Virus record (IMG/VR): IMGVR_UViG_3300047160_006212
Length of the DNA: 64,000 bases
Reading direction: 5' to 3' (one strand)
Source of the DNA: an uncultured virus (IMG/VR IMGVR_UViG_3300047160_006212)
Taxonomy: Duplodnaviria > Heunggongvirae > Uroviricota > Caudoviricetes
The notes under the pieces were generated by a model that was not told where the DNA came from, ran no database searches, and worked only from the letters and a program-made list of their open reading frames with translations. How positions within the stretch are numbered: the stretch's first letter is position 1; each line of letters opens with the position of its first letter. The position numbers were made by a program, and so were the translations under genes. This document shows positions 1 to 64,000 of this stretch, one piece after another.

Positions 1-106
1 CAAGGATACCAGTGCTGCCCGCTCCAAATATGGTGGCGATATCATTAGATGAGAGTGGCCTTGCAACAGTCATGGCTCGGTCTTCTTTTCCAATTCTTTA
101 GTGGGC

Positions 107-430
107 CTATCTGCATAGCAGACTGAATGCGCTCCCCTTTTCCTTGATGATAGCGCATGACCGCATGTCGATGAACTTGCCATGAAGCACGAACTTGTGG
201 GTGTCTTCAGCCTTTGGCGGCGCTGGTTTCGGCATCGGTTTGTGAACAGGCCGGTGGCGAGTCCACGTCGGCGCAGGTGCAGGTTCCGGAACATCGACGA
301 TGACAGGCACGGGAGGATGCACAGCTAGAGGATAGCAGGTGTTTGCATCGCAAACCCAATCAGCCTTTGCAGGAAGCAGGAACGCAAATAAAGCAAGCCA
401 TGCAAATGCTGCAATGCTAAGCTTCGTCAT
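107..430 (-). CDS. hypothetical exported Pro-rich protein
   Basis: Signal-peptide-like N-terminus (MTKLSIAAFAWLALFAFLLPAKA); start CAT overlaps the divergent RusA ATG. Confidence 0.5.
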   Translation of the reverse strand: MTKLSIAAFAWLALFAFLLPAKADWVCDANTCYPLAVHPPVPVIVDVPEPAPAPTWTRHRPVHKPMPKPAPPKAEDTHKFVLHGKFIDMRSCAIIKEKGSAFSLLCR

Positions 431-782
431 GACCCGAATCTCCATTCATTTGCCGATGCCGCCATCAACAAACCTCATTTGGCGGTCAGATCGTGGTCGC
501 GTTCACAAAAGCAGAGAATACACGGATTGGATTGCGCAAGCAGGCTACGAATGGTTACGGCAACGCAAGGACCAGCCTAAGGGGCTTCAAGGCAATTTTA
601 AGGCAATTCTCATTTTGGACAAGACCCAGCGTGGCAGGAAAGACCTTGATAACAGGGTCAAGGCTATACTGGACCTATGTAAAACGCATAGCATCATCGT
701 GGATGACAAGCTCTGCGATGCACTTTTAATCAAGTGGGGAACGGCACCTATGGGTGTCCATATTGTGCTCAAGGGCTACTAG
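429..782 (+). CDS. rusA: RusA-family Holliday junction resolvase
   Basis: LPMPPSTN, DLDNRVKAILD and DD motifs typical of RusA. Confidence 0.85.
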   Translation: MTRISIHLPMPPSTNLIWRSDRGRVHKSREYTDWIAQAGYEWLRQRKDQPKGLQGNFKAILILDKTQRGRKDLDNRVKAILDLCKTHSIIVDDKLCDALLIKWGTAPMGVHIVLKGY

Positions 783-791
783 ATATGCTAC

Positions 792-820
792 TTGACGCAA
801 ATCTGTCATAGGAGTTAGAT
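792..820 (+). promoter_or_regulatory. putative sigma70-type promoter for replication genes
   Basis: TTGACG-17 bp-TTAGAT. Confidence 0.45.
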
Positions 821-846
821 CGCTAGACGACCTAAGAAAATAGACG

Positions 847-892
847 AAAAAATAAGGCCGCCGGGAAAGAGGGAAATCGAACCCAGCGGCCT
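847..892 (-). terminator. intrinsic terminator-like hairpin with anti-SD loop
   Basis: Minus strand AGGCCGCUGGG/CCCGGCGGCCU stem (one U-G), loop containing UUUCCCUCUUU, followed by UAUUUUUU. Confidence 0.55.
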
Positions 893-923
893 GTGCTTCT
901 TCAACCCAGCAATCGGAAACTGG

Positions 924-1541
924 ATGAATGTCATGATAAATACCCACCTTCCACGAAAGTTTCAAGACAAAATCATATCCCAGCTCACGGAATTTGGTCT
1001 AACCCCCGACCAAATTGCCGCAGTCATGGGTCTGTTTGGTCCAGCCATCCAAGCGCAGGAACAGGCAGCGGCGAGGCTTGCTCGAAAGAGGGCTGTGATG
1101 AGGGAATGCCGTGCGCGTGGTACCACGCGTGGTACCACAGTGGTACCACAGGAAAAATCCAACAAAATCAACGGTCATGTGGTACCACAAGTTGGGGATA
1201 TATATAATAGTAAGATAGAAGGTAAGAGTAAGGAGAAAGAAAGAAAGAAAGATATATATCCCAAGCGTGGTACCACTGTGGTACCACAGGCTGACTTTGA
1301 TGAGTTCTACCAGCTTTACCCCCGCAAGAAGAAACCTGCCGACGCCCTAAAAGCTTACCACAAAGCCCGGAAGATTGCGTCCAAGGAAGACATTCTCCAA
1401 GGCGTCAGAAATCTCATAGCCGAGAACAAGGAACTACAATTCATCCCCTATCCAGCGACGTGGCTGAACAGCCAAAGCTGGTTGGACGAAGTTTCGCCGC
1501 AATCCCAGTGTTCTTATCAGGCCAGGAGCGTGCGTCTATGA
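924..1541 (+). CDS. phage replication initiator-like protein
   Basis: C-terminal FDEFYQLYPRKK...PYPATWLN domain typical of phage initiators; internal iterons; upstream of primase/helicase. Confidence 0.75.
   Translation: MNVMINTHLPRKFQDKIISQLTEFGLTPDQIAAVMGLFGPAIQAQEQAAARLARKRAVMRECRARGTTRGTTVVPQEKSNKINGHVVPQVGDIYNSKIEGKSKEKERKKDIYPKRGTTVVPQADFDEFYQLYPRKKKPADALKAYHKARKIASKEDILQGVRNLIAENKELQFIPYPATWLNSQSWLDEVSPQSQCSYQARSVRL
1117..1287. repeat. six GTGGTACCAC palindromic iterons plus purine-rich/AT-rich tract; putative replication origin
   Basis: Copies at 1117, 1129, 1140, 1179, 1267, 1278 flanking A/G-rich 1195-1260, inside the initiator gene. Confidence 0.75.
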
Positions 1542-1834
1542 AATCAGCCGCCGACATTCTTCGCATTGAAGGCATTCAATTGCCGAATTCTAAACCGGGG
1601 CGGTACTATACCGTTTGTCCTGCGTGTTCGCACTTGCGAAGGAAAAAGCGCCTGAAGTGCCTTGCCGTCACGATCGATGCCGATGGCGTCAAATGGTTCT
1701 GCAATCACTGCAGCTACAAAGGAGGGAATTTCTATGGCCGACAAGATACTGGACCCCATTCACGCCAAGGCTTTCGAGCGCCGGGGCATATCAGCCGAGA
1801 CAGCAGCGCGCTACGAGATTTATACAGACGGTAA
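1538..1834 (+). CDS. primase zinc-binding domain protein
   Basis: CPACS...WFCNHC zinc ribbon; ATGA overlap with initiator. Confidence 0.75.
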   Translation: MKSAADILRIEGIQLPNSKPGRYYTVCPACSHLRRKKRLKCLAVTIDADGVKWFCNHCSYKGGNFYGRQDTGPHSRQGFRAPGHISRDSSALRDLYRR

Positions 1835-3152
1835 GGTCGTGGTGTTTCCATATTTCGAGCATGGCGCTGTGGTTAACGAAAAGTACCGCGCGCCCGGCAA
1901 GAAATTTTGGCAAACCAAGGGAGGCAAGAGAACATTTTGGAATGCCGATGCTCTTGATGATCCGGCTTTGGAAACCGGTCAGATGGCGTTGGTGATAACG
2001 GAAGGGGAAATTGACGCCTTGACCGCAATCGAATGTGGCTTCCCGCTTGCTGTATCGGTGCCAGATGGGGCGCCGCCTGCAACAAGCGAGGACCGTGAGG
2101 ATGATGACGAAAAGAAGTTTGAGTTCATTTACAACAATCGCAATCGCATAAAGCATATCAAGCGATTTATCATTGCCGTTGACAACGATGATCCGGGTAA
2201 GAGACTTGCCGAAGGGTTGGTGCGCCGGTTGTCGGCTTCGCGGTGCTCGTTTGTCGATTATCCCGCTGGATGCAAAGACTTGAATGACGTGCTTCAGCAG
2301 TATGGTTCGGCAGTGGTTAGAGATTTGCTGCTTAATGCAAAGCCGTATCCGATCAAGGGGGTCTACCAGCTTTCTGATTACCCGCCACAGCCGAAATTGG
2401 TTACCTACTCGACCGGGTGGGCGATGATTGATCAGCACATGATGCTGTTTCCAAAGGAATTGATGGTGGTGACTGGCATTCCGGGTCATGGCAAGAGTAC
2501 TTGGGTTTTGAACTTGATATGCAACATGGCGCGGCTGCATGACTGGAAAACGGTGCTGTTCTCTCCTGAAATGCCGGTTAACCCGCACTTGCGGGATAAG
2601 CTTCGCAGGATCATAAGCGCGGATATTGCGTCTGCTGATGCCTTTATCGACAAAAATATCAAGTTCTTGGATCACAGCCCGACTGACGATGATGATGATG
2701 ATGATCTCAGTGTTGAATGGATTATCGACAAAGCCAAAGAAGCTGTCTTGCGATATGGCATTCGTTGCCTTGTCATCGATCCTTGGAATGAAATAGAGCA
2801 CGCAAGACACCGTGATGAAGCTGTTACCGATTATGTGTGCCGATGCCTTCGTCAGTTAAAGGCTTTTGCTAAAAACTATCAGGTTGCTGTGATTGTCATA
2901 GCTCACCCCACCAAGGAAGTTTTTAAGGATGGAAAACTTCGGACGCCGTCCCTTTACGACATCGAAGGGTCCGCGCATTGGGTCAATAAGTGTGATCATG
3001 GCATTGTGATCGAACGGCCGAATCCATATGCGGATGAAGCCATGATCCATATCTCCAAGGTGCGCTTTGAGGATAGTGGGGAAAGGGGCGAGGTTAAGAT
3101 GGATTTTGACCGCGCTACTTCCCAGTTTTTGACGCTTGGCACGAAGCCATGA
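1734..3152 (+). CDS. TOPRIM primase / SF4 DnaB-like helicase (T7 gp4/Twinkle-like)
   Basis: ITEGEIDA and DNDDPG TOPRIM motifs; Walker A GIPGHGKS; LVIDPWN; IAHPTK; SD AAAGGAGG. Confidence 0.9.
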   Translation: MADKILDPIHAKAFERRGISAETAARYEIYTDGKVVVFPYFEHGAVVNEKYRAPGKKFWQTKGGKRTFWNADALDDPALETGQMALVITEGEIDALTAIECGFPLAVSVPDGAPPATSEDREDDDEKKFEFIYNNRNRIKHIKRFIIAVDNDDPGKRLAEGLVRRLSASRCSFVDYPAGCKDLNDVLQQYGSAVVRDLLLNAKPYPIKGVYQLSDYPPQPKLVTYSTGWAMIDQHMMLFPKELMVVTGIPGHGKSTWVLNLICNMARLHDWKTVLFSPEMPVNPHLRDKLRRIISADIASADAFIDKNIKFLDHSPTDDDDDDDLSVEWIIDKAKEAVLRYGIRCLVIDPWNEIEHARHRDEAVTDYVCRCLRQLKAFAKNYQVAVIVIAHPTKEVFKDGKLRTPSLYDIEGSAHWVNKCDHGIVIERPNPYADEAMIHISKVRFEDSGERGEVKMDFDRATSQFLTLGTKP

Positions 3153-3470
3153 TCAATCGAACGGGTTTGAGTCCTGTTCTTCCATGATGGCCATGGCTTC
3201 GTTGATCTCATCAAGCGTAAAGGCGCCCGCATCGGAGGGACGTTTGTGGTTCTTGATCTTTTCTTCAATCGCTTGGAGTGATTTTAGGACTGCTTGGGCT
3301 ATCAAGTAACAATCTTCTGCGTCAACCCTTGCGCCATTGATATTCACTATCTCGTTTGCGTCCATGAGAGTACACTTGGCCATGACCTTGGCCATAGCGT
3401 TGCTATAGGACTGTACAAGCCGCAGGCAGCGCGCACGTTCCTCAGACGCGGTTAGGTTTCGTCCAGTCAT
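3153..3470 (-). CDS. hypothetical protein
   Basis: 105-aa ORF; acidic C-terminal helix. Confidence 0.6.
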   Translation of the reverse strand: MTGRNLTASEERARCLRLVQSYSNAMAKVMAKCTLMDANEIVNINGARVDAEDCYLIAQAVLKSLQAIEEKIKNHKRPSDAGAFTLDEINEAMAIMEEQDSNPFD

Positions 3471-3681
3471 GGTGTTGATCCTGCGTCATGAGCATTTCTT
3501 CCAAGCGCTCTTTCTCTTTTTCTGCGTCTTCCAGAGCTTCTTCCAGCGAGGCCAAAACCTGCAAGACGCTGTTCGTCAGTTGCGCCATGGTGGACGCGGC
3601 CTGCATGGGGCTTTCGAATTGGGTCGCGTCCTTGGGTAGGTTTTTGATCAAAACCCGGAATTTTTCCGTATAGACACCCAT
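3442..3681 (-). CDS. hypothetical coiled-coil protein
   Basis: 79-aa ORF with SD AGGAGG. Confidence 0.65.
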   Translation of the reverse strand: MGVYTEKFRVLIKNLPKDATQFESPMQAASTMAQLTNSVLQVLASLEEALEDAEKEKERLEEMLMTQDQHHDWTKPNRV

Positions 3682-3734
3682 GGGGTCCTCCTGTAGGTTT
3701 CATGGTATTGGTAACTCGGATTTGGGGCAAAGTT

Positions 3735-4193
3735 ATGGATGCCCATAAGCTACGGAACGTCAAACACGAATTGTTTTGCCAGATGATCGTGGCGGGTGCC
3801 CCACGCGGCGAAGCTTATCAAAAATCTGGTTTCCAAGGTAAGACTGAGCATGCAAACACGTATGGAACCATGCTTCTTGCCAAGCCTGAAATCAAAAAGC
3901 GCATTGAACAACTTTTACAAAACTCCGCCAGCCGCGCCGAGATTAGCAGAAAACAGATACTTGAACGGATTATGGAAGATTGGGATAGCTCTCGTAGATT
4001 GGGGCAGATGTCGAGCGCACTGAAGGCCGCCGAACTCATGGGCAAGGAACTTCACAAGATGTTCGTGGAGCGCAAGGAGGTCGGCGGCCCCGGTGACTTT
4101 GACAGCAAGACTGAAGACGAGTTGAAAGAAATCGTTCGTGAAGGCCTCAAGGAACTCGGTTGGGATGATCCCGGTCCGAATTCCCTAAATTAG
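3735..4193 (+). CDS. terminase small subunit
   Basis: KHELFCQ...AYQKSGF...LLAKPEIKKRI...ALKAAELMGK matches TerS HTH family pattern. Confidence 0.8.
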   Translation: MDAHKLRNVKHELFCQMIVAGAPRGEAYQKSGFQGKTEHANTYGTMLLAKPEIKKRIEQLLQNSASRAEISRKQILERIMEDWDSSRRLGQMSSALKAAELMGKELHKMFVERKEVGGPGDFDSKTEDELKEIVREGLKELGWDDPGPNSLN

Positions 4194-4287
4194 CACCAGC
4201 ATCCTTTGCCATGGCGCACAGAGCGCAAAAGCCCCAGCCCAAAAAGACGCCGAACCACACAGCGAATAGTATATAAATATAGCTCAT
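4147..4287 (-). CDS. small hydrophobic membrane protein
   Basis: 46-aa ORF MSYIYILFAVWFGVFLGWGFCAL preceded by AAAGAGGGAA. Confidence 0.45.
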   Translation of the reverse strand: MSYIYILFAVWFGVFLGWGFCALCAMAKDAGANLGNSDRDHPNRVP

Positions 4288-4379
4288 GGATGTTTCCCTC
4301 TTTGCTACGCGTTACTGATAAACCTCCATTTCAAAGAAAAAACTTAGCATGATGGAACCTCTTTCCCGTTGTTGTATGT

Positions 4380-4829
4380 TCAGTTCACCGCGCGGCTGCG
4401 GAAGGGAATGACATTGCCCTCGTGGGACATACCATCCTCATCCTCATTGCAGGACCCGAAAATGTGGTGGCCCATGTTGCAGACATGTTCGATCTCGATA
4501 TCAAGTTGCTGCATGCAGGCCGTGATGAAGCTTCGTTCGGTCTGTTCACAAAGATCAAGCGCCTTGTAGATCGGCGTAGCCAATTCCAACGCCAGCTTTG
4601 CTGCCGCAGTGATACTGTGGTGCTGGAGGAAGTGCTCGGCGCGGCCTTGCACCAATGGCACCAAACTCAGATAGGCGATCAGTTTGTCGTAGGGCGGCGC
4701 TTTGTCGGCATCATCCTGATCGACAAACGCGAACAAGGTATGCAGAAAGTCCTTTGGCACAGTCACACCGTTGACCAAGAACAAATCCCGGCCTTCCTCG
4801 ATCTTAACCAGTGTTCCATGTTTTCGCAT
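4380..4829 (-). CDS. hypothetical early protein
   Basis: ORF start directly after leader motif copy 1 and its SD. Confidence 0.7.
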   Translation of the reverse strand: MRKHGTLVKIEEGRDLFLVNGVTVPKDFLHTLFAFVDQDDADKAPPYDKLIAYLSLVPLVQGRAEHFLQHHSITAAAKLALELATPIYKALDLCEQTERSFITACMQQLDIEIEHVCNMGHHIFGSCNEDEDGMSHEGNVIPFRSRAVN

Positions 4830-4834
4830 TGATG

Positions 4835-4900
4835 TTCCCTCTTTGAGTGAAGCTGAATTGCTTCGCACTGCGCTCCGTGAGAGCGCAGGCCGAAACAATC
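4835..4900 (-). ncRNA. repeated structured leader element, copy 1 of 9
   Basis: AUUGUUUCG-[hairpin]-CGAAGCAAU-UCAGCUUC-AAAGAGGGAA. Confidence 0.75.
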
Positions 4901-5003
4901 AGGCGGGCGGGGATGACTAAGGCGCGCCATCCCATTACGAGTTAACCTTTCGACCCTGCCGGACCCCTGCCGTCGGGTTGCCCGGCGAAGTCGTCCGCCT
5001 GGT

Positions 5004-5339
5004 CTATCCTTCAAGCGGATTGATGCCGTGGTCGCCGACATACAGATTTTCATATGTCTGGAAAACCATGCCGTCCCGTTCGAAGTGGCCTTCCTTGATC
5101 CTGATATCGCGCCCCTTGCCTTTGGTCCTGCTTTGATAGGCAGCCCAAGACAGCCGGACGCCGCGACCAAGATCAAGCTTTTCGTCGTCGCAGTGGACAG
5201 TCATGCGGGTTTTGGTGCCATCAGGCCAGATGGCTTGGAACGTGGGTCCTATCATTGCCATCTTTTTCCAGTTCCTTTTTGGTTTGGGATGAGGCTTGGT
5301 GCAGACTTTGATGCTATTGCTTCGATGATGATAGTTCAT
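5004..5339 (-). CDS. hypothetical protein
   Basis: ORF preceded by AAAGAGGGAA. Confidence 0.6.
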   Translation of the reverse strand: MNYHHRSNSIKVCTKPHPKPKRNWKKMAMIGPTFQAIWPDGTKTRMTVHCDDEKLDLGRGVRLSWAAYQSRTKGKGRDIRIKEGHFERDGMVFQTYENLYVGDHGINPLEG

Positions 5340-5513
5340 TTTCCCTCTTTGTGCTGTAGTTGCCATGTTGATCCATCCATCCGCTGGCATACGGATGGGG
5401 ATATTTCAGGTGATAGTCGCAAACGTAGTTCAATCCCTTAACGGGATGCTGTGGCCGATGCATAAAGCAGTAACAGCCATTGCAGCAACAGCCGCAAGAA
5501 ACAACCTTGATCC

Positions 5514-5717
5514 TCATTTGCGCCCCCTGATGCCCATATCGATGTGATACAGCAACCGGCCAAGTTCGATATCCATGGTCGGTTGATCTAGCTGGTCGCC
5601 ATGGTGAGCGATAATGAAGTTTCTTGCCTCTTGGAGTGCAGCGCGGGCGATACCGATTTCAGCAGCCATCGCTGTGATGATCCGCATTGTTCCTTCGTCC
5701 AAATCTTCCAAGCTCAT
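5514..5717 (-). CDS. hypothetical protein
   Basis: 67-aa ORF coupled (ATGA) to upstream gene. Confidence 0.6.
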   Translation of the reverse strand: MSLEDLDEGTMRIITAMAAEIGIARAALQEARNFIIAHHGDQLDQPTMDIELGRLLYHIDMGIRGRK

Positions 5718-6094
5718 TTGCGCGCCCTCTTGTTGGAAGCTTTGCCGTAGACCTTTTTGTATGCTTCAAGAGCATCGGCGGCTGTGATCTCTTTGGCTGG
5801 AACATTGTCGCCATGCTGATAAGGCGATGGCAACTGAATAGCCGAATAGATCACGTTTTCATCGAAGTCCGTCAATGTAATTGTAGCGGGTTCAAGCGCC
5901 TTGACGACTTCGACGAAGTGTGGCTGACAGCCGCAAGCTTTGACGAAAGCATTCCAGTTGAACTTCGGGTTTGTGGCTTGCAGATTATCTGCAAAGCGCA
6001 AACACGTCGTTGCCCGGATATCCTCCGCAGTGATTTCTGAAATCACCTTGGCGATGAAATCGAAATGCTGCCGGGTTAGCTTGATGTCTTGCAT
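5714..6094 (-). CDS. hypothetical protein
   Basis: 126-aa ORF following motif copy 2. Confidence 0.7.
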   Translation of the reverse strand: MQDIKLTRQHFDFIAKVISEITAEDIRATTCLRFADNLQATNPKFNWNAFVKACGCQPHFVEVVKALEPATITLTDFDENVIYSAIQLPSPYQHGDNVPAKEITAADALEAYKKVYGKASNKRARK

Positions 6095-6100
6095 GGTTGG

Positions 6101-6165
6101 TTCCCTCTTTCCATGAAGCAGGATTGCTTCGCACTGCCGAGATATACTCGGCAGGTCGAAGCAAT
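6101..6165 (-). ncRNA. repeated structured leader element, copy 2
   Basis: Same flanks; inner stem CUGCCGAG/CUCGGCAG. Confidence 0.75.
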
Positions 6166-6324
6166 TGGTACAGCTTGCAAGATTTCACCAGTTCCCTGAT
6201 CCCGGTATCTGTCGGGTTGGCGAGGCTGGAACCTTGCCTTGTTTTCGGCCTTAGCCCGTTGCTGTAGCGGCTGCCATAGGGACTATCCTCGCCTTATTCG
6301 CTACGAAACAGTCCGCGCCTTTGG

Positions 6325-6741
6325 TCAGTTTTTCTGACCTATATGGCGAATGGTATCGGGTAATTGGTCGATCTTTGCGCCGGGCCAGCGATAGCCGCCA
6401 ATCAGGTTGATCGGTACATCGCTTGGGCCGATGATTGGAACCCCTATTTTTATAGGGTTTGCGGACGCGGCTTGAGGGTTTGTGGATGGGTGGTAGCGGC
6501 CTAGCATTGCGTGGCGTTTTAGGGCGTTAAATTCCAGCCTGCAGTTCCGCCGGCCGCACAGCGCCCTGGATGGGTTCCCCTTCGGTTCCTCACAGGCTAG
6601 GCACCGCTTGCTGTAGAAAATCCGGAAGCATCCCTTGCAGCAAAAGGCGGATCGCTGGTTAGCCGTAGGCTTGACCAGCTTCGCGCCGCAACGGCGGCAT
6701 TTGGTTCGGTCAGGACTTGCGTCTAACGGCATTGATTTCAT
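6325..6741 (-). CDS. Cys-rich putative zinc-binding protein
   Basis: CRRC, CCKGC, CLAC, CGRRNC. Confidence 0.6.
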   Translation of the reverse strand: MKSMPLDASPDRTKCRRCGAKLVKPTANQRSAFCCKGCFRIFYSKRCLACEEPKGNPSRALCGRRNCRLEFNALKRHAMLGRYHPSTNPQAASANPIKIGVPIIGPSDVPINLIGGYRWPGAKIDQLPDTIRHIGQKN

Positions 6742-6863
6742 TCCTTATTTTGAGATTCGATAGCTGAGACGTAGAACATCAGCACAAGAATGAATGCAAC
6801 GAGATATCCGAGAGCATCCCAGGATATGCAGATTGCATCCCAAACCAGTTGCCAGAACAGCAT
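6738..6863 (-). CDS. small membrane protein
   Basis: 41-aa hydrophobic ORF, SD AAGGAG, ATGA coupling. Confidence 0.5.
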   Translation of the reverse strand: MLFWQLVWDAICISWDALGYLVAFILVLMFYVSAIESQNKE

Positions 6864-6875
6864 GAGATTTTCTCC

Positions 6876-6998
6876 TTAGTCTCGCGCGGCAATCGCCATG
6901 ACGGCAATCGCCAGAACAAGGATCGATAGCCCAATGAGGCTAAACCCTGTCACATAGTTGATGAATAGCAGGAACAGTACGATCAATATAAATCCCAT
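6876..6998 (-). CDS. small membrane protein
   Basis: 40-aa hydrophobic ORF after motif copy 3. Confidence 0.55.
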   Translation of the reverse strand: MGFILIVLFLLFINYVTGFSLIGLSILVLAIAVMAIAARD

Positions 6999-7003
6999 TG
7001 TGT

Positions 7004-7067
7004 TTCCCTCTTTGCTTGAAGCTGAATGCTTCGTGCTGTCCCCCGTAGGGGACAGTGTCGAAACATT
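7004..7067 (-). ncRNA. repeated structured leader element, copy 3
   Basis: Inner stem CUGUCCCC-UACG-GGGGACAG. Confidence 0.75.
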
Positions 7068-8292
7068 AGTCGTAATCGCAGGTTCTTCCGAACGGAGCCT
7101 TAAGGCGTTTATTGGAGCCGAAGTTAACCCAAACCACCGGGAACGGCGGCTTGCGGCCGAAGCTTGACGTTTCGAGATCGGTCAGGAACACCATGCCGAT
7201 GGCGTTTGAATATTCCCGGCCGATGTACTCCATGGCGCTGGTGAAATCTGTGCCGCCGCCCGCGCGAGGATGCCAAGTTCTGACATCGTCGCTTGTGGCG
7301 GCGATGCAGATTTGATCGATCTTGGGCTCGGTATCGACCGCAATCAACACAGCTTCGGTGATGACCCTTTCGTCAATTGCTTTCGCAACTTCCGTTTTCA
7401 TCGCCGCGAACTGCGTATCAACGTCGATCGACCCTGATACATCGAAAGCGCAAACCAGCCTGAAGACGGCATCATCCGCATATCCCGGCATGACAGGGTC
7501 GCGCCGCCGCCGATTGATGCGGGACCACGTGCGGCCCTGCATCGATTTGGCGTCGCGCGACATGTCGCGGATCAGATCATGCCAGTCGAGCTTTTCGACC
7601 GGCAACAGTTCAGTCACCAAGCGCAGCAACTCAGCTGGCATGTTGCCAGCCTTCACAGCCTTGTCCTTGGCGTTCTGAACCGCGCGCTGCCAATCCTTTT
7701 GAGATTGTTCAAACGCGGCTTCTTGATCTGGCGTTGGCTGTTCCATGCCGCCCGGTTGATCGGCATCATCATTGCCGCCGCCCGCATTGCTTTCGTCCTC
7801 GCCTTCGCCTTCGTCGCCGCCGCCATCCTGATCCTGCTTGTCCTGTTCGGGATCATCCGGGATCAGATCATAGATTTCCTCAACAGCCTTGTTTGGATAC
7901 AGGCCATCGGCCTGTTCTAAGTCCGGGTGCTGATGGAAATACTGATGCACGATGGGACGCACAGACAGATGCGACGCCATGCCCCATTTGTCCTCGCCGC
8001 GATGCTTGCGGCGGGGAAAATGCAGCAGCGCGCACTTCATCACACATTCCAGCAAATCGCCCTCGATGTAACCCTGATTTGCAGGATTGAGCACATAGGA
8101 CGGATTGAAGAACACGGATATGCTGTTCGTCCAAATCGCGGCGTGGCGGTCGCAAGTCTCCAGTCTGGCATTGAAGATCAGACTGGCGAAAAACGGATTG
8201 CGACGCGCGACGCGTTCGCGTGCCTGCAGCATTCGCCTTAAAGCATCTTGAGCCTGTTGATGATTAAACTGTGGCGCATGAAAGTCGTCCAT
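7066..8292 (-). CDS. DUF2201-like metallopeptidase/VWA domain protein
   Basis: N-terminal peptidase-like domain, acidic linker, DVSGS MIDAS, GGGTDF, FLTD; adjacent to AAA ATPase. Confidence 0.8.
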   Translation of the reverse strand: MDDFHAPQFNHQQAQDALRRMLQARERVARRNPFFASLIFNARLETCDRHAAIWTNSISVFFNPSYVLNPANQGYIEGDLLECVMKCALLHFPRRKHRGEDKWGMASHLSVRPIVHQYFHQHPDLEQADGLYPNKAVEEIYDLIPDDPEQDKQDQDGGGDEGEGEDESNAGGGNDDADQPGGMEQPTPDQEAAFEQSQKDWQRAVQNAKDKAVKAGNMPAELLRLVTELLPVEKLDWHDLIRDMSRDAKSMQGRTWSRINRRRRDPVMPGYADDAVFRLVCAFDVSGSIDVDTQFAAMKTEVAKAIDERVITEAVLIAVDTEPKIDQICIAATSDDVRTWHPRAGGGTDFTSAMEYIGREYSNAIGMVFLTDLETSSFGRKPPFPVVWVNFGSNKRLKAPFGRTCDYD

Positions 8293-8294
8293 AG

Positions 8295-8361
8295 TTCCCT
8301 CTTTGTATGAAGCTGAATTGCTTCCTGAGTGACTGGCTTGCGCCAGTCACCTAGAAACAAT
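8295..8361 (-). ncRNA. repeated structured leader element, copy 4
   Basis: Inner stem GUGACUGGC-GCAA-GCCAGUCAC. Confidence 0.75.
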
Positions 8362-8368
8362 TGATGCA

Positions 8369-9400
8369 TCAATTACCAAGCACGAGCCGATTGATGGCCC
8401 CGATGGTCTTGAGGCTTGGATCACGCGTCATGGCGTCATGTGCGGCCATGCTGCGCACGTCAGGCATCAGGCGATCAAGATAGATTGCCAGATGCGCGGC
8501 GTTCTGCATGTTCAGTTCCTTGCTTACCGCTGACCCAATGACCCATTGATAATGCGGGTCCTCAGGAACCTTGGCCTTGCTTGGATTGGCTTTGATATCG
8601 GGCATTCGAGGCAAGCCGGCGGTAAGATTATTCAGGAACGTCATGAATTGCCGCGAGAAACCTTCGCCGCAAATCATGTGCGCTGAATTCTCGACGGCGA
8701 TCTTTGGAGCGTCTACAGGAAGGCGCTTAAGAACCTTATTGAGATTTTCCAAAGAGCGCGCCGTCGGGAACGCCGGATTGATCTCAGAGACTTTCTGGAT
8801 TTCATCCGGCCGCAACGACAGGAAGGCGATCAGACGCGAATCCCATCCCCAATGCTTCATCTTTTCGATCAAGCCCGGCGCATCGGGTTCGGCAACGACA
8901 TGGCCCATCCGATTTTCCATCGGCTTGAGCATCTTGTTGTCACCGCCCTGATCCTCGCGGGAATTGGTCGCCAAGATAAAGCGATTGTGTTTCGGACAAC
9001 GGAAATCGCCGAGTTTGCGATCATTGAGCCATCCATAAGCTAGATGTTGAAGTTGCACGCTGGCATGGCCGAATTCATCCAAGAAATAGACATGCAGCTT
9101 TCCGTCGTCGTCATCCAAGAACGGCGAGCGGGTCCATTTTGTGATCATCTTGATTTGATCAACAACCGGCATGCCCGTGCCATCCACGATGTCCTTGGTG
9201 GAAAGCCTAATGTCATGAAGGACGGTTTCCATCTGAAGGATTTTGCCCAAGGATGGGACAATCTCGTATTCCGTCACCTTCGATTTGCCGATACCGGTTT
9301 GGCCATAGATGCAGACAGGAACGTCCGCGAGAATCAGCGGCAGGATGGTTTCGGCAAGCTTGGTAATTTTGCATCGAAGCACTGATTTGACCTCAGACAT
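8369..9400 (-). CDS. MoxR/dynein-related AAA+ ATPase
   Basis: Walker A GQTGIGKS, Walker B YFLDE, ILATN, PTARS. Confidence 0.85.
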   Translation of the reverse strand: MSEVKSVLRCKITKLAETILPLILADVPVCIYGQTGIGKSKVTEYEIVPSLGKILQMETVLHDIRLSTKDIVDGTGMPVVDQIKMITKWTRSPFLDDDDGKLHVYFLDEFGHASVQLQHLAYGWLNDRKLGDFRCPKHNRFILATNSREDQGGDNKMLKPMENRMGHVVAEPDAPGLIEKMKHWGWDSRLIAFLSLRPDEIQKVSEINPAFPTARSLENLNKVLKRLPVDAPKIAVENSAHMICGEGFSRQFMTFLNNLTAGLPRMPDIKANPSKAKVPEDPHYQWVIGSAVSKELNMQNAAHLAIYLDRLMPDVRSMAAHDAMTRDPSLKTIGAINRLVLGN

Positions 9401-9407
9401 AGTCAGT

Positions 9408-9499
9408 TTCCCTCTTGAAGCCTCGTGCTTTGGCTGGATTGCCAAAGTCACGGATTGCTTCGCAATAGGCTGGCAAGCCAGCCTATGCCCGAAACAATC
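9408..9499 (-). ncRNA. repeated structured leader element, copy 5 (extra hairpin inserted)
   Basis: Inner stem AUAGGCUGG-CUUG-CCAGCCUAU; additional CUUUGGC/GCCAAAG hairpin between GAAGC and GCUUC. Confidence 0.7.
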
Positions 9500-9500
9500 G

Positions 9501-10466
9501 CTATTCCAGATATTCCCCGCCTTCCGTAACCATATCGCTGATTTCCTGATCCCTCATATTGATCGCATTCATTTGGGTCAAGATTTCGTTCGCTGTGGCC
9601 AAGGCTTGCGGTTTTTCTCTTTCATAGGCGCTTGGATTAGAGCGCCAATGCTCAGCCGAAAACACGCACAAGCGGTTCAAGTCTTTCACGACTTTTGCGA
9701 TCTGGGCGTTTTCCGTCAAGTTCATACGGTCAATGAGGTTCGCGGTGTCGCCGATGTTATCGATCAAGCTATCACGGATAACCTTGCCGCTAAACTTAAG
9801 CTTGCCGTTGCTATCGACTTCAGGGTCAACGGCTTCCAGCTTTTCGATAAACTCGGCAACGACCTTCTGGGCCCGCGCCACCAAATGCTGCGTTCCCGCT
9901 ATCAGCCGTTCCTCAATTTCCCGTTCCATGCCGTGCTTTGCCTCCGATGCTGCTTGGCGCGACATGTCGGCGACGAAATGACCGGACTCCGGGAAAGGCC
10001 AATAGTTGACACTGATACAAAACATATTCCTGATCTTGTTCGCGGCCGGATATTCGTCCGCATTGAACAATGGCCCAAGCTCAAGTTCGCTTTGGTCCCT
10101 CAGATCAGGATAGGCTTGATTGTAATCGTCCCAAGCCAATTCCAGATCAGAGATTGCAATCGTGAGTTTGTGGCGGAATTCGTCCAGCGTTCCCATGGTG
10201 ACAAGGCGCATTTTCTCGTCGCCCCATGGCAGGGAATATCTATAGACGACTTCCCGCACGCGTTGGCCCGCTGCAATGACCCGCTTAACGACTTTAGCCT
10301 GTCTGTCAATCAAGTACTTGCTTGCCTTCGCGCGTTTATCAGAAACCTGGTACGTACTCTGCACCAATGCCGACGCTTGCTTGTCCTTACGTTCGCCAAG
10401 CAGGCCGCCGTTGATGATGTTCACGCTCACCAGCACCGCATGTTTAGATAGGTTTTGCTCTTGCAT
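9501..10466 (-). CDS. conserved phage protein (DUF3150-like), partner of AAA/VWA pair
   Basis: 321-aa helical ORF (SLPW, LGPLFNADEYP) typical of this gene trio; recalled similarity. Confidence 0.6.
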   Translation of the reverse strand: MQEQNLSKHAVLVSVNIINGGLLGERKDKQASALVQSTYQVSDKRAKASKYLIDRQAKVVKRVIAAGQRVREVVYRYSLPWGDEKMRLVTMGTLDEFRHKLTIAISDLELAWDDYNQAYPDLRDQSELELGPLFNADEYPAANKIRNMFCISVNYWPFPESGHFVADMSRQAASEAKHGMEREIEERLIAGTQHLVARAQKVVAEFIEKLEAVDPEVDSNGKLKFSGKVIRDSLIDNIGDTANLIDRMNLTENAQIAKVVKDLNRLCVFSAEHWRSNPSAYEREKPQALATANEILTQMNAINMRDQEISDMVTEGGEYLE

Positions 10467-10472
10467 GTGAAT

Positions 10473-10536
10473 TTCCCTCTTTCAAAGAAGCTGAATGCTT
10501 CGTGACAGGGCGCGTTGCGCCCTGCTTCGAAACATT
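10473..10536 (-). ncRNA. repeated structured leader element, copy 6
   Basis: Inner stem CAGGGCGC/GCGCCCUG. Confidence 0.75.
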
Positions 10537-10756
10537 AGCGCAGAAACAGCTTTTTATGGTCGAGTATGATCCATGCTGAGCCGATATTGCTGTAAATGGT
10601 GATGTAGACGCGCCGCTTGCGGCCGTCCGGCAACACGACACAACGGGTGGACGGAATTTTCGCGCCATAGCCGGTTGCCGTATATGACAAGCCAGCTTTC
10701 TGCCATGGCAGCATGTCGGTTATCAGTTCATAGGGTTCTTGCAGATAGCTGATCAT
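10535..10756 (-). CDS. hypothetical phage protein
   Basis: TATGYGAKIPS...RRVY...YSN; bounded by motif copies. Confidence 0.7.
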   Translation of the reverse strand: MISYLQEPYELITDMLPWQKAGLSYTATGYGAKIPSTRCVVLPDGRKRRVYITIYSNIGSAWIILDHKKLFLR

Positions 10757-10757
10757 T

Positions 10758-10822
10758 TTCCCTCTTTCAGTGAAGCAGAATGCTTCGCACTGCGCAGAAC
10801 ATGCTGCGCAGGCCGAAACATT
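10758..10822 (-). ncRNA. repeated structured leader element, copy 7
   Basis: Inner stem CUGCGCAG/CUGCGCAG. Confidence 0.75.
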
Positions 10823-10994
10823 AAGCGGCGTATTCGTCCGCTGTGAAGGCGCGGACATAGAATGCGTCGTACTCCAGTGAAGACTCGTGTTCGGTAAACC
10901 CGATCAAGAACCGTTCCGCCAGGGTCCTTGTGGTAAAGACCGCCAGGACGTCCTCGTAGGTTTCATACTCGCCCGACACGATGAAGATATCCAT
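10821..10994 (-). CDS. small hypothetical protein
   Basis: 57-aa ORF bounded by motif copies. Confidence 0.7.
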   Translation of the reverse strand: MDIFIVSGEYETYEDVLAVFTTRTLAERFLIGFTEHESSLEYDAFYVRAFTADEYAA

Positions 10995-11000
10995 GATATT

Positions 11001-11063
11001 TTCCCTCTTTTGAAGCTGGATGCTTCGTTGTGCGCTGGCAAGCCAGCGCACCGTCGAAACATT
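11001..11063 (-). ncRNA. repeated structured leader element, copy 8
   Basis: Inner stem GUGCGCUGG-CUUG-CCAGCGCAC. Confidence 0.75.
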
Positions 11064-11066
11064 GCC

Positions 11067-11318
11067 TTAGACGTCATAGCTTGTGGTGACTTCCACCACG
11101 CCGCGCCATGAACCGCCCGATATCTGGTAGGCGCGCAGCAGCTTCGCGTACACGCCGCACACCCGGCCGGTGCAATCGGCGCCGCATCCGGTGTCGATGT
11201 GGCCCTGATCCAGGCGCCCCACGGTGACCGTCAAGCCGTTGCGGCTTGGCGCGTCCACTGTGATAATGCGGGTTACGGTTCCGAGCCTGTCATCGATGAA
11301 AAGCTCTTGCTCTGTCAT
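11067..11318 (-). CDS. hypothetical protein
   Basis: 83-aa ORF bounded by motif copies. Confidence 0.65.
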   Translation of the reverse strand: MTEQELFIDDRLGTVTRIITVDAPSRNGLTVTVGRLDQGHIDTGCGADCTGRVCGVYAKLLRAYQISGGSWRGVVEVTTSYDV

Positions 11319-11324
11319 GTGATG

Positions 11325-11387
11325 TTCCCTCTTGGCGAAGCTGTATTGCTTCGCAGAACACGCCGCAGTGTGCTCTGCAAAGCAATA
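11325..11387 (-). ncRNA. repeated structured leader element, copy 9 (divergent)
   Basis: AUUGCUUUG...CGAAGCAAU-ACAGCUUC-AAGAGGGAA. Confidence 0.65.
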
Positions 11388-11497
11388 GGAAGGGCAAGGG
11401 GAAGCTTTACGCTTCTCCCTGCCCTACCTACTGCTCGGATGGGAAAACGCGCCAGCGAGCCTTACAAGCCCGTCTAGCGCCTATTCCCTGAGGGAAA

Positions 11498-12045
11498 GAG
11501 GTTTCATCATGCTAAGATGCATTTTAACGGTATCGCAAGACCATCACTCTCAAGCGTTTGACGCCCTGATGCGGCTTACGAGGGAATGACCGACCGCGCT
11601 TTACGATGAAAGCGGCGCAGCGTGTTTCCTTGGGTAAGCCCGTCATCTGTGACATTTGTGTCACACGTTCGCGATAGTCTGCTAGGTTACCGTCCCAAGG
11701 CGCTTGCGAAGGAGTTACCCCTTGCGCACTGGAATTGCGAGACGGGACCGCACTTTTACCCGGGTTACCATATGGTTCCAGTTCCGTAGCTTGTCGGGTT
11801 AAACACCCGGCCGTGGAACTGGAGCGCCGCAGCGCCCCATTGCTCTTGCCCGGCATCGCATCATGCGTTGCCCTGCCAATGTAGAGATCGCCTACCGGCT
11901 ATCCGACTTGCCGGCGTTCACGGGGAGGCCTAGGCATCGCCCCGTCCCGAGTAACCTAGCGTCGGGAACGCTGCAGGCTATGGCCTGCGCCTAGGAGAGA
12001 GAGTGAAGCTATCGAGTACCTCAATGCAGTGATTAACGAGGCCTC
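11498..12045 (+). ncRNA. putative large structured non-coding RNA (~550 nt)
   Basis: Many nested inverted repeats, e.g. GCTAGGTTAC 11681/GTAACCTAGC 11951 and TCACTCTC 11544/GAGAGTGA 11999; G-U pairs favour + strand. Confidence 0.55.
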
Positions 12046-12875
12046 AATCTGGATTTACACCAAGGCCATAAGGTGTGGCCTTTGTGCAAAACCTGTGATA
12101 TGATCAAGGTCAATTCAAGGCAATGGAACTCGGGCGTGTCAGCTATTATTTGGCCAGCCCAACTAACCCTGGAACTGAGCTATGGCATCGCAACGGCGAG
12201 CTAGGGAACCCGGTCGTTTCTGTGCTGCACTGCATCAAGCCGAATGGCCCTGGAACGGCTTGGGAGCGTCCCTGGTGCGCGATCGAAAGCCAGCTAGGGT
12301 ATGACGCCCAAAAAATCTCGCGCATCCTTGCGTTCCCTAAAGCCAAAAAGAATAATCTGCTACGCGTTTCACGCATACCTCAGGGTTGCAAGGAACGCAT
12401 AGGTACAACGCATAATAGAAGTCAATCCAATGTCAGCAATAGGTCAACAATAAGGTAGGGGACCTGTGGCTTATCGGAGGCACTGGTACCAGAATGAACG
12501 CAAGTTGGACGAAACCAGGATTGCCACAGATAGGGCGGACGTCAGGCAGTCAAGGCGAAAGCAAGGTTAGCCGAATGGGGCGGAAGTAAGGATTTTCGCC
12601 TCGTTCCTGCCTCAGTTCCATTGACCCAATCTGGTCCACACACACCGTGCCATCGCCACAATCGCTAAGCCCTTGGTTTACTTCCGATAATCGCTCTTCT
12701 CGGAAGCTATTCCAGGCTGGTATCCCGTATGCCAGTACCTTGGTTCTGCCACAGCAGTGCAGCAATTCGGCCCTAAATGAGGCGATAAGGAGACAAATGA
12801 GGCGAAAAGGGGACCATGGCGGGATGGGGGGCTGCGGGCGAAGGGCGGTGTGCGGGTGCGGCTGCACGGCCCTTT

Positions 12876-12939
12876 CCACTGTGTGTAAAGTTTCAATTGA
12901 AACCCACTGTGTGTAAAGTTTCAAGGAAACCCATTGTGT
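12876..12939. repeat. tandem direct repeat CCACTGTGTGTAAAGTTTCAA (two copies plus a partial)
   Basis: Seen at 12876 and 12904, partial CCATTGTGT near 12931, in the non-coding divergence region. Confidence 0.75.
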
Positions 12940-12967
12940 CTTATCTCACATCTGTTAGACTAACAGC

Positions 12968-13219
12968 ATGAAAGCACCAACCTGCCGCGTGTGTGGAAAG
13001 ACTGAATGGGGGCATGTATGCTCAACCTCGCCATCCGTTGTCGATCCTGCGCCCAGGAAGTCATCTTCTGCAGTATCAGGGAAGGTGAAATCTACAGCGC
13101 CGCAATCTGTCCCGCCTGTCTCTACGACCATAAGCTCAACGTCGAAGTTCGACCGGACGGCTTATCAGAGGGACTACATGCGGAAGCGGTGTGCCGGACA
13201 AAAGACCGGAAAAAGCTAA
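12968..13219 (+). CDS. hypothetical protein
   Basis: CRVC..HVC N-terminus; FDRTAYQRDYMRKR C-terminus. Confidence 0.6.
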   Translation: MKAPTCRVCGKTEWGHVCSTSPSVVDPAPRKSSSAVSGKVKSTAPQSVPPVSTTISSTSKFDRTAYQRDYMRKRCAGQKTGKS

Positions 13220-13320
13220 AGAGGGTGTCCCCGCCCTAGGGGGAACGATGGGGGGCATGGAACCAGCCAGGGCGGGGGTGCGAGCGTGTCGCTCCACGCT
13301 TGCAGGACAGAGGATAGCAG

Positions 13321-13635
13321 ATGTCGGCCGAGATTCAAACCTGCACCTGTGTGTACTGCGTCAATGTCACGGGCGTCGAGCGGGAACTGACCAGCGGGGC
13401 GACCTATGTCATCACCAAGGTCTATGGCGCGGTCGGCGATCCCAGATATGTCCAGATCAGCGATCAGGATGGGGAGCTTGTCGGAGATTATGCCGCATGG
13501 CGGTTCGGCCCGGTCAACAACAGCCTGGAAGCTGCGGCCAGCGAGTACAACGAGATCATGGCGGGTGTCGATGCCTATGAAACGCATTCCAAAGACCAAG
13601 TGGCAGAAGGGACAGTTGATCAAGGTCAAGCCTGA
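13321..13635 (+). CDS. small beta-barrel-like protein, paralog 1
   Basis: LT.G.TY...ISDQDG...RF...EYNEIM. Confidence 0.7.
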   Translation: MSAEIQTCTCVYCVNVTGVERELTSGATYVITKVYGAVGDPRYVQISDQDGELVGDYAAWRFGPVNNSLEAAASEYNEIMAGVDAYETHSKDQVAEGTVDQGQA

Positions 13636-13876
13636 CACAGGGTTTGACGAGGATGCTGACGCCCTGACGCCAAATAAGCTTTACACCGTCGAGGACCCGC
13701 CGTTCGAATTCGCGGGCCATTGGGTGGTCGGCGTGGTCAATGACGAGGGCCGGATGGCGGCCTATGTCTTGGAGCGCTTCACCCAAGCCAAGCAGGCCAG
13801 TGACGTGGGCAAGGAGGAATACGATGATATTATGAAAGCAGAGGGTGCCTATGCGGATGCGACAGGCGACACATAG
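13577..13876 (+). CDS. small beta-barrel-like protein, paralog 2
   Basis: LTPNKLY...VVNDEG...RF...EYDDIM. Confidence 0.7.
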   Translation: MKRIPKTKWQKGQLIKVKPDTGFDEDADALTPNKLYTVEDPPFEFAGHWVVGVVNDEGRMAAYVLERFTQAKQASDVGKEEYDDIMKAEGAYADATGDT

Positions 13877-13933
13877 CGACAAGTCGCGACAAACAGCGAC
13901 ATTTTGCTGAGCTTTGCAGATAACACGTAAGGA

Positions 13934-14305
13934 TTGGCCACGGTCATCGTGAAAACAACGAAAACCAGATACCGCATGGGCGACATTGTGAGGCTTGTCC
14001 CTGCCGAACAGGGCGATCACCATCATATGGCGACCTTGCGTGAGGCCGAGACCTACAAGGTGCTGGCGGCATGGGCGTCGCATGGGACGGATTATGTCGC
14101 CATCACCGATGACCGGGGAACAACCCGGGAGTTCTATGCGGCGCGTTTCTCCTTGGTGGGTGGTCCCACCTTGGAGCGCCGACAGATCAGTGACGCCGGG
14201 GCTGAGGACTACGATGATGCGCTCGCAGCGCAAGAGGCTTATGATGCCATCCAAACCAAGGAGGACGAGTCCTATGACGACACAGAAGCCGACGCAACAT
14301 CCTGA
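13934..14305 (+). CDS. small beta-barrel-like protein, paralog 3
   Basis: LREAETY...ITDDRG...RF...DYDDAL; start uncertain. Confidence 0.65.
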   Translation: MATVIVKTTKTRYRMGDIVRLVPAEQGDHHHMATLREAETYKVLAAWASHGTDYVAITDDRGTTREFYAARFSLVGGPTLERRQISDAGAEDYDDALAAQEAYDAIQTKEDESYDDTEADATS

Positions 14306-14459
14306 ACCGCCCAAACCTGAGGTCAAGCCTGCCCCTGCTCCGGAGCCTGCGCCTCCGCCGCAGGCGCCTGAACAGCATCCCTCTTTCCCTGCCAAACCCG
14401 CCCAAGAACCTTGGGAACGCTCTGAACCCGGCAGCATGCCGCCATGGTCAGGATCGTGA
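14274..14459 (+). CDS. Pro-rich hypothetical protein
   Basis: SD AAGGAGG; 61 aa. Confidence 0.55.
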   Translation: MTTQKPTQHPEPPKPEVKPAPAPEPAPPPQAPEQHPSFPAKPAQEPWERSEPGSMPPWSGS

Positions 14460-14462
14460 CTG

Positions 14463-14960
14463 ATGACCATCAATGATGTGATCAAGACGCTCAAGTTCGA
14501 GCGCAGCGCGGACGCCTTGGCGGCCTATCTGACCCCCTATCAGGATCAGGGTCAGGCCGCGCAGCAGGTGCTGAACGTCATGGGCATCCAGACTCAGCAG
14601 GCCAGTCCGTTGCAGGGCTTGCAGGGTTTCGTCAACACGGGCGGCACCACCAATCCCCCGCCCAACCTGCCGAACCTGTCCCACATCACCACCGGGCATC
14701 ATAATGTGGCCGTGGGGGCGTCTGCGTTGGCCATGCCGCCGATCCCGCCGCCCAGCGGGCGTCTCATCGCCATTGACGTCTGGGATGCTGTCGGAACCAC
14801 CCACCGCATCACCGTGGATCAAGCCCATGTGCATCTGTTTCAAAGTGTGATGGCCGTCTATTGTCAGGGTGCTGTCGATCCGTTTGCGCCACGGATTGGC
14901 GACGACTTCAGCCTGTCCGAAATGGATGAAGCCAAATCCATCATGGATGATCTGGACTGA
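14463..14960 (+). CDS. hypothetical protein
   Basis: 165-aa ORF in operon. Confidence 0.65.
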   Translation: MTINDVIKTLKFERSADALAAYLTPYQDQGQAAQQVLNVMGIQTQQASPLQGLQGFVNTGGTTNPPPNLPNLSHITTGHHNVAVGASALAMPPIPPPSGRLIAIDVWDAVGTTHRITVDQAHVHLFQSVMAVYCQGAVDPFAPRIGDDFSLSEMDEAKSIMDDLD

Positions 14961-14961
14961 C

Positions 14962-15531
14962 ATGAGCAAGATTCGTCCGGATTATACAAGCGCGTGCGCG
15001 GATGGCCGGTCGCCGTGGAACAAATCCCTGCGGGATCAGCTGCGTCTGTTGCGGGCGCAGCAGAAGCCGTACATGACGCTGCATCAGTTGGCGTTGCTGG
15101 CCCAGACCGATGCCTCCACGATCTCGGAATTCGAGACCGGGACGCGTCTCAACATCCAGTTGCAGACGCTCAGAAAGTGGGTCCGGGCCTTGGGCTGCGA
15201 GGTTTACATCAAGATTGCGCCAGCGTCGAAACGTCACCCCGGCAAAGATACGTTCCTGCTGGAAGGTCCCGCGTTGCCGTCCCCGCCAAAACTGATCCGT
15301 AAAGGGACGGGGGTAGGCCGTTGGCAGGCCGCAGAATACCGACGTTTGCTGGGGAAAACATATGTCCCGCCGGGACGAAAGCAGTTACCCAAAGGGAAGG
15401 TCGGTAGGCCACGTTCCCGCAAGATGCCTGCGTGTGATCCGACAAACCCATTTGACTTTGACGACACGTCGCCGCCCAGGCCGCGCGGCAGTCCGTCACC
15501 AGCCGTTGGAACGCAGCGGGGTCCAGACTGA
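14962..15531 (+). CDS. XRE-family HTH protein
   Basis: LRLLR...TLHQLA...STISEFETG...LQTLRKWVRALG. Confidence 0.75.
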   Translation: MSKIRPDYTSACADGRSPWNKSLRDQLRLLRAQQKPYMTLHQLALLAQTDASTISEFETGTRLNIQLQTLRKWVRALGCEVYIKIAPASKRHPGKDTFLLEGPALPSPPKLIRKGTGVGRWQAAEYRRLLGKTYVPPGRKQLPKGKVGRPRSRKMPACDPTNPFDFDDTSPPRPRGSPSPAVGTQRGPD

Positions 15532-16294
15532 AAGCCGCATCAGGCGTGTCAGACGTGCGATCAAGGACAAGATGCTTCTCGATGATCGTGGCGCCAAACG
15601 CAACAGCCGCGCAGGCCGTGCCGACGCCCGGCGTATGATCACTGAAGCCCACGGCAGCCACACCGTTCAGCTCTCTCAGGGGTCCAAGGATGCCCAGATT
15701 GGCGTCTTGGGGGAACGCAGGATAGTTGCTGATGCAGTGCAACAGGGCCAATTGGCGGCAGCCACCCCGTTTTGCGGCAGAGATGGCTGATTTGATCTCC
15801 CCATGTGTTCCCATCCCGCAGGAGATGATCAAGGGAAGCCCTGTGGCAGCGGCCTTGCCGATCAAAGGCGTGCTCACCAGCTCGAAACTGGCGATCTTGA
15901 GCGCCGGGACGCCCAATGAGACCAGAAAATCGACGGTTTCAAGGTCAAAAACGGACGAAAAGCAGGTTATGGGAAGGCTTTTTGCGAAATTTATAATGTC
16001 TTTCGCCATACTTGGCGGCGTTTCAGCCTTCTTGTAAAGCTCATAGAGGTCTTGGCCCGCCCACAACCCCGCACCGATTGTCCCAGCCGTCTTGGTGCAG
16101 ATGTTATCCGCCGTGTAACATTGAATCTTTACACAGGATGCTCCACTCTCTTTGGCAGCTATGACCAAATCCTTAGCGGTCTTGATATCTCCACCATGAT
16201 TTGAACCTATTTCAGCAACTATGAAGGGAGGATAGTCGGGACCTATATTACGAGTTGCGATTTTCACGGATACGGTCCCTTCGTGCTTGCTCAT
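15209..16294 (-). CDS. pseI: pseudaminic acid / N-acetylneuraminate synthase (PseI/NeuB family)
   Basis: [38 protein letters not shown]-terminal SAF-like domain. Confidence 0.9.
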
Positions 16295-16733
16295 GCTGTT
16301 TTCGACATGGACGGCAGTATCTACTACCCTTGAACGTGTAAGTATTTTTGGCATTAAACTCATGTCCTTTAGGACAATGGGTTTTGTCTCGCCTCCATCC
16401 ATGACCTATACTTTTCATGCGTCCTTTCCTTGAAGCGTCCTGAAGATTGTCTTTCTGTGTACCGATAAACAGATGATCAGGTCTGACGCATTTTCTGTTG
16501 TCACAATGATGGCAGGCTTGCATTCCTTTTGGAAATTCATCTAGCTCATCGCGTATCATGATGGACATGCGATGCGCTCCATATCTTCTGCCTTTTGCGC
16601 CTATCCGTATCGTTCCATACCCGACACCATCCAGCCTACCGGTCCATTCCCAGCAGTCATCACCGTGCTTAGGGACCATAATGCGTTGCCAGAAGTATCT
16701 TTCTAGCTCGCGTCTATCGACAAACTTCTTCAT
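16248..16733 (-). CDS. HNH homing endonuclease
   Basis: CWEWTG...AHR...[15 protein letters not shown]...KTHCPKGH. Confidence 0.9.
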
Positions 16734-16738
16734 GGAAA

Positions 16739-16948
16739 TCAGGTCCGATGTTTCGGTTTGATATTTTCACCGGCAATACCCGCTATCAAGTCGGCGATTT
16801 CATCATCGTTTTCGGTGATCTGGCGCAGCACGATCTGGGTTTCGTCCGGGGCGTTTTCCAGTGCGATTTTCAGGATGTCCATCCAGAGGATATTGTTCCG
16901 GCTGCGCGCCTGCTCGATCAGCTTCAGGAAATCTTCCCATGTGCTCAT
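16739..16948 (-). CDS. small hypothetical protein in sugar cluster
   Basis: 69-aa ORF coupled to aminotransferase. Confidence 0.7.
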
Positions 16949-18015
16949 AGGACTTCCCCCAATCTTCGTACCATATCCCTGATCTCGTCTGGGGTTGGAT
17001 CAATACTGCAAATTTCCATCAGCACCATCTTGTCTTCAATGCGTTCCACGACCGGACAACAGACAGGCTCGGTCTCAAGAGCCGGAAGCCGGTACAGTGG
17101 TTTCATGTATCCCCTGCGCCAGGGAAGCGGCAGGGTCTTGTTGCAAGGTTCTTTCAACTGCGCAGCCCAGCAGTAATAGGCATGGCCGCAGTCGGGACGG
17201 GCAAAGGGAATGGTCAGCGGCAGCTTGGCATCAACGACGGCAGCTTCCAGCGCCATGGCGAACGCCAATCTTCCTTTCATGATCGCCTTGGCTTTGCTCA
17301 GCTGAACCATGGCCATCGCGGCGGTGACCTCGGTCATGCGCAGGTTCAGCCCAAGGAGGCCGCCCCTGACTTCACCATGGTTGATAGCCTCCCGCAGTCT
17401 TTTGTCGTTCTGGACATTGTGGCAGACCACGACGCCGCCTTCACCGGTTTGCAGATGCTTGTGAACGTTGAGGGAAAACACGCCGAATTGCCCAACCGTG
17501 CCGCAAAGTTTGTCGTATTCGCTGGCAAAGATTGCCTGCGCATTGTCTTCGATCAGGTAGATGTCATGCTTGTCGCAAATAGAGGCAAGGCGTTTCAAAT
17601 GGGCTGGCTGTCCGAACAGGTTGGTGACAATGATTGCCATGGTATTGTTGGTGATCAAGCCTTCGACCAGTTTAGGGTCCATGGTGTAGGTGTAGGGATC
17701 AATATCACACCAAACCAGCTTGGCGCCCAGCAGTTTGGGCGCCGCAGCGGTCGCGGACATGGTGTAGGGCGATACAATGACTTCATCGCCGACTTCGATC
17801 CCAATGGCCATGCATGCCGCAAGAAGCCCGCTTGTTCCTGAATTGCAAGCGACGGCATGCTCGACTTTAAAAGTTTTGGCCCATTGGTATTCCAAGCGAT
17901 GAACGTCTTCGCCGCCGTGCGCGCTGGTGGCGACGTAGCCGGACAACGGTTTGTTCATGACTGTGTAATGGGCGATATCGGCCTCGGCTTGCCCTATGGA
18001 ATTGAACGGCTTCAC
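16945..18015 (-). CDS. DegT/DnrJ/EryC1/StrS aminotransferase (PseC-like)
   Basis: NSGTSGL, IEDNAQA, FSLNVHKHLQTGEGG. Confidence 0.9.
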   Translation of the reverse strand: MKPFNSIGQAEADIAHYTVMNKPLSGYVATSAHGGEDVHRLEYQWAKTFKVEHAVACNSGTSGLLAACMAIGIEVGDEVIVSPYTMSATAAAPKLLGAKLVWCDIDPYTYTMDPKLVEGLITNNTMAIIVTNLFGQPAHLKRLASICDKHDIYLIEDNAQAIFASEYDKLCGTVGQFGVFSLNVHKHLQTGEGGVVVCHNVQNDKRLREAINHGEVRGGLLGLNLRMTEVTAAMAMVQLSKAKAIMKGRLAFAMALEAAVVDAKLPLTIPFARPDCGHAYYCWAAQLKEPCNKTLPLPWRRGYMKPLYRLPALETEPVCCPVVERIEDKMVLMEICSIDPTPDEIRDMVRRLGEVL

Positions 18016-18434
18016 AGCGTTTTCCGTTTCTTGTTTCTAAGACGCTGACAGGCTCTGCAGGCCCGGCATTTCCACCCTCGATATATGGAATGCCGCGTAT
18101 TAGCTTCATTGAATGGATGTCCCTTTGCGCAATGAGTCTTTTCTCTGTTCCATTTTCGTCCTATGCGGACATTTTCGGCATTGGTAACCACTCGAAGATG
18201 GTCAGGGTTAACGCATTCCGGTACTCTGCACAAATGGTCTAGAAACATGCCTTTTGGAATTGGTCCAAACTTGTCTTCATATGCAAGTCTGTGGGCGAGT
18301 TTTGTTTTTAGTCCTACATTCCTTTTGGTGTACTGGCCATAGCCGTGCGTGGTGTAATTCAGACACCCCATCCATATCCAGCAACCGCACTCGGTGACAG
18401 GGAAAACAAATTTCCAGAAAGTTTCGTCAAGCAT
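18012..18434 (-). CDS. HNH homing endonuclease
   Basis: GCWIWMG...AHRLAY...DHLCRVPECVNPDHL...KTHCAKGH. Confidence 0.9.
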   Translation of the reverse strand: MLDETFWKFVFPVTECGCWIWMGCLNYTTHGYGQYTKRNVGLKTKLAHRLAYEDKFGPIPKGMFLDHLCRVPECVNPDHLRVVTNAENVRIGRKWNREKTHCAKGHPFNEANTRHSIYRGWKCRACRACQRLRNKKRKTL

Positions 18435-19357
18435 TAGAGTGTCTTTCTTATTTGCTCGACGTTCAGCCACTTTTCATTTGAGTCTGAACAATATGAAAAT
18501 CCGGGTTTGATGTTGGATATGACTTCTGGAGTTATCACGTACCTATCCCATGTCTCAAGCCCGGATATGGCTTCATCGGCCGTCATCAAACACTCATGAA
18601 GCTTTTCGCCGGGTCTGATGCCAATGACTTTCCACTTGCCTTCTGGTTGGATAGCCTTGGCCAGATTGATGATTTCTATCGACGGTATTTTTGGGATAAA
18701 TATCTCTCGACCCTGCATCATATCTTCGCAGCTAAGTACAAAGTCTACAGCTTGATCGAGGGTGATCCAGAACCTTGTCATTCTGGTATCCGTAATCGAC
18801 AGTGGCTTTCCTGCAGCGTGGATGGCTTTGAAAACAGGCACAACTGAACCTCGGCTATTACAAACGTTACCGTACCTAACCACGCTGAACAGGCAGCGGC
18901 CAGCAGATAAATTATTAGCGGCGACAAAGATTTTTTCGGCACAAAGTTTTGTAGCTCCGTATAAGTTAAGCGGCGACACAGCCTTGTCGGTCGATAAGGC
19001 AATAACCCGCTTGACACCTGCGGCGATGGCGGCGCGGCAGACGTTTTCTGCACCGATAACGTTGGTAAGAACTGTTTCAAATGGATTGTACTCGCAAGTT
19101 GGCACGATCTTAAGCGCCGCCGCACTAAAGACCGTGTCAATGCCATACATCGCCATTTCAAGACGTGCGCGATCTCTTACATCCCCCACGAAGTAGCGTA
19201 GGCAAGGATCATCATAAGTCCTCGCCATGATGTCTTGCTTCTGTTCATCGCGGCTGAAAATAACTATGCGTTTTGGCTTTAAAGGCAAGACCTTTTTGAC
19301 GAAGGCATTTCCCCAGCTACCGGTTCCTCCGACCACCATAATGCTGCGGTCTTTCAT
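18434..19357 (-). CDS. pseB: UDP-N-acetylglucosamine 4,6-dehydratase (inverting)
   Basis: GGTGSWG, SRDEQKQ, AALKIVP..EYNP, LSTDKA, YGATK, RYGNV, GIRPGEKLHE. Confidence 0.9.
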   Translation of the reverse strand: MKDRSIMVVGGTGSWGNAFVKKVLPLKPKRIVIFSRDEQKQDIMARTYDDPCLRYFVGDVRDRARLEMAMYGIDTVFSAAALKIVPTCEYNPFETVLTNVIGAENVCRAAIAAGVKRVIALSTDKAVSPLNLYGATKLCAEKIFVAANNLSAGRCLFSVVRYGNVCNSRGSVVPVFKAIHAAGKPLSITDTRMTRFWITLDQAVDFVLSCEDMMQGREIFIPKIPSIEIINLAKAIQPEGKWKVIGIRPGEKLHECLMTADEAISGLETWDRYVITPEVISNIKPGFSYCSDSNEKWLNVEQIRKTL

Positions 19358-21321
19358 CTTACCCCCTGTCCTTCAATCAGCCTTCCATCAAGCTCTGCGC
19401 CGTCCTTGATCGCCCTTAAACTGCCATCACATGCGGCAAGAATATGGCGAATCTGTGGTTCCTTGTGGGCAAAACAGGTATTGAAACTGCTGATAATGAG
19501 AACCCCCCTGCGAGCCATCTCTTGGATGAAGAGACTTTGGATATGTTTAGTCTTGAACTTGATGCGCGGCAGTGCGGTCTGGCCGTACAGGAAAATGTCA
19601 CTGACATCATGCTTGGCAAGCAGCTGGATGAATTCATGCCAGATGGTTCTGCCAATGGCGTCCAGATAGTGCGGAACATTCTCGGCTTCCAATTTGCGGA
19701 TCGTCGCAATCGCGGCGGCAATCGACAAGGCCTCGCCAAAGAAGGTGCCGGAATAGGAAATCTCTGTCATGCGTTCCATGAACTTGCGTTTGCCGACCAA
19801 GGCCGAGATCGGCATGCCGTTGGCCATGGATTTGCCGAATGTGCTCAGGTCAGGCGTCACGCCGTAGACTTTCTGCAAGCCGCCCATCCCAAATCTGAAA
19901 CCACTGATGATTTCATCAAAAATCAATAGGGTTCCTTTAGTCTCTGTTACCTGCCGGACAAGATTAAGGTCTTTCGCATTCATGAATTCCGGCTCTATGA
20001 TAATTGCTGCTGCCTCACCTATTTCTTTTATGTCTTTGCTGGTTAGCTTTTTGACTGCTTCAGGAATTCCATTGTTGCGGATGGGATCATTGGCGACACT
20101 CCAGTCGTGCCAGCCATGGTAATAGCCGCCTGTGATAATCTTATCCCGTCCGGTGATATGACGCGCCAGCCGCACTGCCGCTGATGTTACATCACTGCCG
20201 TTCTTGCCGAACCGGACCATGTCGGCGGATGGGATCAGCCTGTTCAGCATCTTGGTGAGGATCAGTTCCTGTGGCGTGGCTAGCGAGAAGGAAATCCCCC
20301 GATCCAGTTGTGCGCGAATAGCAGCGTCAACATCAGGATCACGATAGCCAAGAATATTAGGTAGCAGCCCACCAACGCAATCGACATAGTCATTTCCATC
20401 AATGTCGAAAGCATATCCGCCGTCGCCGTGACTGAGGAATAAAGGCGATGCCCCAGCCGGGAACATGAGCTTCGATTTGGAATAGGTCTGGGCGCCAAGA
20501 GGGATGTATGTCTCGGCGGTCTGAAGCCAGTTCTTGGAATTTTCATATTTGCGTGGCGCTTGAATGGCTTCATCGGTCAGGGCTTCGTAGAAACGCTCAT
20601 TGCGGTCGTATTTGGCATTGATCTTTCTGAGATCAGGCTCGCGGTCGAGCACAGCAAGAATATCCAGATAAGAAGGAGGCTTCCCAAGACGCGCCAGTCG
20701 TCCAGCCACCTGTCGGATGAACTCCAAGTCTTCGGGGCTGTCCAAGACCCATCGCTCACGATGGAGATCAGGAAGAGGACAGACCAGATTGGCATGATGA
20801 AAACGATGGGAATTACGAACGATGTAGCGGGTAACACAATCGCGGTCAGTGTCACGGGTGGCCTCCCCTTGCGCTATGCTTAAAGCGCGAATGGTCATGA
20901 CCTCCACATCCAATCCGTCAGGGTATGTCGGTGGATTGGTATTGGTCGCGTAGTCGGCATTGGTCATTTTGCGAAGCTGGAGGACTTCATCGATTATCTG
21001 AGGATCAAGGAAGCAACAATCACACGTGATTCTGACAAGAATATCGCCGTGATACTTGATCGCAGCTTGATAAAATCTGTCTAGAACATCTGTTTCGCTA
21101 CCGCGAAAGCAACGTATTCCGTATCTGTCGCACCAATCAGAAATTTGGTCGTCTATTTTTAGTGTAGACGTGGCTACGATGACTTCATCAACTAATTCTG
21201 CTTTACGGCAAGCTTGGGTTACCCAACCTATGCAAGGCTTGTCGCCGATTACTTCCATAACCTTGCCGGGCAGGCGTGTTGAGGACATTCTGGCTTGGCA
21301 AATGGCTATAGTCCTATTCAT
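19354..21321 (-). CDS. SpsF/PseF-like cytidylyltransferase fused to class III aminotransferase
   Basis: QARMSSTRLPGKV, RGSETDVL; C-terminal FGKNGSD, FDEIISGFR, FGKSMANG. Confidence 0.88.
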   Translation of the reverse strand: MNRTIAICQARMSSTRLPGKVMEVIGDKPCIGWVTQACRKAELVDEVIVATSTLKIDDQISDWCDRYGIRCFRGSETDVLDRFYQAAIKYHGDILVRITCDCCFLDPQIIDEVLQLRKMTNADYATNTNPPTYPDGLDVEVMTIRALSIAQGEATRDTDRDCVTRYIVRNSHRFHHANLVCPLPDLHRERWVLDSPEDLEFIRQVAGRLARLGKPPSYLDILAVLDREPDLRKINAKYDRNERFYEALTDEAIQAPRKYENSKNWLQTAETYIPLGAQTYSKSKLMFPAGASPLFLSHGDGGYAFDIDGNDYVDCVGGLLPNILGYRDPDVDAAIRAQLDRGISFSLATPQELILTKMLNRLIPSADMVRFGKNGSDVTSAAVRLARHITGRDKIITGGYYHGWHDWSVANDPIRNNGIPEAVKKLTSKDIKEIGEAAAIIIEPEFMNAKDLNLVRQVTETKGTLLIFDEIISGFRFGMGGLQKVYGVTPDLSTFGKSMANGMPISALVGKRKFMERMTEISYSGTFFGEALSIAAAIATIRKLEAENVPHYLDAIGRTIWHEFIQLLAKHDVSDIFLYGQTALPRIKFKTKHIQSLFIQEMARRGVLIISSFNTCFAHKEPQIRHILAACDGSLRAIKDGAELDGRLIEGQGVR

Positions 21322-21815
21322 TTCGTCCTCGCAAATTCGCCGTAATACATTTTGGCAGCATTGACATATGCTTCATGGGCTTCTTCTGGTGTTGAAAAGC
21401 ATCCAAGGTAGATTCCCTTGTTATTGCGGGATACTCTTGCGAAGAATCGTCCGGTTCGTTTGCCGCGTGACTGAACTTCGGTGACGCCCTTTGGTAGAAT
21501 TCTATGTTCGGACGGCTTTCTGTTTGCATTATTATCTCGACGGGTGGCTATTCGTAGATTTTCCCATTTGTTGTTAGCTCGATCACCATCGATATGGTCG
21601 ATTTCCTTCGGAATCGATCCTGTCATATACAAAAAGGCTAATTGGTGCGAGTAATAGCGACGCTTATCAATGTTGAAGGCCACGTATCCATGCACTCTCC
21701 TGCCTCCTACCACGCAATTAGCTTTAGCGCGTGAACGACAAATAAGATTTGTCCACATTCCAGTGCTTGGGTCATAATTTAGGACCTCTTTGAGCCTTTC
21801 TTGGGTTAACATCAT
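21318..21815 (-). CDS. HNH-AP2 homing endonuclease
   Basis: LTQERLKEVLNYDP, IDHIDGDRANN..NLR, YLGCF..EEAH.AY..GEFA. Confidence 0.9.
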   Translation of the reverse strand: MMLTQERLKEVLNYDPSTGMWTNLICRSRAKANCVVGGRRVHGYVAFNIDKRRYYSHQLAFLYMTGSIPKEIDHIDGDRANNKWENLRIATRRDNNANRKPSEHRILPKGVTEVQSRGKRTGRFFARVSRNNKGIYLGCFSTPEEAHEAYVNAAKMYYGEFARTK

Positions 21816-22702
21816 TCCAGACCCGCCATTTTCCTTGCTGCCATGACTGTTCTGAGAGCACGAATGCCATCGTAACCGCCTGCGAGCCATTTCCCGTGGT
21901 CTGAAGTCTCTATGACGTTGATGAACGTCTTGAGTTCATCGACATAGTTGTCATCAAAGCTGTCATGACCCTGAAAATACAATGCCATGCCTTCGCCATT
22001 GATGCGCATGGCGATCTCACGGCGGATCAGGTTGACATAAATTGAAGCTACGCTGCCCTCGATCCAGTAAAATCGCTGCTGTGGGTCGGTGTAGTAGTCG
22101 GCCTGAATGAAAACCCGGTCCGCAACGGACGGAAACTTCATAGTGATGAAGCACTCGGTCGAATCCTTGCCTTGATCGTCCATTGGAGCGGTGCATTGAA
22201 TGACTCCGCCCTCGCCGAAGAAGAAATGCGCCAGATCGATCTCATGAACAGCCCAATTTCGGATGACGCCATCACGCAGATAGGGCGATTTGTCGGATTT
22301 CTGCAAAACGGAGAACGATGCGCACTGAATGTCACCGAGCAAGCCCTTATTGAGAACTCTGACTGTTTCTTGAACGCAGGAATGAAAACGCAGATTGAAG
22401 CCGGTGGCGACAATGAGGTCATACGCGGCGTTTGAAAAAATGTTCTCGATTGTATTCGGGCTATCATAGCCAATCGGCTTTTCGACCAGCACGTGTTTTC
22501 CGGATGCAAGGGAATCATGAAGATCAATAACGTGATCTTCCGTAGGTGAGGCCACAATGATGGCGTCGGCCCATCCGATGACATGTTCACGCGTGAAGTC
22601 ACCGATTTGAGGATCATAAACGCGAGTTTGATGACCAAGCGCTGTAGCGTTCTTGGTATGTCGCCGTCCAATTGATCCATAGCCGAGGATGCCGATTTTC
22701 AT
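21812..22702 (-). CDS. Gfo/Idh/MocA oxidoreductase
   Basis: GYGSIG, GKHVLVEKP, HEID. Confidence 0.88.
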   Translation of the reverse strand: MKIGILGYGSIGRRHTKNATALGHQTRVYDPQIGDFTREHVIGWADAIIVASPTEDHVIDLHDSLASGKHVLVEKPIGYDSPNTIENIFSNAAYDLIVATGFNLRFHSCVQETVRVLNKGLLGDIQCASFSVLQKSDKSPYLRDGVIRNWAVHEIDLAHFFFGEGGVIQCTAPMDDQGKDSTECFITMKFPSVADRVFIQADYYTDPQQRFYWIEGSVASIYVNLIRREIAMRINGEGMALYFQGHDSFDDNYVDELKTFINVIETSDHGKWLAGGYDGIRALRTVMAARKMAGLE

Positions 22703-23310
22703 AGGGCCCATCCCTGATCTGTATCTTTGCGCAAAGCCCAAACGCGGGTTTCTGTATCGGGGTAAAACTCACCGATCAACTGATAGGCCGGGTTGCCCGT
22801 CCAAAGTTTGCTATAGTTCATCTTGTAGGAGAACAGGCCTTCCTTGTGCTTGTAGGGCACCTTGCGCGGATTCAGGGCAGCAAAATCATGGATGATGATA
22901 TGGCCACCTTCGCGCAACATAGCGTCGGCTTCCATGACGACACGTTGCAACAGGTTGCGGTCCACCAGATATAGGCAAAAGGCATAGATGATCAGATCGG
23001 CGGATTTGATCTTGGGGAAATCAACCGTGCCAACCATGAATTCGACCCGTGGGGCTTTGTATGACTTGCGTGCATCCTCGATGGCGTCGTGTGATGGATC
23101 AACGCCGAGAATATGGGCGTCTGGAAAAAGCTGGTGCAGATTGTCAACTTGCCAGCCGTCAGAGCAACCAAACACGACGATCTCTGTGGGCTTCAGGTCA
23201 AGATTTATGACCATTGGCGTGATGGAGTCACGCTTTGGCTTGTCCTTGTTGCGATGATACCATGCATCGCCTTCGCCTTTAAGAAAGGCTTCGGTTTGGG
23301 GTACTTCCAT
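22699..23310 (-). CDS. class I SAM-dependent methyltransferase
   Basis: FGCSDG, GVDPS, FCLYLVDR; EGDAWYHRN N-terminus seen in sugar-cluster methylases. Confidence 0.8.
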   Translation of the reverse strand: MEVPQTEAFLKGEGDAWYHRNKDKPKRDSITPMVINLDLKPTEIVVFGCSDGWQVDNLHQLFPDAHILGVDPSHDAIEDARKSYKAPRVEFMVGTVDFPKIKSADLIIYAFCLYLVDRNLLQRVVMEADAMLREGGHIIIHDFAALNPRKVPYKHKEGLFSYKMNYSKLWTGNPAYQLIGEFYPDTETRVWALRKDTDQGWAL

Positions 23311-24163
23311 TTGCGTTCCTCAAGACCAGAAGGAGATTGGGAGAGCATCCGCATTCATTGCCGAAGGTCGGCATCTGCGCTGCAATTCTATTGATATCGC
23401 TGTCATAATCGGGTTCGATACCTTTTTCCTGGCAGATTTTGGCATAGAGCACACGGGACGCCATGTAGTAGAAATGGCCGATGTTTTCGCTGTATTCGAG
23501 CGCGAAGATGTTCTGTCCCTGGGCAATAAATCGCTTGAAACTGTCATCCGGAATGTAGAAATTGTGCCAGCGTTCGGTGATCGGAGGTAGGCCAAGCGCG
23601 TTGCGAATGAGATTGAGGTTTGCCAAGCCTTCCTTGAAGTTTTCCACCAAGATCAGGCGACCATCAGGTTTCAGCATCTTTCTCATTTCGAGAATGGCAA
23701 TTTTCTGTTCTTCCCAGTTCGATAAATTGATGAGACAGCGCGTAGAAATGACCACGTCATAATGACGCGGAATAAGATATCGATTGCGCGACAGAGATAG
23801 AACGTCGCCCTCGTGGAACTCGATATTGGGTCCACTGCCCAAATCCTTCGCCTGTTTGATCATCTTCGGCGAAAAATCCACCCCAACAACATCAGAATCC
23901 GGAAACTTGTCGCCAATCATATCCGTGGTGAAGCCGTTCCCGCAACCAGCGTCAAGGATGGTCTCATGGGGCATCAAGCCAATGACCCGAAGAATAGATT
24001 CTATTTCAAGCTTGCGGTAGTGCTGATCTGGGTTGGTGGCCTTATCGGAGTGACCGTATTTCTCAGCCATTTCATTCCAGAACCCGAGGACATCATTCTG
24101 GGCCTCGCCGTTCTCTTTGATCTGATTTGAGGGCGAGGACTTTGGTGGCGCGGATTTTGCCAT
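23279..24163 (-). CDS. class I SAM-dependent methyltransferase
   Basis: ILDAGCGNG, GVDFS, LKPDG. Confidence 0.85.
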   Translation of the reverse strand: MAKSAPPKSSPSNQIKENGEAQNDVLGFWNEMAEKYGHSDKATNPDQHYRKLEIESILRVIGLMPHETILDAGCGNGFTTDMIGDKFPDSDVVGVDFSPKMIKQAKDLGSGPNIEFHEGDVLSLSRNRYLIPRHYDVVISTRCLINLSNWEEQKIAILEMRKMLKPDGRLILVENFKEGLANLNLIRNALGLPPITERWHNFYIPDDSFKRFIAQGQNIFALEYSENIGHFYYMASRVLYAKICQEKGIEPDYDSDINRIAAQMPTFGNECGCSPNLLLVLRNANGSTPNRSLS

Positions 24164-24665
24164 AGATGAGCAGGTCCTTTGGTTGTCCGTTGAACAGGAA
24201 GTGGTCCTTGATCACGGCCTCTTGGGTAAACTCAAGCTTCTTGAAGACACTGATCATGGCCTCATTGCAAGCCATGGTGCCGCCTTCGATCTTGCGAAAG
24301 CGCTCGCCAAACAGATATTCACAGGCGGCGTCATAGGCTTCGCAGGCAAAGCCACGTCCCCAGTAGCGCACGTCCCCGATCAGGATGCCGACATTGGCGA
24401 CCATGTTGGCATGGTCGAGCAACGCGGTCATTGACCCGATAGGGTTTTCCTCAAGCTTGATATCCCAGTACATGTCCTCATTGTGGATATAGGATTGCAG
24501 GTATCTGTACTGGCTGTCCTTGGTGTGTTTCTGATGCCGTTGTTCCGAATAACGCGTGACGACCGGGTCGTTCAGCCACTTCAGATAATGCGTCATATCC
24601 ATACCGCGATGGATCATGGGTTCGGACAGGATCAGCCGGGCTGATCTGAGGGTGGGAGCCTGCAT
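24093..24665 (-). CDS. GNAT/RimJ-like N-acetyltransferase (PseH-like)
   Basis: YLKWLNDP, GILIGD..WGRGF, NEAM. Confidence 0.85.
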   Translation of the reverse strand: MQAPTLRSARLILSEPMIHRGMDMTHYLKWLNDPVVTRYSEQRHQKHTKDSQYRYLQSYIHNEDMYWDIKLEENPIGSMTALLDHANMVANVGILIGDVRYWGRGFACEAYDAACEYLFGERFRKIEGGTMACNEAMISVFKKLEFTQEAVIKDHFLFNGQPKDLLIYGKIRATKVLALKSDQRERRGPE

Positions 24666-24862
24666 CAGGGAGCCTTCTTTGTCTTGCGGGCCCTCTTTCC
24701 GAGGTCGGGGTGCATCTGAATGGCGTGTTCAATCAGATGGAGTAAGTTCCAGAGGGTGCTTTTGATGTAAGGGGTGTTGGCGTCGTAGTCGCCAAGACGG
24801 TGGAGTTCAGCCCAACGACGTTGGGTGTCGTCACGCAGTCTGCGAAGGTCTTTGATGTTCAT
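24665..24862 (-). CDS. small hypothetical protein heading the sugar operon
   Basis: 65-aa ORF coupled by TGATG to GNAT gene; start uncertain. Confidence 0.55.
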   Translation of the reverse strand: MNIKDLRRLRDDTQRRWAELHRLGDYDANTPYIKSTLWNLLHLIEHAIQMHPDLGKRARKTKKAP

Positions 24863-24884
24863 AAACCCATCTTGGGGAGACAGT

Positions 24885-24912
24885 TTGTCTAAATTAAGGC
24901 AGGCGCTATAAT
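24885..24912 (+). promoter_or_regulatory. putative promoter for terL (possibly leaderless)
   Basis: TTGTCT-16 bp-TATAAT, ATG 6 nt downstream. Confidence 0.45.
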
Positions 24913-24918
24913 GGCCCC

Positions 24919-27540
24919 ATGAATGATCTCCTGCGTTCAGAAATAGCCAGAAATGTGACACTGGCGACCGCCAAGCTTCGTGAAAAGGCTGAAGCCCGGG
25001 CCATGGAGGGAGATTTACTCTCCTTCGTGCGCTATGTCTGGCCGGTTGTGGAACCAGCCATCCCCTTTGTGGAAGGGTGGGCGATTACCGCCATTGCCGA
25101 GCATTTACAGGCTGTCACCAAGGGCGAAATAAGGAGGCTCTTAATTAACGTTCCACCTGGCTTTACCAAGGCGATAACTTACGAAACCCTGGTCCCGACC
25201 CTTGGCGGCTGGAAACCTCACGGGGCATTGAGAATTGGGGACTATGTTTTTGGGCCAGATGGCTTGCCCCGGGTGATCACCAATCGTACGCCCAATGTGC
25301 TGGAACCATGTTACGAGATTACATTTGACGATGGTTTAAAGATTACGGCTGGCGCCGCTCATGAATGGGCGATTGAAAGAGATTTTCCCAATCAAAACCA
25401 TGATGGAAGAGGAAAGTGGGGCAGAAAGTCCTTAATCGTAGAGACCAGAGACCTCCTTGTTGGTAAGGGGCGCCAGCGGTCAGATCGCATTCCTATGTCC
25501 GCTCCTATTCAATTCCCGCGTGCCGATCTCGAAATTGAGCCATATTTGTTGGGATATTGGCTTGGTGACGGAGATGCTGGTTTGGCAGTTATCTATTGCG
25601 GGAAAACGGATTTGGCTCATGTAGAAATCCTTGGGCGGGAAGTGGTGGGTACTGGAACCGCCCACCGAGTTCAAATAGATGATCTAAAAGAACGACTTCA
25701 CTATTTTGACCTTGTCAAAAATAAACATATTCCGGAGGAATATTTTGAGGGTAGTGTAGCCCAGCGCTGGGAACTTGTTCGTGGTCTTATGGATAGTGAT
25801 GGTCAGGCTGACATAGATCGAGATGGTCAGGTAAGATGCAGATTTACTAGTGAAAATGAAAAGATCATCGATGGGTTGCATAGGATTTTATCCAGCCTTG
25901 GCATCAAGGCCTCTCGTAATGGCAATAGGTTAAGGTTTACGCCGCCACTTGGCGCTAAGGTATTTAAACTAGAAAGAAAACAATCTCGTCTCGACGCCAG
26001 AAAAATACCGCCCCGCGCAAGTCGCATTGGGTATCGATATATAAAATCTGTGGTTCCGATTGGTCAGAAAGTCGTCAATTGTATTGAAGTAGATGGGGGC
26101 ATTTATGTTGCAGCAAGTCATTGTTTTGTAACGAGAAATTCACTTCTTACAAACGTCTTCTGGCCTGCGTGGGAATGGGGTCCGCAGAATCGACCATGGT
26201 ATCGCTATGTCTGTGCTTCCTATTCGAACCATCTGACAGAGCGCGATAATTTGCGCTGCCGCAATGTCGTCATGAGTGAGCGCTACCAGCGGCTTTGGCG
26301 GGGCCGGTTTCGTATCTCCAATGAGCAGTTCACCAAAGTCAAGTTCGCCAATGATCAGACCGGATGGAAGCTCGCGACGTCGGTCGGCGGCATCGGCGTC
26401 GGTGAACGCGGAGACCGCTTTGTAATCGATGATCCGAACAACACCATGATGATGGAAAGTGAAGCGGTGCGTTGGACCACAAATATGTGGTTTACCGAAG
26501 TTGTGCCAGATCGTCTGAATAACCCCAAGGAAAGTGCCATTGTCGTGATACAGCAGCGGCTGCATGAGGAAGATGTGTCCGGCGTCGCGTTGGATAATGA
26601 TCTCGGGTACACGCATTTATGCATCCCCATGTACTATGTGCCAAACGGGATGGTATGCGGCTATGATGTTGAAGGAAAGATCAGAAACTTCGATCTCTGG
26701 GATGACCAAGAAATTCCCCCGGAGAAAGTCTTTTGGGTCGATCCCCGTCACAATGAAGGTGACCTTGCGTGGCCGGAACGGTTTGGCACGGAACAGTGTG
26801 AAGAAATTCGGCATGCCAAGAAAGAGTATGCATGGTCCGGTCAGTACCAGCAAAGCCCTGAAATCCGGGGTGGTTCAATCATTCGCCGCGACTATTGGCA
26901 AACTTGGGATGCGCCTAAGTTTCCTGAAAACATTGAGTACATTCTTGCTTCTTTGGATACAGCCTATACCGAAAAACAGGAGAACGACGCCAGCGCCTTG
27001 ACGATCTGGGGCTTGTTCAGGGACGCCAACCGGAACCCGAAATTTATCCTGTTGCACGCTTGGAACGAACGTCTGGAAATGCATGCGCTGGTCAATAAGG
27101 TCATCCAATCTTGCGCAGGTGATCTGGCAACCGGCCGTCCGCCGGTTGACAGACTTCTGATCGAAAGCAAGGCGTCTGGCTTGTCTGTCAGTCAGGAAAT
27201 CAGGCGTCTGATTGGCTTTAACGGCCTGTTTGGCATCGAATTGGTCAATCCTGGCAAGGGCATGGTTGACCGGGACAAGGTGGCGCGAGCGCACAGCATC
27301 ATTCATCTATTTGCGGATGGGATGGTTTACACGCCAAAGGGCATCACTTGGGCTGATCAGGTCATCAACCAGTGCGCCGTCTTCCCGAAAGGCACCCATG
27401 ACGACCTGGTTGACAGCGTGACCATGGCTATGCGGTACTTGCGCGACTTTGGCTATGCCCTGACCCGCGAAGAGGCCAGATACGAGATTGAGGAACAATA
27501 CAGGTATAGACCCAGAATGGGCGTGTTATATCCGTGTTGA
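24919..27540 (+). CDS. terminase large subunit with intein
   Basis: INVPPGFTK/S Walker A, VIDDP Walker B, QQRLHEED, SLDTA, HDDLVD nuclease motifs. Confidence 0.92.
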   Translation: MNDLLRSEIARNVTLATAKLREKAEARAMEGDLLSFVRYVWPVVEPAIPFVEGWAITAIAEHLQAVTKGEIRRLLINVPPGFTKAITYETLVPTLGGWKPHGALRIGDYVFGPDGLPRVITNRTPNVLEPCYEITFDDGLKITAGAAHEWAIERDFPNQNHDGRGKWGRKSLIVETRDLLVGKGRQRSDRIPMSAPIQFPRADLEIEPYLLGYWLGDGDAGLAVIYCGKTDLAHVEILGREVVGTGTAHRVQIDDLKERLHYFDLVKNKHIPEEYFEGSVAQRWELVRGLMDSDGQADIDRDGQVRCRFTSENEKIIDGLHRILSSLGIKASRNGNRLRFTPPLGAKVFKLERKQSRLDARKIPPRASRIGYRYIKSVVPIGQKVVNCIEVDGGIYVAASHCFVTRNSLLTNVFWPAWEWGPQNRPWYRYVCASYSNHLTERDNLRCRNVVMSERYQRLWRGRFRISNEQFTKVKFANDQTGWKLATSVGGIGVGERGDRFVIDDPNNTMMMESEAVRWTTNMWFTEVVPDRLNNPKESAIVVIQQRLHEEDVSGVALDNDLGYTHLCIPMYYVPNGMVCGYDVEGKIRNFDLWDDQEIPPEKVFWVDPRHNEGDLAWPERFGTEQCEEIRHAKKEYAWSGQYQQSPEIRGGSIIRRDYWQTWDAPKFPENIEYILASLDTAYTEKQENDASALTIWGLFRDANRNPKFILLHAWNERLEMHALVNKVIQSCAGDLATGRPPVDRLLIESKASGLSVSQEIRRLIGFNGLFGIELVNPGKGMVDRDKVARAHSIIHLFADGMVYTPKGITWADQVINQCAVFPKGTHDDLVDSVTMAMRYLRDFGYALTREEARYEIEEQYRYRPRMGVLYPC
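25171..26139 (+). mobile_element. class 3-like intein with LAGLIDADG endonuclease (323 aa)
   Basis: Starts at Ala after Walker A Lys; block B HEW; LLGYWLGDG and RGLMDSDG; block F VNCIEV; ends VTRN before Ser. Confidence 0.85.
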
Positions 27541-27554
27541 TGTAGGGCGGTATC

Positions 27555-30434
27555 ATGGTTAGTCGGCTTGATCCACTGCTTTTACCAGATCCCCAACGAC
27601 CTAACCCTTTTAAATTGCCGAGTACCATTGATCTCGGCAATCCCACAGGGATGGCTACGACGATCCATAACGGTGTGGGACATACAGAAAATCCAGACGG
27701 GTCGCTCACTCTGGACTTTAAGCCAAGGATGAACGGACATGCCAAACCAAAGTGGTTTGGCAACCTTGCGGACGACATCGAACCGGGGGAACTGGCGCGG
27801 ATTGCATCGGAACTGCTTGAAGGGATTCAGAACGACGATGATTCACGGCGAGACTGGCTGGATACCCGTTCACGAGGTATCGCCCTATTGGGACTCAAGC
27901 TTCACGAGCCTACAGGTGAGGTTACGGCAGAGGGTGTCTCTAAAGTCCAACACCCCCTACTGCTCGAAGCTGTCCTCAGATTTCAGGCCACAGCTAGAGG
28001 TGAACTATTACCTGCCTCCGGTCCTCTTAAGATACGAAACGACAATCCAATTCCGCCCAAGGAGTTGACGCAGCCACCAGTTCCACCGCCGCCCCCGCCA
28101 CCCCCGCCGCAATTAGGTCAGGGTCCGATGCCACAAGGACCCGGTGGTCCACTTCCCCCACCTTCCGGCGGACCACCGATAGGAGGTGGGCCCCAGCCTG
28201 CACCTCCCGTACCGCCCGGAGGGAGGCCATTACCTCCCGGTCCACCTCCGGGCGGGATGCCCGGTATGCCGCCTGGAATGCCGCCGGGTGGAGCGCCACC
28301 CCAACCACCGCCCCCGCCAACCGGGCTGATGGCGCCGCCCAAGCCGGTCATTCCCGGGATCATGTCGCAGCACTCCGACGAAATGGCGGAAGCGTTGGAA
28401 ACCGGTCTGAACCATTGGCTGATGACGGTTGCGACTGAATATGTTCCGGATACGGACAGGATGCTGTTCTGGATCGGCGCTGGTGGGCAGGGCGTCAAGA
28501 AAGTCTACAACGATCCGATCAAACGGCGGCCGGTCTCGGAAAGTATCGACGCCGAAGACCTCATCGTGTCCAATGCCGAAAACAACCTTGAGAACTGCGG
28601 ACGGATCACGCACCGCATCAAGATGCGTCCATCCTATTTGAAAAGGATGCAGATCGCCGGAGCTTACCGGGACAATCTGGACTTGATGCCAACCCAGTAC
28701 CCTATGGAGGACCCGGTCACCGAGAAAAAGCGGGAGATCGACGGCATCAAGCAAGTTGTCAAGCGACCGCAGGATTCGGAACACGAGATCTATGAGTGCT
28801 ACTGCGAACTCGATATTGCGGGCTTCGAACATAAAAGCAGATCGGGAAAGATCACCGGGCTTCAACTTCCCTATGTTGTCACGATTCACAAAGAAAGCCG
28901 TCAAATCCTCGCCCTTCGCCGCAATTGGGACGAAGACGATAAGATGTGCATGGCTCGGGAGTACTTCGTTGATTTTCCATTCGTTCGTGCCCTTGGATTC
29001 TACGGCATTGGTCTCATTCATATCCTCGGCAACATCACCACTGCCCTTACGGCCGCCCTCCGTATACAACTTGATGCCGGAATGTTCGCATCCTTTCCGG
29101 GTTTTATTTACAAGAAGGAGTACGGCAGGCAGCTAACCAACCTGTTCCGGGTGCCGCCGGGCGCGGGTGTCGCACTGGACACCGGTAACCTGCCCATCCA
29201 GCAAGCCATCATGCCGATCCCTTACAAAGACCCCGGTGCGGCCTTTGTGAACTTGACGCAAAATCTGGAGCAGCTGGGCCAGCGCGTTGGTGGCTCCGCA
29301 CAGGTCGATATCGGCGAAGGCAACGCCGAAACCCCTGTCGGTACCATCTTGGCCATGATCGAGCAAAACACCAAGGTCATGGATGCTGTCCATAAAAGGC
29401 TCCATGCGGCCCAAGCCAAGGAATTCCAGCTTCTGAAGCAGCGCTTTCTTGAAGACCCGGATGCGTTCTGGCGCCACGGTTACATCAATGCGATCCCGCC
29501 TTGGCGCAAAGAGCAATTCATTGCTTGCCTGAAGGACGCCAACCTTGTCCCAGTGGCTGATCCCAACAACCCGACATCGATGCACCGGATCGCCAAGGCT
29601 GTGGTCATCAAGACTTTGCAGCAAAGTGCGCCCGATCTGTATGATCCTATCGCCGTGGATACCCGTATTATGCGGATTACCGGTATCGATCCCGAGGGTC
29701 TATTCCGTCAGACGCCTGCACCACCACCGCCAAATCCGTCCTTGATTGCGGCACAGGCCAAGCAGCAGGCCAATGCCCAGCAGCAGCAATCTCAGACCAT
29801 GCAGGCCATGCTGAAACTGAAGCTGGCTCAAATCCAGTCGTCCGACAAGGCGGCCGACCGTGAGTCCCGCGAGCGGTCCGAGCAGATGAAACAGGTTCTG
29901 GAGCGGCTGCGCATTCAGGAGGAAAGCATCATCCATGGCAAGGAGGTTGATGCCAATCTGCATCAGAAGGCCATGGATATGTTGCTCGACCACCACCGGG
30001 CCAATGTCGAATCCCAGCAGGATATGGCGCAACAGCAGCAGCAGCATGAACTTGATCTTCAGCATCAGCAGAATGAACAGACTTTCAAGCGCGGCGGCAT
30101 GGTCATGGATATGGCCAACAAGCACTTTGAAAACCAGTCCAAGCTGGATTTGGAGCGCGACAAGCACGAACAGTCCATGGAACTGGAACGTGAGAAGCAT
30201 CATCATGCTATGGAATTAGAGCGCGAGAAACAGGAAGCCGAGCTAGAACACGAGCGCAAGACTTCTAAGCTTGAACTCAAGCACAAGCGCAACATGGACC
30301 GGCAGGACCGTGTGACCAAGCGTCAGGAAATCCAGAGCAAGGAACGTATTGCCAAGATCGGCGCCGACGCGCAGATTAAGGTCGCCAAGATGAAACCGAA
30401 GCCAAAACCAGCGGCGAGGAAATCCAATGGCTAA
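27555..30434 (+). CDS. portal protein (P22-like) with Pro-rich insert and C-terminal coiled coil
   Basis: Follows TerL; HPLLLEAVLRFQA, FYGIGLIH, PVGTILA motifs. Confidence 0.8.
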   Translation: MVSRLDPLLLPDPQRPNPFKLPSTIDLGNPTGMATTIHNGVGHTENPDGSLTLDFKPRMNGHAKPKWFGNLADDIEPGELARIASELLEGIQNDDDSRRDWLDTRSRGIALLGLKLHEPTGEVTAEGVSKVQHPLLLEAVLRFQATARGELLPASGPLKIRNDNPIPPKELTQPPVPPPPPPPPPQLGQGPMPQGPGGPLPPPSGGPPIGGGPQPAPPVPPGGRPLPPGPPPGGMPGMPPGMPPGGAPPQPPPPPTGLMAPPKPVIPGIMSQHSDEMAEALETGLNHWLMTVATEYVPDTDRMLFWIGAGGQGVKKVYNDPIKRRPVSESIDAEDLIVSNAENNLENCGRITHRIKMRPSYLKRMQIAGAYRDNLDLMPTQYPMEDPVTEKKREIDGIKQVVKRPQDSEHEIYECYCELDIAGFEHKSRSGKITGLQLPYVVTIHKESRQILALRRNWDEDDKMCMAREYFVDFPFVRALGFYGIGLIHILGNITTALTAALRIQLDAGMFASFPGFIYKKEYGRQLTNLFRVPPGAGVALDTGNLPIQQAIMPIPYKDPGAAFVNLTQNLEQLGQRVGGSAQVDIGEGNAETPVGTILAMIEQNTKVMDAVHKRLHAAQAKEFQLLKQRFLEDPDAFWRHGYINAIPPWRKEQFIACLKDANLVPVADPNNPTSMHRIAKAVVIKTLQQSAPDLYDPIAVDTRIMRITGIDPEGLFRQTPAPPPPNPSLIAAQAKQQANAQQQQSQTMQAMLKLKLAQIQSSDKAADRESRERSEQMKQVLERLRIQEESIIHGKEVDANLHQKAMDMLLDHHRANVESQQDMAQQQQQHELDLQHQQNEQTFKRGGMVMDMANKHFENQSKLDLERDKHEQSMELEREKHHHAMELEREKQEAELEHERKTSKLELKHKRNMDRQDRVTKRQEIQSKERIAKIGADAQIKVAKMKPKPKPAARKSNG

Positions 30435-30648
30435 TCCCTTTGCATCGCAATCCCATACGTCCAGCCGGAAGAAGATGGGCAATATTTCCGGATCGCCCGC
30501 CAACTTCGAAAGCCCGGCCGACAAAGCGGACAGGTTTGCGTCGATCAGCCATCCCAAGCATGGCGGTCCGATGACGCCACCCAGCCAACCTGACCGGATG
30601 GACTTTCAGTCTGGCGGTAAAGTTATGAAGGAAGGGGACTGCACATGA
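30427..30648 (+). CDS. hypothetical virion-module protein
   Basis: Overlapping operon organisation; FQSGG motif. Confidence 0.6.
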   Translation: MANPFASQSHTSSRKKMGNISGSPANFESPADKADRFASISHPKHGGPMTPPSQPDRMDFQSGGKVMKEGDCT

Positions 30649-30992
30649 AGGAATACAGGGATAAGGCCTTCGCAACTCATAAGGCCAAGGCCAAGGCCAT
30701 GGGGAAAGAGAACAATCTGGTCATCCCCGTGATGCGCGCGGTTGGCGAGAACAAGGCGGGCGGCGTCCACGAAAGCTCGCACAGCGGCCAGCACCGCAAC
30801 CAGTCCGCTGCGCCGGGGTTCAAGGCGGGTGGCGCCGTCAACAAGCCGAAGGCGGGTGCCCTGGTCAATCGGCAGCCCAAGGATATCATGGAACCACCGG
30901 GCATGAGTGCCAGTGCGCAGAGTGGCATCGGGCGTTTGGAGAAAGCTCATATGCCCAAGCCACCGTTCAAGGCGATCATGGGTTCAAATTAG
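30645..30992 (+). CDS. hypothetical basic protein
   Basis: FKAGG motif; SGIGRLEK. Confidence 0.65.
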   Translation: MKEYRDKAFATHKAKAKAMGKENNLVIPVMRAVGENKAGGVHESSHSGQHRNQSAAPGFKAGGAVNKPKAGALVNRQPKDIMEPPGMSASAQSGIGRLEKAHMPKPPFKAIMGSN

Positions 30993-31174
30993 TGGACCGG
31001 TTTGAGGCCCTTTTGCGCGAAAAGATTGGCATCATGTACGACATGATGGCGTCGAGCATGACCCAATCTGGATTGACGAGCTTCGATGAATACAAGTACA
31101 GTTTGGGCTATCTGCATGCCCTGAGGGCTGTTCTTGCCGAAATGGAAACCGTTGCTGATGATATGAGGAAGTGA
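30992..31174 (+). CDS. hypothetical protein
   Basis: 60 aa; FDEYKY..GY. Confidence 0.65.
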   Translation: MDRFEALLREKIGIMYDMMASSMTQSGLTSFDEYKYSLGYLHALRAVLAEMETVADDMRK

Positions 31175-31584
31175 TGCCGGTTATCTCTGCTCCCAAGACC
31201 CAGCAACTGGCCTTGGCGACCAATCCGAAAGAGGCTTTGCTTGAAGCCGTTGGCGATCTCTCCGAGATTGATGTGTTCCACAATCAGATATTGGTTGGGA
31301 TTTACATTCGCCCTGAAGTCACCAAAGGTGGCATTATTCGGCCCGGCCAGAACATTGATGAAGACGAGTATCAGGGTAAGGTGGGGCTTGTCTTGAAGAC
31401 TGGGCCTACGGCCTTTCTGTCAAACGAGACTACGGATTTTATGGGGCAAACAGTCAACGTAGGCGATTGGATCGTCTACCGCGTCGGCGACGGCTGGCAG
31501 GTGATGGTCAATGGTACTGCCTGCCGTATGCTGACGGATCGGACCTTGAAAATGCGCGCCAAGAACCCGGAGATTTTCCTCTAA
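31171..31584 (+). CDS. GroES-like co-chaperonin
   Basis: TKGGIIRP, GLVLKTGP, VGDWIVY. Confidence 0.8.
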   Translation: MMPVISAPKTQQLALATNPKEALLEAVGDLSEIDVFHNQILVGIYIRPEVTKGGIIRPGQNIDEDEYQGKVGLVLKTGPTAFLSNETTDFMGQTVNVGDWIVYRVGDGWQVMVNGTACRMLTDRTLKMRAKNPEIFL

Positions 31585-32663
31585 TGCCCCGCATTCGTGC
31601 TGTCCGCACCAAGGAAGAAGCCGCCAATGTCCCAAAAGACAAGCCCCTTACGGTCGAGTTCGCGCCGGAAGGCGAAGTCGAAGTCGGGGAAAACCCGTTT
31701 GATGAAGATGCTCGATCAGCAGATGGAAGAGGTAAAGCGTTACGCAGCGAGGAAGCATCTGTTTCTGGCGCTGGGAAGGATAATAGATCACGAGATTTAC
31801 ATGAAGATATCACTGAAGAAGAAGACGTAAGCGATCTCAAGCGCCAGCTTGAGGATATGCGCCGGGCGAATGCCGAAAGCGACAAGCGTCTTCAAAATGA
31901 AATCCGCGCCAGGCAGGATGCCGAACGTGCCCGTGAACAGCGCGAATACGAAGCTGGAAGCTATCGCGTAAGGGCTGAGGATGCGGAATATGACGCTATT
32001 CTCAATGCCATTGGCCGCGCTCAGTCGGAAGCCGAACGCGCCCAGTACGATATTGCCGCTGCGAGTGAGGCTGGGGATCATAAGCTCGTGGCAGATGCCA
32101 ACCGGCGATTGGCTCGCGCCGAAAGCCGGTTGGCCCAGTTTGAAGATGCCAAGGTCGCGATTGAAGACCAAAAAAGCCGCGAGGCCTATCAGGCCAAGCA
32201 GCGCGCCAATCAGCCACCGCAGCAACCGCAACAGCAGCGGCAAATGAGCGTCGAAGAATATATCGACACCATTCCCAATTTATTGCAAAGCCAGAAGGAC
32301 TGGCTGAAGGCGCACCCTGAGACCATGACCGACAACCGCGTCAACATGCGCTTGCAGGCGGCCCACATCGAGACCGAGGACCTGAAATACCGGGCCGGGT
32401 CCAAGCAATACTTCCAGCATATCGAACAGCGGTTGGGTTATGCCGAACCTGAAGAAGAGGAACAGGAAGTGACCAGAGCCCCTGTCGCAGCCCCGCCATC
32501 TAAGACTGCTACCAGCCCATCTACCGGCAAGCAGACCGGTGGCAAGATCACACTCGATCCAGAACAGCGCGAGATCGCCGCCCTGTCCGGCATCGATGAA
32601 GTGACCTATGCCAAGAATCTTCTGAAGATGCAGAAAGCCAAGCGTGATGGACTCATCAATTGA
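31584..32663 (+). CDS. putative capsid scaffolding protein
   Basis: Acidic coiled coil; C-terminal LDPEQREIAALSGI..YAK; upstream of capsid. Confidence 0.65.
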   Translation: MPRIRAVRTKEEAANVPKDKPLTVEFAPEGEVEVGENPFDEDARSADGRGKALRSEEASVSGAGKDNRSRDLHEDITEEEDVSDLKRQLEDMRRANAESDKRLQNEIRARQDAERAREQREYEAGSYRVRAEDAEYDAILNAIGRAQSEAERAQYDIAAASEAGDHKLVADANRRLARAESRLAQFEDAKVAIEDQKSREAYQAKQRANQPPQQPQQQRQMSVEEYIDTIPNLLQSQKDWLKAHPETMTDNRVNMRLQAAHIETEDLKYRAGSKQYFQHIEQRLGYAEPEEEEQEVTRAPVAAPPSKTATSPSTGKQTGGKITLDPEQREIAALSGIDEVTYAKNLLKMQKAKRDGLIN

Positions 32664-32674
32664 AAGGATAGGAC

Positions 32675-33100
32675 ATGGCTCAATCCGTCATTATTGTCGG
32701 TACCATTACTGACAGTGCAGGAAATACCAAGAACGTAACGATTACCGGCATGGGAGCTTTTCAGGTAGACCCGGGTTATGGTGTCGGCACCCCGATCCCG
32801 CCACACCCGGCCCACCCGATTGCGCCGCCGGTTGGCGCTTGGCCGCCGGTCGAACCGGCCCATCCGATCTACACACCCCCGCCGGTTCCAACCCATCCGA
32901 TCGTTCTGCCGGACCCACCTGAAATCCCTGATATCCCGGATAAGCCACCGATCTGCCCGCCGGGTGGCGGTCTTGGTGAAGGCTGGCAATGGTACTATAC
33001 AGATAGGTGGGGATGGGTTCTGGTCTATGTTCCAGAGGGTGGCGGTGGCAAGCCGAAGCCTCCGGGTCAGGCGCCAACCCCGAAGCCCTCCCCCACCTAA
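32675..33100 (+). CDS. Pro-rich protein with P(A/T)HPI repeats
   Basis: VDPGYG, three HPI repeats, aromatic WQWYY..WGWV segment; SD AAAGGA. Confidence 0.7.
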   Translation: MAQSVIIVGTITDSAGNTKNVTITGMGAFQVDPGYGVGTPIPPHPAHPIAPPVGAWPPVEPAHPIYTPPPVPTHPIVLPDPPEIPDIPDKPPICPPGGGLGEGWQWYYTDRWGWVLVYVPEGGGGKPKPPGQAPTPKPSPT

Positions 33101-33122
33101 TATATAATAAGGAGAACCCAAA

Positions 33123-33659
33123 ATGGGACGACCGCCCAAGCCCTCTACGGTTGAAGCCAATCCTTTTGAGGGCGAACCTGCTAAGCCAAAAACGGCCAAG
33201 CCAGTGTCCATCGAGGAATTTGCAAAAATCCTCGACGCCGAGGAAGAGGGCGGTTTCCTCGACGTGCCCCGCCATCTGTGGCCTACGGGCATGCGCTATG
33301 AATGGAAAACCTATTCCGTTCTGGGCCAGCAACAGGCGCGGCGCTTTGGCCGCTTTCAATCGCGTGGCTGGGAACCTGTCCCGGCCACGCGCCATCCCGG
33401 GATGTATCATCCCGTGGATTATCAAGGCTTTATCGAATACGACGGCTTGGTGCTGTGTGAGCGTTCTGAACAGATGTGCCAGATGGTGGAGGAACGGGAA
33501 TTTCAGAAGGCGACCGGACAGGTCAAGGGCAAGGAAGCCCAGATATTTGGTGGTGATATTGAGGGTGTCACGTTTGACACCAAGCACAGAAGTGCCCGCC
33601 GGGTATCCGGCGTTAAAAAATCCTATGAACCGTTTGTCGTTCCTAAGGATGACGAGTAA
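33123..33659 (+). CDS. conserved head-module protein
   Basis: GMRYEWK...GWEPV...GLVLCE; SD AAGGAG. Confidence 0.7.
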   Translation: MGRPPKPSTVEANPFEGEPAKPKTAKPVSIEEFAKILDAEEEGGFLDVPRHLWPTGMRYEWKTYSVLGQQQARRFGRFQSRGWEPVPATRHPGMYHPVDYQGFIEYDGLVLCERSEQMCQMVEEREFQKATGQVKGKEAQIFGGDIEGVTFDTKHRSARRVSGVKKSYEPFVVPKDDE

Positions 33660-33660
33660 T

Positions 33661-33690
33661 TTGACTTTCCTGGGTTCCTGACATAACAAT
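33661..33690 (+). promoter_or_regulatory. putative promoter for capsid operon
   Basis: TTGACT-17/18 bp-(T)AACAAT in intergenic gap. Confidence 0.35.
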
Positions 33691-33778
33691 GCCATAATTC
33701 TCGGTTCGCGCTGGACCAATCCCCTCCATCACGCGCTGTGGTGGCTCACTCAACGCAACATCTGCGTAAGGAGCTACC

Positions 33779-34420
33779 ATGGTCAACACCATCGCACCCT
33801 TTGGCTTTCGTCAGTGGCGCCGTCTGGACGGCAGCCCGCCGACCGGCGGTTTCGAACAGCTGACCATCGCATCCAGCGACGCCAATCTGTATTTCACGGG
33901 TGATCCAGTCTGCACATCCTCGGCAGGACCGTATGTCGTCGGCGGGTCCACCATTTCTGGCAATGGCCAGATTCGTGGCATCTTCATGGGCTGCGAATAC
34001 TACCTGCCTGCTATTGCCCGCAAAACATGGCAGCCGTATTTTCCCGGGTCCGTGTTGACATCATCCGGCACCTTGGATGCTGCGGCGTGGGTGTCCACCG
34101 ACCCTGAAATGTTGTGGACGGTGCAGTGCTCGACCGGTCAAGGCGGCACCACCGGGTCAGTTATTTCAGCTTCATACATTGGCCTGAACTTTGGGTTTAG
34201 TTCAGGCACATCTTCGATGGGCAACACTCTAACCGGTGTGTCCAATGTGACGCTGAATAGCTCTAGCTTTGCGACAACCAACACCCTGCCGTTCCGCCTG
34301 ATGGACCTTTATTCCAACTGGGTGCCGCCCGGCCAGAACGGCACAGACAACACCAGCCTCGGCAACATCGTGATTGTCGCGCCCAACAACTGGGATCGAA
34401 AGAATACCACTGGTATCTAA
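33779..34420 (+). CDS. putative capsid decoration/stabilising protein
   Basis: APFGFR...GDPV...GIFMGCEY; directly upstream of capsid. Confidence 0.7.
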   Translation: MVNTIAPFGFRQWRRLDGSPPTGGFEQLTIASSDANLYFTGDPVCTSSAGPYVVGGSTISGNGQIRGIFMGCEYYLPAIARKTWQPYFPGSVLTSSGTLDAAAWVSTDPEMLWTVQCSTGQGGTTGSVISASYIGLNFGFSSGTSSMGNTLTGVSNVTLNSSSFATTNTLPFRLMDLYSNWVPPGQNGTDNTSLGNIVIVAPNNWDRKNTTGI

Positions 34421-34553
34421 TGGGAAAGATGGACCATAGGCCATGTTTTTCGCCCAGCCTTTCTCTTTCGAGGAAGGTCCTTCGTAGTATCATAGTACTG
34501 TTGCGCTATGATATTTACGCACCTTCAGTGCAACGAGAAAGGTTAGGATTCCC
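34421..34553 (+). promoter_or_regulatory. structured 5' leader of major capsid gene
   Basis: Nested stems CCTTTCTC/GAGAAAGG, GAAGGT/ACCTTC, TATCATAG/CTATGATA. Confidence 0.6.
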
Positions 34554-35475
34554 GTGCCAGTAGCATTAGCGCAGATTCGCGATTTGCTCTTGCCGGGGCT
34601 TTAAGCTCTGGGGAGTCAGCGGCAAGTATCAACAGATCGAACGTCAGTGGCAGAAACTCTTCCGCACCACTGATTCGAAGATGGCGCTAGAGCGCCGGGC
34701 CTCGATGCGTTATCTGGGGCTCGCGCAGCTGAAGCAGGAAGGTGGTGTGACCGCCTTCGACAATGCGGCTGGCGAGCGCTATGTGTATAACCAAGAGCAC
34801 AACGAGATCGGCCTTGGTTATGCCATCACCCGCAAGGCCATCGATGACAATCTCTACAAGGCAGAGTTTGGCCCATCCAACGATGGTCTGATGGCATCTT
34901 TCCAGCAAACGGAAGAAATCTATGGTGCCAATGTCTTCAATACAGGTACGACTTTTAATAATGCCGTGGGCGGTGATGGGCAGGCCTTGTTCTCGCCGAC
35001 CCATCCGATTGACGGCAATACCATCGGCAACCGTCCGGGCACCGACCAAGACCTCAACGAGACCTCATTGCTCAATGCAGGTATCTCGGTCCGTTCGACG
35101 TGGCGGGATAATGCGGGCCTGAAAATCTACGCCCGTGGCCGCAAGGCTGTGATTCCCACACAGTTGGAACCCATTGCGCTCCGTCTGTTCAGGTCAGAGC
35201 TTCGGCCCGGCACGGCAGACAACGACGTGAACGCCATCCTTGGCATGAACGACAGCTTCAAGGAAGGCTTCATCATCAATGATTACCTGACCAGTTCGTT
35301 TGCGTGGTTCCTGCTGACCAACGTGGATGGCCTGATCTACATGGACCGCATCCCCTTCGAAATGGACATGAGTGTCGAATTTACCACTGACAACCTGCTT
35401 GTAAAGGGTTATCAGCGATACTCCTTTGGCTATTACGATTGGAGATCAGTTTATGGCAACTTCCCAACTTCGTGA
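34554..35475 (+). CDS. major capsid protein, frame interrupted at 34599-34608
   Basis: GTG-started MPVALAQIRDLLLPGL stops at TAA 34602; +1 frame continues LWGVSGKY...MALER...LGYAITRKAIDDNLY...GDGQALFS..HP...RYSFGYYDWR. Confidence 0.85.
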
Positions 35476-35564
35476 TGAAAATCAAGTGGTTGGTAAAAAC
35501 AAGAAAGGACATTGATGGATAACCCTAGACGTGATATACCCCCTTATACTAAAAGGAGGATATC

Positions 35565-36113
35565 ATGTCAAGGAAAGCGGACAAGCCTAGGACTTCAATC
35601 GCGCGGGTGCAAGAATTACTGCGATACGAGCCTGAAACTGGAAGCCTGTATTGGGTTATTGCTGTCGGTGGTGGAAACAGGGGAAAGCGAGTACGGGCTG
35701 GGTCACCAGCGGGATGTGTAAGAAGGACAAAGGAAAACGGAACTTGTTATCGATCTGTTTCTATCGATGGTAAACGATACCCCAGTACGCATGTGATATG
35801 GGCTTTAGTTCATGGTCGTTGGCCTAAACAGACAATCGATCATGCTAACGGTGAAACGTTAGACGATAGATTGGAGAACTTACGGGAGGCCACACCTTCA
35901 GAGCAGCAGTGGAACCAAAAGAAGGCAAAGAATAATACCAGCGGCTTCAAAGGTGTCGCTCTATGCGGTCGAAAATGGAAATGGCATATTAGGGTTGATA
36001 ACAAGATGAGTTGGTCAAAACAATCGTGGGATACTGCTGAAGAGGCTTTCGAGGATCGAAAGCATGCCATCGCGGCAATCCACGGCGAGTTTTCCAATTC
36101 GGGAGTTGCCTGA
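35565..36113 (+). CDS. HNH-AP2 homing endonuclease
   Basis: LLRYEPETG, IDHANG...NLREAT, NNTSGFKGV, HGEF. Confidence 0.88.
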   Translation: MSRKADKPRTSIARVQELLRYEPETGSLYWVIAVGGGNRGKRVRAGSPAGCVRRTKENGTCYRSVSIDGKRYPSTHVIWALVHGRWPKQTIDHANGETLDDRLENLREATPSEQQWNQKKAKNNTSGFKGVALCGRKWKWHIRVDNKMSWSKQSWDTAEEAFEDRKHAIAAIHGEFSNSGVA

Positions 36114-37111
36114 TGGTCATCAACGCAAACTCTGGCCCATCCGTCCAGTATGGCATCACCGTCACGTCGTCCGGTGCTGCCGCGCAGTACAATGAGGATC
36201 GGGGACCTTCGGTAGACGATCTCGGTACGGGCATGATGGACCCGCGTCCGTTCTATCGTTACAATCCCGGAGGTTCCGCCAACCCCAATTCCTCAGCTGC
36301 AATTGGATTTTCCGCCAATCAAATCGCCGCGTTCTATAACGGCGAAATCTTCATAGATTATATTCCATCCGCAGTATCAACCAACGGTCTTGTCAATGGC
36401 GGTGTTGTAACTGGTGGCGGGCAGAACGTTACAATCAGTGCAACGGGTGCTGGGTTCATTCAGACACAAATTGTAGCTCCGGAGACTGGGCAAGCCGTGA
36501 CGGTTTGGGCCATTGATAGCACGGCAGCTTTTGTGCCCTATGGCCAAAGTGGCAACATCGTGATGTGGAACCCGGCGGCTGGAACTGGCCGCTGCATTAC
36601 CTTCAATTCCTGCACAACCACCAATGCCGGTTTCTATACCATCGCCGGTCGTGATATGTATGGCTACAAGATGACCGAATCGGTTATCTCGTCTGGGAGC
36701 GTAGCTGGTAGCTCTACGGTCACAAGTCAGAAGGCCTTCAAGTATATCAGCGCGGTCACAAATTCGACCACTTGGACTTCGACCGGTGTGTGGATTGGCG
36801 TGGCTGATGTTTACGGCTGGCCCGCGCGTCTGAACTATGTCGGCCAGTTTGCCAGCGTGTCGGTATCCTCAAATGCTTATACTTACAATCAGGCTGTCCT
36901 GTTATCCTCTGTAACCGTGGTGCTGGGTTCGACTTACCCAACCCAAGGCTCAACCACGCCAGATGTTCGCGGAACCTATACGTCAAGTGTGGCGGCTGGC
37001 GGTAACTATCGCGTGCAGATGTTCATTCAGCCATCGCCCCTGCAGATGCAGGCAATTGGCACTGCCGATGCATCGGCGCTGTTTGGTCCGACGCATTTTA
37101 GTTCTGTCTAA
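36113..37111 (+). CDS. virion structural protein
   Basis: Beta-rich; GRDMYG.KMTE, KAFKYI, TTPDVRGTY. Confidence 0.65.
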   Translation: MVINANSGPSVQYGITVTSSGAAAQYNEDRGPSVDDLGTGMMDPRPFYRYNPGGSANPNSSAAIGFSANQIAAFYNGEIFIDYIPSAVSTNGLVNGGVVTGGGQNVTISATGAGFIQTQIVAPETGQAVTVWAIDSTAAFVPYGQSGNIVMWNPAAGTGRCITFNSCTTTNAGFYTIAGRDMYGYKMTESVISSGSVAGSSTVTSQKAFKYISAVTNSTTWTSTGVWIGVADVYGWPARLNYVGQFASVSVSSNAYTYNQAVLLSSVTVVLGSTYPTQGSTTPDVRGTYTSSVAAGGNYRVQMFIQPSPLQMQAIGTADASALFGPTHFSSV

Positions 37112-37124
37112 AGGAGGCCCATCC

Positions 37125-37397
37125 ATGGCCGGTAAAGCAGCGAAGTTCAAAAGGGGTGGTCGCGAAAGTGGCGGCGGCAAGGACCAGTCTGAAATGGGGC
37201 ATCGCGGTAAATATAATGCCGCTGACAGTGAGGTCATGAAGGAAGCCGAGTCCAAGGATAACGGCTTCAAGAAGGGTGGCAAGGTCATGGGCAAGAAGTC
37301 CAAGGCCCGCATGGACAAGTATGCACGGGGCGGACGGGCCGGTAAGTCGCCGTTCTCGTCAGCCAGGATCAAAGAGAATACGGCGAGCTGCAAGTAA
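37125..37397 (+). CDS. small basic virion-module protein
   Basis: SD AAGGAGG; repeated F/Y-xxGG motifs. Confidence 0.7.
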   Translation: MAGKAAKFKRGGRESGGGKDQSEMGHRGKYNAADSEVMKEAESKDNGFKKGGKVMGKKSKARMDKYARGGRAGKSPFSSARIKENTASCK

Positions 37398-37576
37398 TGG
37401 TTACGCTGACCGGGAAGATCAATTCGACCTTACAGCCCCTGAATACGAATATTAACAGCAGTCTGGCGCTTTACTATGAGCTTTGGAGTTTTGCTGTTCC
37501 ACAGGGGCAGAGTACATTAAGCAGTAGCATCAATTCCATCGATACGAATATCTGGTTGGCAAGCAAGCGAGACTGA
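37397..37576 (+). CDS. hypothetical protein
   Basis: 59-aa ORF filling the gap, TAATG coupling. Confidence 0.5.
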   Translation: MVTLTGKINSTLQPLNTNINSSLALYYELWSFAVPQGQSTLSSSINSIDTNIWLASKRD

Positions 37577-37579
37577 CCG

Positions 37580-37900
37580 ATGGCGATGTATGTAACCCTA
37601 TCTTCGGCTGGTGCTTCACCGGCCCTCGCCTGTACGGGTCTCGCCAAGACAACCATGGTGCAGGTGACGCAGTCTTCGAACACCGCCACCATCGATTTTA
37701 CCATCCAATGCACGATGGATGATCTTGCCCGCACGCCCAGCCCATCTTGGAGCAATATTTCCACGACACATTATTCCACGGCATACCAGATCGATGGCAT
37801 TACCGTTACCCTGTTAAGCCCTGTTGCGGGCCTGCGGCTATCATCTACAGGATGGTCAGCCGGGACAGCCACCTTGAAGATGCTGCAGTCATTGGGGTGA
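37580..37900 (+). CDS. structural protein (beta-sandwich-like)
   Basis: FTIQCTMDD...PVAGLRL; resembles 38094 protein. Confidence 0.6.
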   Translation: MAMYVTLSSAGASPALACTGLAKTTMVQVTQSSNTATIDFTIQCTMDDLARTPSPSWSNISTTHYSTAYQIDGITVTLLSPVAGLRLSSTGWSAGTATLKMLQSLG

Positions 37901-37902
37901 TC

Positions 37903-38085
37903 ATGGCCAAGAAATGGATTCAGTCAGCAATCAAGCATCCCGGGGCTCTGCATTCTCAGTTGGGCGTTCCGCAAGGTCAGAAGATACCGGCATCCAAGCT
38001 TGCAAAGGCAAGTCATTCGTCTAATCCGACGTTGCGCAGGCGAGCCAATCTGGCGAAGACCTTGAAGGGCTTCCACCACGGATAG
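37903..38085 (+). CDS. conserved small basic phage protein
   Basis: KWIQSAIKHPGALH..LGVP...RANLAKTL. Confidence 0.75.
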   Translation: MAKKWIQSAIKHPGALHSQLGVPQGQKIPASKLAKASHSSNPTLRRRANLAKTLKGFHHG

Positions 38086-38093
38086 GAGGCCAA

Positions 38094-38510
38094 ATGCCCA
38101 CTGCCGGATTAGTCTTCACCACAACCACAACCGGGTATTCGAGCACTTACAATTCCTCGGGCCCTTCCGGTGGAGGAACGCCTGTGCCGCCGACGCAATT
38201 GGGCGGGTACTGGGCTGGGTCTATCTATTATCCGGACATCATGCGGAACCCATTCAATATCGGTATTGGCTGTACTTGCCAATTGGGCGGTGTGGTGACC
38301 TCCTATAACGTGGAACATTCTTTCGATGATTACATGACCATTCCATCCACCAGTATGGTCTGGTTCCCTAATTCCGGCATCACGGCGGCCAGCACCAATG
38401 CCACTGGTAACTATGCCTATCCAATCCGGGCCATCAGGCTTAATGTGGTGACCGCAGGATCATCGACCCAGACGGTTACGATGACCTTGATACAGGCCGC
38501 AGGTGACTAG
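38094..38510 (+). CDS. structural protein
   Basis: PFNIGIG, YNVEHSFDD, GNYAYPIRAIRL. Confidence 0.7.
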   Translation: MPTAGLVFTTTTTGYSSTYNSSGPSGGGTPVPPTQLGGYWAGSIYYPDIMRNPFNIGIGCTCQLGGVVTSYNVEHSFDDYMTIPSTSMVWFPNSGITAASTNATGNYAYPIRAIRLNVVTAGSSTQTVTMTLIQAAGD

Positions 38511-38512
38511 CC

Positions 38513-39091
38513 ATGAGCGTCGGCGGATCAGGTCTGTCTTCTGGTGGCGGTTCCCTTGATATCGGAGCCCTGATGGAGCTGTTGACGTCCAAAGATGGCG
38601 CCAAGGCGCGCATTCAGGAATTTCAGGCCGCCAAGCAGGCTTTCGAGAAAGCTCAGGAAGACTTGAAGCTCGGTCATGCCGCCCGGGATATCCTGGATTC
38701 CGTCGAGTCCATCAAGGAGACCGCCAAGACAAAGATCGCGTCCGATCGCATTGCGTTCCAAAAAGAGATGGAAGCTGCCAAGAAAGCCCATCAGGACTGG
38801 CTAGATAGCACAAAGGCCGACATTCAGGCTAAGCTGGCCGATGCCAAGGACAAGGCTGATCATGCAGAGAAGCTAGATGGAGAACGGCGGGCTCTCTACG
38901 AGGAAGCTAAGCGTATCAAGGATCAGGCCGACACTGCCTTGATAGTGGCCAAGCGCGATATTGCCAACGCCGAACGTCACGCGAATCAGCTTGCAGCAAA
39001 GGCTGAAGCTGCCCTTCAGGAGTACACGTCCACCAAATCCAGGTATGACGCCGCCATCAAGGCGATCAAGGCTGCGGCGGCCAGCATCTAG
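38513..39091 (+). CDS. coiled-coil protein
   Basis: A/K/E-rich heptads. Confidence 0.7.
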   Translation: MSVGGSGLSSGGGSLDIGALMELLTSKDGAKARIQEFQAAKQAFEKAQEDLKLGHAARDILDSVESIKETAKTKIASDRIAFQKEMEAAKKAHQDWLDSTKADIQAKLADAKDKADHAEKLDGERRALYEEAKRIKDQADTALIVAKRDIANAERHANQLAAKAEAALQEYTSTKSRYDAAIKAIKAAAASI

Positions 39092-39101
39092 GAGGCTCTA
39101 G

Positions 39102-39536
39102 ATGGCAGTTGGCGGCGGCGGCGTTGAAGCTCTCTTCTGGATACCCCCCATAGCCCCCGGAAACGTTGCGTCATGGTTTGCGCCCGGCGTTCTTAAGGAC
39201 GGTGGCGCTGGTGGCACCGGAACTCTGACCTTTGTACAAACCACACCACCGACAGGGAGTAATATCACTGCCGGAATGCTGTGGTTTAACAGCTCCAATG
39301 GTCAGCTTTACGTCTATTATGATGACGGTACGTCCCAGCAATGGGTCTCGGTCTCCAATGATGGTGGTGGAGATGGAACCGGGGTTATCGTTAGCAATCT
39401 GCCTGTCGCTGGCTATACCGGGCGTCGTGCATTCGTGACAGATGCTACGGTAACTGCATTTGGTACTGTTGTCGCTGGCGGAGGCAGCAATGGGGTTCCT
39501 GTGTATGATGATGGGACGGATTGGAGAATCGGATGA
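39102..39536 (+). CDS. fibre-associated protein
   Basis: GMLWFNS..GQLYVYYDDG..QWV; VPVYDDGTDWRIG. Confidence 0.7.
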   Translation: MAVGGGGVEALFWIPPIAPGNVASWFAPGVLKDGGAGGTGTLTFVQTTPPTGSNITAGMLWFNSSNGQLYVYYDDGTSQQWVSVSNDGGGDGTGVIVSNLPVAGYTGRRAFVTDATVTAFGTVVAGGGSNGVPVYDDGTDWRIG

Positions 39537-41543
39537 ATGCCGCTGGATTTTCCAAATACGCCATCAGTCGGTCAACAATGGCCTTCACCGCCAACTAAGG
39601 GCGTGCCGGTCTGGACATGGGATGGCGTGAAATGGACGAAGTATCCCAAACCATTGTCGGTGCTGGGGTTGGACTTTCCAGACTCGCCGACTTACGGCGA
39701 GCAATGGCCATACCCTCCAGCGGTTGGAATACCGGTCTGGACGTGGGATGGCGCCGAATGGACCATAGGCCCGCTGGTCACTGTAAGTGGTCCGCCCGTA
39801 TCGGGGACGGGCACGGCGAGTGGAATAGGCGATGCCAGTGGCGTTGGTGTCTCGATTGCTTCTGCAGTGGGGAATGCCTCAGGTACGGGCGATGCGAGTG
39901 CGGCGGCAACTGCGATCATTTCCTGTATTGGGAATGCGGCGGGAATAGGCGGGGCGGCAGCCGGTTCAACCGTGACCCTTTCTGGTGTTGGGAATGCGGC
40001 GGGGACGGGCGCGGCAAGTGGGTTGTCGGGTGCTGCCATTGTCGCTGCAGCAGCGGGCATTGGCGATGCGAGCGGGGTTGGAGCTTCGACCGTATCGGGT
40101 GCTGGCAGTGCGGTGGGGACGGGTACGGCCTTCGCGATTGGAGCGTCCACCAATTCTGGGGTGGGCAGTGCGGCGGGGACGGGCACAGCACAGGCACAAG
40201 CGGCGGGGCAGGGCAATGCTAATGGTACGGGAGCGGCATCTGGTGTCGGTGTCTCGGTGGCTCAGTCCGTTGGAGCTGCGACTGGAACTGGTGCCGCGAG
40301 TGCCGTTGGAGCCGCAACCTTCACTGCGACCGGTGGTGCAGCTGGAACGGGTGCGGCCTCTGCCACGGGCGCGTCGACTGGTTCCGGGACCGCCAGTGCA
40401 GCAGGCACAGGCGCAGCCAGTGCTGTTGGGACTGCGATTGCGACTGGTGTTGGCAGTGCGACGGGCACGGGCACCGCGAGCGGGCTATCGGGCGCTGCTT
40501 TTGTCGCTGCAGCGGCTGGTATTGGCACAGCAAGCGCTGTTGGAGCGTCCACCGCTACGGGAACGGCCACGGCAGCTGGAACCGGTACGGCGAGTGCGTC
40601 CGGGGCATCGGTTGCTTCTGCGACTGGTAATGCGGTTGGTACAGGCACTGCCAGCGCTCAAGCGGCGGCACAGGGTGCAGCGGCCGGAACAGGGGCTGCG
40701 TCTGGTGTTGGTGCATCCGTGGCTCGCTCGACGGGCTCTGCAACAGGTACAGGCACGGCTTCAGCTCAGGCGGCTGGGCAAGGCACGGCAGCAGGCACGG
40801 GGTCCGCAGTCGCTGTCGGCGCCTCGACAGCCTCCTCGATTGGTAGTGCGACAGGCACGGGTTCCGCTGCTGCGCAGGCAGCTGGTCAAGGCGCTGCGAC
40901 GGGGACAGGCAGTGCCTCTGCGGTTGGTTTGGTCTTTGCGTCAAGCGTTGGCTCTGCATCCGGGACGGGCACGGCCTCTGCGATCGGTATTGGGGAATCG
41001 GTTGGCAGCGCGACAGGCACAGGCACCGCGAACGGTGTCGGTGCTTCGACGGCATTGGCTACGGCTGCAGCGAGTGGAACGGGCACGGCTTCCGGTGTGG
41101 GTGCCTCGACCGCCTCGGCGACTGCGAGTGCAACAGGAACCGGGTCCGCTTCCGCTGTTGGCAGCTCAGTTGCATCCTCGCCGGCCAGTGCGAGCGGGAC
41201 AGGCACAGCGAGTGCCGTGGGCGCCTCTACGGCTAGGTCTCCTGCATCTGCGTCCGGCACGGGCACAGCGGCGGCACAGGCAGCTGGGCAGGGTGCAGCG
41301 AGCGGAAGCGGGTCTGCCTCGGCGGTTGGTAGATCGACGGTCACGGCAACCGGCAGCGCGTCCGGCACGGGTGCAGCGGCTGCACAAGCTGCGGGTCAGG
41401 GTTCAGCGAGCGGGACTGGCTTGGGGAGTGGGGTTGGTGCGGCGACCGTTTCTGCGGTTGGCAGTGCGAGTGGGACAGGAACGGCAAGTGGCGTTGGTTC
41501 TTCGACATCGTACACGCCAACGTATTTGTACTATGGCTTCTAA
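39537..41543 (+). CDS. Ala/Gly/Ser/Thr-repeat fibre-like virion protein
   Basis: Two LDFP...WTWDG..W modules, then ~570 aa of GTGxAS repeats. Confidence 0.75.
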   Translation: MPLDFPNTPSVGQQWPSPPTKGVPVWTWDGVKWTKYPKPLSVLGLDFPDSPTYGEQWPYPPAVGIPVWTWDGAEWTIGPLVTVSGPPVSGTGTASGIGDASGVGVSIASAVGNASGTGDASAAATAIISCIGNAAGIGGAAAGSTVTLSGVGNAAGTGAASGLSGAAIVAAAAGIGDASGVGASTVSGAGSAVGTGTAFAIGASTNSGVGSAAGTGTAQAQAAGQGNANGTGAASGVGVSVAQSVGAATGTGAASAVGAATFTATGGAAGTGAASATGASTGSGTASAAGTGAASAVGTAIATGVGSATGTGTASGLSGAAFVAAAAGIGTASAVGASTATGTATAAGTGTASASGASVASATGNAVGTGTASAQAAAQGAAAGTGAASGVGASVARSTGSATGTGTASAQAAGQGTAAGTGSAVAVGASTASSIGSATGTGSAAAQAAGQGAATGTGSASAVGLVFASSVGSASGTGTASAIGIGESVGSATGTGTANGVGASTALATAAASGTGTASGVGASTASATASATGTGSASAVGSSVASSPASASGTGTASAVGASTARSPASASGTGTAAAQAAGQGAASGSGSASAVGRSTVTATGSASGTGAAAAQAAGQGSASGTGLGSGVGAATVSAVGSASGTGTASGVGSSTSYTPTYLYYGF

Positions 41544-41554
41544 AGGAGACGACA

Positions 41555-42007
41555 ATGGCAAATATTGGCGGCACGACTGAGACTAATATCCTCAAACTGA
41601 TCTACAACGCGACGGCTTGGGCGAATTACGCGGACAACGCGGCAACCTCCCCGCAGACGCAGATCGGGGTTGCTCTGCATACGGCTGATCCAGGCACTGC
41701 GGGGACGGCCGCCACGAGTGAGGCTGCTTATACAGGTTACACCCGGGTCAACGTGGCGCGAACCTCGGGCGGCTGGACGGTCACGGCGACCGGCCCAGCC
41801 AGCACATCGCCGGTTGCTGCGATCAACTTCCCGGCTGGGACTGGCGGTTCGGGTACCGTGACGAATTTCTCGACATCGTTCTCCAATGCGTCGCCGCCAA
41901 CTGGCACGCAGACGCTGTTGTGGATGGGAACGGTGACGCCGAACATTGTCACGGGCAATGGTGTCACGCCGTCATTGTCTACGGCATCGACCATCACATT
42001 GCTCTGA
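41555..42007 (+). CDS. tail/fibre-associated structural protein
   Basis: VALHTADPG...SEAAYTGYTRV. Confidence 0.75.
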   Translation: MANIGGTTETNILKLIYNATAWANYADNAATSPQTQIGVALHTADPGTAGTAATSEAAYTGYTRVNVARTSGGWTVTATGPASTSPVAAINFPAGTGGSGTVTNFSTSFSNASPPTGTQTLLWMGTVTPNIVTGNGVTPSLSTASTITLL

Positions 42008-42013
42008 CGAGGG

Positions 42014-42484
42014 GTGGCGATGATGGACAGCGATGCGGCCATCAAGCAGTGTCTTGAGGAAATGGATGTCGATGGCATCCGGTCTCTATGGCATCTTGTT
42101 GCTCCGGATGCACCGCAGCCGGAAACGAACTTCGAAGCGATGGTCACGCTGCACATGGCGCGAACCAGGATGCTAATCCTGACCAAGCGGCAGCGTTACT
42201 ACTCGCATCGGTGGCTGCTGGATCATAATCATCCATCGTTGCTGCCCGACGCGGAAAGGCCCTCGGCGGAGCGGATGTATCCCCAGGTCAAGCGAAGTGT
42301 TGGCATTGCGCTTGGTTCAGCATCCAGTGTGGTGGAAAGCGCTGTTCCTATTATCCGGGGTGCGATGGAAAGAGCAGTCATGGAAGTTTATGCGGATGGT
42401 CGCGAAGACGACACTCCGCTTATCAGGAAGCATATGGCAGAAGCAAGAGACAAGGCGGTTAAGGGACTATTTGGGAAGCTGTAA
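42014..42484 (+). CDS. hypothetical protein
   Basis: 156-aa ORF in operon. Confidence 0.65.
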   Translation: MAMMDSDAAIKQCLEEMDVDGIRSLWHLVAPDAPQPETNFEAMVTLHMARTRMLILTKRQRYYSHRWLLDHNHPSLLPDAERPSAERMYPQVKRSVGIALGSASSVVESAVPIIRGAMERAVMEVYADGREDDTPLIRKHMAEARDKAVKGLFGKL

Positions 42485-43783
42485 ATGAGTGATCCGGTTG
42501 TAAGCATTACGAATGGCGTACCGACTAGCGGCACGGGGACGATCACTACGCTTGGCCTGACGATCCCACCTGCTGCGACGACGACGACGACGGTGCAGGG
42601 CGGCCCGATGTGTCAGGGGGCAGTTGTAACCTCTGCTCCCACCTATACCAATGCGACAATCAACGCTCTGACGTTGGACACGGGCGGAAGATTGAACACA
42701 GTGGCGCGCGTCCTGGGCAATGCCGGCGGCATTCTTGATGCGGCCTCGACCCAGAATGTCGCGACGCCGGCCAACATGATTCTGACGGGTGGCGAGTTCA
42801 ATACGACGCCGACGACCATCACCTCGGGCAATTGCAGTCCGCTGCAGCTTGATGCTCAGGCCAATACGCGAGTTGTGCAGCCGTTTTCATCGCTGACCAC
42901 CGCGGCGTGGAACAGTTCGACAACGCTCGGTACCTGGCAGGCTTTCATATTTGGTCAGGTTCTCTACAGTTCAATTGTCGGCTCGATGGTTACGACGACG
43001 ACGATCACGGGCGGCGCGCTGACGTTTGAAGAGAGTTATGATGCCGGAACGACATACAAAGCCATCCCGACATCGCGCTTGATCGATCCGATCACCAATA
43101 CGCTGCTGGCCAACCCGTATACCTTGACGGCGAACGCCAACCAGCAATTCCAGATTCTCACGATAGGGTGTGCTTTTATCCGGGTCCGGTTGTCGACGGT
43201 GATTGCTGGCACGGGCACTTTGACGCTGTTCTGGGTCGTTGGTTCGCTTCCTGGCGACGAGCAGGTGTTCCAGAGCAACCCGGCCAATCTACAATCCGCA
43301 ATGTCCGGCGATACGGCAAATGCTGCGACCGATGCGGGCTACCCTGTCAAGATCGGCGGCCTCGCCAAGACGACGAACCCGACCGCGGTTTCGGATGGTC
43401 AGCGTGTCAATGCGACGTTTGACAAGCAGGGCAAGCAGGTCGTAGTCGGCGCGATCCGGCAACTCAAAGGCGTGCAGAACACTTCGATCACGGCATCGAC
43501 TGAGACCACGGTTCTCACCGCTGGCGCTGCGGGTGTATTTCAGGATTTGTATGGCTTGACCTTAACGAACAGCAGCGCGACGGTGGCGCTTGTGACCATC
43601 AAGGATGCGACGGCTGGCACGACACGGTTTGTTTTCGAAGTACCGGCAAACGACACGCGTGGTTTCATGCTGCCGGTTGATAGTGCGGTGCCGCAAGCGA
43701 CCGCGGCGAACAACTGGACTGCAACGGTTTCGCCAGCTACGACGACGCTGTATGTAACGTGTCTTTATGTGAGCAATACGTAG
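42485..43783 (+). CDS. Thr-rich structural/fibre protein
   Basis: 432 aa; PVKIGG, PTAVSDGQRV. Confidence 0.7.
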   Translation: MSDPVVSITNGVPTSGTGTITTLGLTIPPAATTTTTVQGGPMCQGAVVTSAPTYTNATINALTLDTGGRLNTVARVLGNAGGILDAASTQNVATPANMILTGGEFNTTPTTITSGNCSPLQLDAQANTRVVQPFSSLTTAAWNSSTTLGTWQAFIFGQVLYSSIVGSMVTTTTITGGALTFEESYDAGTTYKAIPTSRLIDPITNTLLANPYTLTANANQQFQILTIGCAFIRVRLSTVIAGTGTLTLFWVVGSLPGDEQVFQSNPANLQSAMSGDTANAATDAGYPVKIGGLAKTTNPTAVSDGQRVNATFDKQGKQVVVGAIRQLKGVQNTSITASTETTVLTAGAAGVFQDLYGLTLTNSSATVALVTIKDATAGTTRFVFEVPANDTRGFMLPVDSAVPQATAANNWTATVSPATTTLYVTCLYVSNT

Positions 43784-43790
43784 GAGGCCG

Positions 43791-44252
43791 ATGGTGGATT
43801 ACACGGCGCTCATCAATGCCTGGAATAGTCCAACCCAGCCGCCGACTGGTGTTACGGGGTCTGGGTTGGCTCCGGGCGATACGACCGCTCAGAAGGTGGC
43901 CAAGGTGAATGGATGGACCGTGGCGGCGCCGCAGAAGGCGATGTTCACCGGCACCCAGATCATCAACACGATCGTTGCGACCGACTTGGCCGGGTTGACC
44001 GCGCTTCAGGTCGCGCAGCTTCAACTGTTGATCCTGGATGCGTCGATCGACGCTTCGAAAGGCACGTCGGTCCGGACAGCCATACAGAACATGTTCGCGG
44101 GCAAGACTCAGACCCTTCAGGCGCTGGCGGCTTTGGTGGCTCCTTTCGATAACTACATTCATACGTGGTGCGAGGACAACAGTTATCCGTTTAACAGCCA
44201 GACTCTCGGTGGTCTTTCGGTTGCGGACGCGCAGAATGCAGGGCTTACATAA
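43791..44252 (+). CDS. hypothetical structural protein
   Basis: SD AGGAGG; operon position. Confidence 0.65.
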   Translation: MVDYTALINAWNSPTQPPTGVTGSGLAPGDTTAQKVAKVNGWTVAAPQKAMFTGTQIINTIVATDLAGLTALQVAQLQLLILDASIDASKGTSVRTAIQNMFAGKTQTLQALAALVAPFDNYIHTWCEDNSYPFNSQTLGGLSVADAQNAGLT

Positions 44253-44743
44253 TGACGAACAGGACAGCATGGACTGCAGGTAATGGCGTCGGTTTTACCT
44301 GGACCACTGTGATCAACTCGGCCGACCTTGTCTCGTTGCCGAATGGCAGTGCCGTGCTGAGCAGTGTGACTGGCGTCGCGAACCAGACCAATCTGGATAT
44401 GTTCATGGATATTTCGGTGCGGTGCGCCATTGCCTCAAGCACCATTGCCGCCGGCGCCAATCTTGCGCTGTGGCTTTATGCGTTGCTGGACGACGGGACG
44501 ACGTATGGGGATGGGCAGTTTGTTGCGGGAACACAGGCCGCGAAAACACCGACCTTCCCTCCAATCGGTACGATTCCGTTGGTTGCAGCAGCATCGCAGA
44601 CGACGCTGGTGGGATTCATTCAGCAGGTGATTATTCCGCCTGGCACCTTCAAGCTGGCGCTGCAGAACAACAGTGGATTTACGTTCACCTCGGGAACGCA
44701 GACCGTGATGTATCGGACTTACAACATCCAGCTGAATAACTAA
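44252..44743 (+). CDS. hypothetical structural protein
   Basis: DDGTTYGDG; TAATG coupling. Confidence 0.65.
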   Translation: MTNRTAWTAGNGVGFTWTTVINSADLVSLPNGSAVLSSVTGVANQTNLDMFMDISVRCAIASSTIAAGANLALWLYALLDDGTTYGDGQFVAGTQAAKTPTFPPIGTIPLVAAASQTTLVGFIQQVIIPPGTFKLALQNNSGFTFTSGTQTVMYRTYNIQLNN

Positions 44744-45552
44744 TGCCGCTTATTTTTCCAATCCGGCCCGCCAGCAAACTGGCCTATCCTCGCTCATCGC
44801 CGGGGATCAACCCGGCGCATCCTGCGACGCCGGGCGCGCAGATTGCAGTCGTTGTCAATCCACTTAATGCCAACTACATCAATTTGCTGACCGGGCTAGG
44901 CTGTGTAAACACCCAAGGTTCACAAATAACCAGCGCGATAGTCGGAACGGATGGGATAATCGGTCCAAACTTGACTGCAGGGACCGGGTGCAAGGCACTT
45001 GGCACGTCTTTCCCGAATGTTCCCGTTGGAAATTTTACGGCAGCTGCGATCTTTCGATACACGACCACGAACGGGGGCGCTTACCAGTGTGTTGCGACTG
45101 CCGGCAACGCTTGGGGATGGTGGATGCATAGCGGCAAGCCATGCTTGTACACCAATACAGACAATGCGGCTTCCTTCACTCCGACAGTCGGACGTTGCTA
45201 TTTCATTGCGATGTCGGCGCCTTTGTTCAGTGGCAGCATCATCAACTATGTAATGAGGGACATGATCACGGGGCAGGTTTTCACGAGCAGCGTCAGCCAG
45301 ACATCCGCTGCTTCGAGCACGAACCTTTGGACCATCGGCAACGACACTTCGAATGAGTTTTCAAATTTTCCACTTGCTGTTGCGATGATATCCACTACGG
45401 TTCTGTCGATGCCGCAATTGCGGCAGTGGGCCGATGATCCGTGGGGCTTTTGGTTTCCGCAGCAGTTCGACATAACCAGCGCAATCCGTCATGCTGTTTC
45501 TGCGGCTGTTGTCACCAAAAGTAGCACATTGCCTATGATGGGGGTAGGATGA
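44743..45552 (+). CDS. putative LamG/ConA-like lectin-domain protein
   Basis: Beta-rich 269 aa, INPAHP start and DPW end. Confidence 0.5.
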   Translation: MPLIFPIRPASKLAYPRSSPGINPAHPATPGAQIAVVVNPLNANYINLLTGLGCVNTQGSQITSAIVGTDGIIGPNLTAGTGCKALGTSFPNVPVGNFTAAAIFRYTTTNGGAYQCVATAGNAWGWWMHSGKPCLYTNTDNAASFTPTVGRCYFIAMSAPLFSGSIINYVMRDMITGQVFTSSVSQTSAASSTNLWTIGNDTSNEFSNFPLAVAMISTTVLSMPQLRQWADDPWGFWFPQQFDITSAIRHAVSAAVVTKSSTLPMMGVG

Positions 45553-45589
45553 TACCAGGATGGCATAATCGATAGAAGGGTACGCTACC

Positions 45590-46471
45590 ATGGACAATAT
45601 CGCCAAGATAACCCCAACTGGAACCGAGCTTCTGAAGGGGGGTAATGGTCCGGAGCCCGTTCGCGCGCGGGGTAGGCCCAAGCTTAGGAAAATAGAAGTT
45701 CCGGATATGACGCTGCCACCGCCGGTTATTCCTCCGGAAGCCAAGCCTATTTCTCCCCACCTGTCTGCCGAACCCAAACCTCCCCTCAAGATCGCCATGA
45801 TCGGGACCGCCCCGTCCTCCCGGGACCTTGCTCCGTTCAAGGACCCCAGCTGGACCATTTGGGTCTGTTCGCCCGGCAACGCCTACGGTGTGATTCCTCG
45901 GGTGGATGTCTGGTTCGAAATGCACAGCAATCTGTTACAGCCGGAAGCCGCACAATACGGGCCGCCCTATGTAGAATGGCTGAAGCATCAGACTTTCCCG
46001 ATTTACATGCAGGACCAAAGTTTGGTGCCGAATGCGACGCCCCTGCCGATCCGGGAACTTATTCAGGAGTTTGGACGGTTTTTCTTTACGTCCAGCTTTG
46101 CCTATATGCTGGCGATGGCCATCAGGGCTGGGGCCAGTGAGATTGCCATGTTTGGCATCGATATGGCCAGCAAGGATGAGTACATTCTGCAGCGACCAGG
46201 TGGCCATTACTTCATGCAGCTGGCAGCCCAAAAGGGTATCAGGGTCAGTGTCCCTTATGAAAGCGATCTGGCTCAGCCACCCCCGCTTTATGGATATGAC
46301 GATGCGACGCCATTTGGCCGCAAGTTGACGGTACGCCACAAGGAACTGACCGACCGCATTACGCAGATGACCAATGAGCTTGGCAAGCTTCAGTTCGCCA
46401 AGGCCCATCTGGAAGGTGCCCTTGAGGATAATGAATACTACAAGGCGATTTGGTCAGGTATACAAACATGA
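45590..46471 (+). CDS. putative Maf/GT29/GT42-like nonulosonate transferase
   Basis: KIAMIGTAPS...WTIWVCS...FTSSFAYMLAMAI..GASEIAMFGIDM pattern. Confidence 0.6.
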   Translation: MDNIAKITPTGTELLKGGNGPEPVRARGRPKLRKIEVPDMTLPPPVIPPEAKPISPHLSAEPKPPLKIAMIGTAPSSRDLAPFKDPSWTIWVCSPGNAYGVIPRVDVWFEMHSNLLQPEAAQYGPPYVEWLKHQTFPIYMQDQSLVPNATPLPIRELIQEFGRFFFTSSFAYMLAMAIRAGASEIAMFGIDMASKDEYILQRPGGHYFMQLAAQKGIRVSVPYESDLAQPPPLYGYDDATPFGRKLTVRHKELTDRITQMTNELGKLQFAKAHLEGALEDNEYYKAIWSGIQT

Positions 46472-46534
46472 GTTTGGAAATGCAGAAGACTATGAAAGCC
46501 ATTTGGGCGGGGATACAAACTTGAGGGAAACTTC

Positions 46535-46864
46535 ATGCCCGTTGCAGATTATGTCAGCATTGTCAGTAGTTCACCGAACTACCAAAGCGTAACCAATGTT
46601 TCGCAGAACAATGCGGCGCAGTTTGCGTGCGAGTTTCGTGACAGCAACGGGAATTTCTACGTCCCAAATTCAGCTACGCTGAATATCATCTACCCTCTAG
46701 ACACAGTAACCACGGCGTCCACATCAATTGCCATGACGCTGAACAATCAATTCTATACAGCGACGTGGCAATCCAGTGTGTCAGGTTTGGGGCTGGCTAC
46801 ATGGAGCATCACGTCAAGCGCGCCGACAGCAATGTACGGCAAGCTTAGGATCATATCGCCATGA
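46535..46864 (+). CDS. Ig-like/BppU-like small protein
   Basis: 109-aa beta-rich ORF. Confidence 0.5.
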   Translation: MPVADYVSIVSSSPNYQSVTNVSQNNAAQFACEFRDSNGNFYVPNSATLNIIYPLDTVTTASTSIAMTLNNQFYTATWQSSVSGLGLATWSITSSAPTAMYGKLRIISP

Positions 46865-47571
46865 CCACGATACAGACCACATCAGGCAACTTCAATTTCA
46901 ACCCCGGTTTGGGTGAAGTGGTTCTGAATGCCTTCGCCCGCATTGGTGTCCGTCGCCCCGAAATCCTGCAGACGCATCTGGCTGACGCCAGGATGGAAGC
47001 CAATTTGCTTCTTGCAAAGATCAGCAACACCCAGCCCAATCTATGGACTGTGGACCTTCAATCTTTGCCGCTGTTGCAGGGCATTGGCACTTACACGGTT
47101 CCGACCGAAACCGCGATGATTCTCGATGTCTATGTCAGATTCGGGGAACCCATCGAGACCGACCGCGCCATGTATCCGATCTCAAGGAGTGAGTATTCCA
47201 CCTACCCACAGAAGCAACTTCAGGCTTTTCCGACAGTGTATTGGTTCGACCGCCTGATCTCACCAACCATCACCATCTGGCCGGTGCCTGACGGGGCCGG
47301 TCCCTATACGCTTTACTATTATCGGGTTCGGCAGGTTCAGGACGCCGAGTATTCTGATAATACGAATGCTCTCGTCATCGAAGTTCCCTACCTCTGGCTG
47401 GATGCCTTCTGTGCTGGACTGGCCCATCGTTTGGCTCGGGTCTATGCGCCCACGTTAGAACAAATCCGCAAGGCAGATGCAGATGAAGCTTGGGCGCTGG
47501 CTGCCAAGCAGGATATCGAAAATGTCGAGTTAAATATTCATCCGAGCCTCAACGGATATTTTCGAATATGA
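46861..47571 (+). CDS. head-tail adaptor-like protein
   Basis: NLWTV, ISRSEY, IWPVPD, AGLAHRLA. Confidence 0.7.
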   Translation: MTTIQTTSGNFNFNPGLGEVVLNAFARIGVRRPEILQTHLADARMEANLLLAKISNTQPNLWTVDLQSLPLLQGIGTYTVPTETAMILDVYVRFGEPIETDRAMYPISRSEYSTYPQKQLQAFPTVYWFDRLISPTITIWPVPDGAGPYTLYYYRVRQVQDAEYSDNTNALVIEVPYLWLDAFCAGLAHRLARVYAPTLEQIRKADADEAWALAAKQDIENVELNIHPSLNGYFRI

Positions 47572-48074
47572 GAAATGTGATTAGCAAAGAACAGGTCGAA
47601 GCTATTCTCGAATATAGGCCAGAGAAAGGAGATTTTCTTTGGAAGGTTTCTCGCGGTCCTGCGAGGGCTGGGCAGGTAGCTGGGGCTATCTTTAGTGTCA
47701 ATACGCCATGGCCGTACTGGCAGATCAAGATTAACCATAAAGTTTATCTAGCCCATCGCCTTGTCTGGTTGATGGAGCATGGAGAAATGCCGAGCTACAT
47801 CGACCATATCGATGGCAATGGACTAAACAATCACATTTCAAACTTGAGGAAATGTGACATGTCGCAAAACATAGCGAATTCTCGTACCAGCAAAAAGAAT
47901 ACAAGCGGATTTAAGGGCGTTTCTTGGGAGAAAGATTCGGGAAAGTGGCTTGCATCCATCAGATATCGCAGGCGAAAATATCGTCTTGGTAACTTTGATA
48001 GCAAGGAGGAAGCCGCTGCTATGTATCTTGCCATGGCAAAAGATTTGTTCGGTGAATTCGCGAGGGTGGGATAA
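47568..48074 (+). CDS. HNH-AP2 homing endonuclease
   Basis: AHRLVW, IDHIDGNGLNN..NLR, NTSGFKGV, FGEFA. Confidence 0.9.
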   Translation: MRNVISKEQVEAILEYRPEKGDFLWKVSRGPARAGQVAGAIFSVNTPWPYWQIKINHKVYLAHRLVWLMEHGEMPSYIDHIDGNGLNNHISNLRKCDMSQNIANSRTSKKNTSGFKGVSWEKDSGKWLASIRYRRRKYRLGNFDSKEEAAAMYLAMAKDLFGEFARVG

Positions 48075-49003
48075 TGGCCCGCCCGCATGGTCGCGCTAGG
48101 GTTGATAGACATAATCCACAAGCGTTTGGGGTGTGTGACTCGTGCGGCATGCTCTACAATCTAGTCGATTTGTCATATCAATTCGAATGGTACGGCACGC
48201 GAATTCAGCAAACCAATATGTTAAAGTGCTGGCATTGTCTGGACCGATTGCAGGAACAGCACCGTACATTCCATCTGCCTGCCGATCCAGTTCCGATAGA
48301 GCATCCGCGCATTGAACGTGAGTCCTTTATAACTGATCCCATTAGTCCCGTCGCCATCACCTATGGGATTGGCCCACAGCCCACCTACGGCACGATCACG
48401 CAAGGCGGTGGCCTAAGGTCCGCCTTCGATGGCAATCCTGCCAAGCCATTCTTTCTGTGTGCCGCGCAATTCAATTCCAACGCTGGTGACAACATCATCG
48501 GCCGCAGCTGGTTTGATATCACCGACAACAATCAAGGTGTTTCCGTCAGTCGATTTGTGGCCTACGCGCCTGTTGATGGTAAGTTCTTTGCTGGTGGTCC
48601 TTGCGCTTGGAGGTTTGATGGCGCCATGGCTGGTGCGCCGCTGGTGACCGAGTCCGGGGCACCGCTTGTCGATGGTCAAGGCAACCAAATATACACGGAC
48701 CCAACCTTTACGACACTCGCATCAGGAACAACGCAAGGCATCTTCGCCGAAGTTCTCGATGTGTCATTCATCCCGACGACAAACTATATGTATCATCAGT
48801 TCGTCTTAACTGGCGATGGTGTCGGTTCTGTTGCGGTGTCGTTGCTGAGGATTTTCAGGAACGCCAACACCGAGCCAATGGTGCCAAGTCCGCCGCCAGC
48901 AACCGGACTTCAACCGCCACCATTTGGGTTTGTTTACTTGCTTGGTCCTGATGGCGATTATCTGCTTGGACCTGATGGTCAGTACCTCATAGCGCCTGCT
49001 TAG
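48074..49003 (+). CDS. virion protein with N-terminal zinc-binding motif
   Basis: AFGVCDSCG...CWHCLD. Confidence 0.65.
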   Translation: MARPHGRARVDRHNPQAFGVCDSCGMLYNLVDLSYQFEWYGTRIQQTNMLKCWHCLDRLQEQHRTFHLPADPVPIEHPRIERESFITDPISPVAITYGIGPQPTYGTITQGGGLRSAFDGNPAKPFFLCAAQFNSNAGDNIIGRSWFDITDNNQGVSVSRFVAYAPVDGKFFAGGPCAWRFDGAMAGAPLVTESGAPLVDGQGNQIYTDPTFTTLASGTTQGIFAEVLDVSFIPTTNYMYHQFVLTGDGVGSVAVSLLRIFRNANTEPMVPSPPPATGLQPPPFGFVYLLGPDGDYLLGPDGQYLIAPA

Positions 49004-49011
49004 GAGGGCGA

Positions 49012-50985
49012 ATGAAAAAGATCATCATCATTATCCTGAGTATGCTGATAGCCACAGCGGCCATGGCGCAGGCGCCGCAGACACTGAACGCGTATGTCAG
49101 CGGTCTGCCAACCGCCACAGGCATGACTGGATCAGAAAGCTTGTACTGTATACAAGGTGGGCAGTCGAAGCAGTGCACCACTGGTAACTTTACCTTGTCA
49201 CAAACGCCGTTCAGTGCGGTCGGCAATCTGCTGGTGGCGGGGCCGAGCACGAGTCAGATACAGGATGTTTCCAGTTCTACTGGGTTTAATGCACCGATTA
49301 TTTCTACCGGCAGCCTTGCGGCTGGAAACTGTTTGAATGACGCTTGCTCTCCCATCAATCAGATCAAGATTACTAGTTCGGCAACAGTATTCCCACTAAG
49401 GGAAGTAGATGGGCTGGATGTAAGCCTTTCCTTTGGAGGAGGCGCCGCAACAGGAAATTTTACCGGGCTATCAGCCCATCTTGCCCAGACTGCGACGACT
49501 GCTAACACCAACGGCAACTACGTCGGCATGCTGAGCATCGCGACGGCGGACCATCCTGATGGGCCAAGTGCGGCGATCTGGGGCGGCAACGACAATGTTT
49601 ATATCAACAATCTGGCGGCGGGATGGTTGCAGGTGATCGGGCGCGAGATCGATGTCGCGATAAATGGGACGACAGCTACGTCGCAAGACTTACTAGGCTT
49701 GCAGATTGTTGAGACTTCCATCCATAACGTGCTTGGCTCCCGGTCTAATATCGGCATCACCTTAAATAATGGCGCCGCAGCAGCGACCTATGGCTACGAC
49801 TGCATGGTGTGTGCTGGTAATTATGCTGGCTACTTCCCGATGAACTCCAATGGCACCATCCTGGGGGCGTGGGCGCATGCCGTTGCTAGAAATGGAAGCG
49901 GGCAAGCGGTCCCGTCCACCAATGCCGGGACCACGCTTAATGGCGTTGATTTTCGCAATGTTACTTTCACCGGCAAGGCCTTCGCCAGCAATAACTTTGC
50001 TGTTGACGGAAGCGGCACCATGAATTTTTCAGGAGTGCCGATGACCCTTCAGATTAGTCCGTCAAGCACAGGTCAGACTAATGTGGGCGGCGCGGGCGGC
50101 GGAACATTATATGAGAACATCACAACGGACCATTCCACCTGGGCGTCTACTGGTGAACGACCTAATTATTTTTATAGTACTCTTTCACCATCGGTAAACA
50201 CGACAAAAGTTTGGGAGAATTTCTATACGGGTGTAACCCTGAACGGGCCGGGACAGCAGCAAGCCGAAATCAATCAGATGCATGCGGAGTTCACGGCCGC
50301 CAGTGGCGCGGTGTCAACCTCGGATGTCGAGAATTACGAGGCCAGGATAGATAATTCCGGCAGTCTGAACAATATGTTTCAATTTCTTGCCACCACCAAC
50401 AACCTCGCAGGCGGCACGGTCACTCAACTTTTTGGTCTTGAGTGCCGACTCAGCAATGCCAATGCGACTGCTGGGGCTATCGGTTCATTTGCCTGCATCA
50501 ATAACGAAGTGATGTTAGGGGGCGGTTCCGTTCCTTCATTTTTCTATCTAATGCGCAACGCCGAGCCTCGTGCGACAATCGCCACGCTCGGGACCGTAAA
50601 TATTGGAACGCTATCACCACAAGGCATTGCGCTTTACGTGGCGGGTCCTGATACGAGCGGAGGCACCCCTGCAGTCAAAATTGCCGATTCATCATCCAAT
50701 ATTACATTTATGGTCAAAGACGATGGTAGTGTTGTAACACAGTCACTCCAGACATCAGGTAATTCTTCCTATATCAACTATTTGACCATTGGCGGAAGCA
50801 CCACTGGCGTCCCTGTTCAAATAGGGGTGTCCGGCACCGATACCAACATCAGCATCAACCTTACACCGAAAGGCAGTGGGACGGTGAAACTTCCTACTGC
50901 AGCGACTGGAACGCCCACTGCATCTTTGTGCCTTGATGCGGGCGGCAACATCATCAAGAAAACCACGGCAGGATCATGTATCTAA
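49012..50985 (+). CDS. tail fibre/spike-like protein with signal peptide
   Basis: MKKIIIIILSMLIATAAMA; N/T/G-rich; GTDTNISINLTPKGSG. Confidence 0.65.
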   Translation: MKKIIIIILSMLIATAAMAQAPQTLNAYVSGLPTATGMTGSESLYCIQGGQSKQCTTGNFTLSQTPFSAVGNLLVAGPSTSQIQDVSSSTGFNAPIISTGSLAAGNCLNDACSPINQIKITSSATVFPLREVDGLDVSLSFGGGAATGNFTGLSAHLAQTATTANTNGNYVGMLSIATADHPDGPSAAIWGGNDNVYINNLAAGWLQVIGREIDVAINGTTATSQDLLGLQIVETSIHNVLGSRSNIGITLNNGAAAATYGYDCMVCAGNYAGYFPMNSNGTILGAWAHAVARNGSGQAVPSTNAGTTLNGVDFRNVTFTGKAFASNNFAVDGSGTMNFSGVPMTLQISPSSTGQTNVGGAGGGTLYENITTDHSTWASTGERPNYFYSTLSPSVNTTKVWENFYTGVTLNGPGQQQAEINQMHAEFTAASGAVSTSDVENYEARIDNSGSLNNMFQFLATTNNLAGGTVTQLFGLECRLSNANATAGAIGSFACINNEVMLGGGSVPSFFYLMRNAEPRATIATLGTVNIGTLSPQGIALYVAGPDTSGGTPAVKIADSSSNITFMVKDDGSVVTQSLQTSGNSSYINYLTIGGSTTGVPVQIGVSGTDTNISINLTPKGSGTVKLPTAATGTPTASLCLDAGGNIIKKTTAGSCI

Positions 50986-51206
50986 GGATCATAGCAATAG
51001 CTCTAGTAACAACGCCGGTCATGGCCCAACAGCAGCTGGATCAGGTGAGAGCTTCAGCGGCCTTGCCATATATGAGCCAGCAGCGCAACTTTGCGATGGA
51101 TGCGCTGGCGGTTTGCAATGGGGACCTGCAGACGCTGCAGCAGAAATTGAAAGAGGCGGAAGACAAACTCAAGACCAAGGAACCGGAAAAGAAGCCTGAA
51201 CCATGA
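50976..51206 (+). CDS. small exported coiled-coil protein
   Basis: Signal-peptide-like start, coiled coil. Confidence 0.55.
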   Translation: MYLRIIAIALVTTPVMAQQQLDQVRASAALPYMSQQRNFAMDALAVCNGDLQTLQQKLKEAEDKLKTKEPEKKPEP

Positions 51207-51300
51207 CCATACCGCCGCCGCCATCTGGCTATGCCTATGTCATTCTTCCAGATGGAATTTATGTCGTATCTCAGTTGAAGGCAAAGATAGAAACCAAGCC

Positions 51301-52011
51301 ATGACCTATGTAAGCGGGTTGAACTACACCACGTATACCAACACGTTGTCGGCAATGACCATCATTGTGTCCAGCGACGTGAACTTTCAGACTGTCTTGC
51401 CGAGCGCTATCAACTATGCCGAACAAAGGATTTATCGCGAGGCAGACTTTCTGAATAGCGTGAATACCGATGTAGGGACATTGTCATCCAACGCGCGCAA
51501 CTTTCTTTATCCGACCAACATTGGGACATTTCTGATCATCGAACAAATGTTCGTGGAGGACGCGACCAGCAGCGGGTTGTTTTACCCGTTGCAGATTTCA
51601 TCCATCGACTTCATGCAAACCGTCTATCCATCCTTCAATACGTCCATTGGGCGACCTCAGTATTGGGCGCCATTCAACGATGTCAGTTTCAATGTCGCGC
51701 CTGTTCCCGACCAAGCCTACAACTTTCAGGCCATCGGCACCCAGCGTCCACCTGCGTTGTCTGCCAGCAATTCTTCCACATTCCTGACACAGGTTTTGCC
51801 AGATTTGTTCGTGGCTGCCTCAATGATCTATATGACGGCCTATATGAAAAACTGGGGCGCGCAGGCTGACGATCCTCGCAGCGCCTTGTCTTGGGAATCC
51901 CAGTATCAGACGTTGTTCAAGTCGGCGATCACTGAGGAATTCAGAAAGAAATATGAATCTGGGGCTTGGCAGCCTTATACGCCGACACCCGCAACGCCCC
52001 GGAGGGTCTGA
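51301..52011 (+). CDS. head-tail adaptor/connector-like protein
   Basis: INYAEQRIYRE, GRPQYWA, APVPDQAY. Confidence 0.7.
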   Translation: MTYVSGLNYTTYTNTLSAMTIIVSSDVNFQTVLPSAINYAEQRIYREADFLNSVNTDVGTLSSNARNFLYPTNIGTFLIIEQMFVEDATSSGLFYPLQISSIDFMQTVYPSFNTSIGRPQYWAPFNDVSFNVAPVPDQAYNFQAIGTQRPPALSASNSSTFLTQVLPDLFVAASMIYMTAYMKNWGAQADDPRSALSWESQYQTLFKSAITEEFRKKYESGAWQPYTPTPATPRRV

Positions 52012-52013
52012 CC

Positions 52014-52295
52014 ATGCCATACCCCTGTGATCTGACTCAGACAGTCTTTACCCTTACGTCAACGCCGACGATGCTGTTGCCGCGCAATCCAAAGCGGAAT
52101 TATCTGTGCATCCAGAACATTGGGACTTCCGATCTAAGCTTTGGGTTTAACTCAGCCATTATCAGTGGCACGACACTGTCCCCCGGTAGTGCAGGCAAGC
52201 AGGGCGGCTTCTTTATCTGGGAGCATGCTGTTCATACCGGATCGGTTTATGCTTTCTCTGCATCTGGAACCACTTGTGCCGTGATGGAGGGATAG
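52014..52295 (+). CDS. small structural protein
   Basis: NPKRNYLCIQNIG. Confidence 0.65.
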   Translation: MPYPCDLTQTVFTLTSTPTMLLPRNPKRNYLCIQNIGTSDLSFGFNSAIISGTTLSPGSAGKQGGFFIWEHAVHTGSVYAFSASGTTCAVMEG

Positions 52296-53498
52296 ATGCG
52301 GAGATTGGTGCTAACCTTCTTGTTTTTGCTTTGCAGTCTTCCGGCCTTGGCTCAAAGTACGGGTCCCATTGCACCGAGCGGGACGCCTAATCCGATCACG
52401 GATGCTTCGGCTATTGCTGGAAATGCTGCAACGAAATGGAATCCGGCTTATTGGGGCAACCCTGGACATGGGATTGTACACCGCTTCAATCGTATCCTTT
52501 GTGGTGAAGCTGCTTTAGCGTCCAGTGATGCTCCAGTTTCAGTTCCGGATTGGATGGAGACATTGTTTCCTGGGCTTGTCCAGAACTCCCAGTTCATCTG
52601 TATTGATACCATCGGCTCCCTTTCCGTTGTTGGTGCAGCGCGCACATCGGACTATCGCACGGCATTTGGAGGTGTTTCGCAGGGATCGCAGGGGGTGACA
52701 GGCATTGGAGTAAACGATGACACTGGGGCTGGTGCGCCGATTGCATGCGGGTCTTGTCCGTTCGGGATCAGAAACACAGGTGTCGGCGGTGTGACGCTTG
52801 GCAGTCAAATGGATGTCAACAATGGCGGCTCGCTTGTTGATCTTGAGCCGAGCGGCGGCATTGTTGGCGGCTCGACAATTGCCGGGTTATTTACCGGCGG
52901 CGCTTATTCAACGTTTGCAACCCAAAAAGCGTCGGCGGACATTGTGCTGGAGCAAGGGTCCTCGATCCCGACTCGCAAAGGCATTGTCGCTATGGCACAC
53001 GCGTTTGATACAGCGCTCGGTGCAGGCGGCAGCGGTCTGTTTGCCGAGATATATCGAGGTCAGTCAATCCGTTGGCGCAACGCCACCCCAACGACTGACA
53101 GTGAGATTTGGGCTGATGCGTCGGGTTTGCATATTGCTTCTGAAATCGTAGTTACTGGCAGCGCTTGGACTGCGTTCACTTTATCACCTTCATGTGGAAG
53201 CGCGACGTTCACTGTAAACTCGGCGCGATACAAACAGATTGGCAAGACAACCTTTCTGGAATTTTCCTTCACAGTGAACTCAATTGGCACGTGTACTAAC
53301 AATATCACAGTCAGTCTGCCCAATACTGCCAACTCGACTACTTATCTTGTGGGTCGCGAGGAAGCTGTCGCTTTTACTTTTGGAGGCTGCCAGATTGGCA
53401 ATGGGCCGACGACTATAGGGGTGTGCTCTATGACAGGGAATGGAAACTTCTCTAATGGCTCCCGCTTTGTCGGGGGTGGGGTTTACGAGAATCAGTGA
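52296..53498 (+). CDS. tail fibre-like protein with signal peptide
   Basis: MRRLVLTFLFLLCSLPALA; C-terminal AWTAFT...ARYKQIGKT fibre-tip-like domain. Confidence 0.65.
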   Translation: MRRLVLTFLFLLCSLPALAQSTGPIAPSGTPNPITDASAIAGNAATKWNPAYWGNPGHGIVHRFNRILCGEAALASSDAPVSVPDWMETLFPGLVQNSQFICIDTIGSLSVVGAARTSDYRTAFGGVSQGSQGVTGIGVNDDTGAGAPIACGSCPFGIRNTGVGGVTLGSQMDVNNGGSLVDLEPSGGIVGGSTIAGLFTGGAYSTFATQKASADIVLEQGSSIPTRKGIVAMAHAFDTALGAGGSGLFAEIYRGQSIRWRNATPTTDSEIWADASGLHIASEIVVTGSAWTAFTLSPSCGSATFTVNSARYKQIGKTTFLEFSFTVNSIGTCTNNITVSLPNTANSTTYLVGREEAVAFTFGGCQIGNGPTTIGVCSMTGNGNFSNGSRFVGGGVYENQ

Positions 53499-53519
53499 AA
53501 TGCTTCTGGAGACTCTTTA

Positions 53520-54077
53520 ATGCCCCTGACTTCAGTCAGATTAAAGCCCGGCGTCAATACCAAAGAGGGGTCTGAGACAATCATGTTAACTCAACAAAGA
53601 GTATGTGAACTTTTGTCTTATGATCCAGATACTGGGATCATCAGATGGCGATGTAGGCGTGGTGTAAAGAAAGCTGGGGATGTTGCCTCATATGGGGGCG
53701 CGGCTGGATATCTTTACACTAGAATCGATGGAAAACTTTATAGAGTGTCACGTCTAATTTGGCTTATGCAAACCGGAAATTGGCCAGTTAACTACATTGA
53801 TCATATCAATGGCATCAGAAACGATGACCACTGGCTAAATTTGAGAGAAGCCACGCCTAGCCAAAATTGCGCAAACTCAATACACAAAGGAAGCTTTTCT
53901 GGATTAAAGGGAGCCCACTATCGACCTAAGCGAAAGGGTCGTAACAAGTGGACTTCCACCATCGTAAAAAATAGAAAACTAATATATTTAGGAGCTTTTG
54001 CTACCAAAGAGGAAGCACATAGCGCTTACGCAATTGCCGCTGCTGCACTCCATGGCGAGTTTACGAGGCTGCGCTGA
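53520..54077 (+). CDS. HNH-AP2 homing endonuclease fused to duplicated N-terminus of next gene
   Basis: LLSYDPDTG, IDHINGIRNDD..NLREAT, HGEF. Confidence 0.88.
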   Translation: MPLTSVRLKPGVNTKEGSETIMLTQQRVCELLSYDPDTGIIRWRCRRGVKKAGDVASYGGAAGYLYTRIDGKLYRVSRLIWLMQTGNWPVNYIDHINGIRNDDHWLNLREATPSQNCANSIHKGSFSGLKGAHYRPKRKGRNKWTSTIVKNRKLIYLGAFATKEEAHSAYAIAAAALHGEFTRLR

Positions 54078-56119
54078 TGCCTTTGACATCTATAAAGCTC
54101 CGTCCAGGCATTAATACAATGCTTACCCCCCTACAGAACGAGGCCGGTGTCTCGCAGTCTCAGCTTGTCAGATATCAGCAAGGCATGATTGAGAAATACG
54201 GCGGCTGGGCCAGCTATAACAATATCACGGCCACGCCCATTGTCCGTGACCTCTGGGGCTGGCAGGGCTTGACTGGCGTCAAGCATCTTGGGATCGGTGG
54301 AACGCAGTCACTCAGCGTGGTCACATCCAACAACAATCAGGATATTACACCGCAAACGTTGACGACCAACAATCCTCCTAAGATTTCAACCACATTGGGT
54401 TCCACTGTTGTTACGATCATGGACCCAAATTCCAGTGCCAATGCACAAACGACGATCTATTTCAATACGCCGATTTCTATTGCCGGACAAATACTCAATG
54501 GCGCCTATCAGGTTACGCAGGGGCTAGGTTCCAGTGACTATACGATTTCACTGCCTTACGCAGCAAGTGCAACGGTTGCCAGCAGTGGTCAGCTGCCATT
54601 GTTTACGGCAACTGCCGGGACCGCCACCGTTTGGGTCGATCTTCCAAACAACAACTTTCCGAATATTGTTGGTGAGTATCAGCAGTTCATCGCGCCAACG
54701 AATGTCGGCGGTATCACTGTTCAGGGTCCGTACCAGACGACAATCTCATCCTGCAATCCAACTAATTTTGTCAGCATCAATGCGCCAATCCCGCCTGTGA
54801 CAAGTGCGTCAAGCGTAGCCATGAATGGTGGCAACGCGCAGATTGTCTATTACTATACGGTGGGTGCGCCAGCCGGTCTTGGTTTTGGGCAAGGCGCGTC
54901 TGGTTTCGGCGCGCAAGGGTCGTTTGGGGTGGGCGGAACTGCTCTACCAGCAACTGGAACCCCCATTACCGCAACCGATTGGACCTTGTGTAACTGGGGT
55001 GAGACCTTGCTGGCAGTGCCTGAGAATGGCCCGCTGTATCAGTGGAGTGCCAATTCAGGGTATACGACGGCCTCGGTGGTGCCGACCGCACCATTCTTTA
55101 ATGGCGGTTGTTTTGTATCTCAGCCGCAGCAAATTCTGGTGCTCTGGCGCAGCGTGCAGCTGACAGGAACACAAGACCCGCTGATCGTTCGGTGGTCTGA
55201 TTCGTTGGATTACACCAATTACAACGTAAACTCGCAGACATGGGCTGGAGCGTTCCATATCCCGACCGGATCGATCATCATCGGCGGTATGCAGTCTGCG
55301 CAGCAAGGCATTATCTGGACCGATATCGAATGCTGGGTCATGCAGAATGTCGGCCAGCCGATTGTATTTGGCTTTAATCGTGTCGGGTCAGGCTGCGGAC
55401 TTGTCGGCAAGCATGCCACTGGCGTGTTGAACGGGAACATCTACTGGATGGGACCGGATAACTTCTTCATCCTTGGTGCCAATGGCGTTCAGAGCATTCC
55501 ATGCTCGGTCTGGAATTACGTCTTCAGCCAGCTTGATACATCTAATCAATGGAAGGCCAGATGCGCCACCAATGCCCTTTACGGCGAAGTCGCTTGGTTT
55601 TTCCCACAGATCGGTGGCGGTGGTGAAAATACGCTTTATGCCAAGCTCAATATTGCAGAACAGGAATGGGACTACGGCGTCCTCGGCCGATCCGCATGGA
55701 TTGATGTGACCGTGCTGGGCAACCCGATTGGGGCCGATCTGAATGGCGCGATCTGGCAGCATGAGGTCGGCTGGAACGCAGGGTCAGTGTCACTCGACAA
55801 TAGCTTTACGTCTGGCTGGTGGTCGATTGCGGAAGGCGATCAGGTTTCGATTGTGGACTGGATTTTCCCGGACATGACTTATCAAACCAGCCAACTTGCT
55901 TCCACGTCCAATCTGCAACTGACGTTCTATTCCTGCATGTATGGCAACGACACGCCCGTTGTCTACGGGCCGTTCCCGTTCAGTCAGCCGTCCACCTTCA
56001 TCAACTGCCGCATTCGTGGCAGATACCTGAAAGTACAGCTGTCTGAGGTTGGCGACATGAATGGGTTCTGGAGGCTGGGTCGCATTCGTTATCGCTACGC
56101 ACCTGATGGGAGGCAGTAA
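54077..56119 (+). CDS. tail nozzle / DNA stabilisation protein (P22 gp10-like)
   Basis: 680-aa beta-propeller-like; DPLIVRWSD, IWTD, RIRGR, WRLG..R...PDGR. Confidence 0.7.
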   Translation: MPLTSIKLRPGINTMLTPLQNEAGVSQSQLVRYQQGMIEKYGGWASYNNITATPIVRDLWGWQGLTGVKHLGIGGTQSLSVVTSNNNQDITPQTLTTNNPPKISTTLGSTVVTIMDPNSSANAQTTIYFNTPISIAGQILNGAYQVTQGLGSSDYTISLPYAASATVASSGQLPLFTATAGTATVWVDLPNNNFPNIVGEYQQFIAPTNVGGITVQGPYQTTISSCNPTNFVSINAPIPPVTSASSVAMNGGNAQIVYYYTVGAPAGLGFGQGASGFGAQGSFGVGGTALPATGTPITATDWTLCNWGETLLAVPENGPLYQWSANSGYTTASVVPTAPFFNGGCFVSQPQQILVLWRSVQLTGTQDPLIVRWSDSLDYTNYNVNSQTWAGAFHIPTGSIIIGGMQSAQQGIIWTDIECWVMQNVGQPIVFGFNRVGSGCGLVGKHATGVLNGNIYWMGPDNFFILGANGVQSIPCSVWNYVFSQLDTSNQWKARCATNALYGEVAWFFPQIGGGGENTLYAKLNIAEQEWDYGVLGRSAWIDVTVLGNPIGADLNGAIWQHEVGWNAGSVSLDNSFTSGWWSIAEGDQVSIVDWIFPDMTYQTSQLASTSNLQLTFYSCMYGNDTPVVYGPFPFSQPSTFINCRIRGRYLKVQLSEVGDMNGFWRLGRIRYRYAPDGRQ

Positions 56120-58299
56120 TGCCGTCGGTTTCTACTAAGCAAGCTCATCTGATGTCAGCTGTGGCCCATGGATGGAAACCGACAGGTAGCGCTGCTGGTC
56201 TTCCGGTTTCTGTAGCTAAAAAGTTTCACGCAGCCGACGCCGGGCACAAATACGGCGCTGGCATGCATGGCGGCAAGGGCAGGCCCTATCCCAAGCATAA
56301 TTACGAGTACGGCGGGGCTATTGCGATTGCCAGAAAGTACAGTCCCCGCAGGCGGTACGCCGATGGCGGTGGCGATGGCGACTATGTTTCGCCCACTGGC
56401 TATGATCTTCCCCCGGAGATTACGCGTGGTCGATCCCAATCCCGTCCTCCTGATCCCGATTTCGATTCGGCATGGCGCAGGCGCGTCACTCTGCCAATGG
56501 CGTTGGCGCCCCAGTCGGATGACTCAGATGACCTTCGCCAACAGCTTATGCAGGAGGGCATGCGCCGCAGAGGCTTTCAGGATGGCGGTGGGGCGGATGA
56601 TGACTTCGACACACGGTGGCAGGACGAAAACTGGCAGCTGATGCCCCAGCAATATGGCGACAGGCAATACAAGCCAATCTTAGATGCCACGCTTGCCAAC
56701 CGAGCAACCCAGTATCCTCAATACACCCCGCCGCCGAAAGGTAAGGAATTTAATATTCCGACGAAGGCTGAGTTTGAGGCTCTTTTACGGCGCCAAGGTT
56801 ATGACATTGGCGGCGGCACGCCATCACCTGATATGGATGATCCCAGTGTGCCGAGGATGTTGCGTCCCGGTACCAGCTTTAACCAAAGATGGCCAGACCG
56901 TGATCTTCCGGTACAGGCATCGTTCGATGACCGTTTTGGTAGCCCAAGCTTCAGTCAGAGATGGAATGATCGTACCCTCCCGGCGCAAGCCGCAGGCGTC
57001 ATTCCCAATCCTGCGCTCCGACGAGGCCTGACCCAGGACCGGTCCCCGGCGTCGTTTGGAGATCGGTTTGATGCTGTAGGTCCTATGCTTAACAGATATA
57101 ACCAACAGCAAATTAAGAAGAACATGCAGCCGGGAATGCAGGATGGCGGCGAAGTTCGCCAGTTGTCTCCGGGCGCACAGTCTTTGCTTGATCAGCATGG
57201 GTCACCAGAAGCAGCCATCCAAGGCGGCATCCAAAAGCTGCAGCAAGCCTACAGGTCAGAAACTCCCTATTGGAGTGGCGTATTGAATGAATTGCGCGGT
57301 CTAAGGGGCGGCGGCTTTGCCGATGGCGGCAGGGATGATGATGATCCTCCTAAGGTGATTACTATTCCTCCACCAGCACCAATCGCTCCGCTCTCTCCTT
57401 TTGAGTGGTACAACGTAAGTGCGGGGCAAGGAAAAATTGTGCCTCCGTTGAAACATTGGGGTTTGAAAGAACGCCAAAGAGGTGGCCGACACTACCAGTT
57501 CGGCGGTGGCTATAAGTTTAAAAGTAACTTTAATCCCGAGCGCGCGGCGGCCTTTGGGCTATCCAAACAGTCCGGCATGCTGCACTCCAGCGTCCCGGGC
57601 CGCACCGACAAGCTCAATCTCAATGTCCCCAGCGGCAGCTATATCATCCCAGCCGACGTAACCTCAGGTATGGGGCAAGGGAACTCGATGGCAGGCGCCA
57701 AAATCCTGGACAATATGTTCAACAAGGGCCCCTATGGGATGAACATCCAGCGCATGCATGCTGGCAGCCCGAGGGTGGGTGGCATGCGGATGTCCTCCAT
57801 GTCGAAGATGTCGATGCCGGGCGGCGCTGGTAAGTTTGGGCAAAGCGCTGGCATGGGTGGGCTTGGCAGCAAGAACATGGGCGGGTTTGCCTTCGGTGGC
57901 AGCGCGCTGTCCAGGGTCAGGGGAGAAGCCCAAGGGCTGAACAGCCGCGACCAGAACATTATAGACCCCTATCGCCCCACCCCTGATCCCGAAACTTGGG
58001 CGTCCGATTATCAGACTCGGGACAGGATGCCTGTATATGAATATCCACCCAAGGCGCCGGTCGAGACCGGAATGGCCCCGGGCGGCGTACCGCCCACCGG
58101 TAGGACTGCCCCGATCGTGGCGGCAGGCGGCGAATACGTCGTACACCCCGATCATGTGCGTCGTATTGGCGGCGGCGACATTGATACCGGCCACGACATT
58201 CTTGATCGCTTTGTCAAGCTGCAACGCCAGAAGCACATCAAGGACCTCAAGGGATTGAAGCCTCCGAAGGGATCGGACGAAGCTATGGGCAAAAAATGA
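56119..58299 (+). CDS. low-complexity internal virion protein
   Basis: Many (F/Y)xxGG motifs; GRTD...GSYIIPADV; AAGGEYVV. Confidence 0.65.
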   Translation: MPSVSTKQAHLMSAVAHGWKPTGSAAGLPVSVAKKFHAADAGHKYGAGMHGGKGRPYPKHNYEYGGAIAIARKYSPRRRYADGGGDGDYVSPTGYDLPPEITRGRSQSRPPDPDFDSAWRRRVTLPMALAPQSDDSDDLRQQLMQEGMRRRGFQDGGGADDDFDTRWQDENWQLMPQQYGDRQYKPILDATLANRATQYPQYTPPPKGKEFNIPTKAEFEALLRRQGYDIGGGTPSPDMDDPSVPRMLRPGTSFNQRWPDRDLPVQASFDDRFGSPSFSQRWNDRTLPAQAAGVIPNPALRRGLTQDRSPASFGDRFDAVGPMLNRYNQQQIKKNMQPGMQDGGEVRQLSPGAQSLLDQHGSPEAAIQGGIQKLQQAYRSETPYWSGVLNELRGLRGGGFADGGRDDDDPPKVITIPPPAPIAPLSPFEWYNVSAGQGKIVPPLKHWGLKERQRGGRHYQFGGGYKFKSNFNPERAAAFGLSKQSGMLHSSVPGRTDKLNLNVPSGSYIIPADVTSGMGQGNSMAGAKILDNMFNKGPYGMNIQRMHAGSPRVGGMRMSSMSKMSMPGGAGKFGQSAGMGGLGSKNMGGFAFGGSALSRVRGEAQGLNSRDQNIIDPYRPTPDPETWASDYQTRDRMPVYEYPPKAPVETGMAPGGVPPTGRTAPIVAAGGEYVVHPDHVRRIGGGDIDTGHDILDRFVKLQRQKHIKDLKGLKPPKGSDEAMGKK

Positions 58300-58673
58300 A
58301 CTATGCGTTATTTCTCGCGTTCTGCTTTCTGTTAAGTCCATTGATGGCCATGGAGGGCGATAACCATGGCAACCATGGCGCGCTCAAGCAATGGTTTAAC
58401 GAGTTACGCAGCGATAAAGGACCATGCTGTTCATTCGCTGACGGCTACACCATCACTGATGCCGACTGGGAAAGCGTGGACGGCCACTACCGCGTGCGCA
58501 TCCCGCGTTACAAGCCGAGCATCGTCAGTGGGGATGACATGATTTGGGTCGATGTACCTGACGATGCCGTCATCAAGGAACCAAACCGGCTAGGCCCAAC
58601 GGTGGTGTGGCCACTCTACAACACCGGAAGCCACCCTGCCATCCGCTGCTTTTTGCCGGGCATTATGTCATGA
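58296..58673 (+). CDS. small exported Cys-containing protein
   Basis: Signal peptide; CCSFADG; IRCFLPG. Confidence 0.7.
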   Translation: MNYALFLAFCFLLSPLMAMEGDNHGNHGALKQWFNELRSDKGPCCSFADGYTITDADWESVDGHYRVRIPRYKPSIVSGDDMIWVDVPDDAVIKEPNRLGPTVVWPLYNTGSHPAIRCFLPGIMS

Positions 58674-59224
58674 CGCCTTCGATTGTTCGCATTGCCAAGC
58701 CCTTTGATGCCCCGGAAATCTGGCGGCTGTGTCTGCAAATGCACCGGGAGACTGGAATATTCAGTTTGTCCCCGATGAAGGTAACCAACTTGATGTCAAG
58801 GGCGCTGCATCCGGAGGAAATAAGTCCTCATGACACCGGCCCGAGAACGCAAATAGGGGTGATAGGACCGCAAGGATGCTTGGAAGCCATGGTCTTTGTT
58901 GCAATCCAGAGCGCATGGTACAGCGATGACCTTCATCTGAATGAATTAATGTTCTACGTCGATCCGGAATGCCGGGTGTCACGGCATGCCATTGCCTGTA
59001 TGGAATGGCTTAAGGGTTTGGCAGATAACTTGGGTATTCCGCTGGTGGCGGGTGTCACATCGACCACCAAGACGGCTGCCAAGATCAGGCTTTATGACCG
59101 CAGGTTTCCGCGCGTCGGGGCCCTATTTTTCTATCCTCTCTCGGCTACGACGCTTGAGCTGACCAAGCCGAAAGATGTTATGAATAGTCCGCGAGACCCC
59201 CGTAAATTAAGGAGGGTTGCGTAA
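58670..59224 (+). CDS. GNAT-fold-like virion assembly protein
   Basis: WYSDD...FYVDPECR; position before ejection genes. Confidence 0.6.
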   Translation: MTPSIVRIAKPFDAPEIWRLCLQMHRETGIFSLSPMKVTNLMSRALHPEEISPHDTGPRTQIGVIGPQGCLEAMVFVAIQSAWYSDDLHLNELMFYVDPECRVSRHAIACMEWLKGLADNLGIPLVAGVTSTTKTAAKIRLYDRRFPRVGALFFYPLSATTLELTKPKDVMNSPRDPRKLRRVA

Positions 59225-62200
59225 TGTGCTTTGGAAGCGGATCGCCCGCCCAACAGACGACCCAGCAACAGGCCACCTACACGCCAAACCCATCGATCGT
59301 GGCGGCAGGCAATCAGGCAATCCACGGGGCGCAGTCGGCAGCGGCCACCCCCTTTGGTATTGGGGTCCAGCCCATTGCGGGCTTCAGTCCGCAGCAACAA
59401 CAAGCCTTCCAGCAATACGGCCAGCTGCAGGGTCTCTATCAGCCCTATTATAATACTGCTTCGAACCTGATGCAGCAGTCCGCGCAGGGCCCGCACGTCA
59501 ACCAGTTCATGAATCCCTACGCCCACTACGTCATGGCGAACCTTGGGGAACAGCAAGGTCAGCAGATGCAGCAGCTGACCGGGCAGTCAACCCAGACGGC
59601 TGGCGGGGTGGGCGCAGATCGCATTGGCGTGGCGCAGGGTGAGCTTGCCAGACAGCAGGGACTGGCGTCAGGGCAGACCTTGGCGGGCATCTACGGGTCT
59701 GCCCTGGGCGCTGCGCAGCAACAGCAGCAGTTGGAACAGGCCGCTGGTTACGGTATGGGCCAGTTGGGCGGGGCCAATCTGCAGTCGGCCTTGGCGGCAA
59801 CTGGGGCTCTGTACGGGTCAGGGGCCTACCAACAGCAACTGAACCAAGCCCAGCTGAATGCGCAGTACCAAAACGATTTGATGCGGCAAGCCTATCAATT
59901 CCAAGCACCCCAATACCTTGCCAACATCACAGGCGGATTGGCTGGGGCCATGGGCGCAACCACCGGTCAGTACGGCATGGGTACCTATCAACCACCACAA
60001 CCTTCAACCTTTTCACAAGTTGCAGGTCTTGGATTGGCCGGTGCTGGTGCCTATGGCGCATTGAACCAAGCAGGCGTGGTTGGCTCAAATCCATCCTATG
60101 GCGGTGGTAGCATGCTTGCCGGGGATGCCTTTGGTGGCAGCGCAGGCAGTCCATTGTCGGGACTTTCGGCGTCGGACTATGGTGCGCGGGGCGGCCGGTT
60201 CTTTGCTGACGGTGGAGGAACCGACGATAATACAGACAGCTATTACAGCGATATCCAGCCGCCTGCCAAGGACATTACTGCCAAAGACGTTGCCCTGGCT
60301 GGAAAGGGCAAGACCGATTGGATGAGTTCGGACTCTGCCGTTCCGAGTGGCCAGACCCAGCGCGTTCTGTCTGCACAGCAAGCCCTGAATGCGCCACAGA
60401 TTGCGCCCATGCAGATGCCACAGCAGAGCAGTGGCAGCAGTGGCGGCTTTGGTGAGATTTTGGGTGACGTGGCCAAGATTGCGCCCCTATTCGCCGCCTT
60501 GGCGCGCGGTGGCCGTAGTCCTTATCCGCCTGCGTTTCAAGACGGCGGTGATGTTAATTTTGCTGATCGTTTTGGAGCTGTAGGTTCCCTTGACGCGCGC
60601 TGGCCAGATGACCCAGCGACAACATTCAATGAGCGCAGCATGGCTGCATATCCGGGCGCAAGAGACCCGGAGTTTGAAGCAAAGCAGCGCCTTAGTCGGG
60701 GAATAATGGACCGCGATCAGGCGGCTAACGTAGATTTTGAGATCGGCAAGGAAAAAATACGGCGGGGTCAAGGAACTTCGTGGGGCGGTGACGATCCTGG
60801 CAGCGTATGGATGCCGGCTGGAAGCCGTGGAACTCCGCTACCGCCCAAGCCTGACGATCCAAATCAGCCCACAATTCCGGAGGGACAATCGGGCAGCACA
60901 AGCAATCCCTATAGGCAGCCCGATGCAAATGCCAAACGGGCTCTCGTAGACATACCATTGCCCAGCCCCACCGAACACACAGGCCCTAATGCACCGGGTG
61001 AAAGGATTCGTATTCCTAACCAGCCTCAGGTACGAGGCAATCCGCAGATTGCATCCGCTGACCCTACTGCGCTCCCATCTTGGCGTGAAGTTCAAGCCGC
61101 AAACCAGAAAGAACTCCAAAACTGGCAGGTGCCCTATCCGATGTCCACGCACGACACCAGCACGGACATAGCTCGCAGCCCATGGCTGGCCCTGATGATG
61201 GGGGGCGCCAAGATGGCTTCGACCTACGGACCTCCTGGCGTGTCGCTAGGGGCAGGCTTCGGTGCGGCCGGGCAGACACTCGAAAAGCAACGGCAGGATG
61301 CACAGCAAGAGGAAAGCCTGAACCAGCGCGCCCGCCAGCTTCAGATGGAAGCCTTGAAATACACCAACATGACACCCGCCGAAGCTGCGAGGCTTGGCCT
61401 CGAACAAGCCAGAATGGAGGAAGGCAAATGGCTCCATGGCGAGGTCAATCCTGTCACGGGCGAGCAGACCTTCTTCAATCCATATACCAACGAATCCTAT
61501 ACGGTGGGACCTAATGGCATCAAGAAAGGTGGCGGGGATGGAGCAGGGATAGCTGGGGCGGGTACGGCCGGCACAGTGACGCCGCCGCCAATACCAGCGC
61601 CACCAGCCAACACACCATCACCGCCAGCCCAGACAGCGATCAGTCCAACCGGTGGAACCGTGACTGACACTGACCCTGATAAGATGGTTGCTCCAGGCGC
61701 AGTTAACGACGCTGAAGAAAATCCACAAGCAACGTCCGGAATTACCACGAAGGGAGCTGCTGCTGCCGCTCGTGCTGCATTTGCTCCGGAACAGAAGGAA
61801 ATTAATAAAGCCGCTATCGGCGCAGATACATCGCAGTTTCGCCTGAAAGAAATGAAACGCGACCTCAATACGATCATGGCTTATGTCAACAAGACACCAA
61901 GCGGGCCCGCAGAAAGAGCCCTACAGTTTGCCATGAGACCCGGACCCGGCGCAGGGAATGCGGTTCAGATGGCTAACTGGCTCAGCCGGTTTGGTACTGG
62001 CGTGCCGCCTGACGTGCTTGCAGCTGCTCAAACATGGGCCAAGAACTCGACGCTTGCCGGCTTTAGGGGTGTCGTTGGCGAAGGTCTGAGTGCAAAGGAA
62101 GCCCAACCGATCATCCAAGCTTCGATGGGCGCGGTTGCCAGCATGAATTTACCGGAGTCTTCAAGCCGAGCCCTCATTGCCAGCGGTGAACAATTGGCAC

Positions 62201-62532
62201 AAAGGGCAAAGGATAAGCAGACATTCATGAATTCTTACATGGGCAAGAACCATCAATTTGGGGCAGGGTGGGAAGATCAGTTCGAGCAGAAGCACCCGAT
62301 CGGCAGCTATATAGCAAGGGCAGTTGTCTCCGCTCTGCCGCCGGAAGAGCGCGCCAAGCTTGGCGTTGACACAAAGCAACTGCGTCTGCGCCGCGATGAG
62401 TATATGAAGGCAGAAAAAGCGGGCAACGATGCAGAAACTTCCAAGGCGCGTGATAATTACACCCGGGCCAGAAATGGGTTTAACCGCAAGTATGGGGGCA
62501 CCGCAGACTACTTCGCATTCGGAGCAATGTGA
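59224..62532 (+). CDS. DNA ejection / internal virion protein
   Basis: 1102 aa, Q/G/A-rich, IAGFSPQQQQAF, QFMNPY. Confidence 0.7.
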   Translation: MCFGSGSPAQQTTQQQATYTPNPSIVAAGNQAIHGAQSAAATPFGIGVQPIAGFSPQQQQAFQQYGQLQGLYQPYYNTASNLMQQSAQGPHVNQFMNPYAHYVMANLGEQQGQQMQQLTGQSTQTAGGVGADRIGVAQGELARQQGLASGQTLAGIYGSALGAAQQQQQLEQAAGYGMGQLGGANLQSALAATGALYGSGAYQQQLNQAQLNAQYQNDLMRQAYQFQAPQYLANITGGLAGAMGATTGQYGMGTYQPPQPSTFSQVAGLGLAGAGAYGALNQAGVVGSNPSYGGGSMLAGDAFGGSAGSPLSGLSASDYGARGGRFFADGGGTDDNTDSYYSDIQPPAKDITAKDVALAGKGKTDWMSSDSAVPSGQTQRVLSAQQALNAPQIAPMQMPQQSSGSSGGFGEILGDVAKIAPLFAALARGGRSPYPPAFQDGGDVNFADRFGAVGSLDARWPDDPATTFNERSMAAYPGARDPEFEAKQRLSRGIMDRDQAANVDFEIGKEKIRRGQGTSWGGDDPGSVWMPAGSRGTPLPPKPDDPNQPTIPEGQSGSTSNPYRQPDANAKRALVDIPLPSPTEHTGPNAPGERIRIPNQPQVRGNPQIASADPTALPSWREVQAANQKELQNWQVPYPMSTHDTSTDIARSPWLALMMGGAKMASTYGPPGVSLGAGFGAAGQTLEKQRQDAQQEESLNQRARQLQMEALKYTNMTPAEAARLGLEQARMEEGKWLHGEVNPVTGEQTFFNPYTNESYTVGPNGIKKGGGDGAGIAGAGTAGTVTPPPIPAPPANTPSPPAQTAISPTGGTVTDTDPDKMVAPGAVNDAEENPQATSGITTKGAAAAARAAFAPEQKEINKAAIGADTSQFRLKEMKRDLNTIMAYVNKTPSGPAERALQFAMRPGPGAGNAVQMANWLSRFGTGVPPDVLAAAQTWAKNSTLAGFRGVVGEGLSAKEAQPIIQASMGAVASMNLPESSSRALIASGEQLAQRAKDKQTFMNSYMGKNHQFGAGWEDQFEQKHPIGSYIARAVVSALPPEERAKLGVDTKQLRLRRDEYMKAEKAGNDAETSKARDNYTRARNGFNRKYGGTADYFAFGAM

Positions 62533-64000
62533 TGGCCTATGTCAGCGACATAGAAGACGAGCCACCGGCAGCCCCCGGTACCCAGCCCGGTCCTCCGAAG
62601 GCTGCGCCCAAGCCTTACACCCAATCCGATATCGAAAATGAGCCAGAGGTCAAGCAGCCTGAGTATGGTGGGGCATTGGGGTATCTGGAAACTGCATTGA
62701 TGCACGGTGGGCAAGGTGCACTGGGCGGCTTCGGTGACGAACTCTATGGGCTGGCGAGGGCGGGATACGATAAGCTATCTGGCGGCGACGAAGACTTTGG
62801 CACTGCTTACACAAAGCATAGAGACACAGCACGCCAGATGCTGGAGGAATCAGCGGCCGAGAACCCCATCACCGCAAATGTATCCGACATCGGCGCATCC
62901 ATGATCATGCCAACCGGCAAGCTGAAGGCGGCGGGCTGGGCAGAAAGGGGCATCAGGGGCATGCTATCTGGGGCAGCGCAAGGTGCCGTGCGCGGGGCAG
63001 GTGATGCTCCGGAAATGTCTGACATTCCTGAACAGGCTGCCAAGTCTGGGCTTGTCAGTGGTCTTCTTGGTGGTCCATTGAACGCCATCATGGGTCCTGC
63101 GGGCAAGGCTCTCGGTAAGGAAATTCCGGGGCCGACCACCCAAGAATTGAAGAACATTGCGGACACCAAATACGATCAAATGCGGTCGATTCCGGTTGAA
63201 TTCTGGAAGCATGCGACCGACCGCGTGGCCGACAACGTCGATGCAGCTTTGCGGAAATCCGGTTATCGGGACTACAATACAAACGTGTTCAAGAACATTG
63301 ACGAGCTTCGCAATCCTGCCAATGGCATCAGCCCGAACATGTCAGATATTGAGGCCGTCAGGCAGCTGCTAAATCGGACGGGAAAGGACCCGCGCGAACG
63401 TGATGCCGTCAGGATTGCACAGAGCCATCTTGATGGCTTTCTGAAGAACGTACATCCTACCGATATTATGACCAATCCACGGCTGGCACCGGCCGTCAAT
63501 CGATTGGCTGTTGAAGCACGTGGTGACTGGGGCGCCTCCATGAGGGCCAAGACAATCGAGGATGCCCTTAAGAAGGCCGGGCTTGGCACTGCCGCAACCG
63601 GGTCCGGAGCGAATATTGACAACAAGATACGTCAGGCGTTCACCGGCATCCTGACCAACCCGAAGAAAGTCAGAGGATTTTCTGCCGAGGAACGGCAGAT
63701 GATGCAGGAGATCATCAAGCCCAAGAGCGATGTGGCCAGATACTTCGGCAAGTTCGCGCCATCTGGGGTGATATCCACCAGCTTGGCCGCAGACTTAGGC
63801 TACATGCTTGCTGGAAAGACCGGGCTTGGCATGCTCCCACTGGCTGGTTACGCCGCCAAAAAAATCTCGGATGCCAGAACGATCAGCCGGGCGCAGGATG
63901 TCGTGAAGGCTGTGCAATCGAGGTCGCCAACGGGCGCAAGGGTCGCCGCGCGGAACGCAGCGCTGCCAAGACAGGAAACTCCAGGACTCCTGCAGCGTGG
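62532..64000 (+). CDS. DNA ejection/transfer protein (partial, runs off window)
   Basis: ATG coupled by TGATG; MAYVSDIEDEPP...GGFGDELYG; appears open toward the window end. Confidence 0.65.
   Translation, partial: MAYVSDIEDEPPAAPGTQPGPPKAAPKPYTQSDIENEPEVKQPEYGGALGYLETALMHGGQGALGGFGDELYGLARAGYDKLSGGDEDFGTAYTKHRDTARQMLEESAAENPITANVSDIGASMIMPTGKLKAAGWAERGIRGMLSGAAQGAVRGAGDAPEMSDIPEQAAKSGLVSGLLGGPLNAIMGPAGKALGKEIPGPTTQELKNIADTKYDQMRSIPVEFWKHATDRVADNVDAALRKSGYRDYNTNVFKNIDELRNPANGISPNMSDIEAVRQLLNRTGKDPRERDAVRIAQSHLDGFLKNVHPTDIMTNPRLAPAVNRLAVEARGDWGASMRAKTIEDALKKAGLGTAATGSGANIDNKIRQAFTGILTNPKKVRGFSAEERQMMQEIIKPKSDVARYFGKFAPSGVISTSLAADLGYMLAGKTGLGMLPLAGYAAKKISDARTISRAQDVVKAVQSRSPTGARVAARNAALPRQETPGLLQR

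Follow-up and report, generated by a model that had tools for sequence, protein, structure and literature searches.

The major capsid gene in a stretch of 64,000 nucleotides from an uncultured virus of the Caudoviricetes (hereafter the window) is interrupted after its sixteenth codon by a stop and a shift of frame, and a distant relative carries a shorter, in-frame interruption at the same codon. Recoding of some kind at this site is probable, and the two sequences lead us to favour, by a modest degree, a stop-hop that is short, independent of frame and spread by a homing-endonuclease cassette, like T4 mobA/gene 60 without its defining features. If true, the occurrence of 6-nt and 7-nt alleles in the virion protein made in greatest amount would mean that the hop is efficient with only 16 residues of nascent chain and needs no scaffold of 50 nt. 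It would be an independently evolved, much smaller form of the gene 60 strategy, and no natural bypass site would be simpler to dissect; the entire signal lies within about 200 bases, which makes it directly testable in a reporter.

The interrupted gene and its distribution

As the initial annotation had read it, a GTG preceded by AGGA opens a frame that a TAA closes, and the coding sequence goes on in the +1 frame, which from CTC stays open for 289 codons and ends at TGA 35473-35475 (Table 1). The product is a major head protein (PHROG 371), and its gene, the only capsid gene seen in the window, sits in a head module 3' of the terminase, the portal and a GroES-like gene. The structure model of an uninterrupted relative that is 95% identical (P0001; mean pLDDT 86) has the HK97 fold (Z 14.6, rmsd 3.8 and 241 aligned residues against HK97 1ohg), its residues 13-304 aligning with HK97 117-383 and its residues 13-40 with the HK97 N-arm region, and the Mu capsid 9jod is matched by profile (E 7e-7; Mu gpT-like). 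By this modelled fold the product is an HK97-fold major capsid protein, which bears out the identity first proposed. The junction falls in the low-confidence N-arm of the model (pLDDT 66-69); in distant homologs, the length of this arm varies by one residue in 59/117 and by two or three in 2/117.

Table 1. Features at and around the interrupted capsid gene, in positions of the window
Feature	Position	Strand	Remark
Upstream conserved 213-aa gene	33779..34420	+	In most relatives ends <=40 nt from the capsid ATG
47-codon ORF	34420..34563	+	Begins at the stop of the upstream gene (TAATG) and closes at a TAG 10 nt inside the capsid gene; candidate translational-coupling bridge
133-nt leader	34421..34553		Capsid ribosome-binding region and putative relic of an inverted NUMOD4-HNH gene, namely its 5' end with the region upstream of it (whole gene present in L367)
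AGGA	34545-34548	+	5 nt before GTG 34554
Capsid ORF1	34554..34601	+	GTG start 34554-34556; 16 codons, the last CTT 34599-34601 (putative take-off codon)
Candidate 5' stem-loop	34558..34592	+	Ends 6 nt ahead of the take-off codon
Local hairpin	34593..34611	+	Loop contains, or lies close to, the take-off codon and stop
SD-like GGGG	34595..34598	+	Abuts the take-off codon on its 5' side; 7 nt to the landing codon (in L367 AGGG, 6 nt)
Coding gap	34602..34608	+	7 nt: stop TAA 34602-34604, extra G 34605, putative landing codon CTC 34606-34608
Capsid ORF2	34609..35475	+	Residues 17-304; first in-frame ATG 34681 = residue 41
Downstream free-standing HNH gene	35565..36113	+	PHROG 99, HNH_3

The insert is rare among relatives. 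In the best 80 related viral loci, PG-L-x-G is continuous in 77 and carries the same seven bases in three, and the exact spacing is kept in 213 of 224 distinct related proteins, the remaining 11 being without their N-terminus; the homolog spacing given in the initial annotation was therefore right. A scan with the N-terminal codons covered at least 231 loci (111 viral and at least 120 metagenomic) and gave, among the matches listed, 161 distinct site sequences, 158 with standard spacing, one divergent but in frame, and two interrupted. The seven bases are present in four contigs of different length (L001-L003 and L259, one possibly from the window's source sample), and contigs of this lineage are 99.6-100% identical to the window. 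At the level of contigs, presence in several separately listed sequences indicates that the insert is not an assembly error of the window. The stretch was also found in 24 soil DNA runs from 21 studies, four of which may be the source and all of which may belong to one campaign; among the pieces listed for the contigs of four runs, none spans the site and none shows a 7-nt deletion. All close relatives found are without the insert and a distant one has it; of the two outcomes that the initial annotation had tied to such a lack in relatives, neither assembly error nor general decay was borne out.

Further scans returned the same two interrupted lineages, the second of which is known from one assembly (L195, L314 and L367 are the same contig). 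A scan with variable spacing gave 53 matches, 50 normal and three of the window lineage; PG-Leu-TRA gave four, all from the two interrupted lineages, and a leader motif the same four; the single match to PG-Leu-TAG was unrelated. For the MAVNL-type clade, coverage consisted of the stop-codon patterns together with the best 80 loci. Among 159 HNH-related loci there was one new capsid neighbour, L468, which is uninterrupted, and seven further genome loci were all normal at the capsid site. Two N-truncated capsid calls, P0420 and P0437, on contigs of 7.5 kb and 2.9 kb, are candidates for further interrupted alleles. The capsid genes of L468 (nuclease-adjacent) and L295 have TTG starts. In contig L001, 15 differences cluster at 3720-3794 (window 37310-37384), at the end of an otherwise identical stretch, and may reflect recombination or a contig-end artefact.

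A second allele and an inverted NUMOD4-HNH gene

The second lineage reads CCA-GGG-CTT-TGA-CTC-TGG at the site, an in-frame stop with six extra bases at the same codon: the gap is 7 nt in the window and 6 nt in L367, and the stop TAA and TGA respectively, with the flanking CTT and CTC kept. L367 belongs to G002, a complete genome of 71,643 bases with terminal repeats and one capsid match. A reading of TGA as sense was set aside, as its 7,578 columns aligned with the window hold no internal stop and 75 Trp-Trp pairs, no suppressor tRNA was found, and TGA ends 32 of the 59 long ORFs of G002.

The L367 capsid is 67% identical to that of the window, and a quick tree of 134 proteins places the two capsid bodies each amid uninterrupted relatives at 91-96% identity; their grouping as sisters is rejected (p-AU 3e-49, on 42 chosen rows). 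Their 5' ends tell a different history. A GTG start occurs in two of the 161 site sequences among the matches listed, both interrupted; over codons 1-15, L367 ties as the best match to the window among 168 alleles (38/45 bases, against a mean of about 30), and the similarity of the two ends just past CTC-TGG-GG. A shared leader, ORF1 and insert on non-sister capsids imply that these three moved sideways as one unit, and the insert-bearing cassette would be old and its carriers unrelated. Codons 2-15 differ between the two alleles by five synonymous and two non-synonymous changes (p 0.017). Codons 16-40 differ by synonymous changes only from the best relative of each lineage (nine between the window and L007, seven between L367 and L171) and by more from other relatives. 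Such conservation would equally follow from a recent arrival of the insert; the changes that separate the two cassettes speak more strongly for a gene still in use. A one-base error in the single L367 assembly would turn its site into a 7-nt, prfB-like one.

The leader points to the vehicle. In 156 of 200 oriented loci, at most 40 nt separate the upstream gene from the capsid gene, whereas L367 has there an intact gene with two NUMOD4 domains and an HNH_3 domain, on the opposite strand and head-to-head with the capsid gene; L171, its closest uninterrupted relative, is without this inverted nuclease. The window leader aligns with L367 at 89 of 124 columns (72%, gaps included) with a score of 84, which none of 1000 shuffles reaches and for which the best of 193 other loci gives 56; without the last 27 nt, one shuffle in 1000 is as good. 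Since the match covers the nuclease gene's 5' end and the DNA upstream of it, the nuclease appears to have been deleted in the window lineage and the insert kept.

A related inverted nuclease lies 5' of a capsid gene with a normal site in 10 of the 200 oriented loci (four of them only short partial matches) and in L468, and these 11 uninterrupted lineages show that the insert is optional for carriers. Codons 10-11 read GAT-TTG in seven of the ten nuclease-adjacent normal alleles versus 15 of 150 others (p 3e-5), as in both interrupted alleles, a synonymous recoding that fits a possible targeting of the capsid 5' end by the nuclease. The insert may well have arisen as a shield against the cassette's nuclease, which the window lineage would later have lost; whether by this route or another, insert, capsid-gene 5' end and inverted NUMOD4-HNH gene would have travelled as one mobile cassette, and the site suggests that tiny bypassed inserts may be a recurring answer to homing nucleases.

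All 12 loci that carry the inverted HNH gene, whole or as a remnant, share a sense frame free of stops that ends from -10 to +16 nt from the capsid start (window 34420-34563, L367, L035, L268, L277, L252, L156, L306, L345, L340, L344 and L347; in five, the frame reaches the upstream end of the available DNA). Running antisense through the nuclease region, it looks like a candidate translational-coupling bridge across the antisense gene. The leader also holds an inverted repeat at 34488-34510, ATCATAG...CTATGAT in the window and ATGATAG...CTATCAT in L367, a paired change between lineages that may mark an operator or hairpin. No sigma-70 promoter or terminator near the site rose above chance. 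The nuclease closest to that of L367 (P0304, 59%) lies on an 11.7-kb contig, a candidate for a further interrupted allele.

Other features of the window may be noted here. The free-standing HNH gene downstream of the capsid gene has a match in G002/L367 that is 29% identical, with similar genes 3' of several uninterrupted capsid genes, and at least six free-standing HNH genes occur in the 64 kb (at 16248, 18012, 21318, 35565, 47490 and 53520). The large terminase (24919-27540) bears an in-frame, LAGLIDADG-bearing insertion of about 300 residues, likely an intein, which is absent in G002, G004 and G005. An intact nonulosonic-acid-type sugar cluster on the minus strand (15209-24665), shared with G002 and G004, comprises NeuB, a DegT aminotransferase, a polysaccharide dehydratase, a cytidylyltransferase-aminotransferase fusion, an oxidoreductase, two methyltransferases and a GNAT protein. 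The head region also encodes a 668-aa repeat protein rich in Ala, Gly, Thr and Ser (39537-41543).

How the two alleles may be read

A +1 slip from CUU to UUU, the alternative named in the initial annotation, is possible in the window allele, which it leaves open for 290 codons, and fails in L367, where it meets a stop after four; read-through opens L367 and closes after 22 codons in the window. Re-pairing from CUU to CUC opens both alleles and gives the exact family sequence, and in both the in-frame CTC is the first matching, non-overlapping triplet past take-off. The predicted 7-nt hop of the initial annotation is thus favoured as the only single mechanism tested that opens both alleles, and bypassing would be expected to yield just such a pair of gaps, one base apart in length and flanked by matched codons that are conserved. 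Loss of P-site pairing is most likely where CUU precedes a stop (PMC5009743, as excerpted). We lean slightly towards the hop as the main route; in the window allele, where hop and +1 slip both reach the right frame, a mixture may be made, with some product carrying two extra residues.

Ribosomes would start at GTG 34554 and stall with peptidyl-tRNA-Leu on CUU and the stop in the A site; the codon would be released and, after a slide of 7 nt (6 nt in L367), re-pairing on CUC would let decoding resume at UGG to give the exact 304-aa capsid protein. CUU and CUC are decoded by one tRNA-Leu, with a GAG anticodon, for which take-off would be a wobble pair and landing a full pair. The G-rich run 5' of CUU and the 5' hairpin may push the ribosome forward. 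The G-run's duplex with the anti-SD is predicted at -4.9 kcal/mol in the window, in the lowest 3% of 166 normal alleles, and at -2.8 in L367, in the lowest 15%. The 5' stem-loop has 11/13 pairs in the window and 13/13 in L367, with one compensatory G-C/A-U change, while 20-32% of synonymous resamples of codons 2-13 fold as low, which is not significant; both elements are weakly supported as hop helpers. The hairpin at the stop folds as first described (34593-34611, -11.3 kcal/mol; z -3.4 for a 20-nt stretch picked after the fact, -2.2 at 41 nt and -1.0 at 141 nt), its 6-bp stem forms in L367 too, and the codon set CCR-GGG-CTY-TGG that makes up the site is found in 3 of 166 normal alleles. It would span the P site at take-off and, on that reasoning, cannot be the A-site loop of gene 60. 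A resemblance of the hairpin loops to tRNA anticodon loops was set aside, both stem arms being conserved codons. CTY-stop-CTY strings occur by chance, eight times in the window and 11 in G002, the capsid site included in each.

Several observations count against the hop. Unstimulated stop-hops are inefficient, at about 1%, and a capsid needs high output; 11 nuclease carriers are uninterrupted, the L367 SD-like run is weak and the energy of the 5' hairpin is not significant. CUU_U is the best known and most efficient +1 shift site (PMC5009743, as excerpted). The full claim, a natural high-efficiency bypass signal of 6-7 nt, spread by an inverted HNH cassette and required for every capsid subunit, is accordingly advanced as tentative, on sequence comparison.

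A slip-prone CUU_U would suit a different arrangement, in which each allele is rescued in its own way and the capsid is two residues longer, by a +1 slip from CUU to UUU in the window (PGL-K-L-WG) and by UGA read-through in L367 (PGL-X-L-WG). Both routes are open and yield products of equal length, no stop context is leakier than UGA with a C after it (PMC7026636, as excerpted), the insert resembles a duplicated Leu-Trp pair whose first Trp became a stop, and the N-arm is flexible in the model. We nonetheless consider this arrangement rather unlikely: it needs two mechanisms for one homologous cassette, two extra residues at the junction occur in none of the 213 full-length relatives, the prfB-like CUU-UGA-C of L367 would send shifters to a stop after four codons, there is no SD at prfB spacing, neither genome has a suppressor tRNA (indeed, no tRNA gene was found in the window or in G002), and TGA is the stop of long G002 ORFs in the proportion given above. 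A capsid gene that is simply dead, in defective prophages or cheaters borrowing capsid protein from co-infecting relatives, is still less probable. It would explain why all close relatives found are without the insert and why samples differ so little in the window lineage, a near-clonality expected of a prophage carried by a single host strain; Rhizobium genomes contain relatives at 66-67% identity, from which an alphaproteobacterial host is likely, and with about 10 kb of genome lying outside the window, a prophage state may apply. Yet the same codon is interrupted in two phages that are not sisters, by cassettes that are homologous and have diverged, ORF1 shows a synonymous bias, and no other gene is broken: in the comparison with a complete relative, 26 of 44 ORFs match the window and the capsid alone is cut short, and 23 window genes aligned with G002 have no internal stop, two stops falling at alignment edges only. 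G002 is complete with terminal repeats, and contigs with the window capsid ORF extend to 74.5-75.6 kb, a length that equals one unit in relatives. All annotated parts of the window are phage, and no integrase family was found among the 64 window and 21 G002 ORFs scanned.

The two remaining explanations are both very improbable. Removal of the gap from the mRNA, by stem-loop cleavage and ligation or by a trans-acting intron remnant, or its loss through polymerase slippage, can point to an insert that in each allele makes up a hairpin loop closed by 6-8 bp and to group I introns known in phage capsid genes (PMC3706429, as excerpted), but neither locus (L369 and L371) gave an Rfam match up to E 1, a ribozyme would need a far longer gap, the scanned ORFs (64 window, 21 G002) include no RNA ligase family, the longest run is three T, and matched codons and a stop would be unnecessary. 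Least probable of all is a split protein: translation would restart at ATG 34681, and the capsid would be built from that product, with or without the 16-residue peptide. Gene callers do give products of 264 aa on two contigs and 256 aa on 18, and split genes beside HNH elements can function (bioRxiv 2022.08.31.505936, as excerpted). ORF2 of the window has no ATG, GTG or TTG ahead of codon 41, and a start there would remove the N-arm region, since the lost residues 17-40, with the invariant W17, G18, G21, Y23, W30, F34 and S39, align with that of HK97. The calls suggest that gene callers truncate capsids of this kind.

Comparison with known recoding systems

T4 gene 60 and the yeast mitochondrial byps are established cases of programmed bypassing, with support for phiHau3; earlier work on the T4 mobA/gene 60 cassette is reportedly that of Bonocora 2011. 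In the literature covered on capsid bypass, stop-hops, phage coding gaps and short insertions, a scope outside which most subscription journals lie, the present site is unreported. The prfB +1 frameshift (CUU-UGA-C with an upstream SD) shares CUU followed by a stop with both alleles and its exact CUU-UGA-C with L367. Unlike prfB, the +1 frame is closed in L367 and the product here would gain two residues; the prfB SD lies 3 nt from the shift codon, and the G-run here abuts it.

The 6-nt L367 allele would be a textbook stop-hop, as known from synthetic constructs in E. coli (Weiss 1987, in the summary by Atkins 2016, PMC5009743), and of a type for which that 2016 review, in the text excerpted, knew no natural in-frame case. 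Compared with them, the capsid site is natural and in an essential gene, and the window allele spends 10 nt on one residue and changes frame. The UUA bypass in the phiHau3 terminase of Streptomyces phages resembles the present site in its short (10-nt), frame-breaking inserts in an essential morphogenesis gene, and with UUA changed to UAA bypass was seen by mass spectrometry in E. coli (PMC10732093, as excerpted). It is triggered by a hungry UUA codon and proposed to be regulatory, and the excerpted text of that paper mentions neither capsid nor homing.

A close parallel is the T4 gene 39/mobA/gene 60 cassette (Manning and Atkins, bioRxiv 10.1101/2022.08.31.505936, here and below as excerpted). 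The gap, 6-7 nt here, is about 50 nt there, with a take-off stem-loop and an AU-rich 3' part; the codons are Leu here and Gly/Asp there (insert at Gly46/Asp45), and the interrupted gene encodes an HK97-fold capsid rather than a topoisomerase large subunit. The nascent peptide here has only 16 residues, and a take-off stem-loop would find no space 3' of the P site; the nuclease is inverted and upstream, not splitting the gene, and most of its carriers are without the insert, which in the T4 case is reported in every phage with the nuclease. The likenesses are nevertheless several. In both, a free-standing HNH gene stands beside a conserved essential gene, a likeness at the HNH level, the gene being intact in L367 and a remnant in the window; in both, the host-like stretch is recoded, one tRNA reads the take-off codon and the landing codon that matches it, and the A site holds a stop. 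Matched codons that differ by a U/C wobble are found among gene 60 homologs as here, and the gene 60 mini-SD 6 nt before landing may have a counterpart in GGGG at 7 nt in the window and AGGG at 6 nt in L367. As among homologs of the T4 cassette, the nuclease is lost in some lineages while the gap stays, in keeping with an old element and scattered carriers.
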